From the NCBI RefSeq assembly GCF_009914755.1, contig NC_060946.1: 64,000 bases of DNA. The stretch is one strand, 5' to 3'. This stretch comes from the human T2T-CHM13v2.0 reference genome, Homo sapiens. Shown one piece after another: positions 1 through 64,000 of this stretch. Each line of letters begins with the position of its first letter. Position 1 is the stretch's first letter. A program made the position numbers and the translations under genes. The notes beneath the pieces were generated by a model that was not told the DNA's origin, did not search any database, and was given only the letters and a program-made list of their open reading frames with translations.

Positions 1-425
1 TTTGTTTAGCATGATTTCTTCTTGTTTAATTACCTTGTCATCTAGGGAGTTCTCAGCTACTTTTTAAAAATATCCTCTTTATTATTTTTCTCCTATACTG
101 TTTTTCTAAGACTCCTTTTATAAATACAGTGGTCCACTTGGTGGTGTGCTGTAAGTCCCAATTTTCATTTTTTCTCTATTCTGTTTAAAAAATTTGTTTT
201 CATGAATCAGTATTTATAAGTGCAATGTTATCAACTGTCTAATTTTTTCTGCTTTATTAAATCCACTTTTGTGACTGCTGATTAAATTTTTAATATAGTT
301 ACTGTGTTCTTCAGAGTCACAATTTTTCTTGGTTTTTAAAAATCTTTTTATTGATATCTCGTTTTCTTCATGCATCACTTCTAATATTCTTTTGTTGTCT
401 ATGTTCTGTTTTTGTTCATTAAGCA
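1..425 (-). mobile_element. Old, degenerate L1 (L1M-type) fragment
   Basis: T-rich sequence with antisense-L1-like texture and no ORF; resemblance only. Confidence 0.35.
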
Positions 426-426
426 C

Positions 427-3190
<2,764 letters not shown>

Positions 3191-4477
3191 CCTGGGGTCG
3201 TGGTGAGATTCTCCCTTGGATGCCCCTGTTCTACAGTAAAGGAAATATCTTTGGAATGTAAAAAGAGAGAAAATAATAGGCATCACCCCAATAGGCAATA
3301 ATGAACAAATAACAAAGATGAGAGGTGCAAAGGCCAAGGAGGAAACTTTAAAAATGTGATGTGGGAAGTTCACTTCAATGAAATTGGTTCTGGAAAATCC
3401 TAGATTTACTTCTTTTGCTGCCACAGATGGACATTTCCTACCCTATGCTTATTATGCTCCTAAATCTTCTAAGGCTCCTCCTGTCCCTCCACTAACATTC
3501 CAGGGCATTCACAGTGACAGCCGAAGTTCTCCTCTTCTTTCTGTTATTCCCTTGAAGGCCTTGTGGTCTGAGTGCTTTTCCATTGTTTTGGGGGATCTGG
3601 GGAAATCTGCACATTTTGCGAGACTTCTATATTAAGCTATTTTGTAAAAATCTGTTCCTCATGTCAGAAGTTTGTGAGAGTAAAAGTGCAGGCATTGGGG
3701 TTTGGTTCACATATTTCAGAAACACCAAGGACAAATGTTTCTGCTTCATAATTTTCAGTCCTATGATTTCAAATGTGATCCTGCAAAAAAATCGGAAAAA
3801 CTTTTATCAGAGCCCAAAACACCTCAGCACATATGATATAGTGAAGCTTCTATTTCACTTTATTCTTTTTTTCATCTCTGGTAATGTAGGTCAAAAAGTT
3901 TTCTTTTCCTTGGTAGAAATTAACTTAAAAACGTGAACTCTCTATGCCAAGCACCTCACCTGTGGAATAGTTTATTGTATCTACTCACCTCAAAGAATTT
4001 TTAAAGACCTTAATGCCATAGAAAAACTTAGAAACCTGCCAAGAATAGAATAAATTCTTAATTGTTACATTATTTCTTATTGAGTTATTTTATTATTTAA
4101 TCTTATATAAAGCTTAGTGGGACTGTGATCTGCACGTTTTCACTTTTTGATTTTTATGTATCCCAAATTAGCCTATAATTTTAGCTTCAGGGATTTCAGA
4201 ATAGCATACTTGAATTTATGTGTTATATAAAAAGTGAATTACTTAGTATGCACCTCACATTAATAAAATTTCAGTTTGTGTGTCTAAGTTTACTGCATAG
4301 AAAAACTTATCATTAGTGTTTCTATTAACTTTCCTCAACATTATCTGAATGATAGTATAATTTATTTCTCATTGCTTATTATGTAGTAGTGTTTCATTGC
4401 ATATTTTTCAATATTCATGTTGTTCCCATATTTAAAAATATAAAGCTTTTCTTTACTTAAAAAAAAAACAAATTATA

Positions 4478-4760
4478 GGCCAGTGCGGTGGCTCACGCTT
4501 GTAATCCCAGTACTTTAAGAGGCTGAGGTGGGTGGATCACAATGTCAGGGGTTCAAGACCAGCCTGGCCAACATGGTGAAACCCCGTCTCCACAAAAACC
4601 ACAGAAAGAATGAGCAGGGCATGGGGGCGGGTGTCTATAATCCCAGCTACTCGGGAGGCTGGGGCAGAGAATTGCTTCAGCCTGGTAGGTGGAGGATGCA
4701 GTGAGCCGAGGTCTCGCCACTACACTCCAGCCTGGGTAACAGAGCGAGACTCTGTTCTCT
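4478..4760 (+). mobile_element. Alu (AluS-like), A-tail missing
   Basis: ggccagtgcggtggctcacgcttgtaatcccag...cactccagcctgggtaacagagcgagactc; dimeric Alu structure. Confidence 0.93.
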
Positions 4761-5371
4761 AATATCATTGAAATCTTCATTAAAATTTTCTTCTAAATGT
4801 TCTTTATAGAAGATTATAATGCATTTGTTGTGAAATTTTGTTACTCTAACCATATGCTAATAATTCAAAATCTGTTCTTTATGGGTGTCCAGTTATGGTT
4901 GAATATTTCAGTTATCTAGAAAGAGTCTTCTTCAGTTGCATGATTTGTTTATTCAGTATTTCACAGGTTAATGTTTATCCAATTTTGTTTTGTAATATTT
5001 TATATTCCTGTATTTTCCTGTTAGGATAGGCTGTCTTACATCATTTAATTGTGTTTTTAGTTTCTGCTTATATGTTATAATTTTTTATGACTATATTTAA
5101 CTGTGTACACTTTAAAAGAGTGTAGAAAAAAAGTCAAATATGAATCAACCATATGTGTATTGCAAACATAATTCTCTGTTCGTTTGACTGTATAAACATT
5201 ACTCATGCTTTATTTATGACTTCTGTATTTATTTAATTAGTTGGTGGTCAATTATTTTTTTAATCCTCTCTGGGTGAGTAGTTGTGGAAATTGCCCTAAT
5301 TTCCACATCTATGTATTAATGAATCTATATTACGTTTGCGTGAGGAAAACACCTCTGTGATGCGAGGGTAA

Positions 5372-5828
5372 TTTTTTTTTTTTTTTTTTTTTTTGACCAC
5401 AGAAGTTTTTATTGCCCTCCTGCTCCGCAAAGGGACCTTGCTTCTGCTGGTTTAGCACCTCAAGACGTCTGTGATGTTGGTCTCAGACACCACTTTGCCG
5501 TCCACTATCCTGTGGGTGTTGGTCTTTTGGATGCTTTACAGGTATTTGCTGCTGTCCAGAATACCACCAAGATTGAAGTCCTCCCCATCTTCTAACAGGC
5601 GGCAGTAGGTGGCAATCTCTGTGAAATGGGACACAGAGATCCAGGAGCCCCAGACCCCACGCCTGCATAGAAGCTCGCCGCGCTGCTGACCTGCTGAGCA
5701 CTTTAGCTGGGCGACTGGACAGATCCCAGGGACAGGTAGTAGTTGATGGAGAAGGTGCGGAGCAAGTGGTGAAGCTCGCTGTGCACGGGGAGGAAAGCGA
5801 GAGGACAGGACTCAGGTTTTGCCGAGGT
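5372..5828 (-). pseudogene. KRT18: Processed KRT18 pseudogene with a large internal deletion
   Basis: The minus strand reads as the KRT18 5'UTR (cctgagtcctgtcc) and head-domain codons (SFTT...VSSAASFYAG, ATG lost) fused at ~5620 to EIATYCRLLEDGEDFNLG...IQKT..RIVDGKVVSETN..VLR*. AATAAA is at 5408-5413 and a 23-nt poly(A) at 5372-5394. Confidence 0.93.
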
Positions 5829-5899
5829 CCTGAAGATAATTATTGAAATGCATTAAAACGGTATCTCACTTAGATATTATTATTGTTTACATTGTTATA

Positions 5900-6789
5900 A
5901 GAAACATATAAAATTGACAATTATTTACAATTTTACAATAATTTACAATGACAATAATTATATAGTTTAGACTTTTCAGCACATTGACATTATTCGACGT
6001 ATCTCTAGAACATTTTTATCTTACAAAACTAAAACTCAATACACCTGAAACAACTGCCTGTCTTCTCCTTTGTTCAGCCCTTTACAAATGCTATCTTATT
6101 CTCTGTTTCTAAGGATGTTACTACTTTAGATATTTTATACATGTGGATACACTCAGTATCTGTCTTGTAGCTGGCTTTTTTTATTTAGCATAATGTCATC
6201 AAGATTTTATTTTTATTATAGATAAAAGGTTTTCTGCTTTTCAAAAGCTGGGTAATATTCTATTGTTTTTATATTCCAAATTGTACCCATTCATTTGTTT
6301 GTTGAGGGAAGTATGGATTGCTTTAACCTATTGATTTTTGTAAGTAAAGCTACAATAAATATGTGAGCGTTTACATCTTTTTTGCACTCGGTTTTATTAG
6401 TCTATTTGTCTGTCTTTATGCCAGTAACAAACTACTTAGATTACTGTAGATTTGTAACAGGTTTTGAAAACAGGAATTGTAATGTTTCCAAAATTTTTCT
6501 CTTTTTGAAAACTGTAGAGTTCTTTGTGGTCTCCTGAAATTCCATATACTTTTGGGAGTCACATTTTCTGTATCTGTCAAAAATAAAATTAAGAATTTTA
6601 TAGGGATTGTATTAAATCTGTAGGTCACTTTTGGCATTATAGACATGTTCAAAATATTAAGTTTTCTAACTCTTGAACAAAAGCATGTTCAAGAGTAAAT
6701 TGCTTAATTTTTACATATTTGTGAATTGTATGAATTTTCTTATGTTATCGATTGCTAGTTTTAATCCTTTTTGGTCAGAAATTATAGTA
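5900..6789 (-). mobile_element. Old L1 (L1M) ORF2/3' fragments
   Basis: ORF 6416-6652 (MSIMPKVTYRFNTIPIK) resembles the L1 ORF2 segment [17 protein letters not shown]; highly diverged. Confidence 0.7.
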
Positions 6790-6806
6790 TGTAACATTCA
6801 ATTTTT

Positions 6807-12390
<5,584 letters not shown>

Positions 12391-12974
12391 TGTAACATTC
12401 AATTTTTCAAAAATTCTGTTCAGAATTGTTTTTTGGCTTCATAGTTATTTTTAGGAGAATGTTTCATGAGCTTTTGAGAAGATTGTGAGTTTTGTTTTTG
12501 TGTAGAGTGTTCTGTATGCATCTGTTATATCTAATTGCTTTACAGTATTTTCATGTCGTCTGTTTACTTTTTAATATTCTATCTGGCTTTTTTATTAATT
12601 ACAGAACTGGTGTATTAAAATATTATACTTTTAATATATTGCCGTTTTTGCTTATGTTCTGTCAAGATATTATTGATATATTTAAAAATACTCATGTAAG
12701 GTGCATACATATTTGTGTGTATACATAATTAGATATATACACACAATTATATAAATGTGTATAATTGTCATAGGTTTCCAGTGAATAAACCCTTTTATTA
12801 TTTTGTCCTTTGTTTTTCTGACAATTTGATTTCATAATATATTTTATAAACTAAGACAGTTATTTAAAAAGCATTTTGCATACTATAATTGTGACATTGT
12901 CCTCATTTGGTTATGATTTGCATAATTTTTTGGATGCACCTTGCCACATTTAGTCTTTTTTTGTTACTATAGTG

Positions 12975-13105
12975 TAAGATGGCTCATATCTGTCATCCTA
13001 GCATTTTAGGAGATTGAGGTGGGAGGATCACGTGAAACCAGGAGTTTGAGACCAGCCTGGGAAACAAAGCAATACCAAGTCTCTAAAATAAATAAATAAA
13101 TAAAT
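12975..13105 (+). mobile_element. Alu monomer (FLAM/AluJ-like) with (TAAA)n tail
   Basis: ggctcatatctgtcatcctagc...gaggtgggaggatcac...ggagtttgagaccagcctggg followed by taaataaata. Confidence 0.8.
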
Positions 13106-13249
13106 TGAGTCCCTTTAGACAGATGTAGTTAGATTTTCTTTCTTTTTTTTTTTTAATTCCTATACTCAATTTATGACTTTTGGTTGAGAAGTTTAGTTTG
13201 TGAGTAGTTACATAATTTTCTGCATTTGAAGGAATTACTTTTGACACTT

Positions 13250-13770
13250 TGTGGAGTAAAATTTAAATATTAAATTTGAACTCAATTGAATCTGGACTCA
13301 AACAATGGTCACCAAGTCCTGGAACAGGTTGTGTGAGCCCCTTGAGGCTTTCATCCAGCGCTGTTTCGGATAAATCTCTATTTCAATTTATTCCTATATG
13401 TTAGTTACTGAAAAACAACAGACAATCACAAAAAACAAGTTGACCTTTTTCTTTTCCTTGAGCCCAGAAATGAAGGGCCCTCCTGACTGGACGTCATGCC
13501 AGATAACTCATTACAAAAAGAGCTAGGGTTCCAGACTGTGCCAAAACTTCATGAGATCTCTTCTCATCTGTTCACGGACAAGTGGCCAACTCTGGAGCCC
13601 AGTCTGTTGCTTCGCAGTCTGGTGGTGAATCCTCCATAGTCTGATGAGTGTAAATATATATATCTCTTTTCCCTTCTCTCCGTCCCATTGCAACTTGCTT
13701 ATTATATCATTTGCTTATTATATCTGCATTGCCATTTATGTGGGATACAGTTTGTTTACCCTTAAAGGTA

Positions 13771-13802
<32 letters not shown>

Positions 13803-13837
13803 TTCCTTCTCTCCTTGAGCATTTCCTGTGCAGAACA
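13250..13837 (+). mobile_element. 5' LTR of a class III ERV (LTR18-like), containing (TG)n at ~13772-13799
   Basis: TG...CA termini; directly followed by a PBS and retroviral internal sequence. Confidence 0.75.
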
Positions 13838-15561
13838 TTTTTGGCTTCACGAACAGGATCCGAAAGCAAAAGCATGCCATTTTTTGGTGCAGGGACCAGA
13901 CTGGGAGCTCAGGGACTTTCCATATCTTCAGATGGGAACTCCCCTAGTTCTTCCCCTTGGCCATTCAGTGGTCCAAGGGAGCTGGCGTTTGTGAAAATAG
14001 GCAATCTAAGTTAGTGCATTTTGAATCATTGGCTGTGTGTGAGGAGGTGCAGGGAATCCCAGTTGGTAAATGGGATGCTGAGGGAATTTCCCGGCATGGA
14101 TGGTGCTTGCTTACTGCTTATAAGTTAATGTGTCAAGATAGGAATCAGCTGCTACAACAGAAATGTAAGCCAGAAAAGAAAATGCTAATCAGACTTCCAG
14201 GCTGGCCCTGGCCCATGGCCAGGCCTATGTCTTGACTGATCAGCCTCAAAGTTATCAGCCTATTGCTGAAAAAAGCAGCTTCCTGAGTGGCCCAGTCAGG
14301 GTAAAACTGAAGAACTAGTCAGCTGGGGCTTGGATCCGGTAAAAACCCAAATCCTATCTCAAGGATGGGAAGTTAACCCTAGTAAAATTCAAGGACCTGC
14401 ACAAACTGTAAAGTTCCTTGGCATCCTATGGAATGCAGGGAAACAGTCCATTTTACCAAAGGCTAAGGCTAAAATACTAGAATTTGCAGCCCTACCACTG
14501 AAAAGGAGGTCCAAAATTGTATTGGTTTGTTTGGATTCTGGAGACATCATATTCCCCACTTGGGTAACATTTTACAACCTCTGCATGCGGTCACTAGAAA
14601 ACGCTATGACTTTCACTGAAGACAGAAAGTGAGCGTGGCTTTTCAACCAGCCAAACAAGCAGAGCAACAGTATGGCCCTTACAGGATGGGCCAGTAGAAC
14701 TGCAAGTAACTGTCCTAGATCAACACGCTCATTGGGGCCTTAGGTAGAAACAAGATGGGAAGAGATACCTTTGGGGTTTTAGACCCAGAAGCTGTCAGAG
14801 GCTAGCAAAGCTTATACTCTTTGAGAAGCAGCTGTTGACCTGCTACTGGGCTTTACAGGAAACAGAACACCTTTGTCTTAATCATGATGTTTTTATGAGG
14901 CCCCAAATTCCTAATATGACTTGGGTCATGAGCTCCCTCAAACCTCATTGGATAGGGTACACTCAAGAAAGTAAATGGAAATGGCACATACAAGACCAGG
15001 CTAAGCCGGAACCAAAACAGGTATCATTTTTAAATGAGGATGTGCAAAACTTGCCAGCTCAGCAAACCACTGAGCAAGTCCTGCAGATAGGGAAGGAAAC
15101 CTCCCCTGCCCAATGGGGCAAATCCTTTAAAGAACCAAGCCCAGACGATCAGAGACATGCTTGGTTTGCTGATGATTCCACCAAATATATTGATGGGACC
15201 CGATGCTGGGAGGCCGTGTCTTATAATCCTGTTAAAAACATAAGCATTTCTGAGGAAGGGAGGGGTGTTAGCAGCCAGCTGGCTGAACTAGAATCTGTTC
15301 TCTGAACTATTCAGGAGGAGGCCAGAGGGATTTGTTACTTGTATACCTACTCTTGCTTAGCAGAAAATGGTCTTACTACCTAGTTGCCCGAATGACAATG
15401 AAACAAATGGTGAATTACGAATAAAGAGGTTTGGAGAAAACAATACTAGGAAGATATCTGAATCCTGGTGCACACTACCATTATTGCTGTTTTCCAGATT
15501 GATGCTCATGCATCTCTGCTTTCTCTTGACAGACTATTCCATCAGCAGGTAGATCAACAGG
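13838..15561 (+). mobile_element. HERV-S/HERVL18-like internal region, heavily deleted; pol (RT C-terminus and RNase H) remnants
   Basis: GWEVNPSKIQGPAQTVKFLG is a class III ERV RT motif (14330-14632). AWFADDS...EGRGVSSQLAELESV is RNase H-like (14835-15305). It has stops and frameshifts and no 3' LTR. Confidence 0.85.
13842..13859 (+). promoter_or_regulatory. Retroviral primer-binding site complementary to tRNA-Ser(CGA)
   Basis: tggcttcacgaacaggat matches TGGCGTCACGAACAGGAT (reverse complement of the recalled tRNA-Ser-CGA 3' end) at 17/18 positions, 4 nt after the LTR's terminal CA. Confidence 0.85.
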
Positions 15562-18169
15562 TGTGAGATTCGGAACCTTAACATTGGGCTGTGTTCATGT
15601 GAAAAGATGACAATTTTTGCTCTTGGCTCAGTGTACATATGAGTATCACAATCTCACCTTTGTTCTGGGCCCTAGCAGGACACTCTCTTCACCATATGAA
15701 GCCTTTATAGAGTATGCATGAGTGTAACAATTCTCTCTGAAACCTTAAGCAGGCACGGACCCCTCCTTGTACCTTTAGCTTTAAGCCCTGGTATGACAGT
15801 CAACATCTTTCTACTTGGATGGGTCCAAATAAGAGTTCTTAACTGCCTATGAGCTGCGTTTAAAAATGAGTCACCATCCCACCTGTGGCTGGATGTTCAC
15901 ATATGAAAGTCAGAATCCCAGTTGTGGACTATGTCTGCATGTGTAATTCAGGACCTCAAGAGTGGGCTCTCTCCACATGTGATAGAGACCATCCTGAATA
16001 TTGGTGTGGTGTGCATCTGAGAAGTATAATCTCACCAGTGTGGCGAGCCCTGTGGTGACAATTTCTCTACCATAGTTTACACAATATGCAAGACAGTGGT
16101 ACTCCTCCGTGTGACGTATCACTGGGTCTTGCACACAGGTAATGTGAGTCTCCTCTCCTGCCTTGGAATGCTCACAGGAGGCATTGGGACATACCACTGA
16201 ACCTGATATTCAGGTTATGTGCCTGTCTTTCCTGTGCTCTGTCCATGGGCGTTTGTGACATATTTCTGGGTCCAAAACACAGGCGACATAGCTCTCCTGT
16301 CTGGATCCTGCCTAGAGAGGGCATGGTGGCGTATCCCTGCACCAGCCACCAGATGATGTAACTCTATCTTCTGTCTAGTCCCTGCTTATAGGGTGAATTG
16401 TGACTTATCGCTAGGCGCAGCATTTAGCTAATATGACTCTTCCCTTTTTTCAGGTTCTGCCCACGGGGAAGATTGTGACATATCGATGGGTAAAACACCA
16501 AATGATTTTACTCTTTTGTCTTTGCTCTGTCCTTAGAAGGCATTGGGACATATTGCTGAACAAGCACCAAGGTAATGTAAGGGTCCTACCTGAACCCTGC
16601 CCACAGGGAGCATAGTGACATATCTCTGAGCCCATGAACTATTTGATGTGGCTCTATTCTCTTACCTGGACTTTGCCCATGAGAAAGACTGTGACGTATT
16701 TCTTGGTCCAGTGCTTAGGTAATGTGATTCTCCTCTCCAGCCTGAGACATGCCCACAGAAGTAAGAGTGACATCTCTGGGCCTAGCCCACAGGTGATGTG
16801 ACTCTTATCCCTTCTTTCTGCCCAGGGGAGTCATTGTGATGTATCTCTGAGACCATTATTAGAATGATGTGACTCTCCTGTTCTTACTGCGACCTGTCCA
16901 CAGTGGGGATGATGATGTATCACTTAGGCCAGCACATATGTGGTGAGATTCTTCTCATGCCTGTGACCTGCCCCCTGGGCTAATTGTGACATATAACTGG
17001 GCCCCTCCCCTAGGTTATGCAACATATCCCTGTGATAACACTCTTTGTACCATTTAAGGGCTTTATATAATATAAGAGAGAGTGGTATTCCTCTAAGACC
17101 CTCATACAAAGAGAAGATTTAGGACCTACCGATTTTCCAAAGCCTCACTAGGAAAAACAGCATTTCTCTTAGTGGCAGGTTTGAGGTATGAGAGTCATTA
17201 TTACACCTGTGAGCTGGCCAAGATATATGTTTCAATCTCTCCTGTGGGTAGGGAGTGAGCAGGAGAGTCGCATCACCTGGATGCTTGGCCAGAGATCTGT
17301 CAATATCTCCCCTGATGGCAGGGACCAGGTAGGAGAGTCACATACCTAAGGCTGGGCCAGGGATATGTAACAATCTTTTATGAGGTCGGAGGCTAGGAAG
17401 GGAGTCCCATCACTTGTGTGCTCACCCAGGATATGTTACAATCCCCTCCTGAAATCAGAGTACAAGCAGCAGAGTCAAATCACCTGAATATTGAGCTCAG
17501 TGATATGTCACCACACTCCCTGTGGGTAAAGCCATGGCAGGAGAGACACATCACCTGATTACTGATTACTAGGCCCAGTGATATGTCAGAATCTTTCCTG
17601 TGGGCAAGGTGCAGGCAGAAAGGAGAGTCACATCATCTGGTGATGGAGGCAGAAATATGCTACAAGGCAGAAATATGCTCTGCCTCCCTGTGGGCAGAGT
17701 TCAGGCAGGAGCCCCCAATCTCCTAGGTGTTAAGTTCAGTGATATGTTACAATGCTCCCTGTGGGCAGCACAAGTCGAGAGAATAGAGCCACATCACCTA
17801 CGTTCTAGGTCCAATGATATGTCCCAATTTTATTTGTGAGATGGGCTTAAACAGGAGAGTCTACTCACTCAGGTGCTGGACAAATGTGTATGTTTGTCAC
17901 AATGACACCTGCAGGAAGTTCTAGACATGGGATGAATCCCGCACATATTCTGGTTTTAGGCATGAGAGTGAACACCTTCTGTAAGTTCGATCTAAGTACA
18001 CAAGTCACTATCTCAATAGTGGACTAAATTTGTGCATGGCAGCCCCATTTTCTCTTGCAGACTTTCTCCCCTAATTGAAATCACGGCTTCACAGGTGTGC
18101 CGACTCATGATATGAGAGTCATCAACATATCTGTGACTCTCACATATGAGAGTCAGTTTTTCAACTTTT

Positions 18170-19281
<1,112 letters not shown>

Positions 19282-22201
19282 TCAGTTTTTCAACTTTTGA
19301 AACTGCCTTTGGGTATGGGATTCAGAGCCTCAAAAGTGAACTATGATCATGTGAAAGAATGACAATCTTTAATGTTGGCTGGGTGTGCATCCCAATGTCA
19401 TTATATTACTGTGTGCTGAGCCCTATTAGGAGTTTCTGTGTTGCACCTGAGGGCTTTATATGGTATGCATGACAGTCTCAATTCTTTCAGAGATTTTCAT
19501 GCTGGTATGGACCCAGGATCAAACCTGTGGCCCTAAGCCTATATATGAGTCAACATCTTTACAATTGGCGGGGTCCAGATAAGAGAATCATCACCTTTCT
19601 ATGCGGTGGGTTTATAACGAAGTTCCCATTCCAACTGTGGCCAGATCTTTACATATGAGATTCGCAATTCCAACTATAGACTGCATTCATGTGTGAAATT
19701 CAGGACCCCACAAGTGGGTTCTGTTTATATGTGAGGGTGAAAATCATAATGGCCAGGAGGGTGCAGGGTGCGCATAGGAGTAACAAATTTCACCTGTGTG
19801 CTGGGCCCTGTGATAAGACTCTCTACCACCCGAGGGCTTTCTGTAATATGTGAGAGAGTGGATGATCTTAACGAGGAGACCCAGGGATTTTTTTTTTTCA
19901 TTTCCCTAAGTGTCGGTAGGAGAAGCAGGATCTCTCCTATTGGCTGGTGTGACATATGAAAGTCATCATTGCACCTGTGTGTTGTGTTCCAAGATATAAG
20001 TCACAATTACACCTTCATATAGGAAGAGAGCAGGAGAGTAAAATCAGTTGGACGCTGGGCCAGGGATATGTCGCTTCCCTGAGAACAGGGACCAGGGAAC
20101 AGAGACACATTACCTGAATGCTCAGGCATGGGTATGTAGCAATCCACTCCTTAAATTAGGAACCAGGCAGCAGAGTCACATCACCTGGGTGCTGGATCTA
20201 GCAATATGTTACAATCCTCTCTGTGGTCAGGATGCAGGTAGGAGAGTCACATCTCCTTGGTGATGAATGCAGAAAAACGTCACAAGTTTCTCTGTGCATA
20301 AGGTAGAGGAATAAGCCTTTTATCCCCTAAGTGTTGGGCCCAGGGATATGTCACAATACCCAAAATATGCAAACCCAGGCAAAAGAGAACAGTCACATCA
20401 CCTTGGTGGTAGGGTCACTGATATGTCACAATCCCCTCTTTTGGAAGGGCCCAGATAAGAGTGGAGAGTCACATAGCCTAGGCAATGAATAGAAAGGTAT
20501 GTCATAATACCCCTGTTGGCAAGACCTATGCAGAAGAGTCACATCACCTATGTGTTCAACCCAGATATATGTTACTGTACACCATGTATGCAGGGCCCAG
20601 GCAAGAGAAAAGGCCACATCACCTCGGTTCTGGGCCCAGCAATATATCACAATACCCCCTAAGAGGAGGTAACAGACAGGAGAGTCACATCACCTAGGTC
20701 TGAGGAGCAGAGCTATATGGTAATGCCCTGTGTGTGTGCACCCCAAAATAGAGGAGAGTTACATCACCTGAAGACTGTACCCAGCTATGTCACAATGACC
20801 CCTGTGGGCAGCACCCAGGCATGAGAAGAGAGCACCATCATGTAGGTGCTGTGCCAGGCTGTATTTCACAATCTCCACTATGGATAGGTTTCAGGGAGAA
20901 GAGGACCGTCACATCATCTAGTTGATGAGTCTGGAGATATGTCAAAATGAACCCTCTGAAGAGACCAGGATGCAGAATCACATGATCTGTGTGCTGGGTC
21001 TAGGAATAACCCATTCTCCCTTCTGTAAACATGGCCACGCAGAAGATGAGGGTCACATATTTAAGGTGATGAACGCGGAAATATTTCACAAGTCTCCCTG
21101 TAGGCAAGACCCAGACAGGAGATTCCCTTCCCTCAGTTGTTGGGACCAGAAATACATCACAATGTGGGGCTCAAGCAGAAAAACTAAAGAAACATCACCT
21201 ATTTTCTGAGCTCAGAATTAGTCACAATCTCTCCTATAGGCAAAGCCTTTGTTAAAAAAGAAGAGTTTTATCAAATAGTTGATGGGCTCAGAGATATGTC
21301 CCAATGCCATATGTTACAAATTGCTGTAGGCAGGCTTCAGGCAGGAGATGGGCCTAATAATGTGTCACAGTGCTTTCTGCTTGCAGGGCAAAGTCAACAG
21401 AGTAATGTCACCTCGAAGTTGGACCCACCAATGTATCACAATCTCCTTCCAAACAAATCCTATAAAACAAAAGAAGAGTAACATGAGGTAGGTGCTGGGC
21501 ACAGTGATATGTCACAATCCTTTCTTTAAGCAGGGACTAGGCAGGAGAAGAAAATCACACCACATGGGTGATGGGCTCATAGATATTTCACAATGTCCCC
21601 TTAGGCAAAGCTCAGGAAGGAGAGGTAGATCATCTAGGTTTTGTATGCAACAGTATGTCACAATGGCCATTGTGGCCTGGGCACCGGCAGAAGAGTCACA
21701 TAACATGGATGTGAGACCCAGCAATACATCACAACGCCCCGGTGAGTAGCACTAATGCAAGACAGAAAACTTACATTACCTAGGTGCAAGGCCAAGTGAT
21801 ATGTCCCAATGTCCCCTGTGGGCAGCACCAAGGCAGGAGGTAAGAGTCACATAACCTAGGTGCTGGCTTCAGTGATATATCAGAATCCCATCTGTGAGCT
21901 GGGCACAGGAAACAGAGCTAAAATACTCGGGAGCTGGGCAGAGATGTATGTCACAATCCCACCTGCAGAAAGCGACAGGGATGAGATGAACAACTCCACA
22001 CATGTCCGGATTCCAGGTATGAGAATTTGCATGTTGGGCCTAAGTACACCAGTCTCAATCTCAACAGTGAACTGGATTCATAAATGTGTCTTCTCTGGCT
22101 GACCGTGTCCCCTTAGGAGAGTTACAGTCTCACAGATGTAATGAATTTTGGTTTGAGAGTCACCCACCTACCTGTGGACAAGATCCATATATGAGAGTCA
22201 A

Positions 22202-22219
22202 TTTTCTTTTTTTTCTTTC

Positions 22220-22275
<56 letters not shown>

Positions 22276-22375
22276 TATTTTCTTTTCTTTTCTTTCTCCC
22301 TTTCTTTTCCTTCCTTCCTTCTTTCTTTCTCTTTTTCTTTCTTTCTCTTTTTTTCTTTCTTTCTTTCTTTCTTTT

Positions 22376-22406
<31 letters not shown>

Positions 22407-22434
22407 TTTGCTTTCTTTTTTTTTTTTTTCTCCC
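22202..22434. repeat. (TTTC)n/CT-rich microsatellite derived from an Alu tail
   Basis: Near-pure pyrimidine tract abutting the 3' end of a minus-strand Alu. Confidence 0.95.
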
Positions 22435-23036
22435 TTGAGATGGAGTCTCACTCTATTGCCAGGCTGGAGTGCAGTGGGACGATCTCGGTTCTCTGCAACC
22501 TCTGCCTCCTGGGTTCAAGCGACTCTCCTGCCTCAGCTTCCTGAGTAGCTGGGATTGCAGGTACATGCCACCATGCCCAGCTAATTTTTGTATTTTTAGT
22601 AGAGATGGGGTTGCCAGGCACAGTGTTCCATGCCCGTAATCCCAGAACTTTGAGAGGTCGAAGTGGGTGGATCACTTGAAGTCAGGAGTTTGACACCAGT
22701 CTAATCAATATGGTGAAACCCCGTCTCTACGAAAAATAGAAAAATTAACTGGGCATGGTGACATGAGCCTGTAGTCCCAGCTACTCGGGAAGCTGAGACA
22801 AGAGAATTGTTTGAACCTGGGAGGCGGAGGTTACAGTAAGACTAGATGGTGCCACTGCACTCCAGTCTGGGTGACAGAGCAAGATTCTGTCTCAAAATAA
22901 TAATAATAAATAAATAGTAGAGAGGCGGGGTTTCACCACGTTGGCCAGGATGGTCTTGATCTCCTGACCTCGTGATCCACCCGCCTCGGCCTCCCAAAGT
23001 GCTGCGATTACAGGCCTGATCCACCGCACCCGGCCG
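22435..23036 (-). mobile_element. Minus-strand AluS interrupted by a plus-strand AluS (~22613-22914)
   Basis: The outer halves are 22435-22612 and 22915-23036. The inner Alu has an (AAT)n tail, and tagtagag...ggggtt is imperfectly duplicated on both sides of it. Confidence 0.9.
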
Positions 23037-26000
23037 GTTGTGCTCATTTTTGAGGATAACTTTTATTGTCACCAGAGTGTGCATGAGTGTTAGAATCTCA
23101 CCTGTTTGCTGGGCCCTGTTAGGACACTATGTACCTCCTATGGGCTTTGTAGAGTATGCATTAAACATAATACACTCTGAGGTCTTCATGCTGATATGAA
23201 CCTATGATCATACCTGTGGCCATAAGCCCAGGTATGAGAGTCAACATCTCTCCAGCTGGCTGGATCCAGATAAGAGGATCTTTACTTGGCTGTAAACTGG
23301 GTTCAGAAATAAGTCACTATCCCAACTGTGACTGGATGTTCACATGTGATAGTTACAATTCCCGCTGTGGACGGCACTCAGGTATGAGATTTAGACCTCC
23401 CTAATCACCTCTGTTCCTGTGTAGGAATGACAATTCTGATGATTGGTGGGTGTGCACACAGAGAACACAATCTCACCTGTGTTCTGGGCCCTGTGATGAC
23501 ACTGTACCATCTGAGTGCTTTACAGGATATGCAAGAGTGCTTATTTTCTCTGACCTTCATAGTAAGAGAAGACCCATAATTTTGCACATTTTGTAAAGCC
23601 TGGATATGAGACAAAGTATCTCTCCTATTGGTTGGTTTAAGGTATGAATGTCATCATCACACCTACATGCTAGGCCAAAATATATGTGACAATCTCACAT
23701 TTGAGTAGTCAGCAAGCAGGAGGGTCTCATCACCTGGGTCATTGTCAGGGATATGTCACATTCTCCCCTGAGGACAGGGACAAGGCAAGAAAGTCACATC
23801 CCTAGGTATTCTGCCAGGGATATGTTCTTGTTCCCTCCTGAAAGCATGACACATGCAGCAGAGTCACCTCACCTGGGTTCTGGGTCCAGCGATATGTCAC
23901 AATTTTCCCTGTGAGCAAGGCACAGGCAGGAGAAACACATCACCTGTTTGCTGGGCCCAGAAATATGCTACAGTTTTTCTTGTGAGCAGGGCTCAGGCAG
24001 AAATGGGGGAATCACATTTTCTAGGTGATAAATGCAGAGCTATGTCACAAGGTCCCCTGTAGTCAGGGCCTTGGCAGAAGATTCCTATTGTCTAGGCGAT
24101 TGGCCCAGTGATACAACACAATAGCTAAATTATGCAGGGCCCAAGGCAAAGAGGAGAGTTGCATCACCTAAGTGATGAACAAAAAGATATGTCATAATAC
24201 CCAGGTGGAAATGGGCCATGCAGGTAAGTCACATTACCTAGGTGTTGGACCCAGTGATATGTCACAATACACAATATATGCAGGGCCCAGCCAAGAGGGG
24301 AGAGTCAAATCACCCAGGTGCTGGGCCCGATGATACATTGTAATCTGTCTTTGGTCAGAGCCCTAGCAGTAGAAGAAACTCACATCACCTCCATGCTGAG
24401 GTCAGCCATATGTCACAATAACCCTGAGAAATGAGCCCAGGAAAAGAGTCACATCATTTAAGTGAGAGGCCCATAGATATTTTCAATTCCTCCTGTGGGT
24501 AGTCCTCAGTAAAAAGACAGTCACATTAGTTAGAGTCTGTCCCCAGCGATGTGTAAGAATCCCAGCTGTGAACAGGCACCAGACAGGACAAGAGAGTCCC
24601 ATCACCTGGGTGAACAGTGCACAGATATGTCACAATGACCCCATGTAGGTAAAGTCTAGACAAGAGTTACATCACCTGGGTGTTGGACCCAGCAATATGT
24701 CACAATGGCTCATGTGGGCAAAGCACAGGACACAGTCATATAACAAAGTGCCAGGACCAGTGTTAGGTCAGGATACCCTTTATGGGCAGTGCCAAGACAG
24801 GAGATTAGAAGCATATTAATTAGATGCTGGATTCAAGGATATATCACAATCTCATCTGTGGGCTACACCCAGGCAAAAAAGTCAAATCACTCAGGAGCTG
24901 GCTAGAGGTGTACGTCAGAATCACACCTGCAGGAAGGTCCATGGATGAGATTAATAATCCCTCATAAGTGCCAGTTCTGGATATGAGAGTGAACGCCTCC
25001 TGTATGTTGCATCTATGTGCATAAGTCACAATCTCAATGGAGGAATGGGTTTTTTCCATGAGAGCCTTAATCCCTTTTGAAAACTGAGTTATCTTAGTGG
25101 ACTCACAGCCTCACAATGTTTTGGATCTTGGTCAGGGAGTCACAAACCCACTTAAGGACAACATCCACTTATTAGAGCCAATTTTCCAACTTTTGACTGC
25201 CTCTGGGTGTGAGTTTCAGAACCTCATTTATGTTCCATGTTCGTGTGGGAGAAACAATTTTGACAGATGGCTGGGCTCAGGCAGGAGCATTTCATCCTGC
25301 AGGTGTTGAGACAAAGGATATGATACAACACCTAAAATATGCTGGGTGCAGGCAAAAGAGGAGACTCATATTAGCTGGTTGCTAGGTCCAGTTATATGTC
25401 ACCGCTTCCATTTTTGGCAGGGCTAAGGAAAAAGAGGAGAGTCAGAGCTAAAGAAATGTCATAATGTCCCTGTGGGTAGGGCCTATGCATGAGAGTTGCA
25501 ACACCTAGTCATTGAACCCAGCTATATATTATAATACACAATGTATACAAGGCCCAGGCAAGAAAGGAGAGTATATCACATAGGTACTGGGTCCAGCAAT
25601 ATGTCACCATACCCCCTGAGTGGAGGCTCCAGGCAACAGGGTAACATTACCTAAGTGAAGTGCCCAGAGAGATGTTTCAATGCCCCTGGTGGGTAGGATT
25701 TTGAAAAAAGAGAAGTTACAGAACCTAGGGGCTAGGCCTAGGTATGTGTGACATTCATCTCCAAGACGGAGCCCAGACATGAGAGAAATGTCACATGATG
25801 TAGGGCATGTAATATGTCACAATCCTTATGTGAGCAGGCCCTAGGAAGAAGTAGAGAGTCACATAGTCTAGATGATGGGCCCAGAGGCATTTGACAATGA
25901 CTCCTGTATGTAGGGACCAGGCAGAAGAATCACATCACCCCTGTGCTGTTCCCAGTTATAAGTCACACTTCCTTCTGTGGGCATGACCCAGGCAGAGAGA

Positions 26001-27801
26001 ATTCACATCATCCCAGTGCTAGACCCAGGGATATGTCACAATCTCTCTTATGGGCAATGCTCAGGTAAGAGAGGAGAGTTGCATCAAATAGATGATGGAC
26101 CCAGAGGTATGTCACCATGCCTTCTGTGAACTCGATCCAGGCAGAAGATTCACATCATCAACTTGGTGCTAAGCCCAGCAACGTGTCACAATCCCTTCTG
26201 TGTAAAGGGACCAGGCAGGAGAAGAGAATCACATTACCAGGCTGATGAGCACAGAGATATGTCACAATGCCCCTGTAAGGCACGGCCCAGGCAGTTGGGT
26301 TACATCGCCTGAGTAGTGGACCCAGCAATATAACACAGTGTCCCATATGGGCAGTGCACAAGCCGGAGAGTCACATAACCTGGATGTGAGGCCAAGCTAT
26401 ATATAACAACGCTTCCTGAGGGCAGCGCCAAGGCAGAAGAGGAGACTCACATCTCCGGGTGCAAGGCCTAGCGATATGTCAAAATGCTCACTGTGGGCAG
26501 TGCCAAGGAAGGAGAATAGAGTTACACCCTCAATGTGCTGGATCCATCAATATGTTAATATCCCATCTGTGGGCTGGGTCCATGTGAGACCATCAATTCA
26601 CTCAGGTGCTAGGCACCGGCAAATTTCACCATGAAAGCTGCAGAATGGTCCAGGAATTAGATTAACAATCCCACAACTGTCTCAGTTGTAGGCATGACAT
26701 TCAACACCTCCTGTATGTTGGGTCTAAGCTCACGAATAACCCTCTCAACACCAGACTGGATTTGTGCATGAGAGTCTCAATTCCTCTGCAGAATGACCTG
26801 TGTTCCTGTGAGAGGATGACAATAGTTACTGTTGGCTGGGTGTGCATATGAGTGTCACAATCTCACCTGTGTGCTCGGCCCAGTTAGTACACAATCTCAC
26901 AGCTCTGTGTACTACCCAATGGCCCTATACACTATGCATGAGAGTCGTAATCAACTTTGAGACCTTCCTAATGGTAGGGACCCATGATCGTACTTGTAGC
27001 ATTAAGCCCGGTATGAGAGTCAACATCATTACAATTAACTAGGTCAGGATAGGAGAGTCCTCCCTTGCCTATGAGCTGAGTTTAGATGTGGGCCACCATT
27101 TCAACTCTGGTTGAATGTTTATATATGAACACGGGCCTCACACCGAGGTGATGTGAGTCTTTGGCCTAGACACTTCAAGCAGAAGGCAAAGTGACATATC
27201 TCTGGGTATATCAACTATTTGATGTGACCTTCCTTTTTTACCTGAGCTTTCCCCATAAAAGAGATGTGACATATGTCTAGACCAAGCACCTGGGTGATGT
27301 GACTCTCCTTTATTGACTGAGCCCTGTGTATTTTGGGTATTCTGACGTATCCCTGGACCTAACTTCTGGAAGATAAGAAGATCCAACATGGGCCCTGCCT
27401 AAAAAGTTTCTTGTGACAAATTTCTACATGAATCACCTTGGAGATTTGACTCTCCTGTCTTACCCGAGTTTTGCCCATAAGAGAGATTGTTACTTAACTC
27501 TGCAGCAAGCACCTAAATGCTGTGGCTCTTCTTTCTTGCCTGGGTCATGCCCAGAGATGAAAGAGTGGCTTATCGCTGTGTCCAGCACACCGGTTATGTG
27601 ATTATGCTGCCTGATCTCTGCTCACAGGAGCCATTGTGACATATCCCTGGGCCCAGAAACTATTTAACACGACTATCTTCAATGACCTTAACTTGGTGCC
27701 TGGGATAAGTTGTGACATATCTCTGGATCCAGCACCTAGGTGATGCGACTCTCCTTTTCTGCATGGGCTATGCTTACAAGAAGGAGGCTGACTTATTGCT
27801 G

Positions 27802-28720
27802 TGTTGACAACTGATGTGATACCTCTGTTCTTGTCTTCTTAGTTTTTAAGAATTTAAACAAGAGACACAAGGAAAAAAAGTACAGCATAATTTATTGGAA
27901 AAGAAAATATTTGAAAGTTAAGTGCAGAATACAGTACACCCTGAGAGAGATACTCCAGGGCGGACTGCTCGTAAGAGTGAGACAGCGTGGATTGTCGCTG
28001 GAGAAACCCCCTTACGGGAGTTTTACATTATTATTAATAAGAAAAGGGGAAGAGGAGTTGCTTATAAGCATGTTCTGAGTGATATTTTGGGTGCACATAC
28101 GCAGTGACTATACATGCTTGTTCATATGTTGCATGTCTCGTTAGCATCTTAGATCTCCACCCAGGAGTGTATTTCTGTTTGTTTGTTTGTTTGTTTGTTT
28201 GTTTGTTTGTTTGAGACAGAGTCTCGCCGTGTTGCCCAGGCTGGAGTGCAGTGGTGTGATCTCTGCTCACTGCAACCTCCGCCTCCTGAGTTCAAGCCAT
28301 GCTCATGCCTCTGCCTCCAGAGTATCTGGGATTACAGGCATGCACCACCATACCCTGCTAATTTTTGTATTTTTAGTTGAGACGGGATTTCACTATGTTG
28401 GCCAGTCTAGTCTCAAGCTTCTGGTTTGAAGTGATCCATCTTCCTCAGCCTCCCAAAGTGCTGGGAGTACAGGTATGAGCCACCTTGCCTGGCTAGGGCC
28501 TATATTTTTTGCTATTAAAATAAGTGAAAGTTAAGTTTGAGGACAGGTGAAATCAAAATGCACATGCTTTCTAGAACAGAAAGTCCTTAATGAGGATAAC
28601 TTTGCTTGAATAAGCCCAATTACAATGCGAATGCTACGGCTTATTGTGTTGGCTGTACAGTCACCATGGTTTCTCTATCCTGAGATCATGGTCATTTTCT
28701 GTACTATCTATTCTGCCTCA
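27802..28720 (-). mobile_element. 3' LTR of an ERV1 provirus, with an Alu inserted
   Basis: TG...CA ends; homologous to 30663-31148; polypurine tract (minus-strand agggggaaat) at 28721-28730. Confidence 0.85.
28172..28494 (-). mobile_element. AluS with (TTTG)n tail
   Basis: gagacagagtctcgccgtgttgcccaggctggagtgcagtgg...gagccaccttgcctggct. Confidence 0.93.
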
Positions 28721-30662
28721 ATTTCCCCCTAAGAGATTTTAGGGCAATAATCATATTGGAGGTTGAGGGGTTAGGCCATTATTTCTGGAGCTGTTTCCTG
28801 CTGAGTGGGTGTTACTTCTGCCTAGCCTGGGCCTTAAAGTTTCTTCCTGTGTGATCTAACAGGGTGTAAACCATGTCGTTCGTGGAACCAGTGGGAAGAT
28901 GTTGGCAACCAAAGGTTGAAAGCCTTGCAAAACCATCATGCAAACATGGAGTTGCCGTAAGCAAGAGAGCAAGAAATCAGTTAACATTTTAAACAAAATT
29001 GGAACAAAACTAAAAGCTGAAAATATAATAATGACGGGTACTATTAAAGAGAGCAAGGCAGGCAATGGACATCGCTTTCATGTTCCCATGGAAGTTCCTA
29101 GAGATTCAATTTTGTCTGCCTGGGTGATGATATTATTAATATTTTCTTCGACTAAACCAGACTGATTGATCTCAAAAACAGCATTCTTCTTTTAGATATA
29201 AACATGTTCCTCTTTGCTTGGCTGGGAGAAGATCCCAGGCTCTTTGGTTTTGTCGGACTACAGTGGCCATGGAGTCCAGACGTTGTTGAAGTCTATTGAG
29301 ACCCTCTGCTGCTCGTTGGGGACACACTGAGATTTTCCGAGATAGTTTCTATTGGATTCCCGAGGCTCCACCTTATGGTGACATTTGTGCTGCAAAGGAA
29401 TTCTGCATTGAAATGGTGAAAGCAGCAAAAGTTTTAAGTCTTTTCTATTTTTTGCCAATAAGCAAAAGTTTTCTGCAGCTACGTGGTCAGCAGTCATTGG
29501 GTCCATTTATGGATGGTGAAGTTGAATGGCGGTCAAAGTTAGAGCCTGGAAGGCTTCAGTAAATGCGCTGAAGTTCTTTGGGAGCCAACAGAGCTGTTGC
29601 TTGCATTGGATTAGATCATTTATTGAGAAGAGAACAAGCACTCTGATGGTCCTCTCTCCATTTGGGACTTTCTGTAAGGGGATCAAATTCTCTGGCCCTG
29701 CATGGTGTGAAGTTCCACCGCGAGTAACTACAGCTGGGCTGGTCACTATTGTACCTGGCAAAGGCTGATAGAGAGGAGCATAAGGAGGAGGTGAAACAAG
29801 CTTAGATTCTGCAGAAGACTCGGATAGTGTGGGGATGCTGCGGATTCTACAGGAGGTGTAGGCCCCTGAGGGTCCCTATCTGGAGCTGGTGAGCCCCTCG
29901 AGACCCCATTAACTGAAGCTCTAGGAGGTCATAGGCATTTGCCATACACCGTCTTATCTCTCACCAGCGCTGCACATCTCCAGCCCTGCCGAGATGACCC
30001 CCACTGCTGGCTGGGGGACAGATGTCTGGCTGACAAGCCTTTCCCTAATTTACTGGTTCGCAATTTATGATGCCGAATTATAACACCTGCAATGCTCAGA
30101 TTCAAACCCCACGACCGGGCATCTACATGACTTTGAATCGTTTGTTCAGCAAAGAAAACCTGTTGAAGAACAATTTCAAGGAGGTGGGAAATGCATAAAG
30201 CCTGAAGGGACAGGGTTCTCTTAATATTCCACTCAAAACAAAACAAGACAAAACTGTAAACAGAAAACCCGATCAGAAAATAAAGTACAATAGCCACTAG
30301 GTGGCGATCGAGTATTGCCGAAGGGACAGCAAACGATAAGCTGAGTCTGAAGTGTGGCCAGAAAGATGTGAAACTAAGCAGCAAACTAGCCCGAATATGA
30401 AATGTTGAGAGCAACCCATGCGGTGAGTGTCTTTTATGGATAGTACAGATGCAGCAGCCAAAAGGAGAGCAGACATATATTCTCTCTCTAGAGAATATAG
30501 GTGATTTAAACACGTTTCCCCCAGAACTTTAGTGAAACAGCGCTGGAACAACCAGCGATAGTTAACCAGGTAGTCTGGAAGTGCCATAGTATTCACTGCA
30601 AGAAAAGGGAAACTGAAATTAATGAAGCAGACAAACCTCTCTCCGGGCCATGGCAAAAGAAA
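28721..30662 (-). mobile_element. ERV1 (class I) internal region with gag and env remnants; pol deleted
   Basis: gag: PPPY late domain (29780-29791) and capsid N-terminus PLQKV..RVLVLFSINDLIQCKQQL..FTEAFQALT (29507-29761). env TM: ISD-like VRQNQRAWDLL plus CX6CC (CLYLKEECC) at ~29175-29268, and a membrane anchor at 28856-29065. A weak His-like PBS lies at 30641-30658 (12/18). Confidence 0.88.
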
Positions 30663-31148
30663 TGTTGATGGCTGATGTAATACCTTGGTTCTTATCTTCT
30701 TAGCTTAAAAGAATTTAAACAGGAAACATGCAGCAAAAGAAGTACAGCATAGAGTAATTTATTGCACACAAAAAAAGAAAAGAATACGTTGAAAATCAAG
30801 TGCAGAATAGACGGTACAGTCTGAGAAAGAGATTCCAGGGCAGCCTGCTCATAAGAGTGAGACAGCATTAATTGTTGCTGGAGAAACCCTCCTTCTGGGA
30901 GTTTTACATGATTATTCATAAGAAGGTGGAAAGAAGTGTTATAGAAGGCATGCTTTGAGTGGTCTTCTGGGTGCACATGTGCAGTAGCTGTACATATTTT
31001 TGCATATGTTGCATGTCTCATTAGCATGCAATGACATTTCACCCAGGAATGTGTTTTTACTTGTTAAAATGAGCAAAGGTTCAGCTTGAAGACAGATAAA
31101 ATCAAAATGCACATGCTCTCTAGACGTAAAAGTCCCTACTGAAGATAG
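30663..31148 (-). mobile_element. 5' LTR of the same ERV1 provirus, truncated at its U3 end
   Basis: tgttgatggctgatgtaataccttgg aligns to tgttgacaactgatgtgatacctctg at 27802. Homology stops at ~31148, about 120 bp short of the other copy's end. Confidence 0.82.
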
Positions 31149-33234
31149 TGGGTTTCAAACGACCCCAAGTGCTCCACAACTTAAAAGTCGCTCCCACGAA
31201 CCTGGAACACTATCTGTTCCTGAGGGATCAGGTCCCATTTGTGTCTCTGAGACACTGGCAAGTGAGGCACGACTTGGGATGAGACCGATGATTTTAATTG
31301 TAAAATGCCTAAATAGTCAGCAGCTTCAGGTTACATTTTGGAGCTTGTCCACTTAAATGGGTTGATGAAAATGGCTCACAAAACTCACGCCTTGGAAAGC
31401 GGGTTTTCTCCCTTGCTCTTAGATTTTCTGCAACCCATTAAACTAACTTCCTGATGCCTCGACTTTCACATTCGTGAAAAAGGCGCCATTGAGAGTGACG
31501 TTTCCAGGAAGGCTCAGCCCTTGTCAGCCCCTGCAGAGCTCTGAAGCTGTTCACAAGCAGGCCATGTGGAAGATTTCTCTCAAAAGCCATTGAGCACGCG
31601 CTCTGGCTAGAGAAAAAAGAGGGCTGCTGCACAATGGACAGTGTCTCAGACATCAGGACAGTTTCCACAGTAGTTTAGGAAAGAAGGCAGTGCCCTGAGC
31701 TGCAGAAGGTGCAATGCTCTGGAAGGAACCCTGGGTGCAGCTGAAAGAGGAACCTGAGAAGCATAGGGCCAATCGGGTGAGGATAACCCGCCTGATTTGG
31801 GCAAAGGTAAGGTGCCTACATAGGGTAATACCCTCCTCAATGCTCAGCCAAGACCTGTCCTCCAGGTCCACCTCTGTACTCACTCTCTGTGGCAAAGAGT
31901 CGGCATAGCATAAGAACTCAGCAATGCTTTGGACACTGGGAAGTCCACACCGCTCTGTCCCTCCCTCCAGGGCTATGCACCCCGGATCCCGGTATATGCT
32001 GAGATTATGGTTCTGAAGCCCACCGACAAATAGGCTGAGAGCAGTTAACGGACTACAGCTCCAAGCATATTAGGTGGGGCATGTACAACTTTGCCCCTTC
32101 TTCCAGGGCTATGCCTTACCCCAGAGACTGGCGCATGCTGGGATTGTAGTCCTGTAGCCATTTGACCAAAGGGCTGGGAGTGTTTATGAGAATACAACTC
32201 CCAGCAATCCTAGGGAGGAGCACACAGCCCCGCCTCTTCCCCTAGTGATACGCATTGTCCCTGAGACAGGTGCATGCTAAGATTGTAGTCCTGAAGCTCT
32301 GCGACCAAAGGGCTGGGAGTGTTTATGAGCATATATCTCCCAGCAAGCCTAGGAAGACGCACACAGCCCCGCCTCTTTTTCCACTGACGCGGACTGTCCC
32401 TGACCCCAGTGCATACTGGGATGGTAGTCCTGCATCCCTGTGATGAAAGTTCTGGGAGTCTCTATGAAACTACCTCTCCCAGGAAGCAGAAGGAGGGGTC
32501 CACAGCCTAGCCTTTTCCTCCAGTAATGCGCACTGTCCCTGAGCCGGGTGCATGCTGGGATTGTAGTCCTGCAGCCCGGTGATGAAAGGTCTGGGAGTGT
32601 TTATGAGACTACATCTCCTACCAAGCCCAGGAGGTGCACACAACCCTGCCTCTTTCTCCAGTGACGCCAACTTTCCCTGTTCCCGGTGCATGCTAGGATT
32701 GTAGCGCTGCAGCCCTGTGACAAAAGGGCTGTGAGTGTTTATGAGACTGCATCTTCCACCAAGCCCAGAGAGGCGTGCAGAGCCTCGCCCCTTCCTCCAC
32801 TGATTAGCGCATGCTCCCTCAGTCCCATGCATGCTAGGATTGTAGTGCTGCAACCCTGTGACCAAAGGGCAGCCCAGTGACCAAAGGGCTAAGAGTGTGT
32901 GAGAATACATCTCCGAAAAAGCATAGCGAGAAGAGCACAGGTCCACTTCTTCCTCCACTGAGGCGCGCTCTCCCTGAGCACGGTGCATGCTGGGATTGTA
33001 GTCCTGAAGCCCTGTGACAAAAGGGCTGGGAGAAATAATGAGACTACATCTCCCAGAAAGCCCAGCGAGACGCATGTACCCCTTTCTCTTCCTCCATTGA
33101 GGCGAACTGTCCCGGTGCCCCGTGCATGCTGGAATTGTAGTCCTACAGCTATGTGATGAAAGGACTGGGATTGGTTATCAGAATGCATCTCCCAGCAAGC
33201 CCAGCGAGGCACGCACAGCTCCACGTCTTCCTCC

Positions 33235-33238
<4 letters not shown>

Positions 33239-33277
<39 letters not shown>
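33239..33277. repeat. (CA)n microsatellite inside one satellite monomer
   Basis: About 19 perfect CA/AC units. Confidence 0.97.
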
Positions 33278-33279
<2 letters not shown>

Positions 33280-34818
33280 CCCTGAACTCGCTGCATGCTG
33301 GGATTGTAGTCCTGCAGCCCTGTGACCAAAGGGCCAAGAGTGTTTATGAGACTACATCTCCCAGAAAACGTAGGGAGACGCACACAGCCCCACATCTTTT
33401 CCCAGTGACGCATGCTGTTTTTGATCCTGATGCATTCTGGGATTGGAGTCCTGCAGTCCCGTGACAAAAGGTCTCAGAGTCTTTATGAAACTACATTTCC
33501 TAGCAAGTGCAGCGAGGTGCACACAACCTTCCCCTCATTCTCCAGTGATGTAGACTGTCCGTGAGCCCCAAGCATGCTGGGATTGTAGTCTTATAGCACC
33601 GTGACCAAAGGACAGGGAGAGGCCATGAGACTACAACTCTCAGGAAACCCAGCAAGGCGCACACTGCCCGGCCTCTTTCTCCTTAGACTAGCGCACTGTC
33701 ACTGAGCTGGGTGCATACTAGGAATGTATTCCTGCAGCCCTGTGAGCAAAGAGCTGGGAGTGTTTATGAGAATACATCTCCCAGTACTCCCAGGAGGTGC
33801 ACACAGCCCTGCCTCTTCCTGCAGTGACTAGCGCACTGTCCCTGAGCTGGGTGCATGCTGGGATTGCAGTCCTTGGCGATCTATGACCAAAGGGCTAGGA
33901 GTGTTAATGAGACTACATCTCCCAAAAAAGCAGAGTGAGAAGCGCACAGCCCTCCCTCTTCCTCCAGTGACGTGTGCTGTCCCTGAGCCCAGTGCATGCT
34001 GGGGCTGGAAGTGTAGTCCTTCAGCCCTGTGACGATAGGGCTGCGAGGATTTATGAGAATACATCTCCCAGCAAGCCCAGCGAGTAACAAACAACCCCGC
34101 CTCTTCCTCCAGTGACGCGCAATTTCCTTGAGCCCGGTGCTGGCTGGGAGTGTAGTCCTGCAGCCCTGTGACCAAAGGTTTGGGAGTATTTATGAGAATA
34201 CATATCCCACCAAGCCCAGCGAGACGTGTACAATCCCTCCTCATCCTCCAGTAACGCGCACTATCCTTGATCTTGGTGCATACTGGGATTGTAGTTCTGC
34301 GGCCCTGTAATGAAAGGTCTGGTGACTTTATGAAACTACATCTCCCAGCAAGCCAAAGGAGGCACACAAAGCTTTGCCTCTTCATCCAGGCACACGCACT
34401 ATCCCTGATCCCGGTGCATGATGGAAATGTAGTCCTTCAGCCCTGTGACCAAAGTGCTGGGAGTGTTTATGAGACCGCATCTCTCAGCAACTAAAGCAAG
34501 GCCTGCACAGCCCCGCCTTTTCCTCCAATGACGCTCACTGTTCACTAAGGAGTGTTCATGAGATTACATTTTCCAGCAAGCCCAGCGAGTTATGCACAGC
34601 TCTACCTCTTCTTCTAGCGACGCGCACTGTCCCTGATTCCGTTGTATGCTGGGATTGTGGTGCTGCAGCCCTGTGACAAAGGGGCTGGGAGTCTTTATAA
34701 GACTACATCTCCCAGCAAGCCCAAGAGGCTCTCACAGCCATGCACCACCCCCTCCCGCCCCACTTTTCCTTCAGTGACGCGCACTGTTCCCTGAACATGG
34801 TGCATACTGGAATTCTCC

Positions 34819-35441
34819 TGTTGCGGGATTCAGGAGGACGAGACAGACCTCAGGTTGAAACAGGAGAATCTTTATTGAGTGCACTCAGGACCAGCTGACT
34901 CACGTCAAAAAGACCGGGCCCGGAACACAGACAACACCTGACTTTTATACACACTTCACAAAAGGGGGTGGGCTAGCTTGAAGCGAGCTTACAGTGGCGT
35001 GAAAGCAGGAATACAGAGGCAGGACAAAGACAGGATTGCACATGACCGTTGCCAAGCAACCCACATGTCCATTATCTAGGTTTCCCTGGGCATGGGCTTA
35101 TCCTATAACCCTCACTATGGTTCCCAAACAGCTGTAGTTCAGCCTACTCAGGCTTCTCATGACTTTCATTGTACTTCTTCGATAAAACACAATACTTGAA
35201 GTCACTAGTTACAGAGAACAAGAATCTATAAACTCATTCCATAAAACAAAGGGAATTTGTTTTTCTTTTCCCTGTGTTGGGGGAGTGTTGGGAGAACCTC
35301 CAGAGCACATTACATAATATTATCAAGAATTTTCCTGGGTCTGGGCTGTGCCTATTGCTGCCTCTGGGACAAATCAGCCTAATACAAGAAAACTTATTTC
35401 TCTTTCCTTTTAATTTCATTTTTCTTTAATTTCCTTCCTTA
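34819..35441 (-). mobile_element. Solo LTR (ERV1-type)
   Basis: Begins tgttgcgg and carries antisense AATAAA (~34871) and TATAAAA (~34943). It is flanked by an imperfect 4-bp TSD ctcc/gtcc, and the satellite register continues across it. Confidence 0.75.
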
Positions 35442-35479
35442 GTCCTGCAGCCCTGTGACCAAAGGACTGGGAGTGCACA

Positions 35480-38400
35480 GTTACACATCTGTTCACTTGT
35501 CATGAGACTGTTTTCCTTTAACCCCATGAACATACTTACCATAGCTTCTTTCAAATCTTACCTACCGATTACAGCATCTTGCACATCTTGAGAATAGGTT
35601 CTATTGTCTGCTTTTTATCTTGTGAATCGATTACATTTTCATCCTTCTTCAAGCATCTCATAAATTTTTAAATTGTGTGATAGGAATTACAGGGACTCTG
35701 GCTTCTGTTGTATTTCTTTGAAAATTATTATTTTATGAGGGAGTTAATTTGAATAGATGCAAACCCCAATCCTTATCTCTTCTACAGTGGCAATACTAAA
35801 ATCTTCATTCAGTTCTTCTAAACAGTGTGCGTTTCTATATAGCAAAATATAGTATTTTATTAAACTTTATTATAGTATATGTGAAACAGTTATTGAACAA
35901 TCTACTCTACTTCATTATTACTGGAAGCCAGAACCTCAGTTGTGTTCACTTTCTGGATTTTATATAAGTGAAATTGTACAACATGTATACTTTTACATCT
36001 ACTTTCTTCTATGCAACTTTATATTTATGATATTAATTCATCCTATTGCAGATAGCTATAGTTTGTTTATTTAAAAAATATTTTTTATATTGTGGCAAAG
36101 TATACATAAAATTAACCATTTTAGCTATTTTAAGTGTGCAGCTCAGAAAAATTAACTACACTCACATTGTTTTGCAACTATTATTCTCATTCATAGGGAC
36201 CTTCTTTCAACTTCCAAAACCAAAATTTAATGCACATTAAATAACAGCTCCCTGTTACTCCCCCTCCAGCTCCTAGGAACCACTCTTCTACTTGGATTTC
36301 TAGAATTTAACTACTCTAAGTATCTCATAAGTGGAATGATACAGTATTTGTCCTTTTATGACTGGCTTATGTCACTTTGCACAATGTCCTTAAGGTTCAT
36401 GCATAACGTACCATGTGTCAGAATTTTCTTATTTTACATAACTGAATAACGTTCCAATATATGTATAAATCACATTTTATTTATTTATTCATTGATGATA
36501 ATTCAAACAACACGGGTAATTCACAAACCTTTTGGGTGATGTGAGTAATGCTGCCATGAGCCTAGGTGTACGTGTATTATTTTGTGTCTTTGCTTTCACA
36601 TCTTTTGCTACATACCCAGATGTGAAATTGTGGGATCATATGGTGACTTTTGGTGTACATTTTTTAGTTATTATACTGTTATTTTATAGCAGCTGCAACA
36701 TTTTACATTTCCAACAACAGTGTACAAGGGTTCTAATTGCTCCACGTCCTCACCAACACTTGTGATTTTCTGTTTTGTTTTGTTTCTTTTGGTAGTAACT
36801 ATGCTGACGTGTATTAAGTGATATATCATTTGGAGTTATATTTGCATTTTACTAATGATTAGTTTTGTTGAGCACCTTTTCATGGACTTATTAGCCATTT
36901 CACATAATTTTTAAAGAAATGTCTAAGTATTTTGCCCATATTTTAAACAAGTATTTTGTTTTATTATTGCTGAATTGTTCTTTGTATATTCTGGATAGAG
37001 TCCTCTTTATTTTTCTTTTGTTTCTTGCATTTTTTGTGTCCTGTTAAAAAAAATCACTGCGAAATCCAGCGTTATGACATGTTTTACCTACATTTTATAC
37101 TAAGAATTTTGTAGTTTTAGCTCTTACATTTAGGTTTTTGTCGAGTTAGTTAATTTTTTCTTATGGTATAAGTTAAGGGAACAGTTTCACTCTTTTACAT
37201 GTAGGTACCCAATTTCCCCAGCACTAACTGTTGTAAAGGCAGTTCATTTCCCATAAAAATCATTTGACCATATATATGAGGGTTTATTTATATTGGCTTT
37301 CTATATTACTCCATTAGTCTATTTGTAGCATGCTATTTTGGAATTTTGTAGTAAGTTTTGAAATCATTAAGTGTGACTTCTCTAACTTTGGTATTTTTTT
37401 TTCAAAATTATTTTTGCAATTTAGGGTCCCTTGAGATTCCTCATAAACTTAAAAATTGATTTTTTAATATCTACACAAAATAATTGGCATTTTGCTTCTT
37501 GGTTACTTCCTAATTTTATTCTTTTGATGCTATTGTAAATTGAGTTGTTTTCATAATTTTCTTCTCAGATCATTCGTATTACTACATAAAATACAGTTTA
37601 TTTTTCTATGTTGATTTTGTATGCTACTACTCTGCTGAATTTATTAATTTTAATATTTTTTGTGTGGAATCTTTAAGATTTTCTACATAAAAGAATATAT
37701 TTTCTGTACACACTTTGATGAAGTTTATTTCATTGTCTTTTTTAATTTCTCTGAATGAAACTTCTAATACAGTGTTGAATAAAAGTGGCTGGCAAGAGCA
37801 GACATTCTGTCTTCTGAGCTTAGACGAAATAATTTTGGTCTTTTCCTCTAGAACATGTAGTTTGCTGTGGGTTTTTATACGTGAATTTTACAAAGATGGT
37901 TTTCTTTTATTCGTAATTTATTGTTTTTATTATAAAATATTTTGAATTTTGTAAAATACATTTTCTGTATTAATGAGATAATGTTTTCTAAAAATTTTGT
38001 TAATGTGTCATATGCATTGATTATTTTTCATATGCTAAAACTTTTGTTAAGAAAGGCTAGCTAAGTGAACCAGTGAGACTGGAAAAAGAATAAAGAAATC
38101 TATTCTGGTTGTGATCAATTAGTTGTAAACACCATTGCACTGAAACCAGCCATACGCTAAATCTTCCTTACATTCCAGTAATAAATTCCCCTTGGTCATG
38201 GGGTGTAATCTTGCTAGTATGCTGCTGAATGTGGTTAGCTAGGATGTTGCTGAGTAGTTTTGCATCCGTGTTCATAAGGGATATTAGTCTATGGGTTTTT
38301 GTAGTCTCTTTGTCTGGCTTTGGTATGAGCTAATGCTGGCATCATGGAATAAGTTTGGAACTGCTCTCTTCAGGCTTTTGGTAGATTTTGGAAAGGATTT

Positions 38401-39610
38401 TTGTTCTATAAATGCTTGATCTACATCACCAGTGAAGCCAACAAAACAAGGGCTTTTCTTCATGAGAGGTTTTTAATTACTGATTCCATTTCCTTAGTAG
38501 TTTTCTATCTATTCAGATTTTGTATTTCTTTGTAATCAAGTCTTGCATAAGTAGGAATCTGCCCACTTTATCTAGGTTTTCCAATTTATCATCCTATCAT
38601 AGTTCACAGTACACTTTTTTAAACATTTTATTTCTTTGAATTAGTAGTAATGTCCCACTTTCATTACTCATTTTAGTATGTGAATATGCTGTTAATTTTT
38701 CGTGTGTGTAGCTGAAGTTTTGCCAATTGTTAATTTTTTGAAGAACTGAGAGTGAACTTTTGGTTTTTTGGAATTCTGTTGTTTGTGTAATCTCTATTGC
38801 ATTTATCTCTGCTAAAATCTTCAATACTTTCTTCTTTCTCTTTGCTTTGCATCTAATTTGGTGTTATTTTTCTAATTTACTAGGTGATAAAGTTATTATT
38901 TATTTGAAATCTTTGCTCTTTTTAAATGTATCTTAGCTGCAAACTTTTCATCTTAACACTGTTTTTGCTGTTTCCCATAACTTTTGATATGTTTTGTTTT
39001 CATTTTTCTTCCTCTGTATGTTCCTACTTCTTCCGTGATTTCTTCCTTTACTTAATTTATACAATTTTGTAATTCCTTAAGTTGTAATTGTGTAGTTGTT
39101 TAATTTATACAATTTTGTAAACTTTCTAGCATTTCATCTGTTATTGATTTAATTTGAGATCTACTATACAGCCCATCCTGGAGAATTCCCCATGTGCATT
39201 TGAGAAGAGTGTGTACTCTGTTTTGTTGGATGGAGTATATTGTATATATCTGTTAGATCAATTTAGTTCATTGAGTTAGTCAAGTCCTCTATTTCCTAAT
39301 TTGTCATTCATCTCATTTTTCTATTCATTACTCAGAGTGGAGTATTAACATCTTCAACTATTATTTTAGAACTGTCTATTTGTCCCTTTAATTCTGTCAA
39401 CTTAGTCTTTCTATATCTAAATGTTTTATTATTAGGTATGTAAGTGTTTAAACTATTTCTATCTTCTTGCCAAATGCACGTTCTATGATTATATAATGTC
39501 TTATTGTCTCTTGTAACTTTTTAAGTCTATTTTGTCTGCTATTAATATAGTCATCCCCAGTCTCTTTTTCCTACTATTGGTATAAAATAATTATTTTCTT
39601 CCCTTTTTTA
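35480..39610 (-). mobile_element. Patchwork of old L1 (L1M) fragments
   Basis: Antisense L1 3'UTR and ORF2 tracts (tccacgtcctcaccaacacttg; ttttgcatccgtgttcataagggatattagtct; ORF 38597-38824 KILAEINAIE..FQKTKS). Confidence 0.75.
38052..38151 (-). pseudogene. RNY3: Full-length Y3 RNA retropseudogene
   Basis: The minus strand reads ggctggtttcagtgcaatggtgtttacaactaattgatcacaaccag...cacttagctagccttt, matching recalled hY3. An imperfect 15-bp TSD catatgctaaaactt/catacgctaaatctt lies at 38029-38043 and 38151-38165. Confidence 0.92.
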
Positions 39611-42600
39611 TAACCCTGAATTGCTGTGGAAAGCTAACAGTAGCATTACTTAATTTAAAAAGCACAGAAATCTTAAATCAATAGCTTAATGTTTGTAAAA
39701 GCATTTAAATGGAAATAAGCTACCAGTTCACCAGGAACAAAGGATATCAGTTGGGTCTAAGAATAATCATGCCAAAAAGCTCTAGGAGGAAAAGCTCCTG
39801 GGAATTAGGACTGTGATAATGGTCTTTGAGATCAACAAAGAAATGGGGAAATGGGGATGCTCAGGGTCAGGTACATGCTTAGCAAAAGACCCAGAAAACC
39901 CTAAGCTGTCACCTGTGTACTTTAAACTCTGCACAAGTAGAAAATAGAGGCACAAGGAGAGTTGTAACTTTATGCTGATTAGTAAAGGCATGCTCCAACA
40001 CACATACATAGATCCCAGGTGAAAAAAAATCAGATATTTATTTTTAGTGAAGGTTAAAAAATCTGGAGTCTTACTTTCCAATTAAGGATTAGTGAAAATA
40101 TTTGGGGAGATTTGCATTGATCAGTTCATCCTGAGGTCAAGAAAATCTTGATTTTAAAATTTGGAGCCTCCAGTAAAGGATTAGCTTCCACCTAGAGGTG
40201 TTCTTTGGCCTTTTGGACTCAGAGCTATCTTGACACTACTACTGGTTACACTGATTTGAAAGTCAGCTAAGAGCTTGCTACAGAACTCCTGACAAACTAA
40301 GTTTGACCTATAGAGGGCTAGGGCATCCCCAGCTGGTTGAAATTTTGTGCCTCCTTCTATCCTCTGAAGCAAAGCTGCTGTCTCTGTGGGGCCCCCAATT
40401 TACTGAGTGTTTCCTATATGACTGGTCCTGGTTCATAGATGAGTCAGGGAAGGTGAAACCTCATGATGTCCACTGGGCCGCTGTGGCTGTTTAACCTGTG
40501 CCAGCCATACAGAACCTGACATGAGTGGTTGCTCCTCTCAAAGGTCAGAACTCAGGGTTTGGGATAATGGCACATATTCTATCTGTTTGGTTATCTACAA
40601 TGGAAAGTGTAGACTGTCTGAATATCGTTTGGGCTGCAAACCGGAAACAACCCCAGATGCTGATCTAACTGGGTCACTCATCTAGAAGTCCATGGTAAGT
40701 GTTTTCCAGAGAGTGACCACAATCAAGCTGCAGATTGAACCTAAATCTGTGTCCAACCCAGAGTCTAATACTGCAAACCAGACTTGGGGTTGCTGGTGAA
40801 AGTTGACCTATCTGTCTCATGGTTGAAGAATTCCTAGACCATACCTAGCAGAGTAACCAGAAGTGGACTTTTAGCCCACTTCTTGAGATATCAGTCACCA
40901 CTGTTGACTTCTTCAGCATAACAGTCATCTGACTCCAGCCATACCATGTGTCCCTTGAAGCTAATCTGTGCCACCTTTTAGGCTTTTGAGGCCAATTGAG
41001 CTCTGACTTCGTGGCATTTTTCACCACACCGACTAAAATGGGCCAACTCTACGATGTTCCCTCCTTTTCCACACATGTTGGTTAGATAATTCGTTGATTA
41101 GGTATGCTTTTCTCTGAAAGGGGATTATCTCTTCCAGATTGCCTCCAAGATAAGGATGAAATGTTTGGGGGATCTAGGAATCTATTTCACAAATTTGGAA
41201 TTTCGTGCTAATAATTCCTGGGTGAAATGTCTTTCTTTCCCATACCTGCAATTCTAGACCAGCCTGGCTTTTGTATCCTCTGAGTTGCATCCCAGCCTAG
41301 CAGCAGTTATGGGACTCCAACTTAGTTCTGGTTAAGTTTTATGTAAATATTCTTGTATCTGTTTTACCTGGCTCTACTACACAAAATGTCTAGAAAAAAG
41401 TAAAGGGCGACTAGAATAAAGGTGAGATTATAGATATCGGAATGAGACACACTGATTCTGTGGAGATAGAGGGAGAACAACAACCTGGAACGTGGGAAAT
41501 GAACAACTTAGACCTCGGAAGCTACGGGGAATGGTGGGACATTAACAACTTTTTTTCTTTCTGAATAACCCCTGGTGCAGCCCACAAAAGAGTCTGGAAA
41601 TACTATTAGAACAGACGGTAAGACAGAGTCTGTGGATTCAGCTCCTTTTGGTCTCCACGTTACTCTTAAGAATCCTTTGAGACTATTCTATCTCTCTGTG
41701 ATGTAGGCATGGAACTCTAGTGGGCAGTGTGCACTCTCGGTGCCCATGGTTCAACGCCACAGTTTTTCAGATGATGGACAACCATTGCTTTTTCCTGAAG
41801 AGACTTAGTACCCTGTGGCTGAGCTTAAGCGGGACTCTAGGAATTACTGATTGCATTTTCTTCTTCTTCTGTGAACTGCGATTTCTCCTTCTGTTTTTCT
41901 ACTACCTAGAGATTAATCTGTATTTGTCAATATTTAGGTAAATCAGAGACATAAAGCAGATAAGGAACCCTAGACACAGCTTCTAGCATAGCTGGACTCT
42001 TGCCTGTTTCTCTTCCCACTTTATGAGATCAATTATATTGGCACAGAGAGATAGCCTTAGATGGGTCTCTCAGGATCAATTAGAGAAGCATACTTCTAGA
42101 GAAGCTGGTAGAACAGGGCAGGAGGGCCAGTGAGGATCAAAGCTTCTATCCAAATGTTTTAGCCTAGCTGTGTGTGGCAGACGAATCCAGGAAAGCTCCC
42201 AGATCCCTGGAAGGGATTATTAAGAGAGGATCCATTAGATTAGAATGCTAGGTTGGGTGTTCATCTATCACCTTCTGAGTCAGATTTCCAGGGTTAAGTC
42301 TGTGGTAGGGCTGCAGAGAAATGCTCGCCTGGGAAAGCCTCTGATCAAGTGCAACATAGGTGACTCCCGCACAGGGAGAAGTCCTCTATTTGAGGAACAT
42401 CATATGTGTTTGGATGTATCTGTGCTCTTCCTCAGCAGAGGACCATTGACTGAATGACTGTTTGACAATTACGCATAAAGAGCCCTATATTATTTTGAAT
42501 TTAGTAAATATTGGAACAGAAACAAACAATATTATCTACTTTCAAATTGAATAACAGCATGAGCAACTTCCAGGTAAATGTCACAGGAGGAAACTCTGGG

Positions 42601-42827
42601 GCCTTGCTCATCACCAGAAACCTTGAAAATCCTGATGCAACCTGTAGGGTTAACCTTATCAACACTTAGTTTTTTACCATATAGATTTATCTTCATAAAA
42701 AATATTTTCTTTGGACCTTTATTTTGTTATATGCCATGAAGAATAAATCATTTATTTCCTTTGCGATAAGAACATCACATTTTTACACCTCAAGTATTAA
42801 TGATGCCATCCCCCATGTAGTTTTTGT

Positions 42828-43154
42828 TGCGATGGCCTGAATGTTTATGTCCCTTTGCAAATTCCTATGTGGATAATTTTAGGCGTGTGGCCTTTGGGGA
42901 AGTGGTGAGGCCAAGAGTTCTTCATCTTCATGAATGGAATCAGTGCTCTTTCAAGGGAAGTTGAAGGCAATGCCCTTGTCCCGTGTGCAAGATGGTACCA
43001 TCTATGGGGAACAGGGCTCTCAACATATACTAAATTTTCTGCTGCCTTGATCTTGCACTTTCCAGACTCCATAACTGTGAAAAATACATTTCTGTTGTTT
43101 ATCCTTTACCCAGTCTGAGGTATTTTGTTATAGCAGCCTGGATGCACTATGACA
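42828..43154 (+). mobile_element. MaLR LTR (MLT1A/MST-like)
   Basis: tgcgatggcctgaatgtttatgtccc start and ...gtattttgttatagcagcc...ctatgaca end. Confidence 0.8.
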
Positions 43155-46100
43155 CTTTCTTAGGCACTTTGGTCTATTTCTGAATTTTTAGTTTCAGTGA
43201 CATATGAGTTTTTAATCAATCAAGATTTTTCACAGAGCTTGCCAGTCTTGTTTTTTGCTTTTTTTTCAGAGTTTTCTTGTCTATTCTTATGTGTGTTTTC
43301 ATCTATATAATATTTTATAGTAACGTGTACTTCCAATATTTAATGGTATCTGTATAGGAACAAAATTGAATTTATAAATAAACTTAAGGACAATTGATGT
43401 TGATAATATTGAGATTTGCTGCCTAAGAATATGATACAAATTGTCTATTTGCTTATGTCTACATTCATATATTTCATAAACTTTCTATGTTTTTCTCATA
43501 TTCTGTACACATTTTTGTAATGTTTATTCCTAGTTTATTTTATTCTGCTAAAAAGTAATTTGAGACACAATGAAATTGCCAAGTGTCTATTTGAGTAAGA
43601 GCAATTGATAAATTATAAAATATCAGACCAAAAGTTATTTAGTGCTTCTCTGACAGAGTAAGAAGCAAGTATTTATTGAAAAAATGTAGAAACAAAAAAA
43701 TCATTTGATTGGTGGTAGCACAACTTTTTTATTGTTTTTTGTTCGTCTGTTTATCTTGTTGGACAGTTTCTATTTATATAAGGATGTTGGCTACTCCTGA
43801 TTGGTTGAGCTTCATTTCTCTTTTTTAAATAGGCAGCTACAAGAAATATTTAAGTTTTGCTTGTATTTGCAAATCAAGCAAGGTTGAGATCACTTATGAG
43901 ACCTAACTAATTTCGTCTGCTCAGAGATTATTGAGACGTGATCTCCATTTTAATTTATTTTAACAAATTTTCTGTACTTTTAATTCTCATCCAAACTGTA
44001 ACTTATAAATTATTATTGTTGTACATATATAGGCCCATGTTGTGTATGCTTTGAAGACATGTCCTTCTTTCAAACTCATTTGTATTATGTTATTATTGAA
44101 TTTGCCCCATTTATTGGAATTATATAATGCAATCTCCCAACTACAAGAGGTATGAGTTCTGAGGAGATCACAGTAAAGATGAGTCAGAAGTGAAAACGGT
44201 TCTCCAACTCACACATGCAGTAAAAACAAATTTCACGTGGATATAATGAGTAATTATTTAAAATTTAAAATACCCTGAAAACATTAACGTTTATCTCATT
44301 ACTATGTAATATGGAAATTACAAGACAAAAAAACCCAAAGACTTATTTTTAAAATAGAAATGGAGCTTTTTATATGATGAAATGGTCCATAATTTAAATG
44401 TAAAAAGTGAATAGGAAATACATGAAATAAAATAAAATTATTTGTAAAAGTGACAATGCCCGTATTAGATTTAACAATATCTTACAATGAAATAAGTTGA
44501 AACCTACAAAATAGAAGAAAGTTTAAAATTAGGCAAATATTATGAGCCAGGTGAAGAATAAATACATATATCAATAAGCATTTAATGTATTTTGTCTTAG
44601 ATTTTATATGAAATAATAAAAAGTAAGCAAACCAATAGCAAGGTAATTTCACCCTGATTGATTCAAACTGAAAAAATATTAACATTTCTCCATTGGAAGT
44701 TGGATTCATGGATTGGCCTCATGCTGCATTCAAGGCACTTTAGCCAGGACCCAACACTCATTGCCAAGAGTCATCAGGCTAGAAGTTTGCTTTTAAGATG
44801 TTCCCCGGCCTGCGACCAAGACACTTTGTCTTGACTACTTCTTCAACTCTGACATAGGTTTTGCTGATATAAATGAAAACCCAGCTCTATACCTACCAAG
44901 CATCTACATGGCTAGAGCTGCACATTGAATATTTAGGCACTAGGCAAGAGGTCTTCCCAGGTTTCCAAGCAGACTTTCTAGAATTTCCCAAAAATACTGA
45001 CATTGTCTTTTTCAGACCCAATCTCCCAAAGAGAATCAGAGAGATGGTCTGGAAGCCATTTAGAATCTCCAGCCTCCAATTTAGTAACAATGGACTTGGA
45101 TACAAAGAGGCAACCTACTGACCTCAAAGACACCAGCCCAGATTCTGGGCATTGAATTCCTGCCTCCCCATGAAAGATCTCATCTGAGTCACATCAAAGC
45201 CCACACTCTTCTTCAACGTTCACCTTCCAGACACGCTCCAAAACAGCCCCTCAGAATTGTCTTGAGATGAAACAAAAGGTGATGAAGCTCCAGGTTTGGA
45301 ATGCCTGCCTCATTCCTCACTCCTGAAAAGTCTACACCTGCTGGTTAGAACTCTCATACCTTAGGGAGCCCGGGCTCTCAGAGTGCATCCTCTAACAGGA
45401 CCTCCTGGCCTTTTCCTCCTTGGAGGAGAGTGCCCAAGAATAAGAGGGAATACATGGCCTCCACTCTCACTTGACTTGATTGACTGATTAACTGATGTCT
45501 GAGGAGGAAACATATGTAGGGAACAGCCTGGGTCTTTTGAATCCCTGTTCCCCAGCTATGATGCCTGTGCAAATGGAGGGAGAATCCCAAAGTATTGTTG
45601 GGAGGTAGACAGACACTGGCTAACACAATTAAGTAAATATAAGGTGACTTGAAGGGAAATTTATCATATGTCATATACAAAATTTTAGTTAGTGAACTTT
45701 ATTTAAAAACAGTCACAATTTGTAAGGGGAGTAAAGTATAATTTTAATGGGGAACTATGAAAATTATCTGCACTTGCTATGTAAATGATTGAGTTAGGGG
45801 TAACAATCTGAAGGTCATGAGCTTGATATCTGCTACTTAATTTCATAAGACATTTACTTGCAAATGGTTGTCATTTTTGCTCTCACCATATGAAAATTTT
45901 TTCTTGCTAAGAGCATTCCTATGAAAGAAAAACTAGAAATTTTGCCAATTTCGGTTATTAAAACAATAAAACTGGTTTGTTTGTTATTCTTAACCAAATG
46001 CTCCTACAGATGGCACATAGTACCCATGCTTTGATTGTTTTTTTCCCACCTTAAGTCAATTGCCTTTCATTTTATTCATCAAACTGTTTTTACTGTAGAT

Positions 46101-46160
46101 AGACATTGCAGTTGTCATGTGCCCTATGGATTTGTACTTTATTAGAAATATGAATTCTCA

Positions 46161-46283
46161 GGCCGAGTATATTGGCTCACGCCTGTAATCCCAGCACTTT
46201 GCGAGGTGGAAGAGAGTGGATCACCTGAGGTCAGGAGTTCAAGAACAGCCTGACCAACATGGTAAAACCCCATCTCTCTACTA
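46161..46283 (+). mobile_element. Alu left arm (3'-truncated)
   Basis: ggctcacgcctgtaatcccagcacttt...cacctgaggtcaggagttcaag...ctctacta. Confidence 0.88.
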
Positions 46284-47150
46284 TTTACAGTTCGCATTGT
46301 ACCTTGCAATGAATATACATTTTATCCAAAAAGCCTAAAAAATAATGAAATTGGGGGTGGGGGCATGGCTGGAAGTATAGATAAAACAAAAATGACACAT
46401 GACTAGCAGCTGTTAAAGCTGGGTGACTGGTCTGTTATACTTTTTTTGTATTGTGTATGTTTTTAGTGATCTGTAATAAAACACTTGTACAAAATGACAA
46501 AGTTTATCTACACTTAGCTCTTAAGGTCTTGGTTACCTTTGGGAAGGGGAAAGTGTCAGGGGCATGAACAAATCTGATTCTTAGATACACAAGTGTATTT
46601 ATTTAGTAATAATTCATCAAACATTCCCTAAATGCTTTGTGCCTATATTGCTGTATGCATGTTATTTATCAATAAAAATGTAAAGAGTGCATGTTTGCAT
46701 AACAATCCTAAATTAATATTTTAGAATAATAGCAATGTTTTGTTTTGTTTTCAAGTGGGGCGTGTTCACTCAGGACATCATCAGGTGTATGTTAATGTTC
46801 CAAGTTATTTATTTATGTTTTAACTTTTGGGTGAGCCCCCCTGGGTCTTTTAATTTTTACTTCAACACAGTAAGTAGCATGGTTTTAACTTTTTGGAATG
46901 CAGCTTTGTTTTCATCAAGGTTCTCCCCGAAGAATGATGCTCACCCAGGCCAGGGCACACAGTGACCCGTGCACAGGATGCACTGAGCACACACGGCACT
47001 GGGTGAACCAGGAACAGAAGGAGAAGCCAGCCTGGGTCTGCAAAATATACTTTGCAGGAAAAGCAGGTAAAATGGAAAGGTCACAATTCAGCAGCAAACG
47101 TTTTCACATTCATTGGAGAAATCATTTCTAACAAAAGCTGCTCGTTAAAG

Positions 47151-47328
47151 CCATGGTTTTCTGGCTTGCCTACACATTGTAATCACCTGCACGACTTTCA
47201 ACCATATTTTTTTCAGATCCAGCTCCAAGGATTCTGATTTAGTTGTGCGGTTACAACTTGGGTTTAAGGGATTTTGAAAGTTTTCCTCCCCGCAGGTGAT
47301 TCTCTTGCGCCAGGGGTAAGAAGCGCTG
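47151..47328. mobile_element. MER5A-like hAT DNA transposon fossil
   Basis: cacattgtaatcacctg...gattctgatttag...caggtgattct...aagaagcgctg resembles the MER5A consensus. Confidence 0.65.
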
Positions 47329-47516
47329 GATAGGGGTGAGGGATGCTTTAGCTGTGAGAGATAGCCATGTACGCTTCAGGATTTGCCCCATCGCATATCT
47401 GGAGTTCGGGGTCTTAGAAAGCTTTCTTGCCCTGTTAAAAATTAAAGGATGGCTTCAATACATACTTAGCTGCTTGGCTACATTGCAGAAAAACAAATTG
47501 CCTTTCCAGAGATCAG

Positions 47517-47675
47517 TTTTTTGAGACAGGGTTTTGCTCTGTCAGCCAGGCTGGAGTGCAGTTGTGTGATCATGGTTCATTGCAGCCTTGACCTCCCAGG
47601 CTCAGGTGATCCTCCAGCTCCAGCCTTCTGAGTAGCTGGGACTGAAGTCATGCACCACCAGACCTGGCTAATTTT

Positions 47676-47714
<39 letters not shown>

Positions 47715-47830
47715 TAGAGATGGCTTTCTCTATGCTGCCTGGGCTGGTCTCAAACTCCTGGTCTCAAGTGATCCTCCCACCTCAGTCTCCCTAATAGTTC
47801 GACCTACAGGCACAGGGAAGCATGCCCGGT
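47517..47830 (-). mobile_element. AluJ with an expanded central A-rich linker (~33 T)
   Basis: gagacagggttttgctctgtc...cttgacctcccaggctcaggtgatcctcc (AluJ-type diagnostics). Confidence 0.9.
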
Positions 47831-50066
47831 ATATTTATTAAAATGTAGTTACCAGAATATTTAAAATTCACTTGTGCCTCTCATATTATTTCTTAGAGAA
47901 TTGCCTCCCTTTTGAAATCTCAGGCTGCCTGCTCTAAAACCTGGATGTGCCAGGAAAGTAAAACATCTGAAATTTTAAAACAATTGTCATTATATTGATT
48001 CCATATATGAATAACACATATATATTATTCATTAATACAAATAATCTTACATACAAATGTAAATGCAAATATTTTACAGGCAGGGCCAGTTTCTAGTTCA
48101 CAGAGGAAGCCCTGCCAGAAAAGGATCCAGGAAAAACCTATAATTCTTGCTTTATTCAACCCAGTGTCAAATCACATATGTCACTCATGGTCTGAGGCGG
48201 CAGGGTAGGGAATTGAACTACATCCAATCATGGGTCTTGGAGTGGAAACTATCTAATCAGGTGCACAGCTGGAGAAGAATGGGCAGCTTTTTGGAAGTAC
48301 GGAGGCCTTGGCCTGTCTCTCCACTCAGAGCTCAGGACACTAGAGCCACCTCAACATAATCACCTGTTTTTTAGTTATTTTAACACTCCAAAAGGGAACT
48401 AGTTTTCTCATGCATTTTCCAAATGTGTGGCAGGCAGAGACTCAAATCTAACTCCCTGTTGCCCCAGCCTAACTCTGGCTTGCAATCAGATTTTAAATTT
48501 CCAGTTCTTTCCTGACACTCACCAACACTAACTAACCTTCCATAATTCACAACATTATCAACTGTTCTTTATTGTACATTTCAGACACAGTATTTCAATT
48601 CTTCTTTTTGTCAAAAAGCAGTGGATGTCATTTAAAAAAATTTTTTCTCATTTGTAAACATTTTACAGGAGATGAAAGCAGAGAATAATCCCCTGACACC
48701 CCACTGTAAAAAAAAATAAATAAAAAGCGGAAAACCTTTGTGCCCCTTTGTTTAAACTTCTCTTGGCACAGACACCCCATCAGAAAGCCTTTGGGTTCAG
48801 GTTTCATTTTGGAAACTTCACAGGGCAATACATCCTCAGCCATCCTGTTATTTTCTTGGTTTTGAATTTCAAAACTGTTTGAGGATTCCCCAAGATGCCA
48901 ACAGTGGCCATGACTCTTGAAGTGTCTAGTAAATAGCATCCCTTGTGTCATCTCCTCTCAGGGAACAGCCCAAGGTATGGGAATGCAGCCTCTCTGTGGA
49001 GTGGTTGTTTGAGATGTGCCTGGAAGGAATCTCTAGGTATACCCTTGCGCTAAAAGCAAACCCATTAGGTCATTAAGATTTTCTTACCCCAAAGCTTAGT
49101 TTCCATTCCTTAGAGACACATTGCAGGCCAGGCAAATGGATGCTGATATTGAGGAAAAAATGTTCTCAGATTGGTGAAGGGAGAGAAAATATTTCAAAGG
49201 ACAAAGAAACCCAACCTAGTGAGGCAGTGCAAAAACCTGCAAAGTAAAATGCACCTCAGGGACACAGAGGAGCACAGGGTAGCGGCTCCTGGTAGGATGG
49301 TCATGACCCACTTCACTGAACCAGATGTGAGTGGGGAAAATATCCCAAGTAATAGAATGGCTTGACTTGACCCTTGGGTCTGATATGTCTGTGTTTCAAT
49401 CGGCACTGTCACCTTCTAATTTTGTCACCTTGAAAATGTTTTTGTACTTACTTTAACTTCACTTTTTAATTAACTGTAAACTATGTTTTATCAGTAGAGC
49501 TTGAAAGGCATGAAAATATTTATAAAGCACATTAAGTTGGTGAATTTTGAATAAAATTAAGTAGTAATATATTTCACTTGTTAAAAATTGTTACTTGCCT
49601 ATTTCTTTAGCAGAATGAGTGTCGTACATTTCCCAGGACTGTTTTTTATTTGTCTGAGAGGTGATTTCAAGCAGAATCTCACGGCTTACTGTTGGGAATG
49701 TTACCAGGTGTATTGATAGGGATAGTCTCTCTTCCACTACGGTGGTAGGAAATGAATACATACCTACAAGCACGTGAGGTAGATTAATTGTTAAATTACA
49801 TAAATTTATCACATCAGTTATTCTTTTTTCAAAACAGAGAACTTCTGATAGTGAGTATCTCTGTTCCATATGCTGTCATCTGGGTGTTTGAGGGTAACGC
49901 TAAGTTTTAGGAGCTGGGACTTGGCACCGCCTGGAAGTGTTCACATATGATTGTTTACTAAATGATTTGTTATGAACATAATTAAATTACATGTTTATTT
50001 TCTGAAAGGGATAGATACTTTGGCTTTTCTTGTTGAGTTATAAAATGTAAGCCCCTTATAACTTTC

Positions 50067-50372
<306 letters not shown>

Positions 50373-51379
50373 ATAATTTCCTCTCTTTTAAACCTTAGAT
50401 TTGAATGATTTTTGCTGGATTCTTCAAACATGAAGTATTTTTTAAATTGTAAACTAATTGAATGACTTTAACTGGTAAGTAGAAGTCTTAGACCGTTGAC
50501 TAAAAGCTAAGGCTAACGTTGACCCTGCAAAAGGGGGCCACTGAAGGCCCAGTTGATTATTCCTGGGTGTCTGCCCTGCAGACATCAAAGTCTGCTCACA
50601 CCAACCATAGAAGGAGCCTTTGTCACTGTCAGAAGATACAGAGCTTTGGTAAGCTGGAAGTTGACAGGCAGATGCAGTTGGGGTTGAGATTGAAGAAAAG
50701 TTGGGATATTCTTTCTAGAATGGAGTTGTTATTGTCCTGAGACTGTTTATAGACTTTGTCTAAGAAGTTACTTAAGAAGTGTTGTAACAAGGAAAAAGTA
50801 CAAATGATTAGATCTTTGAGGATCTCAAAGGTTAGGTGGAAAAGGGTTTTATTTCATAGGGAGGAGAAAATAAGTTTACAAAGAAGGTTGGAAAGGAAGC
50901 ACAGGATGGAGGGTAGCAAAATCAGATCCCAGATAAGATAATGTTTCATCTTGAAGTCAGCCTGTTCTTAGGAGGGATATGTATAAATATGGGTTGTAGG
51001 TTCTCTGAGGCTGTGGGTGAGTCAAAGTTCAGGGGCTGAGGGAAGAAGGGGAACAAGAAAAGTTTTGTTAACAAGTACTCTGTTTTGACCACTGAAGACT
51101 AAATTACAGAATGGTTGTTCATTTTTAAAAATAGGAATTTGTAATCTGTGTCCGTCTTTGTGATAGGTTAAAAAAAAGGGGGGGGGGAACATCCACAAAG
51201 TCATAATGGGAAGCACGTTTCTCTTCACTAAGCTGTTCTTTGAGAACACAAAGAATGGGGGAATTTCTTTAAATATAGCTATTTCCAGGATTACCTTCAC
51301 CCACAACTGTTCCTTTTCCTAGACATCTCTTTCATTTGTCAGTTTCTGAGTTGTATTTTTATAATAAAGTGGTAAATAT

Positions 51380-51690
51380 AATTAGACTTATTTGTTGAGT
51401 TTTTTTGAGTAACTCTATCAAATTATTTAACTTGAAAAAGGGTTTATGGGAGTCTCAGATTTATAGGCAGTAGCTCAGAAATATAGATGGGCTTATGGGA
51501 CATGTGACTAACCTCTGCAGTGAGAGGGGTGATGTGGGACTTAGCCCTGAATTTGTGGGATCTGTGCGAACTCTAAGTTGTGTCAGAATTAAATTTTGGG
51601 GCAAGAAATGGGTGTTGGAGAAGCAGTGGGTTTTCAGGGAACTTTACACATTTAGGATCAAAAGTGTTGTAAGGAGAAAGACAATGTGGG
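51380..51690. mobile_element. Degenerate LTR fragment (MER21-like)
   Basis: Resemblance only (agggtttatgggagtc...gggacttagccctgaa...tgtcagaattaaatt). Confidence 0.4.
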
Positions 51691-52504
51691 GGCCTTTGCT
51701 GGAGAGAGACTCCAGGTGTCTCGGGGAAGGTAGGCTCTGCTCTGCACACAGGCTGCTACGCCATGCACTGCCCTGTGGTTCCAGGCATCCTCCCATGGTA
51801 AGAAGGACCGACGACTCTGAGGGAAGAAGTTCTGAGAACAGATGCCTTCTACCCTCCTGCCAACCTGAGGCCACCACATGTTTTTCACCCACTGAACATA
51901 CACACTGCATGTTGACGTGGTCAAGCCCCTCTCAGGACAAGGCTTTGGCATCAAGATTGTTGCCCATCCTACCTTTCCTCATAGACTTTCCCACCAAAAA
52001 CCCACACACGTGCCTACAAGACCCCTGGCATATGTTCTACTTCAGACACCGAATCTGCAGTGGCAACCTGGTTTTTTCACCATCGCAGATTTCTGTGCCA
52101 CCTGATCATAATCTCGTCTTCCTGCATGAACATAGAAATAACTCAGAGAAAAGTTTCACCTGGGTCAGTGTCTGTAGCATGAACCAGTCCTCCCACCAAC
52201 CCTGTACAGTCTCTCACTTCTGGTTTCTTAATAGCACCTTCCCCTCTTTTACCTTTTAGTTCACCTCAAACCCTTTCTTTTATGTGCACACAGAGTGCCC
52301 AAGGCCACCCCTCAGTTGCCTGAATCCAGCACCTACCAAAATTCAGATGTCCAGTAGTTCAAGACCATGGGCCTAGACTAAGTTTTTGCAGAAGGCAATA
52401 CAAATTAGAAATGAGAGGCTCTATTCTCCCATTTGAAAATAAAAAAAAGATTTTTTTCTTTTCCTTTTTCTTAAACAATGTAATCTGGAAAACTTTAATT
52501 AGTA

Positions 52505-53118
52505 ATTTTTTGAGGCAGAATCTTACTCTTTTACTTAGCCTGAAGTGCAACGGCATAATCATAGCTCACGGTAACCTTAACCTCTTGGGTTTGAGCAGTC
52601 CTCCTGCATCAACCGCTTAATTACCTAGGACTATAGGCATGAACCACCATGCCTGGCTAGCTTTATTTATTTTTGTTTTTATTTTTTTTCAAGACAGTGT
52701 CTTGCTCTGTGGGCTAGGCTGGAGTGTAGTGCCATGATCTTGTCTCAATGCAACCTCCACCTCCCAGGTTCAAGCAATTCTCCTGTCTCAGCCTTTTGAG
52801 TAGCTGGGATTACAGGCGCACACCACCATGTCTGGCTAATTTTTTGTTATTATTATTTTTAGTAGAGAATGGGTTTTACCATTTTGGCCAGGCTGGTCTC
52901 CACCCCCTGACCTCATTATCCACCTGCCTCAGACTCCCAAAGTGCTGGGATTACAGGTGTGAGCCAACATGCCCAGCCATATTTATTTTATTTTTTTGTA
53001 GTGACAGAATTTCACCATATTGCCTGTACTGGACTCAAACATTTGGCTTGAAGGTATCCTCATGCCTTGGCCTCCCCAAATGTTCAGATTACAGGCATGA
53101 ACCACCATGAGTGGCCTG
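52505..53118 (-). mobile_element. AluJ split by a nested AluS (~52665-52978)
   Basis: AluJ arm at 52505-52660, complete AluS, then the remaining AluJ arm at 52985-53118. Confidence 0.85.
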
Positions 53119-53305
53119 GAACACTTTTACATGTACCTTTTTTTCTCTGCTTCTTTGAAATATAAGCAAATCATTTTAACAGCTAAATAAGCCTTCTGTC
53201 ATTCTTCATGACAGAGAATTGTCTTTATCTAAGACCTGGAAACTATTGCTTTGTTTTTTAATTTGGCAAAGATTTATTTATTTTTTATTTTCAGTCCTTT
53301 GAAGT

Positions 53306-53604
53306 AGGCACAGCGCAGTACAGTGGCTCATGTTTTTAATCCTAGTGCTTTGGGAGGCTGAGATGAGAGAATTGCTTGGGCCCAGGAGTTTGAGACCAGC
53401 CTGGGCAGCATAATGAGACACTTTCTTTATAACAAATTAAAATCAACTAGCAGGGCATGGTGGCACAGGAGGCTGAGGTGAGAGAATCATTTGAGCTCAA
53501 GAGTTTGAGGCTGCAATGAGCCATGATCACTCCAATCTACCACTGTATTCCAGCCTGGATGACAGAGGGAGACCCTGTCTCTAAATAAATAAGCAAATAA
53601 AAAA
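53306..53604 (+). mobile_element. AluJ with internal deletion
   Basis: gtggctcatgtttttaatcctagtgctttgggaggctgag...gagaccctgtctctaaataaataag. Confidence 0.85.
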
Positions 53605-54582
53605 ATGTGTTTTTCCATACATAAAAATAAGTTAATAAACAGATAAATAAAATAGACATGGATTTGCTTAGAATAAAGCTAATTATAAGATAACAGAAAA
53701 GTGAGCACCAAAGATGGGGTTCACCTTAGCAAGTGATTCCAGCCTATTAGGACACTCACAGAATTCTCCCTGCAGCACGACCAACATGAAAGTAGAATGT
53801 CATCATGTCAGGCTATACCAGCGTCGGAAGACTAAACACTGTGGGGAAGAACCTCCCTTATGGAATATTATCAACAGGTGAGAGACCAGCTCCTGCCCTG
53901 ATGGGCTACAGAGATGAATTCTTGAGATAACACATTGCAGAAACATGCATAGAGTAGTTTAACCTTTTTTGTGTGTAACCCTTTCTCCATTTTCCTGCAA
54001 AATCCTCCCTAGAAATAGTGTTCGCTTTTAAGTTTTGAGGGTCTGGTAGGACTGAAGCTGCATGCTGCAGGAGATACCTGGGGTAGGAAACTAACACAAA
54101 CTGCAGCTACAGGCACAAATACTCATGGCCTAATGTAAAGTGAAAACAATAGAAAGGTCTTTACTGTTATTCACCCAAGTGAGTGAACAGAGACTTTCCA
54201 CATAACCAACTTGCCACTGAGACTAATGAAGGCCAGATTCCACTGGATCAAGACTATGAGTTACTCATGGGAAGATCATAGGACACAGCCCAGAGAGTTT
54301 TCATACTGGAGTCTGGGTACTGGGTCTGTCCCGGTCTTCTCGGGTTTCTGTCTGTAGAGACCCCTATGTGGCTGCTCTTACCACAGCCCGGTGCTGGCTG
54401 TGGTTGCTGGCTTAGTGCACCTGGTCTTTTTCCAAAAAGAGGGAGGAGTTGGCCACATCAAGAAGCTCCTCATCAATCTGAATGCAGCTCTGTAAAAAGT
54501 GCCTAGAAACCACGCAAAGAAAAGTCAGTGGTCTGCCTTGTTTTCACCGTATGTGACACCTCCACTAGAAATTCTGCTTTTC

Positions 54583-54809
54583 TCTGCACTCCAGCCTGGG
54601 TGACAGAGCGAGGCTTCCTCAAAAAGGAAAAAAGAAAAAGAAAAAGAGAGAAAGAAAGACAGAAGGAAGTAAGGAAGAAGAAAGAAAGAAAAAGAAAGAA
54701 AGAAAGAAAGAGAAAAAAAGAAGAAAGAAAGAAAGAAAGAAAGAGAAAGAAAGAAAGAAAGAAAGAAGAAAGAAAGAAAGAAAGAAGAAAGAAAGAAAGA
54801 AAGAAAGGA

Positions 54810-54865
<56 letters not shown>

Positions 54866-54889
54866 AAATAAAAGAGAAAAGAAAAGAAA
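54583..54889 (+). mobile_element. Severely 5'-truncated Alu (~38 bp) with a ~270-bp (GAAA)n tail
   Basis: tgcactccagcctgggtgacagagcgag followed by a purine-rich tract; 16-bp TSD agaaattctgcttttc (54567-54582) / agaaattctgctcttc (54890-54905). Confidence 0.9.
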
Positions 54890-56024
54890 AGAAATTCTGC
54901 TCTTCAGATTAGGCACATAAGGAGAATCTGTATGAATCTCCAGCAAGGAAGGAAACCAGAGGACAAGTTAAAGTCTTGGAATTCACATCTGAGTACACAG
55001 ACTCGTTCTCCAACCCTCTTCTTTTTATTCTGCCAGCTATGGCCTAGGTATGAACATGACAGGTACACAAGGGTTCCAACACCTGACAATCTGCTTCAGT
55101 AAAAGAAGAGTGCCCTCCCTCTTGCTCCCCATACAACTCATGGTACTAAGAAATGGTGTGGGACTTCCCAGATGAGTTGACAAGAGAGGCCTGGCTCTGG
55201 GGCCTGTCCTGAGCTGCCCTGTGTTATTTGTAGGTGCACCCAGCCAATAGCCAGGGGCATCAATGATGAGGCCTGAGTTGACATCCGTGTTTTCAGATAA
55301 GGCTTTTACACTGAGCCTTTGTAAAGTCAAAACTCAGAAATTTCAGGGCACAATGAAAGAACATCTCACTCTCTTGAGCATCTCTCACTAACAGAGGTGG
55401 ATACAGAGCTGTCTCAAGAATGTGGGTTCCTGGTTTCTTAACTGATGTTGGGTTGTCACCAAGAAAGTGTGTTAAACTCTTCAAGGTTCCATCTACTGGG
55501 TCCCTTCTTTCTGTAAGACCTACCCAAAAGCCCAACTATGCTACTAATTGTTCAGTCTCCTCTTCCATGTCAACTCTTCATTTGTACACAAGTATGCAAA
55601 CACAACTTCCCCTTAATTCCCTGGAAAGAACTAAATGCAGCCTGGGTTCCAGGATATAAGAGACAGCTGGAACATAACCTTGTTTTTCTTACCATCTCTG
55701 GGACCCAATAAAAGTCACTGTGTATTTGAGGCTTCCCCAGCCTCCAAGCATGCACAGTGGGGATGATGCTAACATCTACTTCCTAGGGATTGTATTAGAT
55801 GTATATAAGATAAAACATAAAAATCATGTGGTGTTACCTGTAGATAATGCACACACTTAGAGATGGAAGCATTAGGAGAATATGTAGAAGGTAGCATGGG
55901 CCACAACTCAAACAAGCCTGGGTCTGGCAGGGTGATCTTGGGAATGTCACTTCTCCACTGCGCTTCATTTTCATTCTGCTCCAGTATGAAGTTGAAATTA
56001 AATGTAGATACTGTCCTCTGGCAT

Positions 56025-56358
56025 TCATATAGTTTAGCTGTGTGTTCCACCCAAACTTCTCTGTGTATTATAACCCCCAGGTGTTAAGGGAGAAACCTGA
56101 GGGGAGATGATTGGATTATGGGGACGGGTTCTCCTCATGCTGTTCTTGTGATAGTGAGTTCTCATGAGATCTGATAGTTTCATAAGCATCTGGTACATCC
56201 CATGCTCTCACTCACTTCACTTGTCAGCCACTGTAATTGGAAGGTTTCTGAGGTGCCCTCCCAATTATGTGGAACTGTGAGTCAATTAAACTTCTTTTCT
56301 TTATCAATTACCCAGTCTCAAGTACTTCATCATTGCAGTATGACAAAGTCCTAATACA
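56025..56358 (+). mobile_element. MaLR LTR (THE1/MST-like)
   Basis: catgctgttcttgtgatagtgagttctcatgagatctgat...gtgagtcaattaaac...tacccagtctc...ctaataca. Confidence 0.88.
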
Positions 56359-57004
56359 GCCATTCAACTTTCTAGTGCTTTCTCTTTATATTTAGAATCC
56401 TATCCATGTGCCTTCTCACGTCTATGACAGGGAAACTCTTCACAAAATCTCACAGTACTAGGTGGTTAGTGACTCAGTTTTTTATTGAATAAAATGGCCT
56501 ACAGCCTGATGACAGTAATATGGCCCTTGGGTTTTGAGGAAAATATCATGTTGTAGGTTGGCCAAAAAGGAGATAGCAGTCCAGCTGAAATTTGTTTTCT
56601 TATACTGGCTTTAAGGCAGTGATTAGAAAAGGCCTAAGAGGTGGGTTCTGTAAGGGATTGCTGGAAGGAAAGTAGGAATATGGAAAGTCATGAGACATAT
56701 ACTGTCATCTCTTCTTGCTTCCTCTCAAGTCACATGCAAATTCAGGGAGAGTTAGTATGAAACACACAATGGAAATTTGGGCTCTAACATATGCAATCTG
56801 ATTCTTCATGGACTTCATTTGGCCATATCAGTTCCAACAATTTCAGCCAATGTTTAAAAACCTTATAAGCAGATAAAATTTTAGTGTTTCAACAAGCCAT
56901 TTCCTATCTTTCATTCTGAAAATCCATTTTAAGTCATTTTTTTAACAGCATAGGGGTACAAATTCAGCTTCTGTCCAATGAAATACAGAAAAGGATATCA
57001 CTTT

Positions 57005-57657
<653 letters not shown>

Positions 57658-57789
57658 TCAAGATTTTTCTAAAGCTCTCATTTTTCTCCTACTGGGTTTT
57701 TCCTGTTTGCGCCCTCAATCTTTCTCTGTCTCTTTTTGTGTACACCTTTTTGTCTAATTCTCTCTCTCTATTGTATACCTCAAACACAG

Positions 57790-58100
57790 GAAGCAAGCTT
57801 CAATGCTATGAGATGCTCCATGTAAAGACCAACATAACAGAGCCTGAGGGGGTGCTCAGACCAGTAGAGAGAAGGAAAGTCAGGCTCTCCAGCCACACTA
57901 AACCCTGCCAATTTTCACATGAGTCAGCTTAAAGGCTCATGCTTTCCCAGTCCAGCTTCAGTTAAGACCACAGTCCCAATGTCATAAAAGACCTAAAGGC
58001 AGAGGTACCCAACTGAACTGTGTCCAGATTCTGGTCCACATAAATTATGAGATATTATATGTTGTTGAAAAGTGCTGACTTTTAGGGCAATGTTGTCAGA
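57790..58100. mobile_element. MLT1-like LTR fragment
   Basis: cccagtccagcttcag...cccaactgaactgtgtccagattctggtccacataaattatgaga resembles the MLT1 3' part. Confidence 0.5.
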
Positions 58101-60404
58101 AAGGAGCAGATATCTAGCCTCATCTCCCAGGCCCTAGGATTCTCCATCCCTCTACTTATATCTTCCTCAGGCTGTCTGCAGCCAAACTTTCTAACCTCTG
58201 CCGAACTCACACCTATGAGTCTCTTCACTAAGGGTGGCTTCTCCCTGACACATACTTGTGCAGAGATGTCTCCCTGTTGTCATCCTTATCATGGATTAAA
58301 CATCACCACAATGAGGCCTTAGTTCCTCCCATGCAATAATTTTCCAGCTTTTCTTCTCAACATTCCACTTTATATTATAGTCCTTCCTCTTTTCTTTCAC
58401 ATATACTTGCTTTAGTGCTTTTATCCAGCTGTCCTCAGAATGTTTGGTCCTGGGTTGGGGGGTGCAGGCATCATGTAATAATTTTCTGTACCACGTTGCA
58501 CCCACCTGGTTAGCTGGCAAAGGGTGAGCGCAAGGGAAAAAAGACTGGCTAAGTGATTATATGGAGGATCTCTAATATCCCTTCCTCTTTTGACCACCTG
58601 ATAATGTGGAGATCATTGATAACAACATGAGATGTGTGACTCTTACTTGTTCCAGCTGCTCCAGCAAAGCTCAGTGGGCACCAGAAACAGAGCTGGCTGT
58701 AACCACCTCCAGGCCATCACTAACTCTATGGCCCAATGCAGGAGCACTATGGAACAAATCAGGTATCTTGATTTTTCTGTCCTCAAGACACTGGTTCTTC
58801 AAGGTCCTAGGGGATAAAGTAGCAGAATCTGAAGGCCCCAAGTACAATGAGTGACCTTGGAATCCCCCTTTGCCTTCTATTTGCCTCTACCTTTTGGGTT
58901 GTGCTATTTATCCATGAGATATCCTCCCCTTATCCAGTGAAATTAGTTTCTACCACTTTCAAATGAGGACCTTAAGAACCCAACAGGAGCTGGGATTTTC
59001 CGTGGACTTCAGCCTCAGAGTCCAATGCTCTGGAACATTTAGCTCCGTCTCATCTTCATCTACCCAAGATGCCTCTGAAGTGGCCATGCCTCCCTCTGAT
59101 TTGAAGGACCTACAGAGAGTGGATGCATTTCTGCACAGTCTCAGAGCAAGAATCAGGGCTGGAAGACACTTATGAGTATGTGAAATCGTCGAGGTCACCC
59201 AGTTCAAACAGCCCTATTTATGAGGAAGAAAACAGGCTTTCCTGCAGGCATTCTCTACATTAGGCTGAGGTGGAGCATAGCTCATTTTACTTCCAGGTGC
59301 CCTCAGAGCTGGATGCAAAACCCCAGTCCTGTCATCTTGAAATTGACATGGAGAGGTCCCCATGTGAACAGAACCCTGGATCTGCTCATTCTCTGTGCCC
59401 CTGAATGTGAAGCTACAGGCTCTAACTTCCAAAGCAAACCTGATAGGTGGGATGGAGCCAAGGCCTAGGAAGCTGGAGCTCTCTCTAATGCTCTGGAGCC
59501 TGCCCACCTCCTGAGATCTGGATCAGTCCCTGCCTCTTTTGGGGCCTCATTTTCCCAATTGTAATGTAATGAGAAATTAAATGTAAAATTGCATAAGCAT
59601 ATGCTCTGTGAGAATTTGGTGTCAGAGTCCTCAATACTGGATGATATATTTTGGTGGGAGGGGTTTGGGCCCCAGAGGTTCTCGGGACTCCTGACATATC
59701 CATTGCAGTAGGTGTAGAGCTCAGGAGATCCAGATCTTCTTTCCTGAGCCAGCTGATTACAATACAATGGACCACGGGCTATGATCTTAAATATGATTTC
59801 ACAGGATTCCCCACCTTCAGCCACCATCTGCTCTGTGCTTCCCTTATTTTGGGGAGCTGATGACAACCTCCATTATAGTGAGAGAGTCCAAGAAACTAGA
59901 CTTGTGGACCTGGAGAAAAGAAAAAAACACTTTTCTATTTCTCTCAAACTGTAGAATCTGTTGTCAAATATTTAATTTTGATTCCATCTGAGCTTGATAA
60001 TACGTTCATGTGTTAAGAGCTGCTTAAATTTATTTTTTCTGTGGTGTGGGATAATGTCTTTTCCCATATTTTAAATCAACTTCTAAAAGCTCTCTTTAAA
60101 GTGGAGATGTGAACATCTTTGTGATATAAACTGCACATATTTGTTGTGAGATTGTTCTTTTTCTCTTTGTTAAAATGTTTTGTTTTATTCTGGTTTGGAT
60201 GTCCTTCAGGGTTTTGTTTTGTGGCTATTTATTACTACAATGCAACTTCTCCCCTAATTAACTGACAGGTTTGTACATTCTCAATAAAATATTTTGGTAA
60301 AGTCTTTGTAAAAACTGTGTAGACAATTTTACAGTTTTCATAAACATAAAACAGTCAAGACTGTCATGATGAAAAAGAAAGATTGAGGGCTTAAAAATTA
60401 AAAT

Positions 60405-63400
60405 ATGACACAGCTAAAGTAGTGTGCAAAGGGAAATTTATGGCACTAAATGCCCACAAGAGAAAGCAGAAAAGGTCTAAAATCGGCATCATAATATCAC
60501 AATTAAAAATCTAGGGAAGCAAGAGCAAACAAATTCAAAAGCTAGCAGAAGACAAGAAATAATTAAGATCACAGCAGAACTGAAGGAGATAGACACACAA
60601 AAAGCCCGTCCAAAAAATCAACGAATCCAGGAGCTGTTTTTTTGAAAAGATCAAGAAATAAATAAACTGCTAGCCAGAGTAATAAGGAAGAAGAGAAGAA
60701 TCAAATACATGCAATAGGAAATGATAAAGGGGATATAACCATTGATCCACAGAAATAAAAATTACCATTAGAGAATATTATAAAAAACTCTTTGCAAATT
60801 AACTAGAAAATCTAGACGAAATGGATAAATTCCTGGACACATATACCCTCCCAAGTCCAAACCAGTAAGAAGTCGAATGCCTGAATATGCCAATAACAAG
60901 TTCTAAAATTGAGGCAGTAACTAATAGCCTACCAACCAAAAGAAGTCCAGAACCAGAAGGATTCACAGCCGAATTCTACCAAAGGTACAAAGAGGAGCTG
61001 GTACCATTCCTTCTGAAACTATTTCAAACAATAGAAAAGAGGTACTCCTCCTTAACTCATTTTATGCATCCAGCATCATCCTGAAACCAAAACTTGGCAA
61101 AGACACACCAGAAAAAGAAAATTTCAGGCCCGTATCCCTGATGAATATCGATGCGAAAATCCTCAATAAAATACTGGCAAACCGAATCCAGCAGCACATC
61201 AAAAAGCTTATCCACCACGATCTAGTCAGCTTAATCCCTCGGATGCAAAGCTTGTTCAACATATGCAAATCAATAAATGTATTCCATCACATAAACAGAA
61301 CTAATGACAAAAACCACATGATTATCTCAATAGATGCAAAAAAGGCCTTCAGCAAAATTCAACACCTCTTCATGGTAAAAACTCTCAATGAATTATGTAT
61401 TGATGGAACTTATCTCAACATATTAAGAGCTATTTATGACAAACGCACAGCCAATATACTGAATGGGAAAAAACTTGAAACATTCCTTTTGAAAATCTGC
61501 ACAAAACAAGAATACCCTCTCTCATCACTCCTATTCAATATAGTATTGGAAGTTCTGGCCAGGGCAATCAGTCAAGAGAAAGAAACAAAGCGTAATCAAA
61601 TAGGAAGAGGAACTCAAGTTGTCTCTGTTTGCAGCTGACATGATTGTATATTTAGAAAACCCCATCGTCTCAGCCCAAAATCTCCTTAAACCAATATGCA
61701 ACTTCAAAAAAGTCTCAGTATACAAAATCAGTGTTCAAAAATCACAAGAATTCCTATACACAATAATAGACAAACAGAGAGCCAAATCATGCATGAACTC
61801 TCATTCACAATTGTTACAAAGAGAATAAAATACCTAGGAATCCAACTTAAAAGGGATGGGAAGGACTTCTTCAAGGAGATCTACAAACCACTGCTCAAGG
61901 AAATAAGAGAGGACACAAACAAATGAAAAACAATCCGTGCTCATGGATAGGAAGAATCAATATTGTGAAAATGGCCATACTGCCCAAAGTAATTTATAAA
62001 TTCAGTGTTATCCCCATCAAGCTCCCATTGACTTTCTTTACATAATTAGAAAAAAAACTACTTTAAATTTCATATGGAATCAAAAAAGATCCTGCATAGA
62101 CAAGACAATCCTAAGCAAAAAGAACAAAAGTGGAGGCATCACACTAGCTATCTTCAAACTATACTAAAAGGCCACAGTAACCAAGACAGTATGGTACTGG
62201 TACCAAAACAGATATATTGACAAATGGAACAGAACAGAGGCCCCAGAAATAACATCAAACATCTACAACCATCTGATCTTTGATGAACCTGACAAAAACA
62301 AGTAATGGGGAAAGGATTCCTTATTTAATAAATGGTGTTGGGAAAACTAGATAGCCATATGCAAAAAAATGAAACTGGACGTCTTCCTTACTAGTTATAC
62401 AAAAATTAACTGAAGATGGATTAAAGACTTAAATGTAAGACTTAAAACCATAAAAACCCCCCAAAAAACAAAGGCATTACCATTCAGGACATAGGCGTGG
62501 GCAAAGACTTCATGACTAAAACAGCAAAAACAATGGCAACAAAAGCCAAAATTGACAAACGAGATGTAATTAAAGTAAAGAGCTTCTTCACAACAAAAGA
62601 AACTATCATCAGAGTGAACAGGCAACCCACAGAAAGGAGAAAATTTATGCAATCTATCCATCTGACAATGGGCTAATATGCAGAATCTACAAAAAACTTA
62701 AGCAAATTTACAAGAAAAAAACAAACAACCATATCAAAAATGGGCAAAGGACATGAACAGACACTTCTGAAAAGAAGACATTTATGCAGCCAACAAACAT
62801 ATGAAAAAAAAACTCATCATCACTGGTCATTAGATAAATGCAAATCAAAAACACAGTGAGAAACCATCTCACTCCAGTTAGAATGGTGATCATTGGAAAA
62901 ATCAGGAAACAACAGATGCTGGAGAGGATGTGGAGAAATAGGAACACTTTTACACTGTTGGTGAGAGTGTAAATTAGTTCAACCATTGTGGAAGACAGTA
63001 TGGCAATTCCTCAAGGATCTACAATGAGAAATACCATTTGATCCAGCAATCCCATTACTGGGTATATAACCAAATGATTATAAATTATTCTACTACTTAG
63101 ACACATGCAAACATATGTTTATTATGGCACTGTGCACAAGAGCAAAAACTTTGAACCAAACCAAATGCCCATCAGTGGTAGAATGAATAAAGAAAATGTG
63201 GCATGTATACATCATGGAATACAATGCAGTCATAAAAAGGATGAGTTCATGTCCTTTGCAGGGACATGGATGAAGCTGGAAACCAGCATTCTCAGCAAAC
63301 TAACACAAGAGTAGAAAAGCAAACATCACATGTTCTCTCTCATAGTTGGGAGTTAAACAAAGAGAACACAGGGACACAGGAAGGGGAACACCACACACTG

Positions 63401-63446
63401 GAGCCTGTCAGGAAGTGGGGGACTATGGGAGGGATAGCATTAGAAG
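60405..63446 (+). mobile_element. L1PA, 5'-truncated and lacking its extreme 3' end; disrupted ORF2
   Basis: ORF2 pieces [69 protein letters not shown] and [14 protein letters not shown]. The 3'UTR runs to gggatagcattagaagatat, with no poly(A). Confidence 0.95.
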
Positions 63447-64000
63447 ATATATTCCTGGCCTAGGCCACTATTGCGATTTTCTAAATTTTGTTTCAAAAAC
63501 ATGATGTTTCAAAAATTGTTATTGATATGTAATTATACAAATATATAGTTCAGAAAAAAGAATCAACATTAATTATGCTTTTTCCAAAATACTTTATGGT
63601 TTTGAGCTCTTCTAGCAGTGACATTTTTGCTGTAGGTAGTTGCTCTATATCTGGTATATTCATCATAGCATCCTTTGTACCCTTTACACTTATCCTTCAA
63701 CTTCCCACTCTCCTTAAGTGTAAATTTTCAAGGCCAGAGCTCCCATATCTTCCCAATATTACTTTTTGAAAAGAAGCTCCTATGTACTGTTTTCTCTGGT
63801 TCTTGTTGGATATAATGCTAAAAGAGCTGGAAAATAATAATTTTTTAAAAAATTCGGTGATGAAATTAAGGTAAATATATTTTATAAATCTAATGAACAA
63901 AATGAGGCCAGCTGAGAACACAATGATAGTTGAAGAAGAACCTGAGATCCTGTTTCTCTCAATGGATGTATGAACTTAACTGCAATTGGGTGAGCAAAGC

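What the first reader, a model, noticed from the sequence alone, without database searches (positions are those of the whole stretch)
31950..34815. Satellite built from paired, oppositely oriented ZNF143/THAP11-type promoter motifs (up to ~40 sites)
Seen: most 139-bp monomers contain GCATGCTGGGATTGTAGTC (reverse complement GACTACAATCCCAGCATGC) and, ~40 bp later, GACTACATCTCCCAGCAAGC, followed by a GC-box-like ccccgcctc. Established: ACTAYRnnnCCCR / ACTACAnnTCCCAGnATGC is the ZNF143 (Staf SBS) and THAP11-HCFC1 motif typical of CpG-island and bidirectional promoters, including KRAB-ZNF promoters. The plus-strand copy fits this consensus exactly; the minus-strand copy has a spacer one base shorter. 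Inference: the array is an amplified promoter module that could act as a methylation-gated (germline or tumour) promoter for lncRNAs, or as a ZNF143 sink.
Basis: partly seen in the sequence, partly recalled or inferred. Interest (0 to 1): 0.7.

Follow-up and report, generated by a model that had tools for sequence, protein, structure and literature searches.

The report
ACRO138 satellite with ZNF143-type motifs
This is the distal ACRO138 tandem repeat next to the ribosomal DNA on chromosome 22, a known promoter-like satellite whose 139-base units each carry two decaying, oppositely oriented ZNF143/THAP11-type binding motifs.

Summary
The array is real: about 20.5 units of 139 bp at 31969-34814. 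Its last unit is split by a 625-bp dispersed repeat and resumes at 35440-35475. It is the distal ACRO138 block of the rDNA distal junction (DJ). Floutsakou et al. 2013 described ACRO138 and reported open, promoter-like chromatin over the blocks, and transcription of the proximal block. Copies 99% identical lie on chr13, 14, 15 and 21. An inverted partner at 85% identity lies about 158 kb away.

Each consensus unit holds two diverging full-length SBS2-type motifs. Motif B has canonical spacing. Motif A is 1 bp short between ACTACA and TCCCA. Intact copies are far fewer than "~40": 5 exact THAP11-type sites, 7 exact short-spacer sites and 16 exact TCCCAGNANGC cores.

Older paralogues with 2-6 units sit in CpG islands on chr7, on chr19 and in the DJ itself, and they keep the canonical motif B. 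The large DJ blocks are CpG-depleted (o/e 0.36). Their motifs diverge about as fast as the flanks.

The best reading is an amplified, decaying CpG-island promoter module whose remaining sites may explain the published open chromatin. My searches found no paper linking ZNF143 or THAP11 to ACRO138. Binding was not tested here.

The parts
31969..34814 (+). Main body of the distal ACRO138 array, about 20.5 units of 139 bp
   Evidence: TRF period 139. nhmmer hits with the unit profile. Register alignment of 21 segments.
31969..32107 (+). Diverged first unit. The same diverged unit opens every short paralogous array.
   Evidence: nhmmer 31981-32106, model positions 13-138, 55 bits. The same 13-138 hit at 54-61 bits stands at the outer (first-unit) end of the arrays in L020-L028.
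32850..32889 (+). 19-bp internal duplication inside unit 7
   Evidence: TRF period 19, 2.1 copies. The unit is split into two nhmmer hits.
33239..33277 (+). (AC)19.5 microsatellite between units 9 and 10
   Evidence: TRF. Sequence read directly.
34549..34617 (+). Half unit (model positions 70-138). Motif A is deleted.
   Evidence: nhmmer.
34777..34814 (+). 5' part of the last unit (model positions 2-38), cut inside motif A
   Evidence: nhmmer. Sequence read directly.
34815..35439 (.). Insertion of a dispersed repeat of about 620 bp that looks like a solo LTR. It is shared by the distal and proximal blocks.
   Evidence: 47 scored matches on many chromosomes. Those outside the DJ are at 80-91% identity, mostly over query positions 4-625. 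192 first-look candidates. The repeat is present in both DJ blocks.
35440..35475 (+). Continuation of the last unit (model positions 40-75). This is the true right end of the array.
   Evidence: nhmmer E 1.7e-8. Sequence read directly.
33043..33055 (+). Exact M4/TBS site ACTACATCTCCCA (motif B)
33351..33363 (+). Exact M4/TBS site (motif B)
33912..33924 (+). Exact M4/TBS site (motif B)
34335..34347 (+). Exact M4/TBS site (motif B)
34702..34714 (+). Exact M4/TBS site (motif B)
32139..32150 (-). Motif A with the 1-bp-short spacer, ACTACAATCCCA
32556..32567 (-). Motif A, short spacer
32991..33002 (-). Motif A, short spacer
33299..33310 (-). Motif A, short spacer
33578..33589 (-). Motif A, short spacer
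34145..34156 (-). Motif A, short spacer (ACTACACTCCCA)
34284..34295 (-). Motif A, short spacer
29894..31968 (+). Left flank of the duplicon that carries the array. It is shared with the paralogues on chr3, 4, 10, 14, 20, 21 and 22 and, from 31150, with chr19.
   Evidence: blastn of the loci against the window, 85-88% identity for the short-array loci and 76.7% for chr19.
35865..37245 (+). Right flank of the same duplicon. In the short paralogues it is joined directly to a truncated array.
   Evidence: blastn, 87-89% identity.

Best explanation
The array is the distal ACRO138 block of the rDNA distal junction, about 297 kb from the rDNA. It arose by tandem amplification, from about 2-6 units to about 20, of a 139-bp unit taken from a CpG-island promoter-type element. 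That unit carried two diverging SBS2-type sites for ZNF143 and for THAP11-HCFC1. The amplification happened before the DJ inverted duplication.

Since then the large blocks have drifted close to neutrally. They have lost CpGs, changed a key T to A in motif B, and turned ACTACA into AATACA in several units. About 15-17 intact ZNF143-type cores per block remain. I infer that these remaining sites recruit ZNF143-family factors and so account for the open, H3K4me3-marked, weakly transcribed (eRNA-like) chromatin published for ACRO138.

What is shown: the identity of the array, its anatomy, its paralogy, the CpG decay and the lack of constraint. What is inferred: factor binding, and that binding causes the open chromatin.
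For: Identity:
- The period is 139 bp.
- Blocks 99% identical lie on chr13, 14, 15 and 21, and inverted blocks at 85% identity lie about 158 kb away.
- On chr13 the first 5.8S gene is at 5,780,910, which puts the two blocks roughly 140 kb and 298 kb from the rDNA. The published positions are 138 kb and 290-297 kb (PMC3847771, passages).

Motifs:
- Motif A consensus (reverse complement) matches the high-affinity SBS2 probe of PMC3627581 at 21 of 24 aligned positions, with one base missing in the spacer. That includes 9 of 10 in the 3' half.
- Motif B consensus matches the probe at 18 of 25 positions without an indel.
- The core TCCCAGNANGC occurs 16 times in the array and 0 times in the other 61 kb of the window.
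- PMC3627581 reports a higher ChIP score with more SBS2 motifs.

Origin:
- The chr7, chr19 and third-DJ copies are CpG islands, and in the chr7 and chr19 copies motif B reads ...CAGCATGC (T in 20 of 22).
- CpG o/e falls from 0.66-0.84 in the chr7 copies to 0.36-0.42 in the large DJ blocks.
- Flank homology shows that whole duplicons moved, not just units.

Timing: the distal and proximal arrays align unit by unit.

Published function: open chromatin, promoter marks and transcripts (PMC3847771; PMC4973289).
Against: - No binding or transcription data could be examined here.
- The array is not a CpG island (GC 0.536, o/e 0.36), and the supplied gene table lists no transcript start or RefSeq functional element in it.
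- There is no purifying selection beyond the neutral rate. Non-CpG divergence between the distal and proximal blocks is 5.7% for A, 8.5% for B, 9.6% for the rest of the unit and 6.5% for the flanks. Against the chr4 and chr3 paralogues, both motifs diverge as much as the rest of the unit or more.
- Motif A has the wrong ACTACA spacing for THAP11/HCFC1 recruitment. The spacing is said to matter in Vinckevicius 2015, which I saw only through the review PMC7154149.
- Motif B has A where the older copies have T.
- Only 2 of 19 units keep both motifs exact at the specified positions, and 6 of 19 keep both with at most 1 mismatch each.
- The 2013 chromatin maps predate T2T and were mapped to a consensus DJ, so individual blocks were not resolved.
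- The chr22 rDNA array is silent in CHM13 (PMC12802695).
Confidence: 0.55

Rival explanations
1. The motifs are an inert relic. They are fossils of the ancestral promoter and no longer bind anything useful. The published open chromatin over ACRO138 comes from other factors, from GC-rich repeat properties, or from reads shared among the family's copies.
For: Motif divergence is equal to or above the flank rate. CpG has decayed to o/e 0.36. ACTACA has become AATACA in several units, and motif B has T to A at a core position. Only 5 + 7 exact sites remain. No annotated start lies in the array (supplied gene table).
Against: 16 exact cores remain in 2.8 kb, against 0 in the other 61 kb of the window. 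Motif A is the best-kept stretch of the unit, ranking 3 of 137 sliding windows, and has the lowest substitution rate between the distal and proximal blocks. Promoter-type marks and transcripts are published for ACRO138.
Confidence: 0.3
2. The unit comes from a transposable element rather than a gene promoter. It would derive from an SBS2-bearing retroelement such as MLT1J, so the promoter-like features are inherited from an LTR.
For: PMC3627581 reports that ZNF143-bound MLT1J elements carry SBS2 and proposes MLT1J as a source of SBS2 sites.
Against: The exact motif-A 18-mer is almost private to this family. It occurs 67 times genome-wide, nearly all inside family copies. Paralogues share long unique flanks, as segmental duplicons do, and do not show element-sized boundaries. 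No repeat library was available to test this directly.
Confidence: 0.1
3. The blocks work mainly by titrating ZNF143, or by recruiting repressive THAP11-HCFC1, rather than as promoters or enhancers.
For: There are many clustered sites. THAP11 is described as mainly repressive at SBS2 (PMC3627581).
Against: About 159 exact cores in the ten large blocks is small beside the 3122 promoter binding events reported. Only 5 exact THAP11-type sites exist per block in this window. Motif A has the wrong spacing. The published marks are active ones.
Confidence: 0.05

Closest known systems
ACRO138 repeat of the rDNA distal junction (Floutsakou et al. 2013, PMC3847771; McStay 2016, PMC4973289)
   Same: A tandem unit of about 138 bp. 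Two blocks per DJ, in the two arms of the inverted repeat. Present on all five acrocentric chromosomes. The positions relative to the rDNA agree.
   Different: Nothing differs in identity. The passages I read do not mention the ZNF143/THAP11 motif pair, the third diverged CpG-rich block, or the chr7/chr19 and subtelomeric paralogues. The published consensus (Supplemental Fig. 10) could not be read.
SBS2 / M4 promoter elements bound by ZNF143, ZNF76 and THAP11-HCFC1 (Ngondo-Mbongo et al. 2013, PMC3627581; M4 = ACTAYRNNNCCCR, listing abstract of PMC5006282)
   Same: A 25-bp architecture of ACTACA, then TCCCA, then a GC-rich 3' half. Several motifs per element. GC-rich context.
   Different: Here the element is amplified about 20-fold in a CpG-depleted satellite with no annotated start. 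One of the two motifs has a spacer 1 bp short, a form almost private to this family. Occupancy is untested.
ACRO1 / ACRO composite satellite of acrocentric short arms
   Same: Specific to acrocentric short arms, distal to the rDNA, and transcribed (preprint 10.64898/2025.12.22.696095, passages).
   Different: ACRO is a 6-kb composite (ACRO1 + L1PA10 + MER21B + L1MB8) forming arrays of up to a few hundred kb. This is a 139-bp unit in blocks of about 3 kb. No sequence comparison was run.
Tandem SBS2 cluster at chr11:64,260,902-64,261,311 (found here)
   Same: Six exact ACTACAGATCCCAGCATGC sites in tandem, 61-91 bp apart. This is another amplified SBS2 module.
   Different: Canonical spacing, a shorter period, all sites in one orientation, and a single locus. 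Not examined further.

Membership tests
ACRO138 satellite (DJ) | Tandem repeat with a period of about 138 bp | tested here: met
   Period 139. Profile length 139.
ACRO138 satellite (DJ) | Two blocks in the DJ at about 138 kb and 290-297 kb from the rDNA, on all five acrocentric chromosomes | tested here: met
   Ten blocks on chr13, 14, 15, 21 and 22, in pairs about 158 kb apart and inverted. On chr13 they lie roughly 140 kb and 298 kb from the first rDNA unit, judged from the first 5.8S gene at 5,780,910.
ACRO138 satellite (DJ) | Sequence identity to the published ACRO138 consensus (Supplemental Fig. 10) | not testable with these tools
   The supplement is not held.
ACRO138 satellite (DJ) | Open chromatin, H3K4me3 and transcripts | not testable with these tools
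   Literature only.
SBS2 / THAP11 binding site | ACTACANNTCCCA with a 2-nt spacer | tested here: inconclusive
   Met by the motif B consensus, exactly by 5 copies and with at most 1 mismatch by 14 copies on the plus strand (20 motif-B copies were found). Not met by motif A, whose spacer is 1 nt in every copy.
SBS1 / ZNF143 binding site | 18-bp site with TCCCA and a 3' half of the ATGCACCGCG type | tested here: met
   At consensus level, A matches the published probe at 14 of 18 positions, with 9 of 10 in the 3' half. B matches at 7 of 10 in the 3' half. No weight matrix was available.
SBS1 / ZNF143 binding site | Occupancy by ZNF143 in cells | not testable with these tools
   No ChIP data can be reached. 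The 2013 DJ study mapped histone marks and CTCF only.
CpG-island promoter | GC above 0.5 with CpG o/e above 0.6, and a transcript start | tested here: not met
   The window array has GC 0.536 and o/e 0.36, with no annotated start in the supplied table. The composition test is met by the chr7 paralogues (o/e 0.66-0.84) and by the third DJ block (0.65).
KRAB-ZNF gene promoter | Lies at the 5' end of a KRAB-ZNF gene | tested here: inconclusive
   chr19: no KRAB exon within 10 kb either side. The only KRAB gene in the next 30 kb is on the opposite strand, with its zinc-finger exon nearest the copy. chr7: KRAB exons lie about 30 kb downstream on the same strand for two closely related copies. Only 150 of 693 KRAB candidates were scored.

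The most novel reading that the evidence does not exclude
The ACRO138 blocks, together with the third CpG-rich block nearer the rDNA, are multivalent landing pads for ZNF143/ZNF76 and, at motif B, for THAP11-HCFC1. They set the evenly spaced promoter-like open-chromatin sites of the distal junction. Methylation of the CpG inside the 3' half of each motif switches them with the activity state of the linked nucleolar organiser. This would give the DJ's role in nucleolar organisation a concrete transcription-factor handle.
Probability: 0.2. Interest if true: 0.7.

Novelty: already known. Interest (0 to 1): 0.38.

Why it matters
The DJ is the only conserved, largely unique sequence linked to every human nucleolar organiser. 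How it contributes to nucleolar organisation is still open. ACRO138 is one of its few promoter-like sites, and the passages I read name no factor for it.

Three results turn a descriptive feature into one that can be tested with public ChIP-seq remapped to T2T. First, the unit is a pair of ZNF143-type sites. Second, the family descends from short CpG-island copies on chr7, on chr19 and in the DJ itself. Third, a diverged CpG-rich block sits about 43-44 kb nearer the rDNA than the proximal block.

On present evidence the large blocks evolve nearly neutrally. The safest view is that this is a known satellite whose origin is now clearer, not a new regulatory system.

Tried and rejected
- Coding clue in the flanks: Pfam on 20 of the stop-to-stop ORFs of at least 60 aa that lie outside the array between 28900 and 43105 gave no family.
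- Structured RNA origin: Rfam over 29000-38000 gave no match.
- Unit as an inverted duplication: the best self-inverted alignment is a 22-bp imperfect palindrome at about columns 47-68, scoring 24 against a shuffle mean of 18.3 (sd 4.2, maximum 40). This is not significant, so the two motifs are not halves of a larger palindrome.
- CTCF site in the unit: a consensus recalled from memory gives no hit in the array at 1 mismatch or fewer, and one hit at 30294-30308.
- KRAB-ZNF promoter origin: not established.
- FRG2 association of the 4q35, 10q26, 3p12 and 20q11 copies: this is only a recollection and was not tested. No Pfam family was found in the window's homologous segment.
Only chr19 and one chr7 copy were extended.
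- Vinckevicius 2015 is not held.
- The Floutsakou supplements are not held.
- A script error was corrected, and an off-by-one motif slice was corrected.
Full report
OBSERVATION

The region holds a tandem array with a 139-bp period. TRF reports two runs, 32133-33236 and 33274-34541, at 71-72% matches, separated by an (AC)n tract. I built a profile from 16 clean units. It finds 17 near-full units, a diverged first unit (31981-32106), a unit with a 19-bp internal duplication, a half unit (34549-34617) and a terminal piece (34777-34814, model positions 2-38). It also finds a detached piece at 35440-35475 (model positions 40-75).

The 625 bp between the last two pieces is a dispersed repeat of about 620 bp. 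It occurs on many chromosomes at 80-91% identity (47 scored matches, 192 first-look candidates) and is shared by both DJ blocks. The last unit is therefore split by an old LTR-like insertion, and the array really ends at 35475.

MOTIFS

The consensus unit carries motif A at columns 26-44 (minus strand) and motif B at columns 84-102 (plus strand). Their ACTACA ends face each other across 39 bp, so the two motifs point away from each other.

I compared them with the probes of Ngondo-Mbongo et al. 2013 (PMC3627581, passages read). Those are SBS1 TTCCCATTATGCACCGCG, SBS2 ACTACAATTCCCATTATGCACCGCG, and the THAP11 site ACTACANNTCCCA.
- Motif A, read as its reverse complement, matches the probe at 21 of 24 aligned positions, including 9 of 10 in the 3' half. 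It lacks one base between ACTACA and TCCCA.
- Motif B matches at 18 of 25 positions with no indel, and fits the THAP11 site exactly.

Counts in the array:
- THAP11 site: 5 exact, 14 with at most 1 mismatch, all on the plus strand.
- 1-bp-short form: 7 exact, 15 with at most 1 mismatch, all on the minus strand.

At the specified positions both motifs are exact in 2 of 19 units, and both have at most 1 mismatch in 6 of 19. The aligned count for A includes one unit with a 6-bp insert.

CCCCGCCTC occurs in only 3 units. "Up to ~40 sites" therefore holds only for degenerate matches.

IDENTITY

A 416-bp piece of the array finds blocks 99% identical on chr13, 14, 15 and 21. It finds inverted blocks at 85% identity about 158 kb away on each of the five chromosomes. 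On chr13 the first 5.8S gene lies at 5,780,910. That places the two blocks roughly 140 kb and 298 kb from the rDNA.

Floutsakou et al. 2013 (PMC3847771, passages) describe two blocks of a novel 138-bp repeat, ACRO138, in the DJ. They report open-chromatin and promoter-signature peaks centred at 138 kb and 290 kb, transcription of the 138-kb block, and "another putative promoter" in the block centred at 297 kb. [quoted passage not shown]

The window's array is therefore the distal ACRO138 block. It is not ACRO1, which belongs to a 6-kb composite satellite (preprint 10.64898/2025.12.22.696095, passages).

FAMILY AND ORIGIN

The genome search and profile scans show three further classes of copies.

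(i) Short arrays of 3-6.5 units. They lie at chr20:31.07 Mb, chr4:193.42 Mb, chr10:134.60 Mb, chr3:75.69 Mb, chr14:4.35 Mb, chr21:2.57 Mb, and chr22:4.31, 6.17 and 9.35 Mb. All begin with the same diverged first unit. All sit in a duplicon homologous to window 29894-32443/32867 joined to window 35865-37245.

(ii) Older copies of 2-3.3 units at chr19:19.914 Mb and at seven pericentromeric chr7 sites. The exact-18-mer scan adds two more chr7 sites. The chr19 locus also shares window 31150-31968 and 40943-42542.

(iii) A third block inside the DJ, at chr22:4,699,380-4,700,140, with 5-6 diverged units. Exact-18-mer equivalents lie on chr13, 15 and 21. It is about 43-44 kb nearer the rDNA than the proximal block. 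I note, without having tested it, that Floutsakou et al. describe promoter signatures at intervals of about 45 kb.

In the 27 fragments from chr7 and chr19, the motif A consensus is identical to the DJ consensus. Motif B reads ACTACAaCTCCCAGCATGC, with T at column 100 in 20 of 22 fragments where the DJ has A.

The old consensus has CpG at several places where the DJ consensus has TG or CA. CpG o/e over the repeat runs as follows:

| Copies | CpG o/e |
|---|---|
| chr7 | 0.66-0.84 |
| Third DJ block | 0.65 |
| chr19 | 0.54 |
| Short arrays | 0.36-0.49 |
| Ten large DJ blocks | 0.36-0.42 |

The chr19 copy and one chr7 copy are local CpG-island peaks. I read this as descent from a short tandem CpG-island element of promoter type, followed by expansion and CpG decay in the DJ lineage.

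The distal and proximal arrays align unit by unit, at 0.82-0.94 identity apart from the (AC)n tract, with whole-unit indels. The expansion to about 20 units therefore came before the DJ inverted duplication.

The exact motif-A 18-mer is almost private to this family, with 67 genome-wide hits. The canonical-spacing form, ACTACANNTCCCAGCATGC, occurs 47 times. It is scattered across chromosomes, except for a six-site tandem cluster on chr11 and one close pair on chr1.

CONSTRAINT

Within the array, motif A is the best-kept stretch. Mean column identity is 0.90, rank 3 of 137 sliding windows. Motif B scores 0.86 (rank 31) and the rest of the unit 0.815.

Between the distal and proximal blocks, substitutions are 21/355 in A, 35/361 in B and 206/1806 elsewhere. 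Fisher's test gives p=0.0017 for A against the rest. B is not significant.

Non-CpG divergence of the window's array from each paralogue:

| Comparison | A | B | Rest of unit | Flanks |
|---|---|---|---|---|
| Proximal DJ block | 5.7% | 8.5% | 9.6% | 6.5% |
| chr20 | 6.9% | 10.5% | 12.7% | 11.2% |
| chr4 | 12.8% | 18.4% | 14.6% | 10.5% |
| chr3 | 14.7% | 19.3% | 13.5% | 9.1% |

In the distal-proximal comparison, A against the flanks gives p=0.64 and A against the rest gives p=0.018.

In the old CpG-island copies, identity to the DJ consensus is 0.90 for A, 0.79 for B and 0.73 for the rest. This hints at constraint there. The fragments were found by similarity, though, so the comparison is biased.

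KRAB-ZNF LINK

The old copies lie within KZNF clusters, since KRAB exons are listed nearby on chr7 (only 150 of 693 candidates were scored).

For two closely related plus-strand chr7 copies, a KRAB exon lies about 30 kb downstream on the same strand.

On chr19 there is no KRAB motif within 10 kb either side. The only KRAB gene in the next 30 kb is on the opposite strand, with its zinc-finger exon nearest the repeat.

The promoter's owner is therefore unknown.

MECHANISM

My preferred reading, at about 0.55, is this. The block is a decaying, amplified promoter module. Its remaining 15-17 ZNF143-type cores per block recruit ZNF143-family factors, which gives the published open, H3K4me3-marked and weakly transcribed state.

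Support comes from the report that ChIP score rises with the number of SBS2 motifs (PMC3627581). [quoted passage not shown] The main rival, at about 0.3, is that the motifs are inert fossils. An LTR origin (about 0.1) and a sink or repressor role (about 0.05) are less likely.

NOVELTY AND LITERATURE

The satellite, its promoter-like chromatin and its transcription are in print. I found no paper linking ZNF143 or THAP11 to it. The searches were:
- "ACRO138": 6 papers, 5 listed. I read passages from three and saw the other two only in the listing. The passages read do not name these factors.
- ZNF143 + "distal junction": 0 papers.
- ZNF143 + acrocentric: 7 papers. Passages of one were read and the rest seen as listings. 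None was relevant.
- ZNF143 + tandem repeat + T2T: 3 papers.
- ZNF143 + "nucleolar organizer": 5 papers. One maps ZNF143 ChIP to the rDNA only.
- ZNF143 + satellite + tandem + motif + array: 4 papers.
- THAP11 with acrocentric or DJ terms: none of the 15 listed papers holds THAP11.

The library lacks most subscription journals. The supplements of the 2013 paper, including its ACRO138 consensus figure, could not be read. Prior mention therefore cannot be excluded.

LIMITS

- No ChIP, CAGE or methylation data were available.
- No weight matrix or repeat library was available.
- No other primate genome was available.
- The CTCF consensus and the FRG2 association are recalled from memory, not taken from a tool.

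Noticed in passing
chr22:4,699,380-4,700,140 (locus L041 480-1240); exact 18-mer equivalents at chr13:5,676,453, chr15:2,412,519 and chr21:3,014,227: A third, diverged ACRO138-like block of 5-6 units inside the DJ. It is CpG-rich (GC 0.59, o/e 0.65) and lies about 43-44 kb nearer the rDNA than the proximal block. It may match one of the published promoter-like peaks spaced about 45 kb apart.
   Followed up: partly
chr11:64,260,902-64,261,311 (G000:C11): Six exact ACTACAGATCCCAGCATGC sites in tandem, 61-91 bp apart. This is another amplified SBS2-type array, with canonical spacing.
   Followed up: no
window 7896-10420: A 215-bp tandem repeat (11.5 copies, 76% matches) that contains the first exon (8039-8104) of the predicted lncRNA LOC124908459. 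This would be a second satellite in the window that may act as a promoter.
   Followed up: no
window 30294-30308 (+): CCACTAGGTGGCGAT, one mismatch from a CTCF consensus recalled from memory. It lies 1.7 kb left of the array, inside the shared duplicon.
   Followed up: no
window 34815-35439: A dispersed repeat of about 620 bp (solo-LTR-like) inserted inside motif A of the last unit. It is present in both DJ blocks. In the proximal block it is itself interrupted by about 400 bp.
   Followed up: partly
chr19:19,932,766-19,944,756 (loci L042-L044), minus strand: A KRAB-ZNF gene (KRAB-A exon plus at least 6 zinc-finger linkers) about 18 kb from the chr19 ACRO138-like copy, with its 3' end facing the copy.
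   Followed up: partly
window 23843-24000, 25917-26056, 26365-26515: Three short tandem duplications with periods of 71-75 bp and similar consensus sequences (TRF).
   Followed up: no
chr22 distal block compared with the chr13, 14, 15 and 21 distal blocks: The chr22 distal block spans 2847 bp, against 3058-3127 bp on the other four chromosomes, so it is about 1.5-2 units shorter. In CHM13, chr22 carries the silent rDNA array (PMC12802695). No causal link is implied.
   Followed up: no
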